A stretch of 41,013 nucleotides of DNA from Bdellovibrionaceae bacterium UBA5009 (lineage in GTDB: Bacteria; Bdellovibrionota; Bdellovibrionia; Bdellovibrionales; Bdellovibrionaceae), in contig DGYJ01000078.1 in NCBI GenBank assembly GCA_002396665.1, forward strand, positions 1-41,013, in the 5' to 3' direction. Positions 1 to 41,013 of this stretch are shown here, piece by piece. Every line of letters begins with the position of its first letter. The first letter of the stretch is position 1. The notes beneath the pieces are model-generated. The model worked only from the letters and a program-made list of their open reading frames with translations, did not search any database and was not told the origin of the DNA. Position numbers and translations under genes: made by a program.

Positions 1-109
1 GATTTGCCGGAAGCTAGACCTCCGGTGAGTCCTATCCATTTCATTCGTTTAGACCTTTAGAAATCATACAAGTTTCCCGATGAAAACAGTGTAAAGGAAC
101 TCAAGTAGC

Positions 110-2125
110 ATGTCCAATGCGATAGAACAGTTTGGCAAATATATTCTATTAGAGAAATTAGCCATGGGTGGTATGGCCGAAGTGTATCTAGCCAAATCCA
201 CTGGAGCCAATGGAGTTAATAAGTTCCTTGCCATCAAAAGAATCCTACCGCAATTTTCAGACAATGAAGAATTCATCGGAATGTTTAAAGAGGAAGCAAA
301 AATTGCGGTGAATTTGAATCACGGGAACGTGGTTTCTATCTACGATTTTGGTGTCGAAAAATCACAATTCTATCTTGTCATGGAATATGTCGAAGGACGT
401 AACCTTCGACAAATGATCAACGAATTAAAAAAGAAAAATATCCACCTCTCGACAGAGCAAGTTGTCTACATCATCAAAGAAGTTGCTGCAGGTTTAGATC
501 ATGCCCATCGTTGCATTGACGGATCAACTGGCAAACCATTAAACATCACCCATCGCGACATGAGTCCACAAAACATCATGGTCAGCTTCGAGGGCGAAGT
601 AAAAATTATCGATTTCGGTATCGCCAAGGCTGAAACACAACTGGAAGTGACAAAGGCCGGAACTTTAAAAGGTAAATTTGGCTATATGTCACCAGAGCAA
701 GCTGATGGTTACCCCATCGACTTGCGCACAGACGTATTTTCACTTGGAATTGTACTTTGGGAACTTTTGGCCAATGATCGCCTCTTTACGTCAAATAGCG
801 AAGCTGCTATTTTGCGAAAAATTCGTGAATGCCAAATTCCCCCGATTCGCAAGATCAATCCATCTGTGCATCCTGAACTTGAGCGCATTGTGAATAAAGC
901 CCTGACGAAGGATAAAACTTTAAGATATCAAACATCTGCGGCATTTCACCGTGACTTAAATCGCTTTATTAATACTCAGTATCCAGAATTTTCGCCCCAT
1001 GATTTCAGCGTATTTATTAAAAATGCCTTCACCGAAACCTATTCAGATCAAAAAAAGAAACTTGTCGAGTACGCTAAAATATTAAATCAAGTTCCTGAAG
1101 AATCAGTTGTCACCGTCACAACAACCCAAAAAGATGGCCCACAAGCAAGACAGACACAGGCTGAAGTCGAACAAGACACACTTGCACCCCATGATGCTGA
1201 AGGATCTTTCAATTTGGACATGCCTCAACAACAAGATGGCAAAAATGCACAGATTCTTCGCACAAATGTCACTCCGCCGCGCGAAGGAACAATCGGGCAT
1301 TCAGGCACAATGTCTGGAGCAACATCTGCAGGCGTTAGGCCATACACCATTGGCACAGCGAATGGAACTTCTAAATCCAAAAGACGACCGATACCCCAAG
1401 AGCCAAAAAGTTCTTCCATGGTTGCCTTTGCAATGACATGTATTGTGGTTGTTGGCTTGGGATACTTTATTTTTGGAAAGAATAAATCCTCGCAGGAAAC
1501 TACAAATAATTCAGCACAAGGCACCAGCGATCAAGCTTCAAAAAAACCACCAAGGGATTCTAATCCAGATCCAGCAAAAATCATTGCACCTGAAAATATA
1601 TCAGATATTGGGACTAATCCAAATGGCGTTACAGATCCTTTGCTTCCTACCCAAAATCCGCAAACTCCGCAAGTGCCTGAAAATGCAATTGCTACAATTT
1701 ACTCTGACCCAGACAATGCAACACTTTACATCGACGATGTAGAAACTGGCTTTCGCACGCCCTATCGATTATCGAAACCGATGAATCAGGGCTTCAAAAT
1801 CAAGATTACAAAATCTGGCTATTTCCCAATTGAAAAAACTGTAAGCTTGAATAAGCCAACTAGTACTCTACGATTCAATTTGGCCAAAGAAGCCTATGGC
1901 TATATCAATCTTTATGTTGTCAATGCGGGATCGAATCCTTTGATCGAAATCAATGGCGCCCTTGTGAATAAAAAACTTCCCCTTGTGACCCATAAAATTC
2001 CAGCCGGGGTACCGGTCACAATTCGTGTCGTCAATGAGTTCCTTGGGACATCTGCTTTAGAAACCATCACCGTCACCGAAAATCAGAAAAAATTCATCGA
2101 ACTTGTTCTAAAATCTAGCAATTAA
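110..2125 (+). CDS. Hanks-type Ser/Thr protein kinase, single-pass membrane protein with C-terminal PEGA-like domains
   Basis: 671-aa ORF. Kinase motifs read in the translation: Gly-loop MGGMAEV, catalytic-Lys LAIKRI, HRDMSPQN, DFGIAK, MSPEQ. One TM helix (MVAFAMTCIVVVGLGYFIF). PEGA-like segment IYSDPDNATLYIDDVETGFRTPY plus a second similar segment. Confidence 0.9.
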   Translation: MSNAIEQFGKYILLEKLAMGGMAEVYLAKSTGANGVNKFLAIKRILPQFSDNEEFIGMFKEEAKIAVNLNHGNVVSIYDFGVEKSQFYLVMEYVEGRNLRQMINELKKKNIHLSTEQVVYIIKEVAAGLDHAHRCIDGSTGKPLNITHRDMSPQNIMVSFEGEVKIIDFGIAKAETQLEVTKAGTLKGKFGYMSPEQADGYPIDLRTDVFSLGIVLWELLANDRLFTSNSEAAILRKIRECQIPPIRKINPSVHPELERIVNKALTKDKTLRYQTSAAFHRDLNRFINTQYPEFSPHDFSVFIKNAFTETYSDQKKKLVEYAKILNQVPEESVVTVTTTQKDGPQARQTQAEVEQDTLAPHDAEGSFNLDMPQQQDGKNAQILRTNVTPPREGTIGHSGTMSGATSAGVRPYTIGTANGTSKSKRRPIPQEPKSSSMVAFAMTCIVVVGLGYFIFGKNKSSQETTNNSAQGTSDQASKKPPRDSNPDPAKIIAPENISDIGTNPNGVTDPLLPTQNPQTPQVPENAIATIYSDPDNATLYIDDVETGFRTPYRLSKPMNQGFKIKITKSGYFPIEKTVSLNKPTSTLRFNLAKEAYGYINLYVVNAGSNPLIEINGALVNKKLPLVTHKIPAGVPVTIRVVNEFLGTSALETITVTENQKKFIELVLKSSN

Positions 2126-2130
2126 AATTT

Positions 2131-3921
2131 ATGAAAAAAATCACAACCACCATCGTTGAAAAAATTCTTAGCTTTCCTACACGTTCAGAAAATTTGGTGG
2201 CCATTCAGTACAAAAAAAATTCAGAATGGATCAAGCTGAACTGGAAACAATATTACGATCAGATTGAAGAGCTCAGCCTTGGACTACAAAGTCTAAAAAC
2301 GAAAAATAAATTGCGTGTGGCCATTTGGTCTAATACTCGTTATGAATGGTCCCTTCTTGACTGTGCAACACTTTGTGCCGGGGCCACTGTAGTTCCGGTC
2401 TATCAAAACAGCACACCAGACGAGATCTCACATATCATTCATCACTCTGAGGCCAATGTGCTTTTTGTCGAAACAAGTGTTCAGCTGAAGGCGTTCGAAA
2501 AAGCACGTTTGCAAGATTCTAAACTGATGCAAATCGAGCACGTCTTCTTGATTGAAAAAACTGGCAACTCTGCTGCCCTTGAGGATCTTATTAAAATCGG
2601 TCAGCAAGAAAAAATTAAAAATCCAAAACAATTTGTTCAAAATGCTCAAAAAGTACAAATGGATGACAACGCCACAATAATCTACACTTCGGGAACGACA
2701 GGACTGCCCAAGGGTGTGTTGCTGACCCATCGTCAAATTGTTTCAGAAGTTGGCGAAGCCTTCCCATTTTGTGGCGCCAATGAACATGACGTCAGTCTTA
2801 GTTTTTTACCCTATGCCCATGTGCTAGGACGTATTGAGCACTGGGGAAGTATTTGGATTGGTTTTAACTTAGCCTTTGCCGAAAGCATCGAATCCTTAAG
2901 AAAAAATTTAAAAGAAGTGCGCCCCACAATTATGGTAGCTGTCCCAAGAATATTTGAAAAAATATACACTTCACTTATTTCGCAAATGGAAAACCAGCCC
3001 ATCAAAGCAAAACTTTTTCGTTGGGCTCTTTCCGCAGGACAAAAAATCAGCCAGTCGAAACTGACCAAGTCCCAAGTGACCTGGATGAATCTTGGCGAAT
3101 ACCTTCTTGCTGACAAATTAGTTTTGAATAAAGTTAAAGACGCCTTTGGAGGCAGACTGCGCTTTTGTATTAGTGGCGGAGCCCCCATTCAATCTGACAT
3201 CGCACGTTTTTTTCATTCGTGCGGAGTTCTTATTTTAGAAGGCTACGGATTAACTGAAACCACTGCCGCTGTTTGTGTGAATACTCCATTTCAATACCGC
3301 TTTGGATCTGTTGGCAAACCCATCGGTGATGTCCAAATTAAAATCGCAGCAGACGGTGAAGTTCTGATCAAAAGCGATAAAGTCATGAAAGAATATTATA
3401 AAAATCCAGAAGCCACTGCGGAATCCATCAAAGATGGATGGTTTTACACCGGAGATATCGGCGAATTGCTGCCATCAGGTGATTTGCGCCTAACGGATAG
3501 AAAAAAAGATCTGATCAAAACAGCCGGCGGAAAATACATAGCCCCTCAAAAATTAGAGGGTCTTTTAAAAATGAACAGCATCATTTCGCAGGTACTAATC
3601 CATGGTGATCAAAAAAAATTCGTCGTGGCTCTTTTGACCCTTGAAAAAACTGTCATCGAAAAAATCGCTGCAGAAAAAAATTGGCTCTACAACAGCTGGA
3701 ATGATTTGATTTCAAAATCTGAAATCGAAAGTCTGGTTCGAAAAGCCGTCGCCGAAACCAATGCTCAGTTGGCCAGCTTTGAAACCATTAAAAAATTTAA
3801 AATTTTAGACGAAGAATTCACCGTCGAAAATGGCGCCTTGACCCCATCACTTAAAGTGAAAAGAAAATTTTTAGATAAAAAATACAGCTCACAAATTGAA
3901 TCACTTTATAGTGAACATTGA
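2131..3921 (+). CDS. AMP-forming long-chain acyl-CoA synthetase (fatty acid--CoA ligase family)
   Basis: 596-aa ORF starting 6 nt after the kinase stop. AMP-binding signature IIYTSGTTGLPKGV, plus GYGLTET, YTGDIG and DRKKDLIKTAGGKYIAPQ. Confidence 0.9.
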   Translation: MKKITTTIVEKILSFPTRSENLVAIQYKKNSEWIKLNWKQYYDQIEELSLGLQSLKTKNKLRVAIWSNTRYEWSLLDCATLCAGATVVPVYQNSTPDEISHIIHHSEANVLFVETSVQLKAFEKARLQDSKLMQIEHVFLIEKTGNSAALEDLIKIGQQEKIKNPKQFVQNAQKVQMDDNATIIYTSGTTGLPKGVLLTHRQIVSEVGEAFPFCGANEHDVSLSFLPYAHVLGRIEHWGSIWIGFNLAFAESIESLRKNLKEVRPTIMVAVPRIFEKIYTSLISQMENQPIKAKLFRWALSAGQKISQSKLTKSQVTWMNLGEYLLADKLVLNKVKDAFGGRLRFCISGGAPIQSDIARFFHSCGVLILEGYGLTETTAAVCVNTPFQYRFGSVGKPIGDVQIKIAADGEVLIKSDKVMKEYYKNPEATAESIKDGWFYTGDIGELLPSGDLRLTDRKKDLIKTAGGKYIAPQKLEGLLKMNSIISQVLIHGDQKKFVVALLTLEKTVIEKIAAEKNWLYNSWNDLISKSEIESLVRKAVAETNAQLASFETIKKFKILDEEFTVENGALTPSLKVKRKFLDKKYSSQIESLYSEH

Positions 3922-3941
3922 ATTCATCGAAAGAAATCGCC

Positions 3942-4754
3942 TTACAGCAACCAAAAACGAAATCCTACACTGGCATAATAGCCCGTCATATCTATTTTTC
4001 TGTTCGTGGCATTTTGATCTTTCAAAACATCCCCAGTCACATGGGCTGTGCTTGTGCCTGCTGTCGCACCAAAACTTGTCACGTCGGCACTGTATTTGAG
4101 TTCGGTAAAACTTAAAGCACGATAGCCCAATTCCACCATGACAGTGGTGGTATCCATCATTGAAAATTCACCACCCACGCCACCGCCGTACATCAATGCG
4201 CTCGATTTTGCTTTGACAGAATGGGAAGCCGACGGAGCAATCGTGACATAGGAATAATCATTCTGAAAAGTCAGTGATGCCGTGCCCGCAGTTCCAAAAA
4301 TCATCCACCGACTATTAGGAGTTTGTTTTATATTTATTTCAAGACCAACTTTGGGAATAATGGCGTTCAAATCACTTTTCACCAAGTACAAAGTTGAAGC
4401 GCCTAACTTTGCCGACACATCTGTTAAGGTCGAAGGCTTAATCACTTCTAAACCAAAACGCCAAGTCAGCGGGCCCGTGCATGAAACAAATCCAAACTCT
4501 CCGCCTGTGTTCAATGAATAAGAGCTTCCATAATCGTTCGCCACACTCTCGTTTTCAAAGGCAGCTTTTTGAATGACAGAAGTCCCTCCAGCCAACAAAA
4601 AGTAACTTCCAAAATTTCTACTGTTCATTGAAAAAACTCGGGCCTGGGCCTTGGTGGGCAGCAAAGTCGACAGAATTAAAAACAGAAAAGCCGCCAAAGT
4701 CGGACGGCTTTTAACAAACAAATAAAAAGGATTTTGAAATCGAATCAAATTCAA
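3942..4754 (-). CDS. outer-membrane beta-barrel protein (porin-like), function unknown
   Basis: 270-aa ORF with a signal peptide ending ...LLPTKAQA, an alternating hydrophobic beta-strand pattern and an aromatic C-terminus (GFRFWLL). Its start lies 3 nt after the stop of the upstream gene, suggesting an operon. Confidence 0.6.
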   Translation of the reverse strand: MNLIRFQNPFYLFVKSRPTLAAFLFLILSTLLPTKAQARVFSMNSRNFGSYFLLAGGTSVIQKAAFENESVANDYGSSYSLNTGGEFGFVSCTGPLTWRFGLEVIKPSTLTDVSAKLGASTLYLVKSDLNAIIPKVGLEINIKQTPNSRWMIFGTAGTASLTFQNDYSYVTIAPSASHSVKAKSSALMYGGGVGGEFSMMDTTTVMVELGYRALSFTELKYSADVTSFGATAGTSTAHVTGDVLKDQNATNRKIDMTGYYASVGFRFWLL

Positions 4755-4757
4755 TTC

Positions 4758-5243
4758 CTATAAATTTAAATCGACAACCACTTTGCTTGTCGATTTTACT
4801 CCAGCCACTTGGTAAACTTTGACCTGAGGTTTATTTTTCAATTCAAAAACTAAAGATAAAGTCTGATCCACCGGATCCAAAGACATTTGCGAAGACTTGA
4901 TTCCCAAGGATTGAGACAATTTTTTATTCAAAGTTTTAATATCAATTTTAGAGGCCGGCATCTGAGCAAAATCAATCACCAAACGGTGGGGATTTTCAAG
5001 AACCTGAGCATGAAAATATCCAGGCCTGCCTTTTAAAGATGAACCCTTCATTCCCCCAATATCAATAACCACTCTTTCTTTATTTTTAGAATGTGTCGAG
5101 CGGATATCTAAAAGACTAAAGCCTAAACCTGCCGAACCACCAACAAGAGAAAGTGTCGACTTTTGAACATTTGAAGGCTGCATTGGAATAGCAGAAAAAG
5201 AAACTTCACATATAAGAATTAAACTTAATAAAAACCATTTCAT
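4758..5243 (-). CDS. secreted protein with AMIN-like domain
   Basis: I chose the internal ATG at 5243 because GGAGG (CCTCC at 5250-5254 on +) sits 6 nt upstream. This gives the signal peptide MKWFLLSLILICEVSFSA. The pattern RLVIDF ... KVVVDLNL resembles AMIN domains of AmiC/PilQ. The longer track ORF to 5291 has no RBS. Confidence 0.5.
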   Translation of the reverse strand: MKWFLLSLILICEVSFSAIPMQPSNVQKSTLSLVGGSAGLGFSLLDIRSTHSKNKERVVIDIGGMKGSSLKGRPGYFHAQVLENPHRLVIDFAQMPASKIDIKTLNKKLSQSLGIKSSQMSLDPVDQTLSLVFELKNKPQVKVYQVAGVKSTSKVVVDLNL

Positions 5244-5487
5244 TTGCGACCTCCATGTGCACTTCATATTGGAGCAAGATCTCACCCCCAATTCAAGCGT
5301 TTTTGAGGAGGTTATGAAAACTCAAAATTAATTATGAAAACGGAGAGGGGTGTAAAAAAGGGGGCGCATTTTGTCCCTATGTCAGTTATTTTTACAATGC
5401 CCTAGTCATATCAAGCATTTAAGCCGATTTGAGACCTGTCTTGATTTGGTCCACTTATTGAAGTTGCTTCGCCCTATAGAGGTGGAT

Positions 5488-6114
5488 ATGAAATTTTTAG
5501 CTCAAACTTTACTCACTGTCGTCGTGGCATTCAGCCTTGCCGCTTGCAATAAAAGCGATGATAAAAAGAACAACGATGTTGTCGCCCAACCCCCGCCTCC
5601 AACTATGGACAACAGCTGTATCGCTGGGCAGGTCAACTGCAACCAGCAGCTTTACAATAACTACTACCAGTACGGATTTAGACCCTACGGAGTCAATCCC
5701 TACAATTACAACAATGGCTACAACGGCTATTGGAATAACAGCAGAAACCCCTACGCCTATTATTATCAAAACACCTATGGTTACGGTTACAACAACCTTG
5801 GTTTCTGTAACTGCCCAACGGGTTATCGACCAGTTTACAATGGCGGCATGGGACTTGGCTGCGTGTCTTTGAACTATATCCAACCATTTGCATCTGGGGC
5901 CTTTTACTACGGCCTGCAGGTTCAATCAAACAACTATCACTGGGTGAATATCAGCCAAATCAGCAATACCAGCGGATACCCTGCTCGCAACAGCTGTTAT
6001 GATAATGTGGCCCAGTCATGCTTTGTGGACCAAGCCAATTCCTGTGGCAGTTCTGCCTATATTTGCCGTCCCACAGCTGGCGGATCAAGATTGGGAATCT
6101 GCACAAGACAATAA
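5488..6114 (+). CDS. Asn/Tyr/Gly-rich, Cys-rich lipoprotein of unknown function
   Basis: ATG at 5488 is preceded by GAGGTGG (5479-5485). The lipoprotein signal is MKFLAQTLLTVVVAFSLAAC (lipobox LAAC). The mature part is low complexity (YNNYYQYGFRPYGVNPYNYNNGYNGYWNN...) with many Cys. The upstream part of the track ORF (5371-5487) has no signal or RBS. Confidence 0.6.
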   Translation: MKFLAQTLLTVVVAFSLAACNKSDDKKNNDVVAQPPPPTMDNSCIAGQVNCNQQLYNNYYQYGFRPYGVNPYNYNNGYNGYWNNSRNPYAYYYQNTYGYGYNNLGFCNCPTGYRPVYNGGMGLGCVSLNYIQPFASGAFYYGLQVQSNNYHWVNISQISNTSGYPARNSCYDNVAQSCFVDQANSCGSSAYICRPTAGGSRLGICTRQ

Positions 6115-6135
6115 TACAGTTTATTCACTTTTGAT

Positions 6136-6170
6136 CCTGTGTTAGGCCTTAATATAGGCCTTTTCACAGG
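6136..6170 (+). terminator. compound stem-loop between the lipoprotein gene and the M3 peptidase gene, overlapping the peptidase RBS
   Basis: CCTGTG-tt-AGGCCT-taatat-AGGCCT-ttt-CACAGG forms 6+6 bp of perfect pairing with a 6-nt loop, starting 22 nt after the stop at 6114. The 3' arm shares 3 nt with the AGGAGA RBS (6168-6173). There is no clear trailing U-tract, so a terminator function is uncertain. Confidence 0.4.
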
Positions 6171-6178
6171 AGAACACC

Positions 6179-8251
6179 TTGAGCACCACGACATTCACAA
6201 GCCTCGCTCCCGAGCTTCAAAAAAATCCTCTTTTACAAGAATTCACAGGAACCGACGGCAGCATCCCCTTTGCAAAAATTAAAGTTGAGCACTACCTTCC
6301 CGCACTGGATGCCAGCCTTCAACAGGCTCGAAACAATATCCAAAAAATCAAAGCTGAAACGCAAAAGCCTAATTTTGAAAATACAATTCTAGCTTTAGAA
6401 AACGCCTCGGACCTGATGGAAAGAGTTGTGACCATCTATAGCAACCTCGAAAGCGCCCATGCTGATGACACCCATCGTGCTTTGTCTGAAAAAATTTATC
6501 CCCTGATTTCGGCCTTCAGTTCTGACGTCTCCTTAGATCAACAACTTTTTGAAAAAGTTCAAAGTGTTTATCTGAACAAAGACAATCTTCAACTGAATGG
6601 CGAACAAAAACGACTGGTTGAAAAAACCTATTTGTCGTTTACACGCAATGGGGCCCTACTTGATGAAACCAAAAAAAATAAACTGCGTGAAATAGACCAA
6701 CAGCTTTCGGTTTTATCACCGCAATTTTCTGACAATGTATTGAAGGCCACAAATGCTTTCGAATTAATTATAACTGACCGTAGTGAACTGATAGGTCTGC
6801 CGGACTCAGCACTTGAGGCTGCCGCCTTTGCAGCAGAATCCAAGGGGCACAAAAACAGTTGGCTGTTTAATCTTCAGTACCCAAGTTTACTTCCAGTCTT
6901 GACCTATGCAAAAAATCGCTCGCTGCGTGAAAAGTTATGGCGGGCCAATAGTTCTAAATCTTTTAACGATGCCTTCGATAACCAAAATAATATTAAAAAA
7001 ATTGTACAACTTAAACATGACCGGGCCCAGTTGCTTGGTTACGCAACCCATGCCGATTATGTTTTGACCGAGCGAATGGCGAAAGATGCCGGCACTGTGA
7101 CTCGCTTTTTAAACGAACTTTTAACGGCCAGTCGTCCTGCCGCTGAAAAAGATTTGGCAGAAGTGAAACAACTTGCCGCTGAAGATGGTGTTGCTGACTT
7201 AAAGCCCTGGGACTTTGGATATTATTCTGAAAAATTAAAAGAAAAAAAATATGCCTTCAATCAAGAAGAGCTCCGCCCTTACTTCAAACTTGAAAACGTC
7301 ATTGAAGGCGCCTTTGAACATGCCCGCAGACTTTATGATTTGAACTTCAAAGAATTAAGCGGAGTCGAACTTTATCACCCCGAAGTCAAAGTTTTTGAAG
7401 TCACCGAAAAAAGCACTGGCAAATATATCGGCCTTTTTTACACTGACTTTTTCCCACGCGAAACAAAACGCGGCGGCGCTTGGATGACTTCTTACCGCGA
7501 ACAGGGCTATGTGATGGGTCAATTGCGCAGACCCCATATCAGTATCGTTTGCAACTTTACAAAACCAACTCCAACTAAGCCTTCACTTTTGACCTTGGAT
7601 GAAGTGCTAACCTTGTTTCACGAATTCGGCCATGCTCTGCACGGTCTTTTATCGGATTGCAACTACCGTTCGCTTTCTGGAACCAACGTTTATTGGGACT
7701 TTGTCGAGTTGCCATCACAAATTATGGAAAACTGGGTCACCGAAAAAGAAAGTCTGGATCTGTTCGCCAAACATTTTGAGACTGGCAAAACTATTCCCGC
7801 TGATCTTGTTGAAAAATTAAAAAAATCTGACCGCTTCCAAGCCGGCTGGCAATCCCTTCGACAATTGCAATTTGCCATCATGGATATGCAGTGGCATTCA
7901 ACAGATCCAAAAAATATTTCCGATGTTGATGCTTTTGAATCCATGGCCACTGAAAAAGCACGACTGTTTGATCGCATTCCGGGAACAAACACTTCCTGCA
8001 GCTTTAGTCATATTTTTGCAGGGGGATACTCGGCTGGATATTACTCTTACAAATGGGCTGAAGTTTTAGACGCCGATGCCTTCGAATACTTCAAAGAAAA
8101 AGGACTCTTTAACCCAGAAGTGGCCAAGGCCTTCAAAAACTTTATCCTGAGCCGCGGGGGAACAGAACATCCCATGGAATTGTACAAAAAATTCCGTGGC
8201 CGCGAACCAGATCCTAAGGCTCTGCTTCGAAGGGATGGACTTGATTTATGA
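6179..8251 (+). CDS. M3-family zinc metallopeptidase (oligopeptidase A / peptidyl-dipeptidase Dcp-like)
   Basis: 690-aa ORF with a TTG start 5 nt after AGGAGA. HEFGH zinc motif (LFHEFGHALHG). The C-terminal GGYSAGYYSYKWAEVLDADAF...MELYKKFRGREP matches my recollection of PrlC/Dcp tails. Confidence 0.9.
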   Translation: MSTTTFTSLAPELQKNPLLQEFTGTDGSIPFAKIKVEHYLPALDASLQQARNNIQKIKAETQKPNFENTILALENASDLMERVVTIYSNLESAHADDTHRALSEKIYPLISAFSSDVSLDQQLFEKVQSVYLNKDNLQLNGEQKRLVEKTYLSFTRNGALLDETKKNKLREIDQQLSVLSPQFSDNVLKATNAFELIITDRSELIGLPDSALEAAAFAAESKGHKNSWLFNLQYPSLLPVLTYAKNRSLREKLWRANSSKSFNDAFDNQNNIKKIVQLKHDRAQLLGYATHADYVLTERMAKDAGTVTRFLNELLTASRPAAEKDLAEVKQLAAEDGVADLKPWDFGYYSEKLKEKKYAFNQEELRPYFKLENVIEGAFEHARRLYDLNFKELSGVELYHPEVKVFEVTEKSTGKYIGLFYTDFFPRETKRGGAWMTSYREQGYVMGQLRRPHISIVCNFTKPTPTKPSLLTLDEVLTLFHEFGHALHGLLSDCNYRSLSGTNVYWDFVELPSQIMENWVTEKESLDLFAKHFETGKTIPADLVEKLKKSDRFQAGWQSLRQLQFAIMDMQWHSTDPKNISDVDAFESMATEKARLFDRIPGTNTSCSFSHIFAGGYSAGYYSYKWAEVLDADAFEYFKEKGLFNPEVAKAFKNFILSRGGTEHPMELYKKFRGREPDPKALLRRDGLDL

Positions 8252-9180
8252 AAAAGACTTTGAAATCAAAGACTGAAAAGTCAGTTTCACACACAATGAC
8301 CCATGCTCAGTTACCGATCACTGATATCGCCATTGTCTATCGCTACAATTCTGAACAAGCCGTCGAGATGGCTAAAAAATCTGTTCAATGGCTGAAGAAA
8401 AGAAATATTAAAGTTTGGACGGCGCCTGATCAAAAATTATTGCCAGGATCGCAGCTGATTAAATCTAAAAAAGATGTTCAAAAATTATCCTTGGTCCTTG
8501 TTTTAGGTGGGGATGGAACCTACCTAAGGGCGGTTCGCTTTTTGAATGAACAGCAAATTCCAGTTTTGGGATTTAATATGGGATCATTGGGATTTTTAAC
8601 AAGTTCGACATCAGAACAGTTGTTCGACGTTTTAGATAAAGCCCTTTCGCAGGAAATGAAAGTGGCCCCTAGATCTTTACTAAAAGCCGAAGTCCGTCGC
8701 CGCGGAAAAGTTCGCGCCGAATCCCTCGCACTGAATGATCTTGTTTTTGAACGTGGATCTTTTTCGCAGTTAATTAATATCTCAGTCGCTGTGGACAAAT
8801 TTCTTGTCAGCCAAGTCAAAGCCGATGGAATTATTATTGCCACTCCAACTGGATCGACAGCCTACAACTTAGCTGCCGGTGGCCCGCTTTTAGATCCCGA
8901 CGTGGAAGCCTTGGTGATGACCCCCGTGGCCCCGCACAGTTTAACCAGCCGCCCACTGATTTTTCCCCTGCATAAAAAGTTATGCATGAAATTAGAAGGC
9001 GCAGAAATGAAGGCCCACTTTATCGTCGATGGCCAAATGTTGGCGGAACTGACCCCTGATGACGAAGTTTATATTTTTAAAAGTGAATTTGATCACATGA
9101 TGCTGCACTCATCGAGCTATAATTTTTTCCATCTTTTACGTGAAAAATTAAAATTCGGTGACCGCGCTGCCATGAAATAA
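8248..9180 (+). CDS. nadK: NAD(+) kinase
   Basis: 310-aa ORF whose ATG overlaps the upstream TGA (ATGA coupling). GGDGT motif (VLGGDGTYLRA), NDLVF..., and TPTGSTAYNLAAGGP typical of NadK/PpnK. Confidence 0.9.
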   Translation: MKKTLKSKTEKSVSHTMTHAQLPITDIAIVYRYNSEQAVEMAKKSVQWLKKRNIKVWTAPDQKLLPGSQLIKSKKDVQKLSLVLVLGGDGTYLRAVRFLNEQQIPVLGFNMGSLGFLTSSTSEQLFDVLDKALSQEMKVAPRSLLKAEVRRRGKVRAESLALNDLVFERGSFSQLINISVAVDKFLVSQVKADGIIIATPTGSTAYNLAAGGPLLDPDVEALVMTPVAPHSLTSRPLIFPLHKKLCMKLEGAEMKAHFIVDGQMLAELTPDDEVYIFKSEFDHMMLHSSSYNFFHLLREKLKFGDRAAMK

Positions 9181-9193
9181 TCCCGGAGGTTTT

Positions 9194-10882
9194 ATGTTAC
9201 TGGAATTGAAAGTTTCAAATTTTGCGATCATTGATAATCTTCATATTCGCTTTCGCTCTGGATTGAATATCCTGAGTGGTGAAACAGGTTCGGGCAAATC
9301 TGTTCTTTTAAAAAGCTTGGCTCTATTGATGGGTGGCAAGGCCTCTTCAGACATGATCCGCCCTGGGCAAAATCAATCTATTGTTGAAGGTTGCTTTGAT
9401 ATTTCGAAACGAAAAGACATCCAAGATAAATTGCACGAGCACGGAATCGACACTGACGACGATCAACTGATCATCCGTCGCCTGATCAGTTCTGAAGACA
9501 AATCCAGAATTTATCTGAATGGGACCCTTTCACCTTTGTCGACACTAAGGGATTTAGTGGCCCCCTTGATCGAAGTCACAGGCCCCGCTTCGCCGTTGAT
9601 TGAAATGACTGGCCAACATGAAAATAAAAACTTGATGTCTAAATTTTATCATTTGGATCTTTTAGATCATTACTGCGGAACTTGGGAAAAGCGCCATCAG
9701 TTTGAAACCCAATACAATCGCTTGAAACAAATTGATTCTGAAATTCACGATCTGCAAAGCGATGGCCAGAACAAAGCCCAACGCCTTGATTTTTTACTTT
9801 TTCAAAAAGATGAAATCGAAAAATTAGATCTTGGACCAGGCGAAGACTTGGCCATTGAATCAGAAATTAAAAAATTAAAAAATGCGTCCCGGCTGAGTTC
9901 TTTTGTAAGCATGGCCGAAGCTACATTGTATGAAGACGATGACTCTGCAAAAAATCGTCTCAAAGCCGTTTTAAAAAAATCTGCTGAATTGGTCACCTTA
10001 GACCCCACATTGGCTGATAAAATTCAAGGCCTTGAACAAGCTCAAACATTGATAGATGACGCTCTTTATTCTTTGCGTGGCGAATTGAATGATATCGAAT
10101 CTGACCCCAATCGCTTAGAAGAATTGGAATCTCGATTAAGTGCCCTTCGCAAGTTGCAAAAAAAATATGGCACTGATGTGAATAGTATCCTACAGGCCTT
10201 GGTTGAAATCGAAAATGAAGTCGCAATTTTACAAAATTCTGAACAACGTGTGATCGAACTACAAAAAGAACAAGAAAAAATCAAAGCCGATCTTAAAAAA
10301 TTAGGAAACGATCTTCACACTCGTCGCAGCAAGGGATCAGAGCTTCTAACCGCCTCGGTGAATGAAGAACTTAGCGAACTGAACATGAAGGGTGTCTTAT
10401 TTAGCGTGCATTTGGAAAAGTCTGAAGATTTTAAAGCCACAGGCCTGAGTGATGTCGAGTTTATGACTCGCTCTTCGGCGAAGGATACCCCGCGCCCACT
10501 CTCTAAATTTGCATCGGGCGGCGAGCTCAGTCGTATTTTGTTATCATTAAAACGAGTGGTGGGATCTTCTGATCAGCCGCGCACTTACCTTTTTGATGAA
10601 GTGGACACCGGAGTCTCTGGCGAAACCGCTGAAAAAGTTGGTAAAAAATTAAAGAGCATCGCCAAAGGTCAGCAAGTCATTTGCGTGACTCATTTGCCCC
10701 AGGTGGCCGCTTGTGGAGATCATCATTTCTATATTCAAAAATCTCCGCAAAAAGATTCTGTCTCGATGGACGTTGCAGAACTGAAATCCAAAGACCGTGT
10801 GCGCGAAATTGCCCGCCTGATTTCAGGCGAAAAAATCTCAAAAACCAGCCTGGCCCACGCCGAAGAGTTGTTGGGGCTGTAG
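9194..10882 (+). CDS. recN: DNA repair protein RecN (SMC-like ATPase)
   Basis: 562-aa ORF with a GGAGG RBS. N-terminal Walker A GETGSGKS, a long coiled-coil middle, the ABC signature ASGGELSRILL, and Walker B YLFDEVDTG. The nadK-recN pairing is a common synteny. Confidence 0.95.
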   Translation: MLLELKVSNFAIIDNLHIRFRSGLNILSGETGSGKSVLLKSLALLMGGKASSDMIRPGQNQSIVEGCFDISKRKDIQDKLHEHGIDTDDDQLIIRRLISSEDKSRIYLNGTLSPLSTLRDLVAPLIEVTGPASPLIEMTGQHENKNLMSKFYHLDLLDHYCGTWEKRHQFETQYNRLKQIDSEIHDLQSDGQNKAQRLDFLLFQKDEIEKLDLGPGEDLAIESEIKKLKNASRLSSFVSMAEATLYEDDDSAKNRLKAVLKKSAELVTLDPTLADKIQGLEQAQTLIDDALYSLRGELNDIESDPNRLEELESRLSALRKLQKKYGTDVNSILQALVEIENEVAILQNSEQRVIELQKEQEKIKADLKKLGNDLHTRRSKGSELLTASVNEELSELNMKGVLFSVHLEKSEDFKATGLSDVEFMTRSSAKDTPRPLSKFASGGELSRILLSLKRVVGSSDQPRTYLFDEVDTGVSGETAEKVGKKLKSIAKGQQVICVTHLPQVAACGDHHFYIQKSPQKDSVSMDVAELKSKDRVREIARLISGEKISKTSLAHAEELLGL

Positions 10883-10900
10883 TTGTTATCAAGAATTGCG

Positions 10901-11100
10901 GCGCGGTAGTTGCTAGCCGAATGTTCGGCTAGCATTAATATCAGCAGAATTTTAAGCAGAAGTCGCTATCTCGTGGATTGTTGAGCGACAGTTGCTATCC
11001 GATGCCTATGGATTACTCAGGCTGTCGTTAATATCAGAGAGCTGTTACGTGGAAACCCCTAGCCGATGGATAGTTCGGACTGTCGTTAATATATCAGCGA
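10901..11100. repeat. degenerate direct repeats (about 55-60 bp units) ending in TTAATAT(AT)CAG
   Basis: TTAATATCAG occurs at 10935 and 11028, and TTAATATATCAG at 11086. The exact 13-mer CTGTCGTTAATAT occurs at 11022 and 11080 (58 bp apart). AGTTGCTAGCC is at 10908, AGTTGCTATCC at 10990 and AGTCGCTATC at 10961. TAGCCGA-N-TTCGG hairpin-like cores lie at 10914 and 11060. Confidence 0.6.
10912..10933 (+). terminator. perfect 9-bp hairpin 30 nt downstream of the recN stop
   Basis: GCTAGCCGA-atgt-TCGGCTAGC. It is followed by ATTAATATCAG, which is A/T-rich but not a clean U-tract. The hairpin is also the first member of the degenerate repeat family listed next. Confidence 0.35.
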
Positions 11101-11113
11101 GTTGTTGCGCAGC

Positions 11114-11160
11114 AGTCACGGTTCGCGCGGTAGTCGCGCTCGAGCTATAGTCACGGTTCG
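11114..11160. repeat. exact 12-mer AGTCACGGTTCG repeated at 35-bp spacing
   Basis: Copies at 11114-11125 and 11149-11160, with the related AGTCGCGCT at 11132. Confidence 0.7.
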
Positions 11161-11324
11161 AGATGCAGTTAGAATCCGAAGTGTTATTAGGCAGTAATTG
11201 CAATTGGATCTTGTATTCCCTTAACGAAAACTGCGCGGTCTTGGAACTTAAAATCTGATGGACCTGTAAAGTTCCTATTTTTAAAAGTTTTTATTTTTTT
11301 CGGTTCATCAAATGTTCAGGGCAG

Positions 11325-11357
11325 AATTTAATATTTAATATTTAATATTTAATATTT
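11325..11357. repeat. heptanucleotide microsatellite (AATATTT)x4 plus a partial unit
   Basis: Perfect units at 11330, 11337, 11344 and 11351, preceded by the partial unit AATTT. Confidence 0.95.
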
Positions 11358-11389
11358 GAGGTTGAGGTTGAGGTTGAGGTTGAGGTTGA
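11358..11389. repeat. hexanucleotide microsatellite (GAGGTT)x5 plus GA
   Basis: Perfect units at 11358, 11364, 11370, 11376 and 11382. It directly abuts the heptamer array and ends 8 nt from the stop codon (11397-11399) of the minus-strand HUH gene. On the minus strand it reads (AACCTC)5. Confidence 0.95.
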
Positions 11390-11396
11390 AACATAC

Positions 11397-12074
11397 CTAG
11401 CCGGAGCCCTCAAACCAATTCATTTCACCAACTATTATTTTAGCCACAGATCGAGGATAGCCCATTCCTTCGAATTGATTAAGTCTGATATAATCTTTCA
11501 ATCTAAGTACAGCTTGATGCCCAATCACAATGCGCGTAAATGGACGGCGATCCCAGAATTTATGCGGGTGCATTCCGGAGGTTCCGCTATTAGCCGAAGC
11601 CTTGCTTATGACCGAGGCTCCACCATTAGGCGTAGCCCTACTTACGATCGAGGCTCCACCGTTGACCGAAGTTGATGAAGAAGGATCCATTACCGAGGCC
11701 TTCATTTTCTGCACTGACCACTTGTTCCGGCCACTGACTTTCATCGCAATCGCGGCTGTTATTGCGCGAATAAAGGGTTTGTAATTGTCTCTGCGCGAAA
11801 GTTTGATTTGCAAGTGCAAATGATTTCCCACATTGGCAGAACTGACAAGTTGGATATTATTTTTATGAGCAAACTTTTTGAGTAGGGCTTGGATTTCTTT
11901 TTTGTAGCGAAGAAAAGACATTTTACCTTTGGCCTTTGTAGACCTTAAAGTCAAATGCATGGTTTGTTTGGTTGAAAGCGGCCGTGCATAGGCCCTGCCC
12001 TTTCTTTTAGTCTGCAAATCGCCACCGTAGGAGAGACTTTCTTTTTTGAAAAGATTGATTTGCTTGGCGGCCAT
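11397..12074 (-). CDS. HUH/Y1 single-strand DNA transposase-family protein (RAYT / IS200-like, COG1943-type) with an internal repeat insertion
   Basis: 225-aa ORF. The HUH motif NHLHLQIK has H-L-H encoded at 11814-11822. The candidate catalytic Tyr lies in DYIRLNQ (Y195, codon 11490-11492), resembling the RAYT YIxxNP motif. N-terminal GGDL..KRKGRAYARPLSTKQTMHLTLRS and FWDRRPFTRIV are typical of this family as I recall it. RBS is GAGGGTG. Confidence 0.6.
   Translation of the reverse strand: MAAKQINLFKKESLSYGGDLQTKRKGRAYARPLSTKQTMHLTLRSTKAKGKMSFLRYKKEIQALLKKFAHKNNIQLVSSANVGNHLHLQIKLSRRDNYKPFIRAITAAIAMKVSGRNKWSVQKMKASVMDPSSSTSVNGGASIVSRATPNGGASVISKASANSGTSGMHPHKFWDRRPFTRIVIGHQAVLRLKDYIRLNQFEGMGYPRSVAKIIVGEMNWFEGSG
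11576..11684. repeat. about three copies of a 36-bp in-frame tandem repeat inside the HUH gene
   Basis: CGAGGCTCCACC occurs at 11613 and 11649 (36 bp apart), with a degenerate copy CGGAGGTTCCGC at 11576. On the minus strand these encode NGGASIVSRATP / NGGASVISKASA / NSGTSGMHPHKF. Confidence 0.7.
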
Positions 12075-12348
12075 TTTATTACACCCTCATCTAGCATTTT
12101 ACAACATACTTATCTAAATTCGATAGTGAAGCATTTTTATAAATATGTGAACGAAGGTATAAAATCAAGATAAAATTAAATTTTTTTTTAAATTTACATA
12201 ATCAGAAGTTCAGAAGAGAAAATCCTATATCTGCTAACGCACTTGTGGCCCTGCCGTTGAATTTCTTTCGTTTGAACTTCTTACTATTCTAGACCAGCAC
12301 TGATTGACCCATAAATGGAGCTCTCCGCTCATAGCTCTGTGCTTATAA

Positions 12349-12362
12349 GCACATATTTTTAG
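12349..12362. repeat. perfect 14-bp palindrome GTGCTTATAAGCAC
   Basis: Read directly from the sequence. It shares the GCTTAT core with the 17-bp array at 12761-12898 and lies about 275 bp upstream of the HUH gene start. Confidence 0.9.
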
Positions 12363-12434
12363 ACCTTGTTCTTATAATCATACATTTATTGGTTTGCACT
12401 TATACGCCGACATAGTCTGCTCTACGTTTGAATC

Positions 12435-12592
12435 GAAATTCGTAGCCATTGAAGCAAGCTTGCTACCACTGAAGAAATTCGTAGCCATTGAAGCAAGCTT
12501 GCTGCCACTGAAGAAATTTGTGGCCTTTGAAGTAAGCTTAGAGCCAATGAAATAAATATACCGCCATTGAAATAAATTTACTGTCGCCACGA
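12435..12592. repeat. 39-bp tandem repeat array (3 full units plus 2 decayed half units), each full unit carrying a palindrome
   Basis: Units at 12435-12473, 12474-12512 (1 mismatch) and 12513-12551 (diverged), followed by ATAAATATACCGCCATTGAA and ATAAATTTACTGTCGCCAC. The 12-bp palindrome AGCAAGCTTGCT is at 12453-12464 and 12492-12503. Confidence 0.9.
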
Positions 12593-12760
12593 TACTTCAA
12601 ACTCTATAAATTGCAGAAGACAATCCAGCACTGGCATATTCTTTGATTCAATTCCCAATACCCTTGCCCAGAGCCCTTCTTGGGCACTGGGTTTGTAAAT
12701 TATCCGTGTCAAAAATGTGCACACTATGATTTCGCCATAAACTGGTTTATGTATTTGGTG

Positions 12761-12898
12761 GCTGCAGTTGCAGTAAAGCTTATGTAGCCACTGTGCTTAT
12801 GCAACAACAATGCTTATGTGTAGCCACAGGGCTCTTGCAACAAAAAAGCTTATGCAATGACGGAGCTCGTGCAACAACAGGGCTTTTGCCAGCTGAGT
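12761..12898. repeat. 17-bp periodic degenerate tandem array (8 units) upstream of the small secreted protein gene
   Basis: GCT-core units start at 12761, 12778, 12795, 12812, 12831, 12848, 12865 and 12882. The period is 17 bp, with one 19-bp unit. Unit tails alternate between TAGCCAC and CAACAAC. A further degenerate copy, GCTTGTG, is at 12947. Confidence 0.8.
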
Positions 12899-13014
12899 AT
12901 TCGCAGTTGCTGGGCACTCGAAGCAGCTGGTATTATCAGCTGCAAAGCTTGTGCAGAGTTTTTTTGAGTAATTTTTTGCTACAGACTTTTATTTTCACAG
13001 TACGGGGGTACAAA

Positions 13015-13344
13015 ATGAAAATCATCCTACAACTGGCCATGCTCCAATTTCTTGGAATGTTTTTGGTCTACACAGTATCGCAAGCAGCACCTGCAAAACT
13101 CATCGCCCAGGCCATAACAAGCGATGCTGTCGCAACAGTCGAGTCCCAATTCCCAAAAAACGTATCCGTTAGCTTAAAAAAAATTGAAGAGGTCGCAGTT
13201 TACCGCTGCATGAATTGCTATGATTTAAAACTAACTTATGCTGGCCGCTCTTTAGAATCTGGAAAAGCCATTAAGTTTTCGAAATTGATCGCTGTCCGTG
13301 GCGGTCAAAGTGATCAACTCTCGGTCAGTGTTATTAAGCCCTAG
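13015..13344 (+). CDS. small secreted protein, unknown function
   Basis: ATG at 13015 is preceded by GGGGGT. Signal peptide MKIILQLAMLQFLGMFLVYTVSQAAP; 109 aa. The upstream 74 codons of the track ORF run through the 17-bp array, whose period is not a multiple of 3, and are rejected. Confidence 0.6.
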   Translation: MKIILQLAMLQFLGMFLVYTVSQAAPAKLIAQAITSDAVATVESQFPKNVSVSLKKIEEVAVYRCMNCYDLKLTYAGRSLESGKAIKFSKLIAVRGGQSDQLSVSVIKP

Positions 13345-13365
13345 TTAAAACCGAGTGTCTCCAAA

Positions 13366-15090
13366 TCATGGTCTTAAGTTATTATGAATAATCGAAGCAC
13401 GGCCGAATTTATAACGATTTAAATCCTCTGCTCTTTTTTTCTCTAAATACATTAAGCCTTGTAGGTATCCCATAGCCAATCCGCGATTCGATTTGCGAAA
13501 CTCTGCTTCAGCCTTTTCATAATCGAGCTCTAGAGCACTGGAAACTTTTTCTAAAGTTAAAACCCCGCGCAAAATTTTTGCATTCATATTTTTAGGAAGC
13601 TTTTCCTTTGTCATTTTTATGTCGAGGTGGCGCATTGTCCACGCGCTTAGTGCTTTCGCATTAATCTTTAAATCTGGACGCAATTCATACTTTAACTGGT
13701 CCATCCAGCGAAATGCGCTTGTCAAAATCATATCTTTAATTCTTAGACTTTTTAATTTTCGAATATTTCTATATTCGGCGAGTAAAGAAAATCTTGGATC
13801 AAATTCTATGTCAGAGGGCGAAAACATTGTTGTGTTTTGAATTCCCATCATTCTTGGCAATGAGGTCTTTGGGTTAAGAGTTGACATAAACATTGGAATA
13901 TCTACACCCACATTCTTTAAACCAACATATCCCACCTGCGAGCAAAATAACTCTTTGGGATTTCGAAAATTTTGCAAATCCATTTTAAAGTTGTAAGGAA
14001 CATTGTAATTCACATCATCAGATGCAAATCCTGGGTTTCTTTTTCGTTCATCAGAACGAAATTTTTGAATAAACTTGTAGGTCCATTCTGCACCGGCATG
14101 GGCTTTGATTGGATCTTGAAATCTTAGCAACATATTGCGTGCATTTTTATCTGCAAAATAATCTGCCAGTGGCCTAATTGTTGACCCAATTTCAATATGA
14201 GCCTCTAACACAATTACATTTTTCCTTTTAAGAGCCTGGGCAATTGGCAGTTCTTGATTTGGTAAGCCTGGAATATAAATAACTGCCAAATGACTAAATT
14301 GTGAATCAACGTCTGTAATCCGTGAAATCGCAGCACTTGTATAGGCCCCGCCGCGCGAAAGTATCATATCGCCGGACTTAATTTTAACTTCTTGCCCGAT
14401 CAAAGAATCCGCTGGTTGTTGCAATTGCTGCGATCCAGAGAATTGCCGCATTCCAAGGGATTCTTGCGATCCAGAGGATTTTGGTGCAATCAAAAGCCAC
14501 GGGCTCTTTCCTTGAAGAGGGGACAATTTAAAATTTGGATCGGCTTCGAACTTTGGATTTCCTGCTTTGAAGTCCTGGGCTTCGCCTGAAAAGTTTTCTG
14601 CTAAGTAGTCTTCGATCCACCTTAAAGCTCGATTCATTTCACGGGCGGCGGCAACACATGGTTTGACGCTGGCATAATCCGAACCAGCCGCTTGAACAAA
14701 GGATAAAACTTTTTCCCTAAGCTTTACCCTTACCGCCCAAACTTGATTATACTGCGAAAGCCAATTCTTTTTTACATCGTCTAAATCAAAACCTTCTGGC
14801 TTGAATTTATAAATATTTTTGTAGGCTCCTTTTAAAACACCCTCACAGGTTCTTGAATTAAAAATATTTGCGTTTTCAACTTCTTGACCAAAATCTTTAA
14901 TTTCATAGGCCAAGGAAATTACTTCTTGTTCAGAGTTGATATTTCGCTTTGGTTCATTTGATTTAACCGCCTGTGACGACGCCAGACTTTGGAAAGAAAT
15001 TAAATTTATAAGCAAAAATCCAATCAATGAACTCAAAACAGTTAAAGAATAAATTCCTATCTGAGACTTTATTTTTGGCTTTATTTTCAT
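13366..15090 (-). CDS. secreted protein with a permuted papain-fold (YiiX/YaeF, peptidase C92-like) domain
   Basis: 574-aa ORF with an N-terminal signal/TM segment (IYSLTVLSSLIGFLLINLISFQSLASS). GDMILSRGGAYTSAAISRITDVDSQFSHLAVIY followed later by LFCSQVGYV resembles the His...Cys permuted NlpC/P60-type YiiX signature. This is my recollection and has not been verified by search. Confidence 0.5.
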   Translation of the reverse strand: MKIKPKIKSQIGIYSLTVLSSLIGFLLINLISFQSLASSQAVKSNEPKRNINSEQEVISLAYEIKDFGQEVENANIFNSRTCEGVLKGAYKNIYKFKPEGFDLDDVKKNWLSQYNQVWAVRVKLREKVLSFVQAAGSDYASVKPCVAAAREMNRALRWIEDYLAENFSGEAQDFKAGNPKFEADPNFKLSPLQGKSPWLLIAPKSSGSQESLGMRQFSGSQQLQQPADSLIGQEVKIKSGDMILSRGGAYTSAAISRITDVDSQFSHLAVIYIPGLPNQELPIAQALKRKNVIVLEAHIEIGSTIRPLADYFADKNARNMLLRFQDPIKAHAGAEWTYKFIQKFRSDERKRNPGFASDDVNYNVPYNFKMDLQNFRNPKELFCSQVGYVGLKNVGVDIPMFMSTLNPKTSLPRMMGIQNTTMFSPSDIEFDPRFSLLAEYRNIRKLKSLRIKDMILTSAFRWMDQLKYELRPDLKINAKALSAWTMRHLDIKMTKEKLPKNMNAKILRGVLTLEKVSSALELDYEKAEAEFRKSNRGLAMGYLQGLMYLEKKRAEDLNRYKFGRASIIHNNLRP

Positions 15091-15251
15091 TTTATTATTT
15101 TATGTCGGTCTTAGAATTTGCTCAATGCGAAAATGACTCTATCCCTGCATTGAATTTAATCATTGAAAGACCACAGACCTTTGTCCGAGTCTTGCAATGG
15201 AACGATGACAGCCGAATGATTCAAACTATGATAGTCTAGATGAGGTTAACG

Positions 15252-17486
15252 ATGAAAAATTACACGTTCTTTTCAGTTCTATTTTTACTTATGCTTATTG
15301 AAGTTTCTTGCATGAGTATCATCAAAAAAAATGAAAATACTTCTTCCAAAGAAAATTCCGTAAAAGAGACTCTTCAAAAAGAATCAGCAGGAGCAAAAGT
15401 GGAACAAACCGCTGCTAAAACCGTAAATCCACCTGTCGCCGAAAAAAAACCTTTCGAATTAAAAAAACATAATCACTCGCGAATTGATCCCTACTTCTGG
15501 ATGAAAGACCGCGAGAACCCAAAGGTGATTCAGTACCTGAAAGATGAAAATGCTTATACTGATTTTACATTAAAACCCTATCAAAAACTTCAAGATCAGC
15601 TTTTTGAAGAAATGAAATCAAGGGTCATCGAAGACGAGTCCTCTTACCCAGTGAAGAAAAATAATTACTTTTATTATTCTCGATATATTCCTGGACAACA
15701 ATACCCTGTCTTTGCTCGAAAAAAAGATTCCTTAGACAATCCTGAAGAAATTCTCATTGATGGCAATAAAGCCGCTGTTGGACATACTTTTTATGAATCC
15801 TCTGGTCCCATCGTAAGCCCCAGCCACGAGTGGATGGTTTTTGGCGAAGATACTGTGGGTCGCAGGTTTTACACTTTGCAAATTAAAAATTTATCCAGTG
15901 GACAAGTTCTTCCCTACAAAATCGAAAAGGTCAGATCCAATGTTGTCTGGGCCACTGACAACAAAACATTTTTTTACACCCAACAAGATCCTGAAACACT
16001 TCGCACCGACCGCGTCTTTCGCTTCAATATTGAAACCGGCGAGAAGAAAGAAATATTTTTCGAAAAAGACAGCACTTACAGCGTCTATCTTTATAAAAAT
16101 CTAGCCCATAATTATATTTTCATCATGTCGGCAAGCACACTAAGCACAGAAGTTCGCTACATCAAAGCCGATGAGCCCAATGGCGATTTCAAAATTTTTA
16201 GCCCGCGCGAAAAGGAACATGAATACGAAGTCTATGATGGCGGCGATCGCTTCTTTGTCAAAACAAACTGGAAGGCTAAAAATTATAAACTGATGGAAGC
16301 CAGCTTCAAAGACACCGCCAAAACAAAATGGAAAAATGTCATCCCCCACCGCAGCGATGTCTATTTTGAAGGCGCCACTATCTTTAAGAAATTTTTTGCC
16401 ATCGAAGAAAAAAAAGATGGCTTGCCACTGATTCGCATCATTGACCGCTTAACGAAAAAATCATTCCTTATCCCCTTTGCAGATCCCTCCTACACAGCGA
16501 CAGTTTCTGGGAATGCAGAATATGAATCAAATATCGTGCGGTTCGAGTTCGAGTCCCTGCGCCAACCCGAATCCACTTTTGATTATGATATGATCACCCG
16601 CAAACAAGAGCTTAAAAAAACCAGACAAATTCCAAATTACAATCCAGAAAATTATCGCACAGAGCGAATTTGGGTCAAAGCCCGCGACGGTAAAAAAATT
16701 CCTGTGTCTTTGCTGATGAAAAAAGACTTTAAACCCAATGGACAAAGTCCGATGTTGATATATGCCTATGGTTCCTACGGATCATCAATGACTCCGTGGT
16801 ACAGTCAAAGTTTGTCTAGTCTCATTGACAGAGGCTTTGTCTATGCCTTAGCCCACATTCGTGGCGGGGCAGAACTTGGTCGTGCATGGTACGATGATGG
16901 ACGCGTACTCAATAAAAAAAATACTTTCAATGATTTCATTGATTGCACAGAAAGTTTGATCCAGCAAAACTATGCATCCCCGCTTCGTGTCTACGCCATG
17001 GGTGGAAGCGCCGGTGGATTATTGATGGGATCTATTGCCAACATGAGGCCCGATCTTTACCGCGGCATTGTTGCCCAAGTTCCCTTTGTCGATGTGGTCA
17101 CAACAATGCTTGATGATTCCATCCCACTCACGACTGGGGAATATGACGAGTGGGGAAATCCCAATGTTAAAAAATACTACGACTACATTTTAAGCTATTC
17201 ACCCTACGACAATGTCACAAAAAAAGCTTACCCCAATATGCTTGTCACCACTGGACTTCATGATTCACAAGTTCAGTACTGGGAGCCCGCAAAGTGGGTG
17301 GCCAAGCTTCGCGATCTAAAAACAGACTCAAATATTATTCTACTCAAGACGGATATGGAGGCTGGCCATGGCGGGGCCTCGGGTCGTTTTTCAAGACTTA
17401 AAGAAAAAGCTGTCGAATTTACTTTTATTTTGATGATTGACGGTTTTTCCAACGAGAATAAAACAGCAACGCCGCCACAGTCTTAA
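15252..17486 (+). CDS. ptrB: oligopeptidase B (protease II, S9A prolyl-oligopeptidase family) with an N-terminal export/lipoprotein signal
   Basis: The ATG at 15252 has GAGGT 6 nt upstream; the track start at 15240 is an alternative. The N-terminal region RIDPYFWMKDRENPKVIQYLKDENAYT is typical of PtrB. The catalytic Ser lies in GGSAGGLLMG, and GHGG is near the C-terminus. The leader is MKNYTFFSVLFLLMLIEVSC. Confidence 0.9.
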   Translation: MKNYTFFSVLFLLMLIEVSCMSIIKKNENTSSKENSVKETLQKESAGAKVEQTAAKTVNPPVAEKKPFELKKHNHSRIDPYFWMKDRENPKVIQYLKDENAYTDFTLKPYQKLQDQLFEEMKSRVIEDESSYPVKKNNYFYYSRYIPGQQYPVFARKKDSLDNPEEILIDGNKAAVGHTFYESSGPIVSPSHEWMVFGEDTVGRRFYTLQIKNLSSGQVLPYKIEKVRSNVVWATDNKTFFYTQQDPETLRTDRVFRFNIETGEKKEIFFEKDSTYSVYLYKNLAHNYIFIMSASTLSTEVRYIKADEPNGDFKIFSPREKEHEYEVYDGGDRFFVKTNWKAKNYKLMEASFKDTAKTKWKNVIPHRSDVYFEGATIFKKFFAIEEKKDGLPLIRIIDRLTKKSFLIPFADPSYTATVSGNAEYESNIVRFEFESLRQPESTFDYDMITRKQELKKTRQIPNYNPENYRTERIWVKARDGKKIPVSLLMKKDFKPNGQSPMLIYAYGSYGSSMTPWYSQSLSSLIDRGFVYALAHIRGGAELGRAWYDDGRVLNKKNTFNDFIDCTESLIQQNYASPLRVYAMGGSAGGLLMGSIANMRPDLYRGIVAQVPFVDVVTTMLDDSIPLTTGEYDEWGNPNVKKYYDYILSYSPYDNVTKKAYPNMLVTTGLHDSQVQYWEPAKWVAKLRDLKTDSNIILLKTDMEAGHGGASGRFSRLKEKAVEFTFILMIDGFSNENKTATPPQS

Positions 17487-18000
17487 CATCTGTCATCTGC
17501 CCTTGGTCTAACAAATCAAGGGCCTCATCCAAACTGATCTCGACCAAATTTAAAAACTCGCCTTCATCCCTTTTATAACCCACATCGTTCATTTCTTCGG
17601 CCACGTAGATATCAATAAACTCGTTACAATATCCAATGGCAGGATGGATTTGTGTCAGGTAAGTCCACTTTTTGGCCTCACAACCGACCTCTTCCTTCAG
17701 CTCACGAATAGCTGTTTCAGAGGTCACTTCTTGAGGATCTCGCTTGCCTGCAGGAAATTCTAGAAAAACTTTTTTCAAAGGATAACGATATTGCTCGACC
17801 ATGATCAAATTGCCATTCGACAATACTGGAATCATGACTGCAGCACCGGGATGAGTAATATACTCGCGGTAATCTTCCGTTTGATCGGGTAAAATAATTT
17901 CATCACGGTAGACTTTAATAAATCCACCATTAAATATTTGCTCGGTTTTTTTAGTTTTCTCTTCGAGATTCTGGGGCTTTTCATTTTTATAGTACTTCAA
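17425..18000 (-). CDS. NUDIX hydrolase (ADP-ribose pyrophosphatase-like)
   Basis: 191-aa ORF with a TTG start 7 nt after GGAGG. The Nudix box is GKRDPQEVTSETAIRELKEEVGCEA. Its 3' end overlaps the ptrB 3' end by 62 bp. Confidence 0.85.
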   Translation of the reverse strand: MKYYKNEKPQNLEEKTKKTEQIFNGGFIKVYRDEIILPDQTEDYREYITHPGAAVMIPVLSNGNLIMVEQYRYPLKKVFLEFPAGKRDPQEVTSETAIRELKEEVGCEAKKWTYLTQIHPAIGYCNEFIDIYVAEEMNDVGYKRDEGEFLNLVEISLDEALDLLDQGQMTDVKTVAALLFYSRWKNRQSSK

Positions 18001-18098
18001 GACTGGACCTCCATCTCGGTTTTAAATTCTGGGTCTTGCCGCCAGCAAGCCATGAAGAGATGATTATAAAGTGAATTTTTGAAAAAGAGGAGCTTCGC

Positions 18099-18827
18099 GT
18101 GAAAAAAACAGCACCATTTTTATTAGTTATATTCATTTTTCTAGTCACTGCATTATTTGCTATTCCATCGGCCTTCGCGGCCGGCAGCAAAAGTGGTGGA
18201 CATTCCCTTGGTATAGGCTTTGGCATCACATCAGCAGTTCAAAAAGATTTAAATTCAATCATCGACAGTGTGAATACAAGTGCCGGCGCGAATACTAAAA
18301 ATGTAAATTCAGCCTATGAATTTTCTGCCCAGTATGCCTACAGATTTTCGGGATCAATTTTCGGTCTTGTGTTTAGACCTAGCTACTTCACTGCCAGCGG
18401 AAAAGGAACAAACGCGGCAGGATCTAGTTACAATCACGAATTAACTGGTTACACATTTTTTCCTCTGCTTAGAATTTATCCTCTTGAAAACTCATTTATC
18501 CGATTCTATATGCAAGCAGGTCTTGGATATGGATACCTTGGTGGCCGAGTAGTCCAAGGGACAAACGAGATGAAATACTCTGGGTCAAATTTAGGCGAGC
18601 AAGCTGGACTTGGAGCTGATTTCTGCTTCACACCAAATCATTGCATGGCCATCGAAGGAAACTTTAGATATTTACCCATCGAAAGAAACTCGGCTGATTC
18701 TTTAACAGGAACAATGACTGGTTTTACCCAAGCCCAAAGCGGTAAAGAAGTTGAGTACAGTGGAAATGATATGTCGACAACGATGTCTGGAATTCAAGGA
18801 TCTGTTTCTTATATTTTTAACTTCTAA
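18099..18827 (+). CDS. outer-membrane beta-barrel protein
   Basis: GTG start 6 nt after GAGGAG (18087-18092). Signal peptide ...AIPSAFAA, an alternating beta-strand pattern, and a terminal Phe (YIFNF). Confidence 0.65.
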   Translation: MKKTAPFLLVIFIFLVTALFAIPSAFAAGSKSGGHSLGIGFGITSAVQKDLNSIIDSVNTSAGANTKNVNSAYEFSAQYAYRFSGSIFGLVFRPSYFTASGKGTNAAGSSYNHELTGYTFFPLLRIYPLENSFIRFYMQAGLGYGYLGGRVVQGTNEMKYSGSNLGEQAGLGADFCFTPNHCMAIEGNFRYLPIERNSADSLTGTMTGFTQAQSGKEVEYSGNDMSTTMSGIQGSVSYIFNF

Positions 18828-18854
18828 TTTTTAAAATTTACAGATTCAATTTAG

Positions 18855-18883
18855 AAAGCCCACAACAATCTGGGCTTTTTTTA
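18855..18883. terminator. rho-independent terminator between the convergent OMP and lpxH genes
   Basis: AAAGCCCA-caacaatc-TGGGCTTT forms an 8-bp stem and is followed by a T-run. It lies 28 nt after the OMP stop and 11 nt from the lpxH stop. Confidence 0.6.
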
Positions 18884-18893
18884 TTTCATCAGA

Positions 18894-19631
18894 TTAATCG
18901 AGTCTCACCCACTCAACTTGCCCAGCATTCAACTTAAGAATTTGAATTTCCTCAAACCAGCTCCCCAGGTTGATGGATCTGATTTTTTTCCCATGGACCT
19001 CGAATTGATAATCATCACGAACATGCATATGTCCTGAAATAATCAGATCAAAACCATCAGAATTATAAACTCTGTGGGCATGATGACGAATCATCTTTTG
19101 AATTTCATCTGCATTTTGCTTTTGATACACGATGCTTTTTTTGCGACTAATTCCAGCCCAGGCCTGCCCCACTTTTTGCCAAAATTGTCCAGGGACCAGA
19201 TGCCCCACTCTTTCAGTCATAGGATGTCTTAAAAATCTTCGCAGTCTTAGATAAGCTTCGTCCTCGAGATTGATCAAATCCCCATGCTCTAGTCGAACTT
19301 TTAAGCCATCAATATCCATCACCTGAGCTTCTGTAAATACTTCAGCGCCGAGCTCGTCTCTCCAGTAAGGATGAATATGTAAATCGTGATTTCCTTCAAA
19401 GAAATAAATCTTCCATCCCTGGGATTTTAATAATTCCATTAAGCGAATCACATCAGAAAATTTCTTTTTAAAAACAGGATGCCCAGAAATCCAAAGATCA
19501 AAAATATCGCCAAGCAAAAATAAATTCCCAGGATTTTTTTGTGTTAATGAAAGCAAAAAGCGCAGAAGAATTTGTCCTCTGCGCTCGTTGACTGATTTTA
19601 AATGGATATCAGATAAAAAGTAGCTCTCCAC
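18894..19631 (-). CDS. lpxH: UDP-2,3-diacylglucosamine pyrophosphatase LpxH
   Basis: 245 aa with a GTG start 3 nt after the ftsZ stop. Calcineurin-like metallophosphoesterase motifs in LpxH order: SDIHL, LLGDIFDLWI, EGNHD, EHGD, SGHMH, NLGSW. Confidence 0.85.
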   Translation of the reverse strand: MESYFLSDIHLKSVNERRGQILLRFLLSLTQKNPGNLFLLGDIFDLWISGHPVFKKKFSDVIRLMELLKSQGWKIYFFEGNHDLHIHPYWRDELGAEVFTEAQVMDIDGLKVRLEHGDLINLEDEAYLRLRRFLRHPMTERVGHLVPGQFWQKVGQAWAGISRKKSIVYQKQNADEIQKMIRHHAHRVYNSDGFDLIISGHMHVRDDYQFEVHGKKIRSINLGSWFEEIQILKLNAGQVEWVRLD

Positions 19632-19634
19632 GAA

Positions 19635-21248
19635 CTACTCTTTATGAAAATCGAGCCCTTGTCTTTTGCGAATAAAAGCTGGCACTTCAAGATTTTGATT
19701 TTGAGCAAATGGTGAAGTTAAAGCCTCACGCGCTACTCGGCGGGCTTCATCAAGACTTGGTTCGTGATCCACATTCAAAGACAATTGCTCTGGAGTTGGA
19801 TAACGATGTTTCATATCTTGGCTTTCTTTAAAAGCTTTCGCTTTGGCCATTAAAAGTTCACGGGAACGAATCGCAGAATCTGCAATCGAAGACTCTGTCG
19901 GACGAATCGGCATTGCCACTTCTTGATGGTGTTGTTCAACTTGCATTTGCTGATGAACAGCTGCTTGTTGAGGCATTTCTTGCTCAAGATGCATTTCATT
20001 TTCTTGCGCAAAATTCATCACTGAATTTTGAACATCAGAAATTGGTGGCAATTCCACAGGCATCGGAGGCGGAGGCATTTGAATTGTCGGCATTGAAGCC
20101 GCCATGCTTGGCATTTGACTCATTTGCTGATTCATCTGCGGATTCATTTGATTCATTGCCGGCATGCCATTCATGACAGGCATTCCGTTCATAGGCATAT
20201 TCGGCATTGCAGATGACATCATCGAAGCTGGTTGTCCATTCAAGAAATTTTGCATTTGAGACAAAGCTTCGCTTCCGATTTTTTTATGCTCTGGTTCAGC
20301 AAATCCAGTGGCAATAACAGTCACGCGAACTTCGTCACCCATTTTCTCATCAATAACAGCACCGAAGATGATTTCAGCATCTTCATGGGCAGCTTCTGTG
20401 ATCAGAGTTGAAGCCTCATTGACTTCATACAAGCTCAAGTCTGGTCCACCAGTGACGTTGATGATAATACCAGTTGCGCCATCAATTTTAATATTTTCAA
20501 GAAGCGGAGAAGAAATCGCCATAGTCGCTGCTTCAACTGCGCGGTTTTCACCAACAGCTGCACCAGTTCCCATGATTGCCATACCTTTTTCTTTCATAAC
20601 AGTGCGAATGTCAGCAAAATCTAAATTGATCAAACCACGAATGTTGATCAAGTCAGAGATCCCTTTCACAGCTTGCAACAGAACTTCGTCCGCTTTTTTG
20701 AAAGTTTCCAAAAGAGGAGTCCGTTCAGCTGCAATTGATAATAATTTTTGATTAGGAATAACGATTAAAGTATCGACATTGTCTTTTAATTCTTGAAGAC
20801 CGTATTCAGCGTGCTTGCCGCGTTTTTTACCTTCAAACATAAAAGGTTTTGTCACAACACCAATCGTCAATGCCCCAAGTTCACGGGCAATTTTTGCTAC
20901 GATGGGCGCCCCGCCAGTACCAGTTCCGCCACCCATTCCTGCAGTGACAAAAACCATGTCGGCGCCTTCTAATTTTTCAACGATTTGATTGTAAGATTCA
21001 ATGGCAGCGCGACGACCCACATCTGGATTTGCACCAGCACCAAGGCCCTTTGTCAGATCCAAACCAAGTTGAATTTTTTGAGCCGCTTTACTTGCATTCA
21101 AAGCTTGGATGTCTGTATTTGCGACGATGAATTCAACGCCATCCATTTTTGATTCGATCATTGTTGCAACAGCATTACTGCCGCCACCACCAACGCCGAC
21201 CACTTTGATATTTGCTCCGATATTAATATTTTCTTCTAGCTCGAACAT
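19635..21248 (-). CDS. ftsZ: cell division GTPase FtsZ with a very long C-terminal linker
   Basis: Tubulin signature GGGTGTGG, N-terminal [12 protein letters not shown], and the conserved C-terminal peptide [12 protein letters not shown]. It is 537 aa, compared with about 380 aa for the minimal protein. Confidence 0.97.
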
Positions 21249-21274
21249 TTATCCCCCTGTTGCAAAACTCAAAA

Positions 21275-22528
21275 TTAAAAAATCTCTCCAAAGAAGTTTT
21301 TAATTTTGCGAGTAACTCCATCTAAAGAGTCTCCGATGTTTAAATCCCCTGCTGCTTGTTGCATGAGCAGCTCTTTTTTCTGTTGAAAACCATAGATCAA
21401 TAAACCGACAGCCGTGGCATGACTTGCAGATTTCACAATGTCACTTAGGCCACCGATTTGTGACGGAAGGCCTCGACGAACTGGGATTTCGAAAATGAAT
21501 TCGCCCATTTCAATAAGACCTTCTAGCTGACTCGCTCCTCCGGTCAAAACCAGTCCAGAGCCCAAGAAAGGCATAAACCCGCTTCGACGAACATCATCAG
21601 CAATTAAACTTAAAACTTCTTCAGCTCTGGCCTCAAGAACATCAGCCAAATCTTTGCGTGGAATTTGTCGCGATTTGCGTCCGCCAACACCATCCACATC
21701 AATTGTTTCATGATCAGCCACCAAAGACGACATGGCACAACCATGCTTCTTTTTTAAATCTTCAGCTGACATCTGTGGAGTTCTTAAGCCCACAGCCACA
21801 TCGTGTGTAAAATGTTGTCCACCAACAGGAATCACTGAGGAGTGGGCCACACTGCCATTGACAAAATAAATCAGGTTGCAAGTTCCGCCACCCATATCAA
21901 CAACACAGACGCCAAGATTTTTTTCGTCTTCAGAAAGGACAGACAATGAAGACGCTAAAGGATCCAAAACAAGTCCGTTAATTCTAAGACCAGCTTTTTC
22001 AACACATTTCACAGTGTTGTTCAAAGCCGTTTGTCCACCCGTGACGATGTGAACATTGGCCTCAAGGCGCACACCTGACATCCCAACAGGATCGGTGATT
22101 CCATCTTGACCATCCACTTTGTATTCACGTGGAAGAACATGTAAAACTTGTCGATCCGCAGGAACAGCAACGGCCTTTGCCGCTTCGATCACTCGATCGA
22201 TATCACTGCTGCCGACTTCTTTGTTACGAATGGCTACCATGCCTTTAGAATCAAAAGAGGTAATGTGAGTTCCAGAAACACCAACCCACACATCCTGGAT
22301 TTGGTAACCAGACATGAGCTCTGCTTCTTCTTTGGCTTTACGAATAGATTCTGTTGTGGCTTCAATGTTCACAACAACGCCTTGGCGCATTCCCACATTG
22401 GGTGCGTGTCCAAGTCCTGAGATTTCAATTTTACCTTCAGGAGTCACCGAGCCAATAACAAACGAGACCTTGGTCGAGCCAAGATCAAGCCCAGCGATAA
22501 TTGGATTTTTAGGTTTGTTCATACTCAT
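21275..22528 (-). CDS. ftsA: cell division protein FtsA (actin-like ATPase)
   Basis: 417 aa. GLDLGSTKV phosphate-1 motif, VVDMGGGT, and a C-terminal amphipathic tail KIKNFFGEIF. It is positioned between ftsQ and ftsZ. Confidence 0.95.
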   Translation of the reverse strand: MSMNKPKNPIIAGLDLGSTKVSFVIGSVTPEGKIEISGLGHAPNVGMRQGVVVNIEATTESIRKAKEEAELMSGYQIQDVWVGVSGTHITSFDSKGMVAIRNKEVGSSDIDRVIEAAKAVAVPADRQVLHVLPREYKVDGQDGITDPVGMSGVRLEANVHIVTGGQTALNNTVKCVEKAGLRINGLVLDPLASSLSVLSEDEKNLGVCVVDMGGGTCNLIYFVNGSVAHSSVIPVGGQHFTHDVAVGLRTPQMSAEDLKKKHGCAMSSLVADHETIDVDGVGGRKSRQIPRKDLADVLEARAEEVLSLIADDVRRSGFMPFLGSGLVLTGGASQLEGLIEMGEFIFEIPVRRGLPSQIGGLSDIVKSASHATAVGLLIYGFQQKKELLMQQAAGDLNIGDSLDGVTRKIKNFFGEIF

Positions 22529-22582
22529 CCCTAAGTCCTTGTCTTTTTTAAAGAACTCGTCTTGAGTCCTTCAGACTTTAGC

Positions 22583-23344
22583 TTAGGGATCCTTACGCAA
22601 CCTGACAAGAACTTTCTGCGAGAGGTTTGCATCTATGACGCGAGCTTTAAATTCTTTTGATTCCATATAGTCAAGCACCTGTGAAACTCGCGCACTCTTC
22701 AAGGCGAATTGATCATCACCCATTTTAACTTGCACATCTTTTTCGATCAATGAAACCCAGAATCCATTTTTGTTATCATAACCAACTTCTGAAATATTTT
22801 TTGCAGACATGGGCCCCGTGGATGGAAGCTCGTTCAAAAGTTGAATCGCTTTTTTACGAAGCTCGCGATCGTTTTGAAATTTTTCACCACGCAGCAGGGT
22901 TACATCCGGGGCTTGCTTCAGAGGAATTTCCGCAAGTTCTTTTCCATCTTGTAAAATAGGACGAATTTTTCCAGCCGCAACCACTTGTAAAAATTTTACT
23001 TCTTTAGCCACAACTTTGACTTTTAAAGTTGAAGGCCATTCCCGAGACAAATTCACTTGGTCAATCCACGCCAGCTTATCCAATTTTTGAAATACTTTAC
23101 GAAGATTAATGTCGATCAAGGATTCGCCCTTGTACTCTTGAAGACTGTCAGAAAGCTCACTCAATAATGGTGCGATATAATTTTTTGCCACTTTTTCGTC
23201 TTGATCAAGCTCGATGGAAATTTGCTGAACATTAAAAAAGCCCTGCTTGTTCAACTGAAAAATTAAAGCGAACAACCCACCGGGAATAAATAAAATAAAA
23301 AAGAAAATTTTTAAAACTGTTCGCTTCACTGGTGTTAATGCCAA
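22583..23344 (-). CDS. ftsQ: cell division protein FtsQ (POTRA domain)
   Basis: TTG start 6 nt after GAGGT. One N-terminal TM helix (IFFFILFIPGGLFALIF). POTRA-like ...VNLSREWPSTLKVKVVAKE. Positioned between murB and ftsA. Confidence 0.8.
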   Translation of the reverse strand: MALTPVKRTVLKIFFFILFIPGGLFALIFQLNKQGFFNVQQISIELDQDEKVAKNYIAPLLSELSDSLQEYKGESLIDINLRKVFQKLDKLAWIDQVNLSREWPSTLKVKVVAKEVKFLQVVAAGKIRPILQDGKELAEIPLKQAPDVTLLRGEKFQNDRELRKKAIQLLNELPSTGPMSAKNISEVGYDNKNGFWVSLIEKDVQVKMGDDQFALKSARVSQVLDYMESKEFKARVIDANLSQKVLVRLRKDP

Positions 23345-23386
23345 GCTGTAACCTCGTTGATCTACGGATATTCTAGCTTAGATTTT

Positions 23387-24379
23387 CTAGCTAAACGAAG
23401 AATTTGATGAATCAACAGACAAAGGTCCTAGAAAGACCACTTCAGTCAGCAGCTGAACTTTTGTTTTTTCGAGCACCACTTTTTGCACATGACGTATCAA
23501 ACGAAGCAAATCTTCAGCCTTAGCGCCACCGGCATTAATTAAAAAATTCGCGTGCTTCACCGACACCTCTGCACCGCCAATTTTAAACCCCTTCAGTCCA
23601 CACTGATCAATCAACTGCGCCGCCTTGTGCCCTGGCGGGTTTACAAAAGTGGATCCACAACTTGGCCAATCCAAGGGCTGCTTAGACAAACGAAGACGAT
23701 TCGCTTCTTTTACTTTTTCAAGAATTGTTTCGTCTGGGACCATGGGCCATTCAATCTTAACCTTAGAAATAAATCCTGGCTTCCAGCCTTCACAATGCCT
23801 GTAGGACCAATTGAGATCTTGATGGGAAAACTTCCGTCTTTCAAAATGACTTTCAGCAGAACTTCCATTGGAGCTTCTGTCTGCAATGCGATTTTGCATA
23901 GGGCGAAGAACTTCAATTTCGCTAACGATTTCACAGAATTCCCGTGGGACCATATTTTCAGCAACACCAGCATTCATGTAAACGCCACCGCCCACTTGCC
24001 CAGGAATTCCTGCCAAAAACAAGGCTGGTGATAATTTATGCTTTAAAAAAAATTTAAGCAGTTCAGATTTTGCCGCACCAGATTCGCAATCCAAAATAAG
24101 TTTATTATTTTCAATTCGAGAATGAATTTTAGAATATTTTTTCAAGGCAATCACAAGCCCCGGAATACCTTGATCAGAAACTAAAACATTACTTCCAGAT
24201 CCAAGAAAAGTAACAGGAATTTTTTTTGATAAAGCCCAGGACCAAACCGCCTGAAGCTCGCCTTCACTTTGTGGTGTTGCAAAATATTCAGCATCACCGC
24301 CAACCTGCCAAGAATTCCAAGATTTTAAATTGATTTGTCTTTGGACGCCGTTTGGAATTTCAGCTGAATCATTTCCCAT
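23387..24379 (-). CDS. murB: UDP-N-acetylenolpyruvoylglucosamine reductase MurB
   Basis: 330 aa. FAD-binding region GSGSNVLV, then AGIPGQVGGGVYMNAG and GSTFVNP. The start overlaps the murC stop by 11 nt. Confidence 0.9.
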   Translation of the reverse strand: MGNDSAEIPNGVQRQINLKSWNSWQVGGDAEYFATPQSEGELQAVWSWALSKKIPVTFLGSGSNVLVSDQGIPGLVIALKKYSKIHSRIENNKLILDCESGAAKSELLKFFLKHKLSPALFLAGIPGQVGGGVYMNAGVAENMVPREFCEIVSEIEVLRPMQNRIADRSSNGSSAESHFERRKFSHQDLNWSYRHCEGWKPGFISKVKIEWPMVPDETILEKVKEANRLRLSKQPLDWPSCGSTFVNPPGHKAAQLIDQCGLKGFKIGGAEVSVKHANFLINAGGAKAEDLLRLIRHVQKVVLEKTKVQLLTEVVFLGPLSVDSSNSSFS

Positions 24380-25778
24380 TCAACTCTTCCAATACTGACA
24401 TTCCTAATTTCCAACCATCCCCGGCCCCAAGGGTGATCATGATGTCCTTGGCCCGAAGATGTCCCAGCATATCCACAATGCTTTTTTCTTTGGCCGGCCA
24501 GTGCATTTTATTTTTGTGTCGCAATGTTTTCAATAACTCAGAAGACGAAATTCCTGGGATTGGGTTTTCACCGGCGGCATAAATATCTTCAAGCAACAGA
24601 ACATCGGCCAGATCAAAACATTCTGCGAACTCATCCCAACACAGTTGGGTTCGCGAATACCGATGGGGCTGAAAATAAACAACTAATCTTTCGGTTGGAA
24701 ATTTTTCACGAAAGGCCTGCAGTGTCGCTTTAATTTCTGTCGGGTGATGACCGTAATCATCATAGACTTTAATTTGCTGAGCCTCGCCTTTAAAATGAAA
24801 ACGGCGATCTACGCCACCAAATATTTTTAAAGATTTTTTAATTGAATCCTGGGGAGCGCCAACAAAAAAAGCTGCTAAAACAGAGGCCGTGGCATTCAAA
24901 GCATTATGCCGCCCAGGAGTATTTAACTCAAATTGAAATGGCGAGCTTTTTGAAAATTCAAATCCAGATAAAGAATCCCCAACAAGGGAATAATTTCCTT
25001 TTTCACCATTTAAAATGTAATCATTCGAAGGGTCAAAACCATAAAATACAATTCGCTTCGGAAAATTTTCAAAAGTTTTTCTTAGAACAGGATCATCTCC
25101 GCAGGCAATCACCAATCCATAAAACGGAGTCTGCAATGCAAAATTATAAAAGGCCCGATGCAGGTTTTCAAAATTTTTATAATGATCTAAATGATCGGTA
25201 TCAATGTTTGTGATAATCGAAACTTCTGCGTGCAGCTTATGAAAGCTGCCATCGCTTTCATCGGCTTCCGCAACAATCCATTCCCCAGCGCCAAGCCTTG
25301 CAGTTGAGCCAATCAGATTAAATCGCCCCCCAACAACAATGGTGGGGTTCATTTCAGCATGGTGAAGCAAACTTCCGACCATACTTGTCGTCGTCGTTTT
25401 GCCATGGGATCCAGCAACGGCTAAGCCACGCTTCAGACGCATAATTTCTGCCAAAGCCTCTGCCCTTTGAATCAAGGGAATTTTTTTTTGACGAGCGAAT
25501 TGAATTTCTGGATTTTGAAAATTCACGGCACTTGAATACACAACAACATCGGCATCCCCGACATTTTCCTGCCTGTGGCCAATAAAAACTTGCAGCCCAA
25601 GCTCTTGCAACCTTTCGACATTGGAATTCACGGCCAAATCACTTCCAGTGACCTTTGCACCCATCCCATGAAGAAGCTCGGCCAAGCCACACATTCCGAT
25701 GCCCCCAATCCCAATAAAATGAAACTTAGAATTTTTTAAAGATTTTTGCTGGGAATTGAAGTTTGATCTCACATTCAT
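24369..25778 (-). CDS. murC: UDP-N-acetylmuramate--L-alanine ligase MurC
   Basis: 469 aa. HFIGIGGIGMCGLA, Mur ligase P-loop AVAGSHGKTTTTSM, DDYGHHPTE. Confidence 0.95.
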   Translation of the reverse strand: MNVRSNFNSQQKSLKNSKFHFIGIGGIGMCGLAELLHGMGAKVTGSDLAVNSNVERLQELGLQVFIGHRQENVGDADVVVYSSAVNFQNPEIQFARQKKIPLIQRAEALAEIMRLKRGLAVAGSHGKTTTTSMVGSLLHHAEMNPTIVVGGRFNLIGSTARLGAGEWIVAEADESDGSFHKLHAEVSIITNIDTDHLDHYKNFENLHRAFYNFALQTPFYGLVIACGDDPVLRKTFENFPKRIVFYGFDPSNDYILNGEKGNYSLVGDSLSGFEFSKSSPFQFELNTPGRHNALNATASVLAAFFVGAPQDSIKKSLKIFGGVDRRFHFKGEAQQIKVYDDYGHHPTEIKATLQAFREKFPTERLVVYFQPHRYSRTQLCWDEFAECFDLADVLLLEDIYAAGENPIPGISSSELLKTLRHKNKMHWPAKEKSIVDMLGHLRAKDIMITLGAGDGWKLGMSVLEELNGK

Positions 25779-26909
25779 TTAATTTCCGATCATCTCGTAA
25801 ATTTTCTTAGCCAGCCCATCGGCAGATTGTGGCTTGTAAAATTTTTTAATACGAGATGAATATAATTTCAATTGATCCTTGTTTTGTTTTAACTCTTCGA
25901 TGGCCTGAATCAAAACCTGGGGATTTAAATTTTTCTGCTCGATCAACTTGGCCGCTTGCTCGTTGGCAAGGACCTCGGCATTTTTAAGTTGGTGATCATC
26001 CGCCGCCGCGGGGTAAGGAATAAGTATTGCAGCCTTACCACAGGCTGCAAGTTCTGCCACCGTGCTAGCCCCAGAACGACAAATCACTAAATCAGCCCAA
26101 GCATACTGGACTGGCATATCATGCAAGTACTCAAGAGCCTGAACACCAACTAAGCCTTCATATTTTTTTTGAATCTCAGAAAAATCGTAGACCCCCGTTT
26201 GATGACGAATCAAAATATCTTTTCGCCATTCACTTCCGTCAATCACTGCGCTGGACACGGCTTGATTGATCGCACGCGCGCCTTGGCTTCCGCCAAAAAC
26301 TAAGATTTTGAATTTGTTCATGTCCTCGCTGAATGACTTATTTGATGTTTCCGATGAAACATCGGAAGGCTGAACTTTGGCTAAAGACCTTTCAATTTCT
26401 GCACGGACAGGCAAGCCCACAACTTCTATTCGGTCCGATTTAAAAAACTTTTTCGACTCTTCAAAAACAACGAAACATTTTTTTACAAATCGCGAAAGCC
26501 AACGATTGGTCATCCCCGGGATGGCGTTGGGTTCCCACAGGGCTGTTTTAAAGCCAAACAACGAGGCCATCAATACAAATGGGCCAGATGCATAGCCGCC
26601 AACACCCAAGACAACCAAAGGCTGAAGTTCAAAAAGCAAAGATACCGATTGAAAAAAACTTTTCGGCAATTTTAAAATCGTCAGTATTTTTTTTATTTTC
26701 GAACCACCATGATTAAGCTGGCCAACCTCGATCAAATGCAGTGGCCAGCCCTCGCGGGGAACGATTTTAGTTTCTAATCCTTTAGATGTTCCGACAAAAT
26801 GAATTTCTAGTGTTGGATCTAATTTTTTAAGGGACTGGGCAATAGCCACTGCGGGATAGATGTGTCCCCCAGTTCCCCCACCAGCTATGACAATTTTTTT
26901 TATGCTCAT
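25779..26909 (-). CDS. murG: undecaprenyldiphospho-muramoylpentapeptide beta-N-acetylglucosaminyltransferase MurG
   Basis: 376 aa. N-terminal GGGTGGHIYPA, then GGSQGA and ICRSGASTVAEL...PYPAAADDHQ..NA. Confidence 0.95.
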   Translation of the reverse strand: MSIKKIVIAGGGTGGHIYPAVAIAQSLKKLDPTLEIHFVGTSKGLETKIVPREGWPLHLIEVGQLNHGGSKIKKILTILKLPKSFFQSVSLLFELQPLVVLGVGGYASGPFVLMASLFGFKTALWEPNAIPGMTNRWLSRFVKKCFVVFEESKKFFKSDRIEVVGLPVRAEIERSLAKVQPSDVSSETSNKSFSEDMNKFKILVFGGSQGARAINQAVSSAVIDGSEWRKDILIRHQTGVYDFSEIQKKYEGLVGVQALEYLHDMPVQYAWADLVICRSGASTVAELAACGKAAILIPYPAAADDHQLKNAEVLANEQAAKLIEQKNLNPQVLIQAIEELKQNKDQLKLYSSRIKKFYKPQSADGLAKKIYEMIGN

Positions 26910-26917
26910 GAATTCCC

Positions 26918-28015
26918 TTATTGAAAAGGATGTTCGTTAAGATTTTTTTCGATATTGATCAGCAATCCAAACAGAATGCAAAAACCAATCAACGAACTGC
27001 CGCCATAACTTAGAAATGGCAGCGTCAGACCTTTGGTTGGAAGAATTCCCAACACCACACCCATATTAATAAAAATGGAAAATGAAAAAATAAGGCCAAA
27101 TCCCAAAGCCAACATTTTTTTAAACGAATGATTGCAACGAAATGCAATTTGAAATGACTTAAATACCACAAAACCATAAAGACTCAGCAAAACAAGAAAG
27201 CCTAAGAAACCCATCTCTTCACCAAAAACTGCAAGGGTAAAATCAGTATGGGCCTCTGGCAAAAAGAAAAGTTTCCCCTGCCCTTGCCCAAGACCCGCCC
27301 CTGTAATTCCACCTGAATGAAAACTAAGCATACTTTGAATCACTTGAAAACCTTTGTGCTCTGGGTCCGCCCATGGATCTAAAAAGGCCAAAACACGCGC
27401 ACGTCGATAGGGAACGGACATCACTAAAAAATAAAATGCCGGGGCTGCCAAACTCAAAAAGGCAATGATGTAGCGCCATTGCAAACCGAAGGCAAAAAGC
27501 AAACTAAAGCCCACCATGGTGATCAGGGCAAAAGTTCCAAAATCAGGTTGCTTCAAAAAAAGAACAAAAGGCAACACTAAGGTTAAAAGCAAAGCCCAAA
27601 GTGGATAGTCTTTCAGTTGATTTTGTTTGCGATGAAGTAATGTTGTAAAGAAAAGGACGAAGGCAATTTTCATCATCTCTGCAGGTTCAAGGCGAAAGCC
27701 GAATGGCAACTGAATCCATCGAAGGGCCCCACCCACACGCACACCAACACCTGGAATAAATATCAAAAACAGCGCCAAAGTTCCCACCGGCCAGGTCAGC
27801 CAGGACCATTTTTCGATCCAGCGAAATGGCATATGGATTGTTCCCAGCATCACCAAGAAACCGACAACAGCAAACAGCAGTTGTCGTTTAAAAAAGAAGA
27901 GGCCGTCACCGTAATTTTCGGTGGCTAGGATAAAACTTGAACTATAAACTTGGACTACGCCAACACCTAAAAGGGTTAGAATCGCTAAGAGCAGACTTGA
28001 TGATAAATATTTCAT
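26918..28015 (-). CDS. ftsW: SEDS-family peptidoglycan polymerase FtsW
   Basis: 365 aa, polytopic. Motifs RWIQLPFGFRLEPAEMMKIA, PDFGT, EAHTDF, LTLPFLSYGGSS. Positioned between murD and murG. Confidence 0.9.
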   Translation of the reverse strand: MKYLSSSLLLAILTLLGVGVVQVYSSSFILATENYGDGLFFFKRQLLFAVVGFLVMLGTIHMPFRWIEKWSWLTWPVGTLALFLIFIPGVGVRVGGALRWIQLPFGFRLEPAEMMKIAFVLFFTTLLHRKQNQLKDYPLWALLLTLVLPFVLFLKQPDFGTFALITMVGFSLLFAFGLQWRYIIAFLSLAAPAFYFLVMSVPYRRARVLAFLDPWADPEHKGFQVIQSMLSFHSGGITGAGLGQGQGKLFFLPEAHTDFTLAVFGEEMGFLGFLVLLSLYGFVVFKSFQIAFRCNHSFKKMLALGFGLIFSFSIFINMGVVLGILPTKGLTLPFLSYGGSSLIGFCILFGLLINIEKNLNEHPFQ

Positions 28016-28030
28016 GACCTTAGTTTAACG

Positions 28031-28070
28031 AAAAAGGCCAGCCCCTGTCTTTTTAAAAAACAAAGACTGG
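28031..28070 (-). terminator. possible weak terminator between the small lipoprotein gene and ftsW
   Basis: On the minus strand, CCA-GTCTTT-gttttttaa-AAAGAC-aggggc-TGG is followed by CCTTTTT. The stem is imperfect, so this is speculative. Confidence 0.2.
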
Positions 28071-28078
28071 ACTTCGGT

Positions 28079-28450
28079 TTAATCAACTAGGTCGTCTTTT
28101 TCTTTCGAATCTTTAGCTGCAGGAGCAGCTGGAGCTGCTGGTTTTGCAGAAGAATTTGACTTCACAGCCGCTTTTGCAGACGGAGAACAGCAATAAACTA
28201 ATCCAAAAATATCAGATGCATTTTTGTAACTAGTTACTGTGTAGGGCTTACTTCCATCACATTTTTTTGCCATTTGCAGATTCAATTCAACAGCGGCATC
28301 GTTGTGATCATCGCCATTGACGAAATCACAGTATACACCAGAAGATTGAGCGACTTTATCACGTTGCTCTTCTCTTTCTTTGTACATAGACGAACAAGAT
28401 GAAAGAACAACAGAGACTAATACGAGTAATGCTACAGACGAACGAATCAC
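28079..28450 (-). CDS. small lipoprotein of unknown function embedded in the dcw cluster
   Basis: GTG at 28450 is preceded by AAGGAGG (CCCTCCT at 28454-28460 on +). The lipoprotein signal is VIRSSVALLVLVSVVLSSC. It is 123 aa with an acidic, Pro/Ala-rich tail AKPAAPAAPAAKDSKEKDDLVD. The longer track ORF would overlap the murD 3' end and is rejected. Confidence 0.6.
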   Translation of the reverse strand: MIRSSVALLVLVSVVLSSCSSMYKEREEQRDKVAQSSGVYCDFVNGDDHNDAAVELNLQMAKKCDGSKPYTVTSYKNASDIFGLVYCCSPSAKAAVKSNSSAKPAAPAAPAAKDSKEKDDLVD

Positions 28451-28472
28451 AAACCCTCCTTGGGTGACGCCA

Positions 28473-29861
28473 TCATCGAAATTTCGAAACGATTTCTTTG
28501 AAATAATCGCCTCTCTCTTCGAAACTGTCAAACATATCAAAGCTTGAACAGCCCGGAGACAGAAGGACGATGTCACCAATTCTGGACTTTTGGTAAGCGA
28601 TCAAAACAGCTTCTTCGAAAGTTCCAATTAAAAACGTTTCACTGAAGTCACCAAGGTCTCGGTTGATTCTTTCTTTGGCTTCACCAACCAGGATCAAAGT
28701 CTTGACCTTTCGTTTCACCATATTGCGAAGGGGTTCGTAATTTAGATTCGTATCCTTACCACCCGCAATCAAAATCACATTTTCGTCAAAAGTATCCAAA
28801 GATCTCAGGACGGCGTGAACATTGGTCGCTTTCGAATCATTGTAGAACATGACCCCACCCACTTTACGAACATACTCAATTCTGTGAGGCAAACTTTTAA
28901 AAGTATCAATCACAGATTGGATCGCATCGTGTTTTGCTCCATGCTCGCGCGCGACAAGAATCGCCGCCATGATATTTTCAATCGAATGTTTACCACGCAT
29001 CTTCATATCTTTGATCGAGTAGTATTCGATCTCGGGACCTGTACGCACACGGATCTCGTGACCAATATTCACAGCTCCACCGATATTCATGATTTGAGGC
29101 TCCAAAGCTTGCTTGCGAGAAAAATAAAAAATTCTTCCGCGCTGAACTGAAGGGTCACGGGCTAACTCGACAACTGCGTTGTCGTCAGCATTTAAAATAG
29201 ATGTTGTGGCTTGATTAGTATTTTTAAATATTTTGCGTTTTGCATTGATGTATTCTTCCATCGAACGATAGCGATCCAAATGGTTTTCGGCCAAATTTGT
29301 AAACACGATATTATTCGGATTGAAATTGTCACAATGTTCAAGCATGAAGCCAGACACTTCCGCGATCACGACATTGCACTTTTCATTGTAGCGCAAATAG
29401 TCCGTCATTGGTTTTTCATTTGAACCGCCCACCCAGCATGTCAAACCAGAAGCTTTCAAAAACGATTCAGCCAATCTTGCCACTGTTGTTTTTCCATTTG
29501 TACCCGTCACACCAATGATAGGCTCTTTAATAAAAGCAGAAACGAATTCAAACTCGCCAGTTACTTTAATGCCTTGGCTACGGGCATAGTCGAAAATTTT
29601 TAAATTCGAAGGAACTCCCGGACTTAATACAACAAGATCTTGTTGCAAAAAAACTTTTGGCGAGTGGCTTCCCAATTCAAATTTGATCGGAAGTCCTTCA
29701 AGTTGTTCAAGCTGAGCAGATAATTCTGGCTTCGATTTGTGATCAGTGACAGTCACTTGGGCTTGGTGTTGAGTCAAAAAGTGCGACAAAGACACCCCTG
29801 TTTTACCAAGTCCAACTATCAATATACGTTTATCTTTTAATTCGCTGAGTTCTTTGTACAT
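28473..29861 (-). CDS. murD: UDP-N-acetylmuramoylalanine--D-glutamate ligase MurD
   Basis: 462 aa. N-terminal Rossmann motif VGLGKTG, P-loop GVTGTNGKTT, HRIE..., and SPGCSSFDMF at the C-terminus. Confidence 0.95.
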   Translation of the reverse strand: MYKELSELKDKRILIVGLGKTGVSLSHFLTQHQAQVTVTDHKSKPELSAQLEQLEGLPIKFELGSHSPKVFLQQDLVVLSPGVPSNLKIFDYARSQGIKVTGEFEFVSAFIKEPIIGVTGTNGKTTVARLAESFLKASGLTCWVGGSNEKPMTDYLRYNEKCNVVIAEVSGFMLEHCDNFNPNNIVFTNLAENHLDRYRSMEEYINAKRKIFKNTNQATTSILNADDNAVVELARDPSVQRGRIFYFSRKQALEPQIMNIGGAVNIGHEIRVRTGPEIEYYSIKDMKMRGKHSIENIMAAILVAREHGAKHDAIQSVIDTFKSLPHRIEYVRKVGGVMFYNDSKATNVHAVLRSLDTFDENVILIAGGKDTNLNYEPLRNMVKRKVKTLILVGEAKERINRDLGDFSETFLIGTFEEAVLIAYQKSRIGDIVLLSPGCSSFDMFDSFEERGDYFKEIVSKFR

Positions 29862-29913
29862 GGGATTTCCTTTTTTATAATTCTTCTTTTTATAAATTTA
29901 ATTCGTCTTGCAA

Positions 29914-30990
29914 TTATCTGAGCTTTAAAGTCGCAAGACTCAAGGCTGCTAAAAGAATCGAGATGATCCAAAAGCGTATGATAATTTTAGTTTCCGTCAA
30001 ACCCTTCAGCTCGTAATGATGATGAAGTGGGGCCATTTTAAAGACTCGCTTGCCCGTGGTTTTGAATGATATCACTTGAATGATCACCGACATCATTTCT
30101 GCAACGAACACCCCACCTAAAACAATCATCAACAATTCATTCTTCGTAAGAACAGCCATTGTCCCCAAAAATCCACCCAAACTTAAACTTCCAACATCAC
30201 CCATAAAAACCTGGGCAGGATAGGTATTGAACCACAAAAATCCAAGGCCTGCGGCCACGATAGTTGCTGCTAATGGAGCAAGTTCACCGGCCCCAACGAC
30301 ATGGGGAATTTGCAAATAACTTGCGATACTGTAGTGGCCCGCAATGTAAGCAAAAAGTCCAAGAGTCGTTGCTGCAATAATCACAGGAACAATGGCCAAG
30401 CCATCTAAACCATCAGTGAAGTTCACGGCATTTGCAGTTCCAACAATCACGAAGCCCGCAAACACGATATAAAAATATCCCAAGTCAAAACTAAGTGATT
30501 TCACAAAGGGAATGCTGACCACTGTTGAAAGTCCAAACCAGTGGATCAAAACAAACACCACAGCCATTGAAATTCCAAACTCGCCAACAAGCCTCACTTT
30601 TCCCGAAAGGCCCTTTGTATTTTTTTTGCTCACTTTAAGATAATCATCCATGTAGCCAATTAGACCGAAAGCCCATGTGATCAGTAACACGCCCCAAACC
30701 ATGGCATTGTAAATATCCATCCACAAAAGGCAGGGGATCAACGTGCTTAGCAAAATCAAGCCACCACCCATTGTTGGTGTTCCAGCTTTTTTCTTGTGGG
30801 TCTGAGGGCCATCATCACGAATACTTTGGCCAAAATGTTTTTCTTTCAAACGACGAATAAAGATCGGACCCCACATAACACAGATAAAAAATGCTGTGAA
30901 AAATGAAATAAAGGTACGAACTGTAATGTAGCGAAAGATATTGAATAGCGAATAATCACTGACGAGGGAGTATAACCATTGATAAAGCAT
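29914..30990 (-). CDS. mraY: phospho-N-acetylmuramoyl-pentapeptide transferase MraY
   Basis: 358 aa, polytopic. Motifs [44 protein letters not shown]. Confidence 0.97.
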
Positions 30991-31074
30991 TTTGTAGGGT
31001 TAGCACATTCTGTTTATCAATTGCAAGCGAAAGTTGATAACCCAACGATTTCATTTAAGTTTTTTGTATAAAAA

Positions 31075-32511
31075 CTAATCTTTCTTTTCAGAAAATCCGA
31101 TGGGCTTCAATGGCAAAATCATTCTTTCTAACTTCATGCCGCGTGATCCTTTCACAATCACCACATCGTCAGATTGAACTTTTGTGGCCAAATCATCTGC
31201 CAGTGAAGATTCAAATTCTGACACAATCTTTGCGACGACTTTAGAGCTTTGATTTTGCTCTAATGCTTCTTGAAATCCTTTTTGAAAAGCAGAGTGGTCT
31301 TTTCCGTAAAAATAAACTCGATCAAATCCACTTTCACCAACTAAATGACCTAGCTCTTCATGCAAAGGGGCCGACATATCCCCAAGTTCTAACATTTGGG
31401 CAAAGACGCCAATTTTTTGCCCCCCCAAATTGATCTTCGAAATATTTCCAAGCAAGGCCTTCATGCTATCAGGGTTTGCATTGTATCCATCAAATAAAAT
31501 TTTCGTATTTTTTTCTGTCTTCAGCCATTGATTGCGTCCCCAGTTCGTCTTGCATTCAGAAAGTCCTTTCCAAATTTGTTCAGGCGTCAAGCCCGCCGCT
31601 AAAGATAAACTTGCTGCCGCTGAAAGGTTATTCAAATTGTGTTCACCGAAAACGGGGACCTTCACCGATCCTTCGACACCTGCAATTTTACCTTCTAATG
31701 TTAATGATTCCATTTCGATTGTTTTCACACGCAAATAAACATCTGCCTTTGCATGCAGACAAGAAAAAGTCATCTTCGGGGACTTGGGGTAAAACTTCAC
31801 TGCCTTTTGAAACATTTTAAATGTGTATGGATTATCTAAATTGTAAATTCTTAAAGTTTTACTGCTCGAAGAATTGTAAATTTCTTCCTTGGCTTCAGCA
31901 ATTTTTTCAACAGAACCAAAATGCTCGATATGGCCACGGCCCACCATGGTGCAAGTCACAACGTCAGGATCTGCAATTTCCACAAGTCGTGTGATTTCGC
32001 CCGCATGATTCATACCCATTTCAACAACGGCCACTTCGTGTTGGGGCTCGATGGCCAACAAGGTTAGCGGAACTCCCCAGTGATTATTAAATGAGCCTTT
32101 GTTGTAGTGGGTTTTTTTAACTGTGGACAAAATCGCCGCTGTAAATTCTTTGGTTGTGGTTTTTCCATTAGAACCCGTAATCCCTAAAATTTGGGCCTTC
32201 ATTGTTTTACGATAATGGTGGGCCAAATCCTGCAACGCTTTCAAAGTATCTTTAACCAAAAATACAGTGACATTATTTTTAATTTTTTCGATTTCAGGAG
32301 TCTGTTGATGAATCAAAATCCCAGCTGCGTTCTTGGCGGCAGCCTGACCAAGAAATTGATGGGCGTCAAACTGATCCCCTTGCAAAGCCACGAAGAGCTT
32401 CCCTGTCAGATCCACACGCGTGTCTGTGCCGACCGCAGAGAATTCTTTATTGGGCTCTGATAAAATTTGTGCCCCTGTCCAATTTGCTATTTGTGCTGAA
32501 TTCAATTTCAT
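31075..32511 (-). CDS. murF: UDP-N-acetylmuramoyl-tripeptide--D-alanyl-D-alanine ligase MurF
   Basis: 478 aa. TDTR near the N-terminus, P-loop GITGSNGKTTTKE, DGYNANPDSM. Positioned between murE and mraY. Confidence 0.9.
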   Translation of the reverse strand: MKLNSAQIANWTGAQILSEPNKEFSAVGTDTRVDLTGKLFVALQGDQFDAHQFLGQAAAKNAAGILIHQQTPEIEKIKNNVTVFLVKDTLKALQDLAHHYRKTMKAQILGITGSNGKTTTKEFTAAILSTVKKTHYNKGSFNNHWGVPLTLLAIEPQHEVAVVEMGMNHAGEITRLVEIADPDVVTCTMVGRGHIEHFGSVEKIAEAKEEIYNSSSSKTLRIYNLDNPYTFKMFQKAVKFYPKSPKMTFSCLHAKADVYLRVKTIEMESLTLEGKIAGVEGSVKVPVFGEHNLNNLSAAASLSLAAGLTPEQIWKGLSECKTNWGRNQWLKTEKNTKILFDGYNANPDSMKALLGNISKINLGGQKIGVFAQMLELGDMSAPLHEELGHLVGESGFDRVYFYGKDHSAFQKGFQEALEQNQSSKVVAKIVSEFESSLADDLATKVQSDDVVIVKGSRGMKLERMILPLKPIGFSEKKD

Positions 32512-32551
32512 AACATCCTCATCTTGTCCAATTTACTTTCATCTGTTCGCT

Positions 32552-34033
32552 CTATTTATAAAAATTTCTCACCACTTCAAAATCGCTAAAGGGAGTCTTC
32601 TCTTTTCCAATAATTTGATAATCTTCGTGACCTTTTCCTGCGATCAAAATGACATCACCTATTTTTGAATTTCTTAACGCATACTGGATGGCTTTGCTGC
32701 GATCAATTTCAGTGTGCAAATCTGAACTAGAACTTTTTGTCATCCCTTTTAATATTTGTTCAATAATTTGCAGAGGATCCTCGGTCCTGGGGTTATCCGA
32801 AGTTACAACAACATGATCAGAATATTTTTCGGCCATGGCTGCCATCATTGGACGCTTGCCTGGGTCCCGATCCCCACCACAACCAAAAATTGTCCAAATA
32901 GCATTATTCTTTTTTTGTTGCTGACGAACAGCTTGCAATGATTTCAAAACATTTTCTAAGGCATCTGGTGTATGCGCATAATCGACAAAAATATATTTTT
33001 GATCCGGATTGGTGACAGATTGCAGACGCCCCGGAACACCACTAAAATCACTTAAAGACTTTACGACCTGTGAAAGCTTCGCACCTGCAGAAAGTCCAAC
33101 GGCCATGGCCGCCAAGGCATTCATCACATTGTGACGCCCGCCCAAGGGCAAATTAATTTCTTCATTCCCAAAGGGGGTCAATGCTTTAAAAACTGTTCGA
33201 TTGTAATCCTCTGACAAAATTTCATAGCGAAAATCTGCATAGTTTTCACCATAGGTCCACAGATCGGCGCGGTCAGACACCCGAAGCTGACGACCAAAAT
33301 GATCATCGGAATTCACAATGGCAAAAATTGGATTTTTGTTGCTCTTCCAAAGTAAGTCCGTAAACAATCTTTGCTTTGCTAAAAAATAATTCTGCATTGT
33401 TTTGTGATAATCCAAATGATCCCTTGTCAGATTTGTAAAAACAACACAATCAAAAGGAACGCTATCTGCACGCTTCTGTGCTAGCGCATGACTTGAGACC
33501 TCCATGGCCACGGCCTTTGCCCCGGCTTGAACAAATTCGCTGAGTCTTTTTTGTAAAGACAAGGGATCTGGCGTGGTCATTTCCGTGGGCCAAATTTGAT
33601 TTTGAAAGTGGTGATTAATTGTTCCAATCACGGCTGTTGGCCGCTTGGCATCGCTTAAAATGGCTTCAATCAAATAGGTCAACGACGTCTTGCCATTGGT
33701 ACCGGTCACGCCGACACAATAAAGACTTTCCCCCGGATGACCATAGAATGTGGAACCTAATTTATCAAGCAAGGCCCTGGTGTCTTCAACACGAACAACC
33801 ACTCCTGTAAATAAGGGTGGGATTTTTTTTGGATTGTCGACAACAAGCACTAAGGCGCCTTTTTGAACAGCTTCCTCAAGGTAATCGTGACCATCCGCGG
33901 ACTCGCCCCGAACTGCAACAAAAAGTGAACCCAAATGCACATGCCGGGTGTCGCAGACGACATTTTCGATTTCCAAGGGCGGCAAAGTTTGATTCACATC
34001 TTTGATATGAAAAAATAGTTGTTGCAGTTTCAT
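32552..34033 (-). CDS. murE: UDP-N-acetylmuramoyl-L-alanyl-D-glutamate--2,6-diaminopimelate ligase MurE
   Basis: 493 aa. CDTRHV, P-loop GVTGTNGKTS, DYAHTPDALE, and GCGGDRDPGKRP, which includes the DNPR-type motif (SDNPRTEDP) associated with meso-DAP specificity. Confidence 0.95.
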   Translation of the reverse strand: MKLQQLFFHIKDVNQTLPPLEIENVVCDTRHVHLGSLFVAVRGESADGHDYLEEAVQKGALVLVVDNPKKIPPLFTGVVVRVEDTRALLDKLGSTFYGHPGESLYCVGVTGTNGKTSLTYLIEAILSDAKRPTAVIGTINHHFQNQIWPTEMTTPDPLSLQKRLSEFVQAGAKAVAMEVSSHALAQKRADSVPFDCVVFTNLTRDHLDYHKTMQNYFLAKQRLFTDLLWKSNKNPIFAIVNSDDHFGRQLRVSDRADLWTYGENYADFRYEILSEDYNRTVFKALTPFGNEEINLPLGGRHNVMNALAAMAVGLSAGAKLSQVVKSLSDFSGVPGRLQSVTNPDQKYIFVDYAHTPDALENVLKSLQAVRQQQKKNNAIWTIFGCGGDRDPGKRPMMAAMAEKYSDHVVVTSDNPRTEDPLQIIEQILKGMTKSSSSDLHTEIDRSKAIQYALRNSKIGDVILIAGKGHEDYQIIGKEKTPFSDFEVVRNFYK

Positions 34034-34077
34034 AGAAAGATCGTATTTCTATTTTTTTCGAAGAGCAAGGAGACCCC

Positions 34078-34839
34078 ATGGGAAAAGGCCAGAACCAATC
34101 ACTGAAAACAGTCTCTCAATTTCATGATCCAGAAGCGCCGTGGATTATTTTGTTCCATGGCTATGGTGCTGATGCCCACGACCTGTCCTCACTTGCCGAT
34201 GTGGTCCCATTGACGAAAACTTGCAATTGGCTTTTCCCCAATGGACCCATCGAAGTTCCGATTGGTCCAGGTTGGACAGGTTCGGCATGGTGGAATTTAG
34301 ACATCGAAAAAATCCAACGCGAGGCCCAAATGGGTTTATCACGCTCAATGAGCGAAGAATCCCCCGCCGAACTTCCCCTGGTGCGTGAAAAAGTTTTCAA
34401 AATGATTTCCGACCTGAAAGTCCCGTGGAATAAAATTATTTTAGGCGGATTCAGTCAGGGCGGAATGCTGGCCACTGACATTGCTTTGCATGCGCCAGAG
34501 CAACCTGCGGGATTGGTGATCTTATCCAGTGGCTTAATCAATAAAAAAATATGGACTGAACAAGCAAACAAAAACAAAATGCTATCCAGCCAAAAATTTG
34601 AATCTGAAATGAATTCAAGTTCAACTGAACAAATTAAGCCTCTGAAATTTTACCAAAGCCATGGCCAACAAGATTCTGTGATTTCAATTAAGAATGCCCA
34701 ACAGATGAACGAATTTTTTCGTGGGACCTGTGGCATGCAAGGAAATTTTCGCCAATTTCAAGGTGGACATGAAATTCCACCTTTGGTCATCCAAGAAATG
34801 GGCGCTTTTATTTCTAATACTATTCTTTTAAATAAATAA
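34078..34839 (+). CDS. phospholipase/carboxylesterase-family alpha/beta hydrolase
   Basis: 253 aa with an AAGGAG RBS. Motifs LFHGYGADAHDL, nucleophile elbow GFSQGG, HGQQDSVI and GGHEI give a Ser-Asp-His triad in the order seen in the Abhydrolase_2 family. It lies on the strand opposite to the flanking dcw genes. Confidence 0.85.
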   Translation: MGKGQNQSLKTVSQFHDPEAPWIILFHGYGADAHDLSSLADVVPLTKTCNWLFPNGPIEVPIGPGWTGSAWWNLDIEKIQREAQMGLSRSMSEESPAELPLVREKVFKMISDLKVPWNKIILGGFSQGGMLATDIALHAPEQPAGLVILSSGLINKKIWTEQANKNKMLSSQKFESEMNSSSTEQIKPLKFYQSHGQQDSVISIKNAQQMNEFFRGTCGMQGNFRQFQGGHEIPPLVIQEMGAFISNTILLNK

Positions 34840-36904
34840 TTAATTTTTTATCAGGGCCGAAGCTTTGGCCCTCGGAAGGCAAAGTCCCAGAAACTCTTCC
34901 CTCTCCGTGGACTTGCAGCTGAATATCTTGCCCTTGCAATCGACGCACAACCTCGCGCAGACTCAAGGATTTTAAATTCGGAACAGTTTCTTGCGTCGGA
35001 ACTTGCAAAGTAATACCTGTGCCATCTGAGTTCACCCCGTCGGAATTTGCTATTGGAGCTCCTGTTACCACAGAAGACTCTGCAGCTTGATTTTGATCAT
35101 TGGATTTCGTCTTCAAACTGACAGGGCGCGAAGAGTATTTTCTACTTTTTGAAGCGGCCACAACATCGGACTGGGCTTTTCTGAACACATCATCATCTTT
35201 GAAAAGTAAATTATTATTTCCCATGATCATTGGGGCCAAGCCCTCTTGACGAACAGCATAGGATGCAAGTCTTGAAAAAACGGGGGCGGCCACTTCAGAT
35301 CCATAGTAAGATTTTTTGGGACTGTCGACCGCTACATAAATTACAAATTTAGGTTTGTGGGCTGGAATAAATCCTGCGAAGCTTGAAACATAGGCCCCAG
35401 GCAAATATCCACGACCAGTGGGATTTACTTTTTGAGCAGTCCCCGTTTTACCACCAACAAGAAAACCATTCACTCGAGCACTGACACCTGTCCCACCATC
35501 GTTGGTGACAGACATTAACATTAAACGCATTTTCTCTGACTCTTCTTCTGTCAAAACTCGGCGCACAACTTGAGCTTTCATTTTTTTCACTTCAGCAGTT
35601 TCGGGATCACGAATAGCTTCAACAAGATAAGGAGCCCGCAATACGCCACCATTCACAAGGGCCGCATAGCCATTGGCCATTTGTAAAGCCGAAGCTGAAA
35701 TCCCATGTCCAAAGGAAATATTACTCAGCAAATGATCTGCCCACGGTAAGGCTTGCACAGATCCTTTGGCTTCACCTGGAAGATCAACACCCATTCGATC
35801 CCCGAAACCAAAATCAATCAAGGATCTGCGAAGCTCTTCGTCACCCAATTGAAAGGCAATTTTTGTAGAACCAATATTCGACGAGTGCGCTAAGATTTCT
35901 GACACAGTTAAAAATCCGAAGGAATGTTTTGCATCGGCTTCTCGAATAATACGTTTACCGATTTTAAACTGACCATTTTCACAAAAATATTTTGTGTTGG
36001 GTTGAAGAATTTTTTTCTTCAATGCCGCTGCAACAACAAAAGACTTCATCGTACTGCCAGGCTCAAAGGCATCGGTCACCGCTTTATTTCGCTTCAAATC
36101 TGCTGCGACTTTGTTCCAACTGTTTGGATCAAATGTGGGCCAAGAGCCCATGGCCCGAATGGCTGAAGTTTCCGCATCCAAAATGACTCCGACCGCAGAG
36201 TGCGCACTCTGTTCTTCAACAGCTCGCTTCAATTCACTTTCTAACGAGTACTGAAGTTCAGAATCAATGGTCAGCTGGATGTCATTTCCGTCTGGATTTT
36301 CTGTAAACAATAATCCTTCAGCAATCAAAGGACGTCCGCGGGCATCACGTTTGACAGTGACCTTTTTCTTGTTCCCTTTCAGGTCAGAATCATATTGATT
36401 TTCTAACCCCTCGAGCCCTTGTCCTTCGTTTCCGACAAATCCCAATGTCTGTGACAACAAATGATCATTTGGATACGTACGCTTCCACTCGTCAACGAAA
36501 GAAAGTCCACGAATAGCTAAAGATTTTATTTTTTCAGCTGATTCTGTTGGTAAAAATCTTTGTATCCAAACAAATCTTCTGTGCTTGTCTTTGATTTTTG
36601 CATAAACAGAATCAGTCGTAAGCCCTAGCTCTTTTGCAATTTTTTTTGCTGCAGATTTTGGAGCTTCAATTAATTTTGGATCGGCATAAATCGAAACCAC
36701 TCGCGAAGACAAAGCTAAATCACGACCTTTGCGATCAATAAAGGCCCCGCGGCGCGCCTGCAATGTCACCACCGTTTGGAATTGTTTATCTTGCAGATTG
36801 GTCAATTTGGATTGGGTTAAAAATTGAAGATCAAAGGCCCGGGCAATTAACAATGTCCAAAGCAAGACAACGGCGCAAAATAAAATAATCAATCGTGATT
36901 TCAA
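34820..36904 (-). CDS. ftsI: class B penicillin-binding protein FtsI (PBP3) with a C-terminal PASTA-like domain
   Basis: 694 aa. TTG start directly after the ftsL stop. N-terminal TM helix, transpeptidase motifs STMK (GSTMKSF), SSN and KTGT (GGKTGTAQ). The C-terminal 55 aa, VPNLKSLSLREVVRRLQGQDIQLQVHGEGRVSGTLPSEG, resemble PASTA. Confidence 0.9.
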   Translation of the reverse strand: MKSRLIILFCAVVLLWTLLIARAFDLQFLTQSKLTNLQDKQFQTVVTLQARRGAFIDRKGRDLALSSRVVSIYADPKLIEAPKSAAKKIAKELGLTTDSVYAKIKDKHRRFVWIQRFLPTESAEKIKSLAIRGLSFVDEWKRTYPNDHLLSQTLGFVGNEGQGLEGLENQYDSDLKGNKKKVTVKRDARGRPLIAEGLLFTENPDGNDIQLTIDSELQYSLESELKRAVEEQSAHSAVGVILDAETSAIRAMGSWPTFDPNSWNKVAADLKRNKAVTDAFEPGSTMKSFVVAAALKKKILQPNTKYFCENGQFKIGKRIIREADAKHSFGFLTVSEILAHSSNIGSTKIAFQLGDEELRRSLIDFGFGDRMGVDLPGEAKGSVQALPWADHLLSNISFGHGISASALQMANGYAALVNGGVLRAPYLVEAIRDPETAEVKKMKAQVVRRVLTEEESEKMRLMLMSVTNDGGTGVSARVNGFLVGGKTGTAQKVNPTGRGYLPGAYVSSFAGFIPAHKPKFVIYVAVDSPKKSYYGSEVAAPVFSRLASYAVRQEGLAPMIMGNNNLLFKDDDVFRKAQSDVVAASKSRKYSSRPVSLKTKSNDQNQAAESSVVTGAPIANSDGVNSDGTGITLQVPTQETVPNLKSLSLREVVRRLQGQDIQLQVHGEGRVSGTLPSEGQSFGPDKKLIIYLKE

Positions 36905-37216
36905 TTACAGTTCCTTTCCAGTATTTGAATTTTCAATTCGACCAGAAAGGTGAATAATTTGATTGGATTGTAATTTTTTAAGAGTCAGTCGACTTTGCGC
37001 CACCTGATCTAAAAGTTGTGGCTTAGTGATTTTGGCCAGCTTAATTTCGTTGTCGCGTTTTTCTTCAAGGGCCGATCGGTGTTCGCGATTCAATTTTAAA
37101 AGGTTGTATCCAAGGCGTCGTTCTTCCATTTGAAAAAATACAATGGCAAGCAAACTGCCAACAACAATCAATACACTACAAAAAGGTTTAAAATGATTTA
37201 GGTTTTCCGAGTTCAT
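36905..37216 (-). CDS. ftsL: cell division protein FtsL-like (bitopic, coiled coil)
   Basis: The internal ATG at 37216 is preceded by AAGGAG at 8 nt. It is 104 aa with one TM helix (FCSVLIVVGSLLAIVFF) followed by a coiled coil. It sits between rsmH and ftsI and overlaps the rsmH 3' end by 29 nt. Confidence 0.55.
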   Translation of the reverse strand: MNSENLNHFKPFCSVLIVVGSLLAIVFFQMEERRLGYNLLKLNREHRSALEEKRDNEIKLAKITKPQLLDQVAQSRLTLKKLQSNQIIHLSGRIENSNTGKEL

Positions 37217-38198
37217 CCTGAACTCTCCTTTCAAATATTCGCAATTTCGCGCTTCGTGCACGAGGGTTTTTTTCATTTTCTTCGTCTGTGGCAATGATCA
37301 CTTTTTTATTCACAGGCTGCCCAAGATCAGAATTTCTAAATAAATTTTTAACGATACGATCTTCCAAAGAATGGAAGGAGATAACAGCTAAGCGGCCTCC
37401 ATTGTTCAAGGCTTTCATCATCACAGGCAATGTATTTTCTAAAACTTCCAATTCATTGTTCACTGCCAAGCGCAAAGCCATAAAGTATTGAGTCGCAGGA
37501 TGAACACCTTTTTTTCGCCAGCCATCGACTCTTTCGATAAGCCCGGCCAATTGATCTGTGGTTTGAAATGCTTTTTCTTTTCGATCATGAACAATGGCAC
37601 GAACAACTCGAAATGGTTTATACACTTCGCCGAACTTTTGAAATAACGCCACTAGGTCTTTTTCATCCCATGTGTTGATAATCATTTCAGCCGTCGTGTA
37701 CTGACTTTGGTTCATTCTCATATCCAATGGACCTGCGTGGTAAAAACTAAAGCCCCGTTCCGCTTGATCTAATTGCGGAGAGCTCACACCCAGATCTAGC
37801 AACATCATATCAAAAGAACCTTGATTTGACTGCGAAAAGTTTGAAAAATTTTCATTCGTAAAAATCAATTCCCCAGACTCGACTTCAGTCTTGAAGTTTT
37901 GGATCGCATAGTCCCGGGCTTGCTGATCTTGATCCATCACATGACTTTTCATTTTTGGATAAAGCATTTTCAAAGCTTTGTAGTGACCACCACGTCCGAA
38001 TGTTCCATCAAAGTACATTGGGTGATTGGAGACTTTATCATGCGAAGAATGTGAAAAAAGATCTCCCCATTTTTCTTCTTCCTCGTACTTCGAGTTGCTT
38101 AAAATTGAAAAACCTTCGAGCACTTCACGCAGAAGCACTGGCTGATGGTCTGGGGATACGCTGATAGTTTTTAAAATTTCATCAATTGTCATGGACAT
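37188..38198 (-). CDS. rsmH: 16S rRNA (cytosine1402-N4)-methyltransferase RsmH (MraW)
   Basis: 336 aa. HQPVLLREV, SAM motif DGTFGRGGH, DLGVSSPQLD, ISFHSLEDR. It is the first gene of the dcw cluster. Confidence 0.95.
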   Translation of the reverse strand: MSMTIDEILKTISVSPDHQPVLLREVLEGFSILSNSKYEEEEKWGDLFSHSSHDKVSNHPMYFDGTFGRGGHYKALKMLYPKMKSHVMDQDQQARDYAIQNFKTEVESGELIFTNENFSNFSQSNQGSFDMMLLDLGVSSPQLDQAERGFSFYHAGPLDMRMNQSQYTTAEMIINTWDEKDLVALFQKFGEVYKPFRVVRAIVHDRKEKAFQTTDQLAGLIERVDGWRKKGVHPATQYFMALRLAVNNELEVLENTLPVMMKALNNGGRLAVISFHSLEDRIVKNLFRNSDLGQPVNKKVIIATDEENEKNPRARSAKLRIFERRVQDELGKPKSF

Positions 38199-38204
38199 AG
38201 ACTC

Positions 38205-38233
38205 ACTAAAAAGGCTTTTTCATTGAGCGTCAA
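38205..38233 (-). promoter_or_regulatory. candidate sigma70-type promoter for rsmH (dcw cluster)
   Basis: On the minus strand, TTGACG (38228-38233), a 17-nt spacer, then TTTAGT (38205-38210). Only 6 nt remain before the ATG at 38198, which implies a leaderless or very short leader. This rests on pattern matching only. Confidence 0.25.
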
Positions 38234-38251
38234 CTCGATTTCTTCTATCAT
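38223..38251 (+). promoter_or_regulatory. candidate sigma70-type promoter for the zinc-ribbon gene
   Basis: TTGAGC (38223-38228), a 17-nt spacer, then TATCAT (38246-38251). The ATG at 38260 is 8 nt downstream with no purine-rich RBS, so the transcript may be leaderless. Confidence 0.3.
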
Positions 38252-38259
38252 CAATTTTG

Positions 38260-39456
38260 ATGGTTCAATGTCCAAAGTGTGGATTCTCTCAACCTAAAGA
38301 TCAGTACTGTGCCCAATGTGGCGTGGATATGTTGGCATTTAAGAGGCCAGAGACTCCTTTCTTGCAAAAATTCCTAAAGAGTAATTTTTTCCATATCATC
38401 TTGGTTGGACTTGTTATCTTCGGGGTGTCCACTCTGATCTCAAAACGTGATAAAGGTGATAACCCCTCTCGTTTGAACTATTTTCGTGGGCAACTTCAGC
38501 TTTCCTCAGACAGTTCTAAGAAAAATCCTAACGCTCAGAACTCTTTAACCAATCCAAGCGACAAAGACCAGAGCTCAGGGGTATCGGTCACTGGGAATAA
38601 TGAATCAACATTGAGCAACGAAAATAGCCAAGTTGCCGACTCTAACTCGATTGAAGGAAGCGAATCCGAGAGTGCTAAATCATTTGCTGGCGATGGAAGC
38701 GGAACTGCCGGTTCAATGGGACAAAATCCAAATTCGAAACCCCTTGGCGACAACGAAGTCCCCGGCCAAAGGCAAATCCAAATCACGTCGAACAAAGACG
38801 GACAGCAATTCTCATTTAAAATCAGCTATTACGAAATGAATAATCGCTTTCTTGAATTGATGATGGAAGACAGTAAGAACACAGGGCAGTTCAATACATA
38901 CGATGGCTACGAAGTCGGCGCTCTTTACCGCTTCCACAAAAGAATCGCCAGCAGCCCGTCCCAAGCTCCGCTCCTTCATTCAGAATCTAAAAAAGTGGCC
39001 GTTGGCCAATCCAGCGAGTGGTTCATTGGACTTAAAAGCAATTTACCCGAAAACAACATTGGTTTTTATCAGTATTTAGATGCCCAGTGGATTGATCGAA
39101 ACCAAGCCCGCATTAATTTCCAGGTCACAAAAAGTTGGCGAGAACCCACTGCTGCTTCCTCGGGCAACCCAGCCAGTGTCGGCGGCAGCCCCGGATCTGG
39201 AGGGGTATCGGTCACCGGCCCGGGTGGTGGTTCCTCCTTCACAGTCCAGAAGGCCTCTTACCCAATGACTATAGAAATTCCAAAGGATGGTGCTTTTTTC
39301 ATAGCGGGGTTACTGAATAACAGCCCAGGAAGCAAAAATCCCTATCAAAATGAAGACTACATTGCCTCAATAGCCCCTTTCGGGATATTAAAGTCCAACC
39401 GATTTCGCAGGGGCGAAACACAACTCGTGATCGTCGTCGAACTCGAAAAAAATTAA
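38260..39456 (+). CDS. zinc-ribbon membrane protein with low-complexity linker, unknown function
   Basis: N-terminal CPKCG...CAQCG double CxxC, one TM helix (FFHIILVGLVIFGVSTLI), a Ser/Asn/Gly-rich region, and a C-terminal globular part. The track start (TTG at 38257) is one codon upstream of the ATG. Confidence 0.6.
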   Translation: MVQCPKCGFSQPKDQYCAQCGVDMLAFKRPETPFLQKFLKSNFFHIILVGLVIFGVSTLISKRDKGDNPSRLNYFRGQLQLSSDSSKKNPNAQNSLTNPSDKDQSSGVSVTGNNESTLSNENSQVADSNSIEGSESESAKSFAGDGSGTAGSMGQNPNSKPLGDNEVPGQRQIQITSNKDGQQFSFKISYYEMNNRFLELMMEDSKNTGQFNTYDGYEVGALYRFHKRIASSPSQAPLLHSESKKVAVGQSSEWFIGLKSNLPENNIGFYQYLDAQWIDRNQARINFQVTKSWREPTAASSGNPASVGGSPGSGGVSVTGPGGGSSFTVQKASYPMTIEIPKDGAFFIAGLLNNSPGSKNPYQNEDYIASIAPFGILKSNRFRRGETQLVIVVELEKN

Positions 39457-39525
39457 GGCTATTGAATTCGGAATCCACAATCCTGACCACAACCGAATCA
39501 GTCGCTAACAGAAGAGGCATCGTAT

Positions 39526-40311
39526 ATGTTTAAACTTGAACAAGAACACCACTACGGTTCAAAAGTGCATCTGATTAAAAATCCTTTTCTGTCTGGAGTC
39601 CTTGCAAAACTTTGCTCGGAACAAACTGTGCAACCAGAAATCAATCGACTGGTTGAGCTTCTTTATACGCACTTGATTTCCTGGGCCGTGAATCAGGAAT
39701 TCACTCCAGAAAATTTCACCCAACCCACACGAATGACCGCCGCACATCCCGAAGCCCAACTGAACAGTTACCGAGTTGCGCAGAATCAAAAAGCAGTTTG
39801 TGTGAACTTGGCGCGCGCAGGAACATACCCAAGCCACATTTGCTACGACTTTCTTCATTATGCATTACCCGCTGGTCAAATTCGCCAGGACCATATTTTT
39901 GCGGCACGCATAACAAATGATCAGGATCAGGTGACCGGTACCAATTTTGGAGCATCAAAAATTGGCGGAGATGTCGAGGATGCCTTTGTCATCTTTCCGG
40001 ACCCCATGGGGGCCACGGGGCACACCATTATATCTGCCATTGACCATTACAAAAAAAATGTCCAAGGAAATCCTCGAAAACTTTTAGCCCTCCATTTGAT
40101 AGTGACACCTGAGTATTTGCGTAACGTAACAACGGCCCATCCAGATGTCTTGATCTATGCTTTAAGGCTTGACCGAGGTCTTTCACCTAAGGCAGTTTTA
40201 GATTCACCTTTGGGACTGCACTGGGATCAAGAAAAGGGATTGAATTCGAAACAGTACATTGTTCCTGGTGGCGGTGGCTTTGGCGAAATCATGAACAATT
40301 CTTTTGTTTAG
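39526..40311 (+). CDS. uracil phosphoribosyltransferase-family protein (divergent)
   Basis: 261 aa. LARAG, the PRPP-binding motif FPDPMGATGHT, and C-terminal YIVPGGGGFGE in place of the canonical YIxPGLGDAGD. It is longer than the usual Upp of about 208 aa. Confidence 0.75.
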   Translation: MFKLEQEHHYGSKVHLIKNPFLSGVLAKLCSEQTVQPEINRLVELLYTHLISWAVNQEFTPENFTQPTRMTAAHPEAQLNSYRVAQNQKAVCVNLARAGTYPSHICYDFLHYALPAGQIRQDHIFAARITNDQDQVTGTNFGASKIGGDVEDAFVIFPDPMGATGHTIISAIDHYKKNVQGNPRKLLALHLIVTPEYLRNVTTAHPDVLIYALRLDRGLSPKAVLDSPLGLHWDQEKGLNSKQYIVPGGGGFGEIMNNSFV

Positions 40312-40385
40312 ATTTAAGTCGCAGCAACGAATAATGAATTTGTAATTTAGAATTCGCCTAAACATTTTTTTCGTTTTGGAATTTG

Positions 40386-40425
40386 TTTGTAAGAATGTAT
40401 TTGTAAGAATTTGTTTCGTAAGAAT
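40386..40425 (+). promoter_or_regulatory. three direct repeats TTTGTAAGAAT / TTTGTAAGAAT / TTTCGTAAGAAT upstream of hpt
   Basis: Copies at 40386-40396, 40400-40410 and 40414-40425 (period 14 bp), ending 35 nt before the hpt ATG. The function is unknown; it could be an operator or promoter element. Confidence 0.45.
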
Positions 40426-40459
40426 TTGCGCCATTGAGTGCAATAAATAAGGAGTACAC

Positions 40460-40987
40460 ATGACTCATTTAGATATCAAACCCTACATCACCGAAGAGCA
40501 ATTGCAAAAAAAGATCACCGAAATGGGTGAAGCTTTAACAAAAAAATTCAAAGGTAAAAAAGTTGTAGCAGTTTGCGTTCTGAAGGGTTCGTTCATGTTT
40601 TACTCTGACCTTATTCGCCAAATCCAGACGGACTTAACTTGCGAATTTTTCGGAGTTTCTAGCTATCACGGGACTTCTTCTTCAGGGGAAGTCAAAGTGA
40701 CTTTGGATCTTGCTAAGCCTGTAGAAGGAATGCACGTTCTGCTTGTCGAAGACATTGTCGACACTGGTCTGACGATGAACTATTTAAAAAATTCTATTTT
40801 GGCCCGTAAACCTGCAAGCCTGACAACTGTTGCGCTTCTTGAAAAACCTGATGCTTTGAAAGTGCCTTGCGAACTTGATCATGTCGGATTCAAAATCTCG
40901 AACGAGTTTGTTGTCGGTTACGGCTTAGATTACGAAGGCTTCTATCGTAACTTGCCATTCATTGGACAAGTTCAAAACTTTCAATAA
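40460..40987 (+). CDS. hpt: hypoxanthine(-guanine) phosphoribosyltransferase
   Basis: 175 aa with an AAGGAG RBS. PRPP motif VLLVEDIVDTGLT, plus KGSFMF and VVGYGLDY, which are typical of Hpt. Confidence 0.9.
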   Translation: MTHLDIKPYITEEQLQKKITEMGEALTKKFKGKKVVAVCVLKGSFMFYSDLIRQIQTDLTCEFFGVSSYHGTSSSGEVKVTLDLAKPVEGMHVLLVEDIVDTGLTMNYLKNSILARKPASLTTVALLEKPDALKVPCELDHVGFKISNEFVVGYGLDYEGFYRNLPFIGQVQNFQ

Positions 40988-41013
40988 AGCGCATTGATTG
41001 CGATCTTGTCGTC

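Follow-up and report, generated by a model that had tools for sequence, protein, structure and literature searches.

A clade of predicted Y1 HUH endonucleases in Bdellovibrionota encoded within tandem-repeat-rich non-coding DNA

Why does a lone gene for an HUH protein lie within long stretches of repeat-filled non-coding DNA, and could its product have a part in making the repeats? The locus in question is found in a 41,013-nucleotide stretch of contig DGYJ01000078.1 from Bdellovibrionaceae bacterium UBA5009 (here, the window). The HUH gene occupies positions 11397-12074 on the reverse strand, encodes 225 amino acids, and is a long-resident ortholog between recN, which ends at 10882, and a small secreted-protein gene, which starts at 13015. 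The initial annotation had described a solitary gene within long repeat-filled flanks, and this is confirmed, with 514 non-coding nt on one side and 940 on the other. It had also given the other gaps of the window as 0 to about 250 bp; these are indeed short, but the largest true gap is about 283 nt, and two larger apparent gaps are a NUDIX gene and a 166-aa open reading frame.

The assignment of the protein to the HUH/Y1 enzymes is borne out by its motifs, its family profile, and its fold. It has an H85-L-H87 motif, Tyr195, and Asn199, all invariant in 25 aligned sequences, as well as a family-specific N-terminal YGG..RKGR..RPL arm and, at residues 133-169, a variable loop that is disordered. 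In alignment, the HUH motif corresponds to DHVH of the ISDra2 transposase, and Tyr195 lies within a predicted helix (residues 187-203) of the AlphaFold model, for which the pLDDT is 66 overall and 80-96 in the core. The fold is the ferredoxin-like one of Y1 transposases: the top 30 Foldseek matches in the PDB are all IS200/IS605 TnpA or TnpA_REP proteins (E 3e-4 to 6e-3, target TM 0.5-0.63), one of them being the TnpA_REP structure 4er8 (TM 0.45, rmsd 3.5). Against Pfam Y1_Tnp (PF01797), a check suggested at the outset, short-loop relatives pass the threshold of 23 bits and the window protein itself does not: it scores 21.6 bits (E 2.4e-4), just below the threshold because the loop splits the domain. 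All 25 aligned relatives match the profile, with a best E of 1e-8, and short-loop members align to profile positions 3-119 of 121 with 29.5-34.4 bits. These comparisons show the protein to be a member, predicted to be catalytically intact, of a distinct, small clade of Y1 HUH single-stranded DNA (ssDNA) endonucleases/ligases that is related to IS200/IS605 TnpA and, as judged from motifs, closest to the REP-associated (class 2) enzymes. The earlier description as RAYT-like stands to the extent that class 2 is nearest by the NHLH motif and the Asn at Tyr+4; the protein is not a canonical RAYT, since it lacks the Y---NP proline, the gene is multi-copy, and no REPtron is seen in the 41 kb of the window. 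A known defence protein is ruled out (no PADLOC match), as is a phage-borne gene (no relatives in 2.9 million viral contigs).

Several repeat families fill the flanks, as annotated; they appear as Tandem Repeats Finder arrays and as direct repeats at spacings of 58, 82, and 35 nt (Table 1). Six of the seven tandem repeats in the 41-kb window that score at least 60 fall in this 2.1-kb stretch. The two microsatellites abut and start 8 nt past the HUH stop codon. The 39-nt array has three units (100, 97, and 77% identity to the first), the first two of which each contain the 12-nt palindrome AGCAAGCTTGCT. On the recN side, the first unit of the degenerate direct repeats is similar to the final recN codons and stop codon, and the perfect hairpin, which may double as the recN terminator, opens a series of three degenerate hairpin-plus-TTAATATCAG units; the predicted fold of 10895-11040 has a z of -3.4. 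The hairpins and palindromes are local, and no repeat unit has a second copy anywhere else in the 41-kb window, although the genome beyond it may contain dispersed copies. Sharing of short motifs between the two flanks, which had been proposed, does not rise above chance: 8 copies of AGTTGCT are present in the window versus 5.7 expected, and two of its three copies in the island belong to one degenerate unit. We note an additional repeat, one not listed before, inside the HUH coding sequence.

Comparison with an orthologous locus (L004), where recN has 96.8% amino-acid and 86% nucleotide identity to that of the window (dS about 1), divides the right-hand flank. The whole of it had been taken as HUH-associated, and this holds for 12075-12629, which includes the HUH ribosome-binding site GAGGGTG at 12088-12082. 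The remaining 385 nt or so (12630-13014), which contain the block conserved in L004 and the downstream ribosome-binding site, probably belong to the downstream gene. The block is probably regulatory DNA or a leader of that gene, outside the HUH unit. Exact matching of this block against metagenomes gave no match, not even in the sample that L001 (see below) came from. The possibility that the flanks are decayed coding sequence is ruled out, as eight flank open reading frames have no credible Pfam match. No match anywhere in the window attained the gathering score of its Rfam family, the island giving only a chance microRNA match (E 0.3), and a tRNA search found none.

Table 1. Positions of repeats and other features at the HUH locus (window coordinates)
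Feature	Position	Strand	Basis or remark
3' flank of HUH gene (recN stop to HUH stop)	10883..11396		repeat-rich, no recognisable coding remnant
Degenerate direct repeats, 58- and 82-nt spacing (families D5, D6, D7)	10895..11117		repeat search
Perfect 10-bp-stem hairpin, GCTAGCCGAA-TG-TTCGGCTAGC	10912..10933		self-match 10911-10934
Direct repeat pair, 35-nt spacing	11114..11169		repeat search
(ATTTAAT)x4.6 perfect microsatellite	11326-11357		Tandem Repeats Finder
(TTGAGG)x5.7 perfect microsatellite	11356-11389		Tandem Repeats Finder
36-nt x2.6 tandem repeat within HUH coding sequence	11578..11671	-	encodes 12-aa repeats in disordered loop
5' flank of HUH gene	12075..12629		ribosome-binding site, promoter, repeat-rich DNA
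Putative sigma-70 promoter	12140..12168	-	TTGATT (12168-12163), 17-nt spacer, TATTTA (12145-12140); assigned by pattern only
14-nt perfect palindrome GTGCTTATAAGCAC	12339..12352		in the 5' flank
39-mer x2.7	12435-12539		Tandem Repeats Finder
20-mer x2, right after 39-nt array	12543-12581		Tandem Repeats Finder
Conserved non-coding block	12630..12760	+	83% identity to L004, about 51 identical bases included
36-mer x2.3 (alternatively 17-mer x2.5)	12775-12854		Tandem Repeats Finder
36-nt (17+19) degenerate array, about 3 units	12775..12888		between conserved block and downstream ribosome-binding site

The repeats are young. The 3' flank is unalignable with that of L004 despite the nucleotide identity of recN, and the flanking genes of the two loci are 86-88% identical in nucleotides with dS of 0.8-1.0. 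The two loci carry different arrays with units that are 94-100% identical, so the arrays arose after the split. One L004 array takes in the recN stop codon, which shows duplication in place. The array at 12775..12888 is absent from L004, and in both loci an array lies directly 5' of the neighbour gene's conserved block. Between the window and strain L001 (dS 0.03) there are six repeat or small indels: in L001 one copy of the 35-nt-spaced pair is missing, the 7-mer microsatellite is one copy shorter, there is one 39-mer fewer, and the 36-nt coding-sequence repeat has 3.4 copies, giving a 237-aa protein. Repeat copy number thus varies between strains, a point that the initial annotation had proposed to check. 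The HUH gene itself has a dN between the window and L004 that is roughly 8-fold higher, with dN/dS of about 0.1. Hypermutation or replacement by a paralog, considered on account of its 76% identity versus 97% for recN, was rejected because dS is 0.8-1.0 in the neighbours too.

How widespread is this arrangement? A profile search yielded 1628 cluster representatives, and for 241 the E value was 1e-30 or lower. Among the best 80 genome loci, 78 are labelled Bdellovibrionota, none is named for another phylum, and two have uninformative titles, which shows the clade to be confined to Bdellovibrionota within the genome collection scanned. Metagenome-assembled genomes have 5-7 loci each among these best 80 matches, with two copies on single contigs. 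The proteins are 175-240 aa long, and the paralogs are old, with 66-90% nucleotide identity and dN/dS of 0.04-0.10, indicating purifying selection; they are similar only between the promoter and the stop codon. Across the family loci there is no conserved neighbouring or partner gene, tnpB included, and no conserved motif 3' of the gene, and the clade has no IS-like conserved ends. Five of the seven paralogs in one genome, KLAP141, have a palindromic element of about 100 nt no more than 350 nt away, and in a second genome an 11-bp-stem hairpin lies 5' of three. Literature searches on the protein family or on the 15-mer described below found nothing relevant, and the roughly 140 loci in Bdellovibrio-like bacteria suggest that a branch of "domesticated" transposases has so far gone undescribed.

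The most constant feature outside the coding sequence is a 15-mer, TATACCTTCGTTCAC, which in the window is at 12161-12147, inside the spacer of the putative promoter. With up to two mismatches allowed, 63 of its 68 occurrences in 490 kb are just 5' of an HUH gene on the same strand. A degenerate form was found 5' of the gene in 66 of 80 genome loci, with only 8 occurrences elsewhere, and in 48 of 62 replicate (metagenome) loci, with only 3 elsewhere. The 15-mer is retained in two different promoter layouts; it could be a mere binding site of a host regulator.

The association of gene and repeats is real and family-wide. Gaps beside HUH genes have a median of 245 nt, compared to 28 nt for other gaps (p 1e-23, 79 genome loci, those sharing one genome being not fully independent). 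Tandem repeats make up 6.6% of the non-coding bases beside HUH genes and 1.4% of those in other gaps, although the lower share there may reflect stronger functional constraint on the comparison gaps, in which case the enrichment could mean a lack of constraint and not an active process. When only gaps of at least 200 nt are compared, the shares are 7.2% and 0.6%, with a tandem repeat in 30 of 84 flanking gaps versus 2 of 32 others (p 0.001), so that a repeat is detectable in only about a third (~36%) of the long flanking gaps. Within 400 nt of the gene the share is 5.6-8.9%; it declines gradually to beyond 800 nt and is 0.8% at 1.6-3.2 kb. The 63 independent metagenome loci replicate the enrichment (5.1% versus 0.85%), making flanking non-coding DNA 5-11 times richer in tandem repeats than other gaps over both sets, and shuffling of the family flanks reduces their 5.6% to 0.05-0.17%. 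Direct 8-mer repeats are at 5.7 times expectation in the flanks and 2.1 times in controls, with no enrichment of inverted repeats in the family flanks. The initial observation of local tandem or direct repeats rather than dispersed REP doublets therefore holds in the genome and metagenome loci, in the length-matched control, and in the gradient with distance. No two loci have the same units, and several unrelated families occur at each; perfect microsatellites of 9-21 copies lie beside several paralogs, tandem repeats occur inside the coding sequences of family members also, and arrays are 5' of the promoter at several loci and, in many cases, 3' of the stop codon.

The best overall explanation, to which we give about an even chance, is that a clade enzyme, predicted to be catalytically intact, keeps its flanks rich in young repeats by acting in cis. 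It would preferentially target DNA close to its own gene, where it would nick and rejoin ssDNA or form a tight or covalent complex. The site could be the promoter 15-mer, in the region melted by RNA polymerase, and the 15-mer would also serve as an operator for autoregulation. Slippage and template switching, promoted by the nicks or by stalled forks, would keep producing tandem duplications, and long repeat-rich flanks, a "repeat nursery," would be maintained in this way. A more specific form of this idea appears doubtful to us, namely that the clade proteins are nickase/ligases that recognise the 15-mer of their own promoter as ssDNA, exposed by the open complex or the replication fork, and continually seed tandem duplications within a few hundred bases. 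Production of the repeats by the enzyme is something that we infer, and the proposal in the initial annotation that the minisatellites are made by the HUH enzyme gained no support from the units themselves, among which no common k-mer marks a cleavage site or junction (the best 4-mer is in 10 of 67 units, z 3.8 uncorrected). This same absence would fit a passive origin, which we consider possible, if somewhat unlikely, where the gene is an immobilised Y1 remnant, its unconstrained flanks acquire repeats by ordinary replication slippage with the enzyme uninvolved, and repeats are selected against in the other gaps, which in these compact genomes are functional. The flanks do evolve near the neutral rate, being unalignable at a dS at which the neighbours still align, tandem repeats also occur in other gaps, more rarely, and most long flanking gaps have none. 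However, a deletion bias is expected in bacterial genomes, and yet long flanks persist at the orthologous site over dS of about 1 and across some 140 loci. A passive origin also fits poorly with the difference in median gap length, with the 11-fold lower repeat content of length-matched gaps elsewhere, and with the long perfect microsatellites, the repeats within coding sequence, and the gradual fall in density beyond 800 nt.

Two other readings give the repeats a role of their own or make them part of a mobile element. The arrays might be functional, serving as iteron-like sites bound by the HUH protein or by a regulator, or as contingency repeats through which expression of the HUH gene or of its neighbours is tuned. 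HUH Reps are known to bind direct repeats near their own gene, the 39-mer units contain a palindrome, and arrays lie 5' of promoters at several loci and just 5' of the neighbour's conserved block in the window and L004. Functional arrays are nonetheless improbable: each locus has several unrelated families, the units share no motif and are not conserved even between orthologous loci, and many arrays are 3' of the stop codon. An active IS200-like insertion sequence, with the gene and its flanks mobile and the repeats and hairpins as its ends or as debris of insertion and excision, would account for the multiple copies per genome, the Y1 transposase fold, and the palindromic element and hairpin beside paralogs in two genomes. 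We judge it very improbable, as the paralogs are far from near-identical, their similarity stops at the promoter and stop codon and so leaves no shared left or right ends, there is neither a conserved 3' motif nor tnpB, the position is stable over dS of about 1, relatives are absent from the viral contigs, inverted repeats are unenriched, and the tyrosine motif is Y---N and not the Y---Q of IS200 (PMC6006769).

The clade offers a compact system for asking what RAYT enzymes do for their hosts and where the associated repeats originate. Its catalytic core is invariant, nearly every copy carries a single 15-base cis motif, and the local output, young tandem repeats that thin out away from the gene, can be measured. 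Should the repeats be the work of the enzyme, this would be the first bacterial nuclease to drive minisatellite birth near its own gene, and a dedicated local minisatellite generator of this kind would be a new functional class of domesticated transposase, with a bearing on the genome plasticity of predatory bacteria and possible use in diversifying sequences locally. Should they have another origin, the loci are even so an unusual reservoir of unconstrained DNA that persists in genomes compact elsewhere.

Among known systems, the closest are the RAYT or TnpA_REP proteins, class 2 of the TnpA-Y1 family, which are associated with REP/BIME/REPIN repeats and have a Y---NP tyrosine signature and a W[EQ] motif (Quentin et al. 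2018, PMC6006769). The clade shares with them the Y1 HUH fold, matched in 4er8, the NH[LIV]H-type HuH motif with an Asn four residues past the catalytic Tyr, low identity between copies in a genome, a stable chromosomal position that is not IS-like, and a gene within repeat-rich non-coding DNA, with hairpin elements flanking paralogs in two metagenome-assembled genomes. It differs in that Q, E, H, R, or A takes the place of a conserved Pro after the Asn, FWD replaces W[EQ], there are 5-7 or more copies per genome rather than about 1-2, and the N-terminal arm, hypervariable loop, and promoter 15-mer are its own; the repeats that go with it are local direct or tandem ones unique to each locus, in place of a palindromic REP family that is dispersed. 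With IS200/IS605 TnpA (TnpA-Y1 subclass 1.1), the clade has in common the fold, the HUH-plus-Tyr chemistry predicted from its residues, Y1_Tnp membership at the family level, and multiple copies. The IS enzymes, in contrast, have Y---Q and about 150 aa, and their copies are about 99% identical, with conserved subterminal hairpin ends and often tnpB, neither of which the clade has.

Subclass 2.3 of TnpA-Y1, from Chromatiales and Alteromonadales, likewise has several diverged copies per genome, no flanking REPs, and core insertions; its proteins are about 325 aa, with NHYH and YVDLNP motifs, conserved inserted domains, and a long C-terminal tail (PMC6006769). Both groups are thus class-2-type Y1 proteins, but those of subclass 2.3 are larger, have other motifs, and belong to other taxa, and no link to tandem repeats or a promoter motif has been described for them. 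A last resemblance, and a resemblance only, is to the HUH Reps with iterons of rolling-circle plasmids and CRESS-DNA viruses, in which an HUH gene also lies beside short direct repeats and hairpins. HUH Reps of rolling-circle plasmids and ssDNA viruses bind short direct repeats near the nick site and their own gene, and a cognate site overlapping the Rep's own promoter would permit autoregulation. Each such Rep has one conserved iteron family on an episomal replicon, whereas the clade combines a Y1 transposase fold and solitary chromosomal genes with several unrelated, fast-changing repeat families.

Judged from sequence comparison and structure prediction, the protein encoded in the island is a Y1 HUH enzyme of an intact family. 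Taken alone, the window protein scores 21.6 bits (E 2.4e-4) with Pfam Y1_Tnp, just below the threshold of 23, and its match to the NCBIfam REP tyrosine transposase model is weak. It has hundreds of relatives at ~45% identity. All 25 members that we aligned match Y1_Tnp, and those with short loops exceed its threshold across profile positions 3-119 of 121, a span that includes both catalytic motifs. Across this alignment H85 and H87 of the HUH motif (NHLH) and Y195 and N199 of Y-I-x-x-N are invariant, as are a W/FWD motif and an N-terminal arm, YGG..RKGR..RPL. The core of the AlphaFold model has pLDDT values of 80-96, and a Foldseek search of the PDB with the model gave a top 30 made up entirely of transposases, those of ISDra2, ISHp608, and IS200 and the REP-associated 4er8; in sequence-level PDB matches the HUH and W motifs align with those of ISDra2. 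Together these results identify the protein and bear out the HUH/Y1 reading of the initial annotation.

Between W119 and F173 the aligned relatives carry a loop of a few to ~70 residues (residues 120-172 here, with 133-169 disordered in the model), located between helix C and strand 4. In the window this loop is built from a 36-nt tandem repeat whose copy number differs between strains, giving 225 residues in the window and 237 in the close strain L001. In RAYTs, the region neighboring this loop position contacts the REP hairpin (PMC6006769).

The repeat-filled island was confirmed. Six of the seven window arrays that score ≥60 in Tandem Repeats Finder fall within its 2.1 kb, and the other true gaps in the window, checked with the gene calls of a close relative, are at most ~283 nt. 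The first unit of the left flank resembles the recN terminus. None of the island's hairpins and palindromes (10912-10933, 12339-12352, and 12453-12464/12492-12503) recurs elsewhere in the 41 kb. Short motifs had been thought to link the two flanks; AGTTGCT, however, occurs 8 times against 5.7 expected, which is chance level. The sole strong tandem repeat of the window outside the island is a 14-nt x3.5 array, GAATTTGTTTGTAA, at 40379-40428, which occupies the 148-nt gap preceding the last ORF.

Coordinates of the island features and of hairpin elements beside paralogs
Feature	Locus	Coordinates	Strand	Remarks
recN	Window	9194-10882	+	No credible gene in the next 514 nt
Degenerate units spaced 58 and 82 nt; pair spaced 35 nt	Window	Left flank		Repeat search
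(ATTTAAT)x4.6, then (TTGAGG)x5.7	Window	Immediately past HUH stop codon		Tandem Repeats Finder
HUH ORF, 225 aa	Window	11397-12074	-	
36-mer x2.6	Window	11578-11671		Tandem Repeats Finder; within HUH coding sequence; absent from the initial annotation
15-mer TATACCTTCGTTCAC	Window	12161-12147	- (gene strand)	BLAST
39-mer x2.7	Window			Tandem Repeats Finder; units 1 and 2 each with palindrome AGCAAGCTTGCT
20-mer x2	Window	Island		Tandem Repeats Finder
36-mer x2.3	Window	Island		Tandem Repeats Finder
Local repeat units	Window			39-mer; GCTAGCCGAA hairpin unit; GTGCTTATAAGCAC
Small secreted-protein gene	Window	13015-13344		ATG at 13015; 940 nt beyond HUH ORF
KLAP141 palindrome	L015	3586-3689		
KLAP141 palindrome	L049	2785-2886		
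KLAP141 palindrome	L029	2764-2857		
KLAP141 palindrome	L022	2645-2785 and 3613-3701		
KLAP141 palindrome	L016	2758-2845		
11-bp-stem hairpin element	L075	2850-2954		
11-bp-stem hairpin element	L078	2885-3000		
11-bp-stem hairpin element	L082	2770-2874		

The right flank had been counted wholly to the island. Its 940 nt are indeed non-coding, but the last ~385 nt probably belong to the neighbor, since they include both a block conserved with a relative and the next gene's ribosome-binding site. This non-coding block, 12630-12760 (+), precedes the small secreted-protein gene and is 83% identical to positions 437-561 of L004, the diverged ortholog of the window locus, at a dS of about 1, including ~51 identical bases, TTTGTAAATTATCCGTGTCAAAAATGTGCACACTATGATTTC; block and gene are separated in the window by an inserted 36-nt tandem array. 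The block starts with CTGGCAT/C-N5-TTTGAT, a candidate sigma-54 -24/-12 element by its resemblance to the consensus. It has no Rfam match and is likely to be a promoter, leader, or small RNA. A terminator-like hairpin, CTGCAAAGCTTGTGCAG, at 12940-12966 (+), is followed by a T run and precedes the small secreted-protein gene's ribosome-binding site by ~50 nt. The corresponding position in L004 is occupied by another hairpin, GGCAAC-TCT-GTTGCC. The window hairpin may serve in attenuation or mark where a small RNA ends. Plus-strand GC skew is negative across the whole window, 1-41013 (-0.08 overall), and the minus strand carries most of the long gene runs. It is thus probably the leading strand, and the HUH gene is probably co-directional with replication.

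Comparison with L001 shows the repeats changing between strains. The two HUH genes differ by a dS of 0.03 and the recN proteins are 99.8% identical, and the loci are separated by indels of one copy each of the 35-nt unit, the 7-mer, the in-gene 36-mer, and the 39-mer, as well as by a 15-nt repeat unit and a 4-nt indel in a T run. Gene order is also kept between L004 and the window. There recN retains 96.8% amino acid identity (dS 1.04, dN 0.02) and the small secreted protein 99% (dS 0.85, dN 0.01), and the HUH protein retains 76%, with a saturated dS of about 1.9, a dN of 0.19, and a dN/dS of about 0.1, i.e., purifying selection. The conserved order and these rates indicate a long-resident ortholog whose protein has changed ~8 times as much as its neighbors. 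Hypermutation of the HUH gene and replacement by a paralog were considered and dropped, as the synonymous divergence of the neighbors is of the same order.

The flanks of L004 and the window cannot be aligned, as expected at a dS of about 1, except for the promoter motif and the 12630-12760 block. Both lineages nevertheless have arrays of 94 to 100% unit identity, which at this divergence must be much younger than the split. At the recN 3' end of L004 (1901-1942, minus-strand view), a 15-nt x2.8 array duplicates the last recN codons and the stop codon, and was therefore created in place from local sequence. Repeats thus keep arising in place in both lineages.

Family-wide statistics were calculated over 79 genome loci. 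The median gap is 245 nt beside the HUH gene and 28 nt elsewhere (p 1e-23), and tandem repeats make up 6.6% of non-coding bases beside the gene versus 1.4% in other gaps. Among gaps of ≥200 nt the shares are 7.2% and 0.6%, with tandem repeats present in 30 of 84 and 2 of 32 gaps, respectively (p 0.001). Direct 8-mer repeats exceed expectation 5.7-fold beside the gene and 2.1-fold in other gaps (p 0.008), and the tandem-repeat share of the flanks (400 nt each side) is 5.6%, compared to 0.05-0.17% in shuffled flanks. Non-coding density declines with distance, from 5.6-8.9% within 400 nt to 3.2% at 400-800 nt, 1.8% at 0.8-1.6 kb, and 0.8% at 1.6-3.2 kb. The effect was reproduced in an independent metagenome set of 63 loci (5.1% versus 0.85%). 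The excess of direct repeats around family genes is specific, distance-dependent, and continuing. Units differ at each locus, ranging from perfect 5-7-mers x9-13 up to an 18-mer x21, and no k-mer common to them was found; arrays also occur within coding sequence. The contrast first drawn for the window, local tandem arrays as opposed to dispersed REPs, thus extends to the whole clade in both sets of loci.

BLAST of the flanks against related loci singled out one short upstream piece, the 15-mer. Allowing at most two mismatches, it occurs 68 times in the 490 kb of loci, and 63 of these matches are directly upstream of a family gene and share its strand. In degenerate form it precedes the gene at 66 of 80 loci (8 occurrences elsewhere) and, in the independent metagenome set, at 48 of 62 (3 elsewhere). 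The motif is almost exclusive to promoters of this gene family, and is itself found inside a few arrays (loci L011 and L027). About 25 loci have TTGACA-like boxes 15-17 nt 5' of TATACC and a 15-mer whose end coincides with the ATG, which suggests the -10 box and discriminator of a leaderless mRNA. At the remaining loci, including the window, TTGAYT adjoins the 15-mer, which fills the 17-nt spacer before a TAnnnT box. In the window, transcription is predicted to begin near 12133 (minus strand). That the 15-mer is kept across two layouts and between 40%-identical paralogs suggests a putative binding site and not a promoter element alone.

Transposases commonly prefer to act in cis, and HUH enzymes use single-stranded DNA substrates, often with a site beside their own promoter. 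We infer that the enzyme may act in cis near its own gene, where nicks, covalent complexes, or stalled forks would lead to slippage and template switching, and these in turn to tandem duplications. The strongest competing explanation, in which tandem repeats build up passively in unconstrained DNA, is made less likely by the length-matched control, by flanks that have stayed long over a dS of about 1, and by the long perfect microsatellites. An active insertion sequence is unlikely, since the paralogs are old and have no shared ends and the gene has kept its position. Arrays of iteron-like or regulatory function are unlikely too, as units show no relationship either within a locus or from one locus to another.

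Some genomes add hairpin elements to this picture. In assembly KLAP141, a ~100-nt palindrome with inverted ends CCTTGTAAAAA...TTTTTACAAGG lies ≤350 nt from five of seven paralogs, with no fixed side or orientation, and was not seen in the remainder of those five loci. Folded as single-stranded DNA it reaches -31 kcal/mol (z -7.3), and it resembles a companion element of REPIN or MITE type. Another assembly has an element upstream of three paralogs with a perfect GC-rich 11-bp-stem hairpin, TCTTCACGCCG-CGGA-CGGCGTGAAGA. Such companions are not a family-wide feature; inverted repeats in the flanks of the 79 loci are no different from controls.

Of 1.84 billion cluster representatives searched with a profile, only 1628 match at E≤1e-3 and 241 at E≤1e-30, which marks the clade as small and separate from mainstream IS200 and RAYT proteins. 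In a scan of one genome per GTDB species, 78 of the best 80 loci are in Bdellovibrionota assemblies (Bdellovibrionales, Pseudobdellovibrionaceae, Bacteriovoracaceae, and Oligoflexia); the other two have uninformative titles, and none of the 80 is labeled with another phylum. No relatives were found in 2.9 million viral contigs. Single assemblies contribute 5-7 of these best loci, and single contigs with two copies also occur. Paralogs within a genome share 66-90% nucleotide identity (dN/dS 0.04-0.10), the similarity beginning 15-70 nt 5' of the ATG and ending at the stop codon, and family members have no conserved neighboring gene.

The searchable literature gave no account of the clade, of the 15-mer, or of the association with repeats, and the TnpA-Y1 classification of PMC6006769 does not mention Bdellovibrio. 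The family shares NH[LIV]H and the Asn at Tyr+4 with class 2 of that scheme but lacks the proline of Y---NP, and, compared by description, none of the 12 subclasses has its combination of features. The observation of a gene-repeat locus is confirmed for a clade of the RAYT kind, which resembles RAYTs further in that hairpin elements accompany its genes in some genomes.
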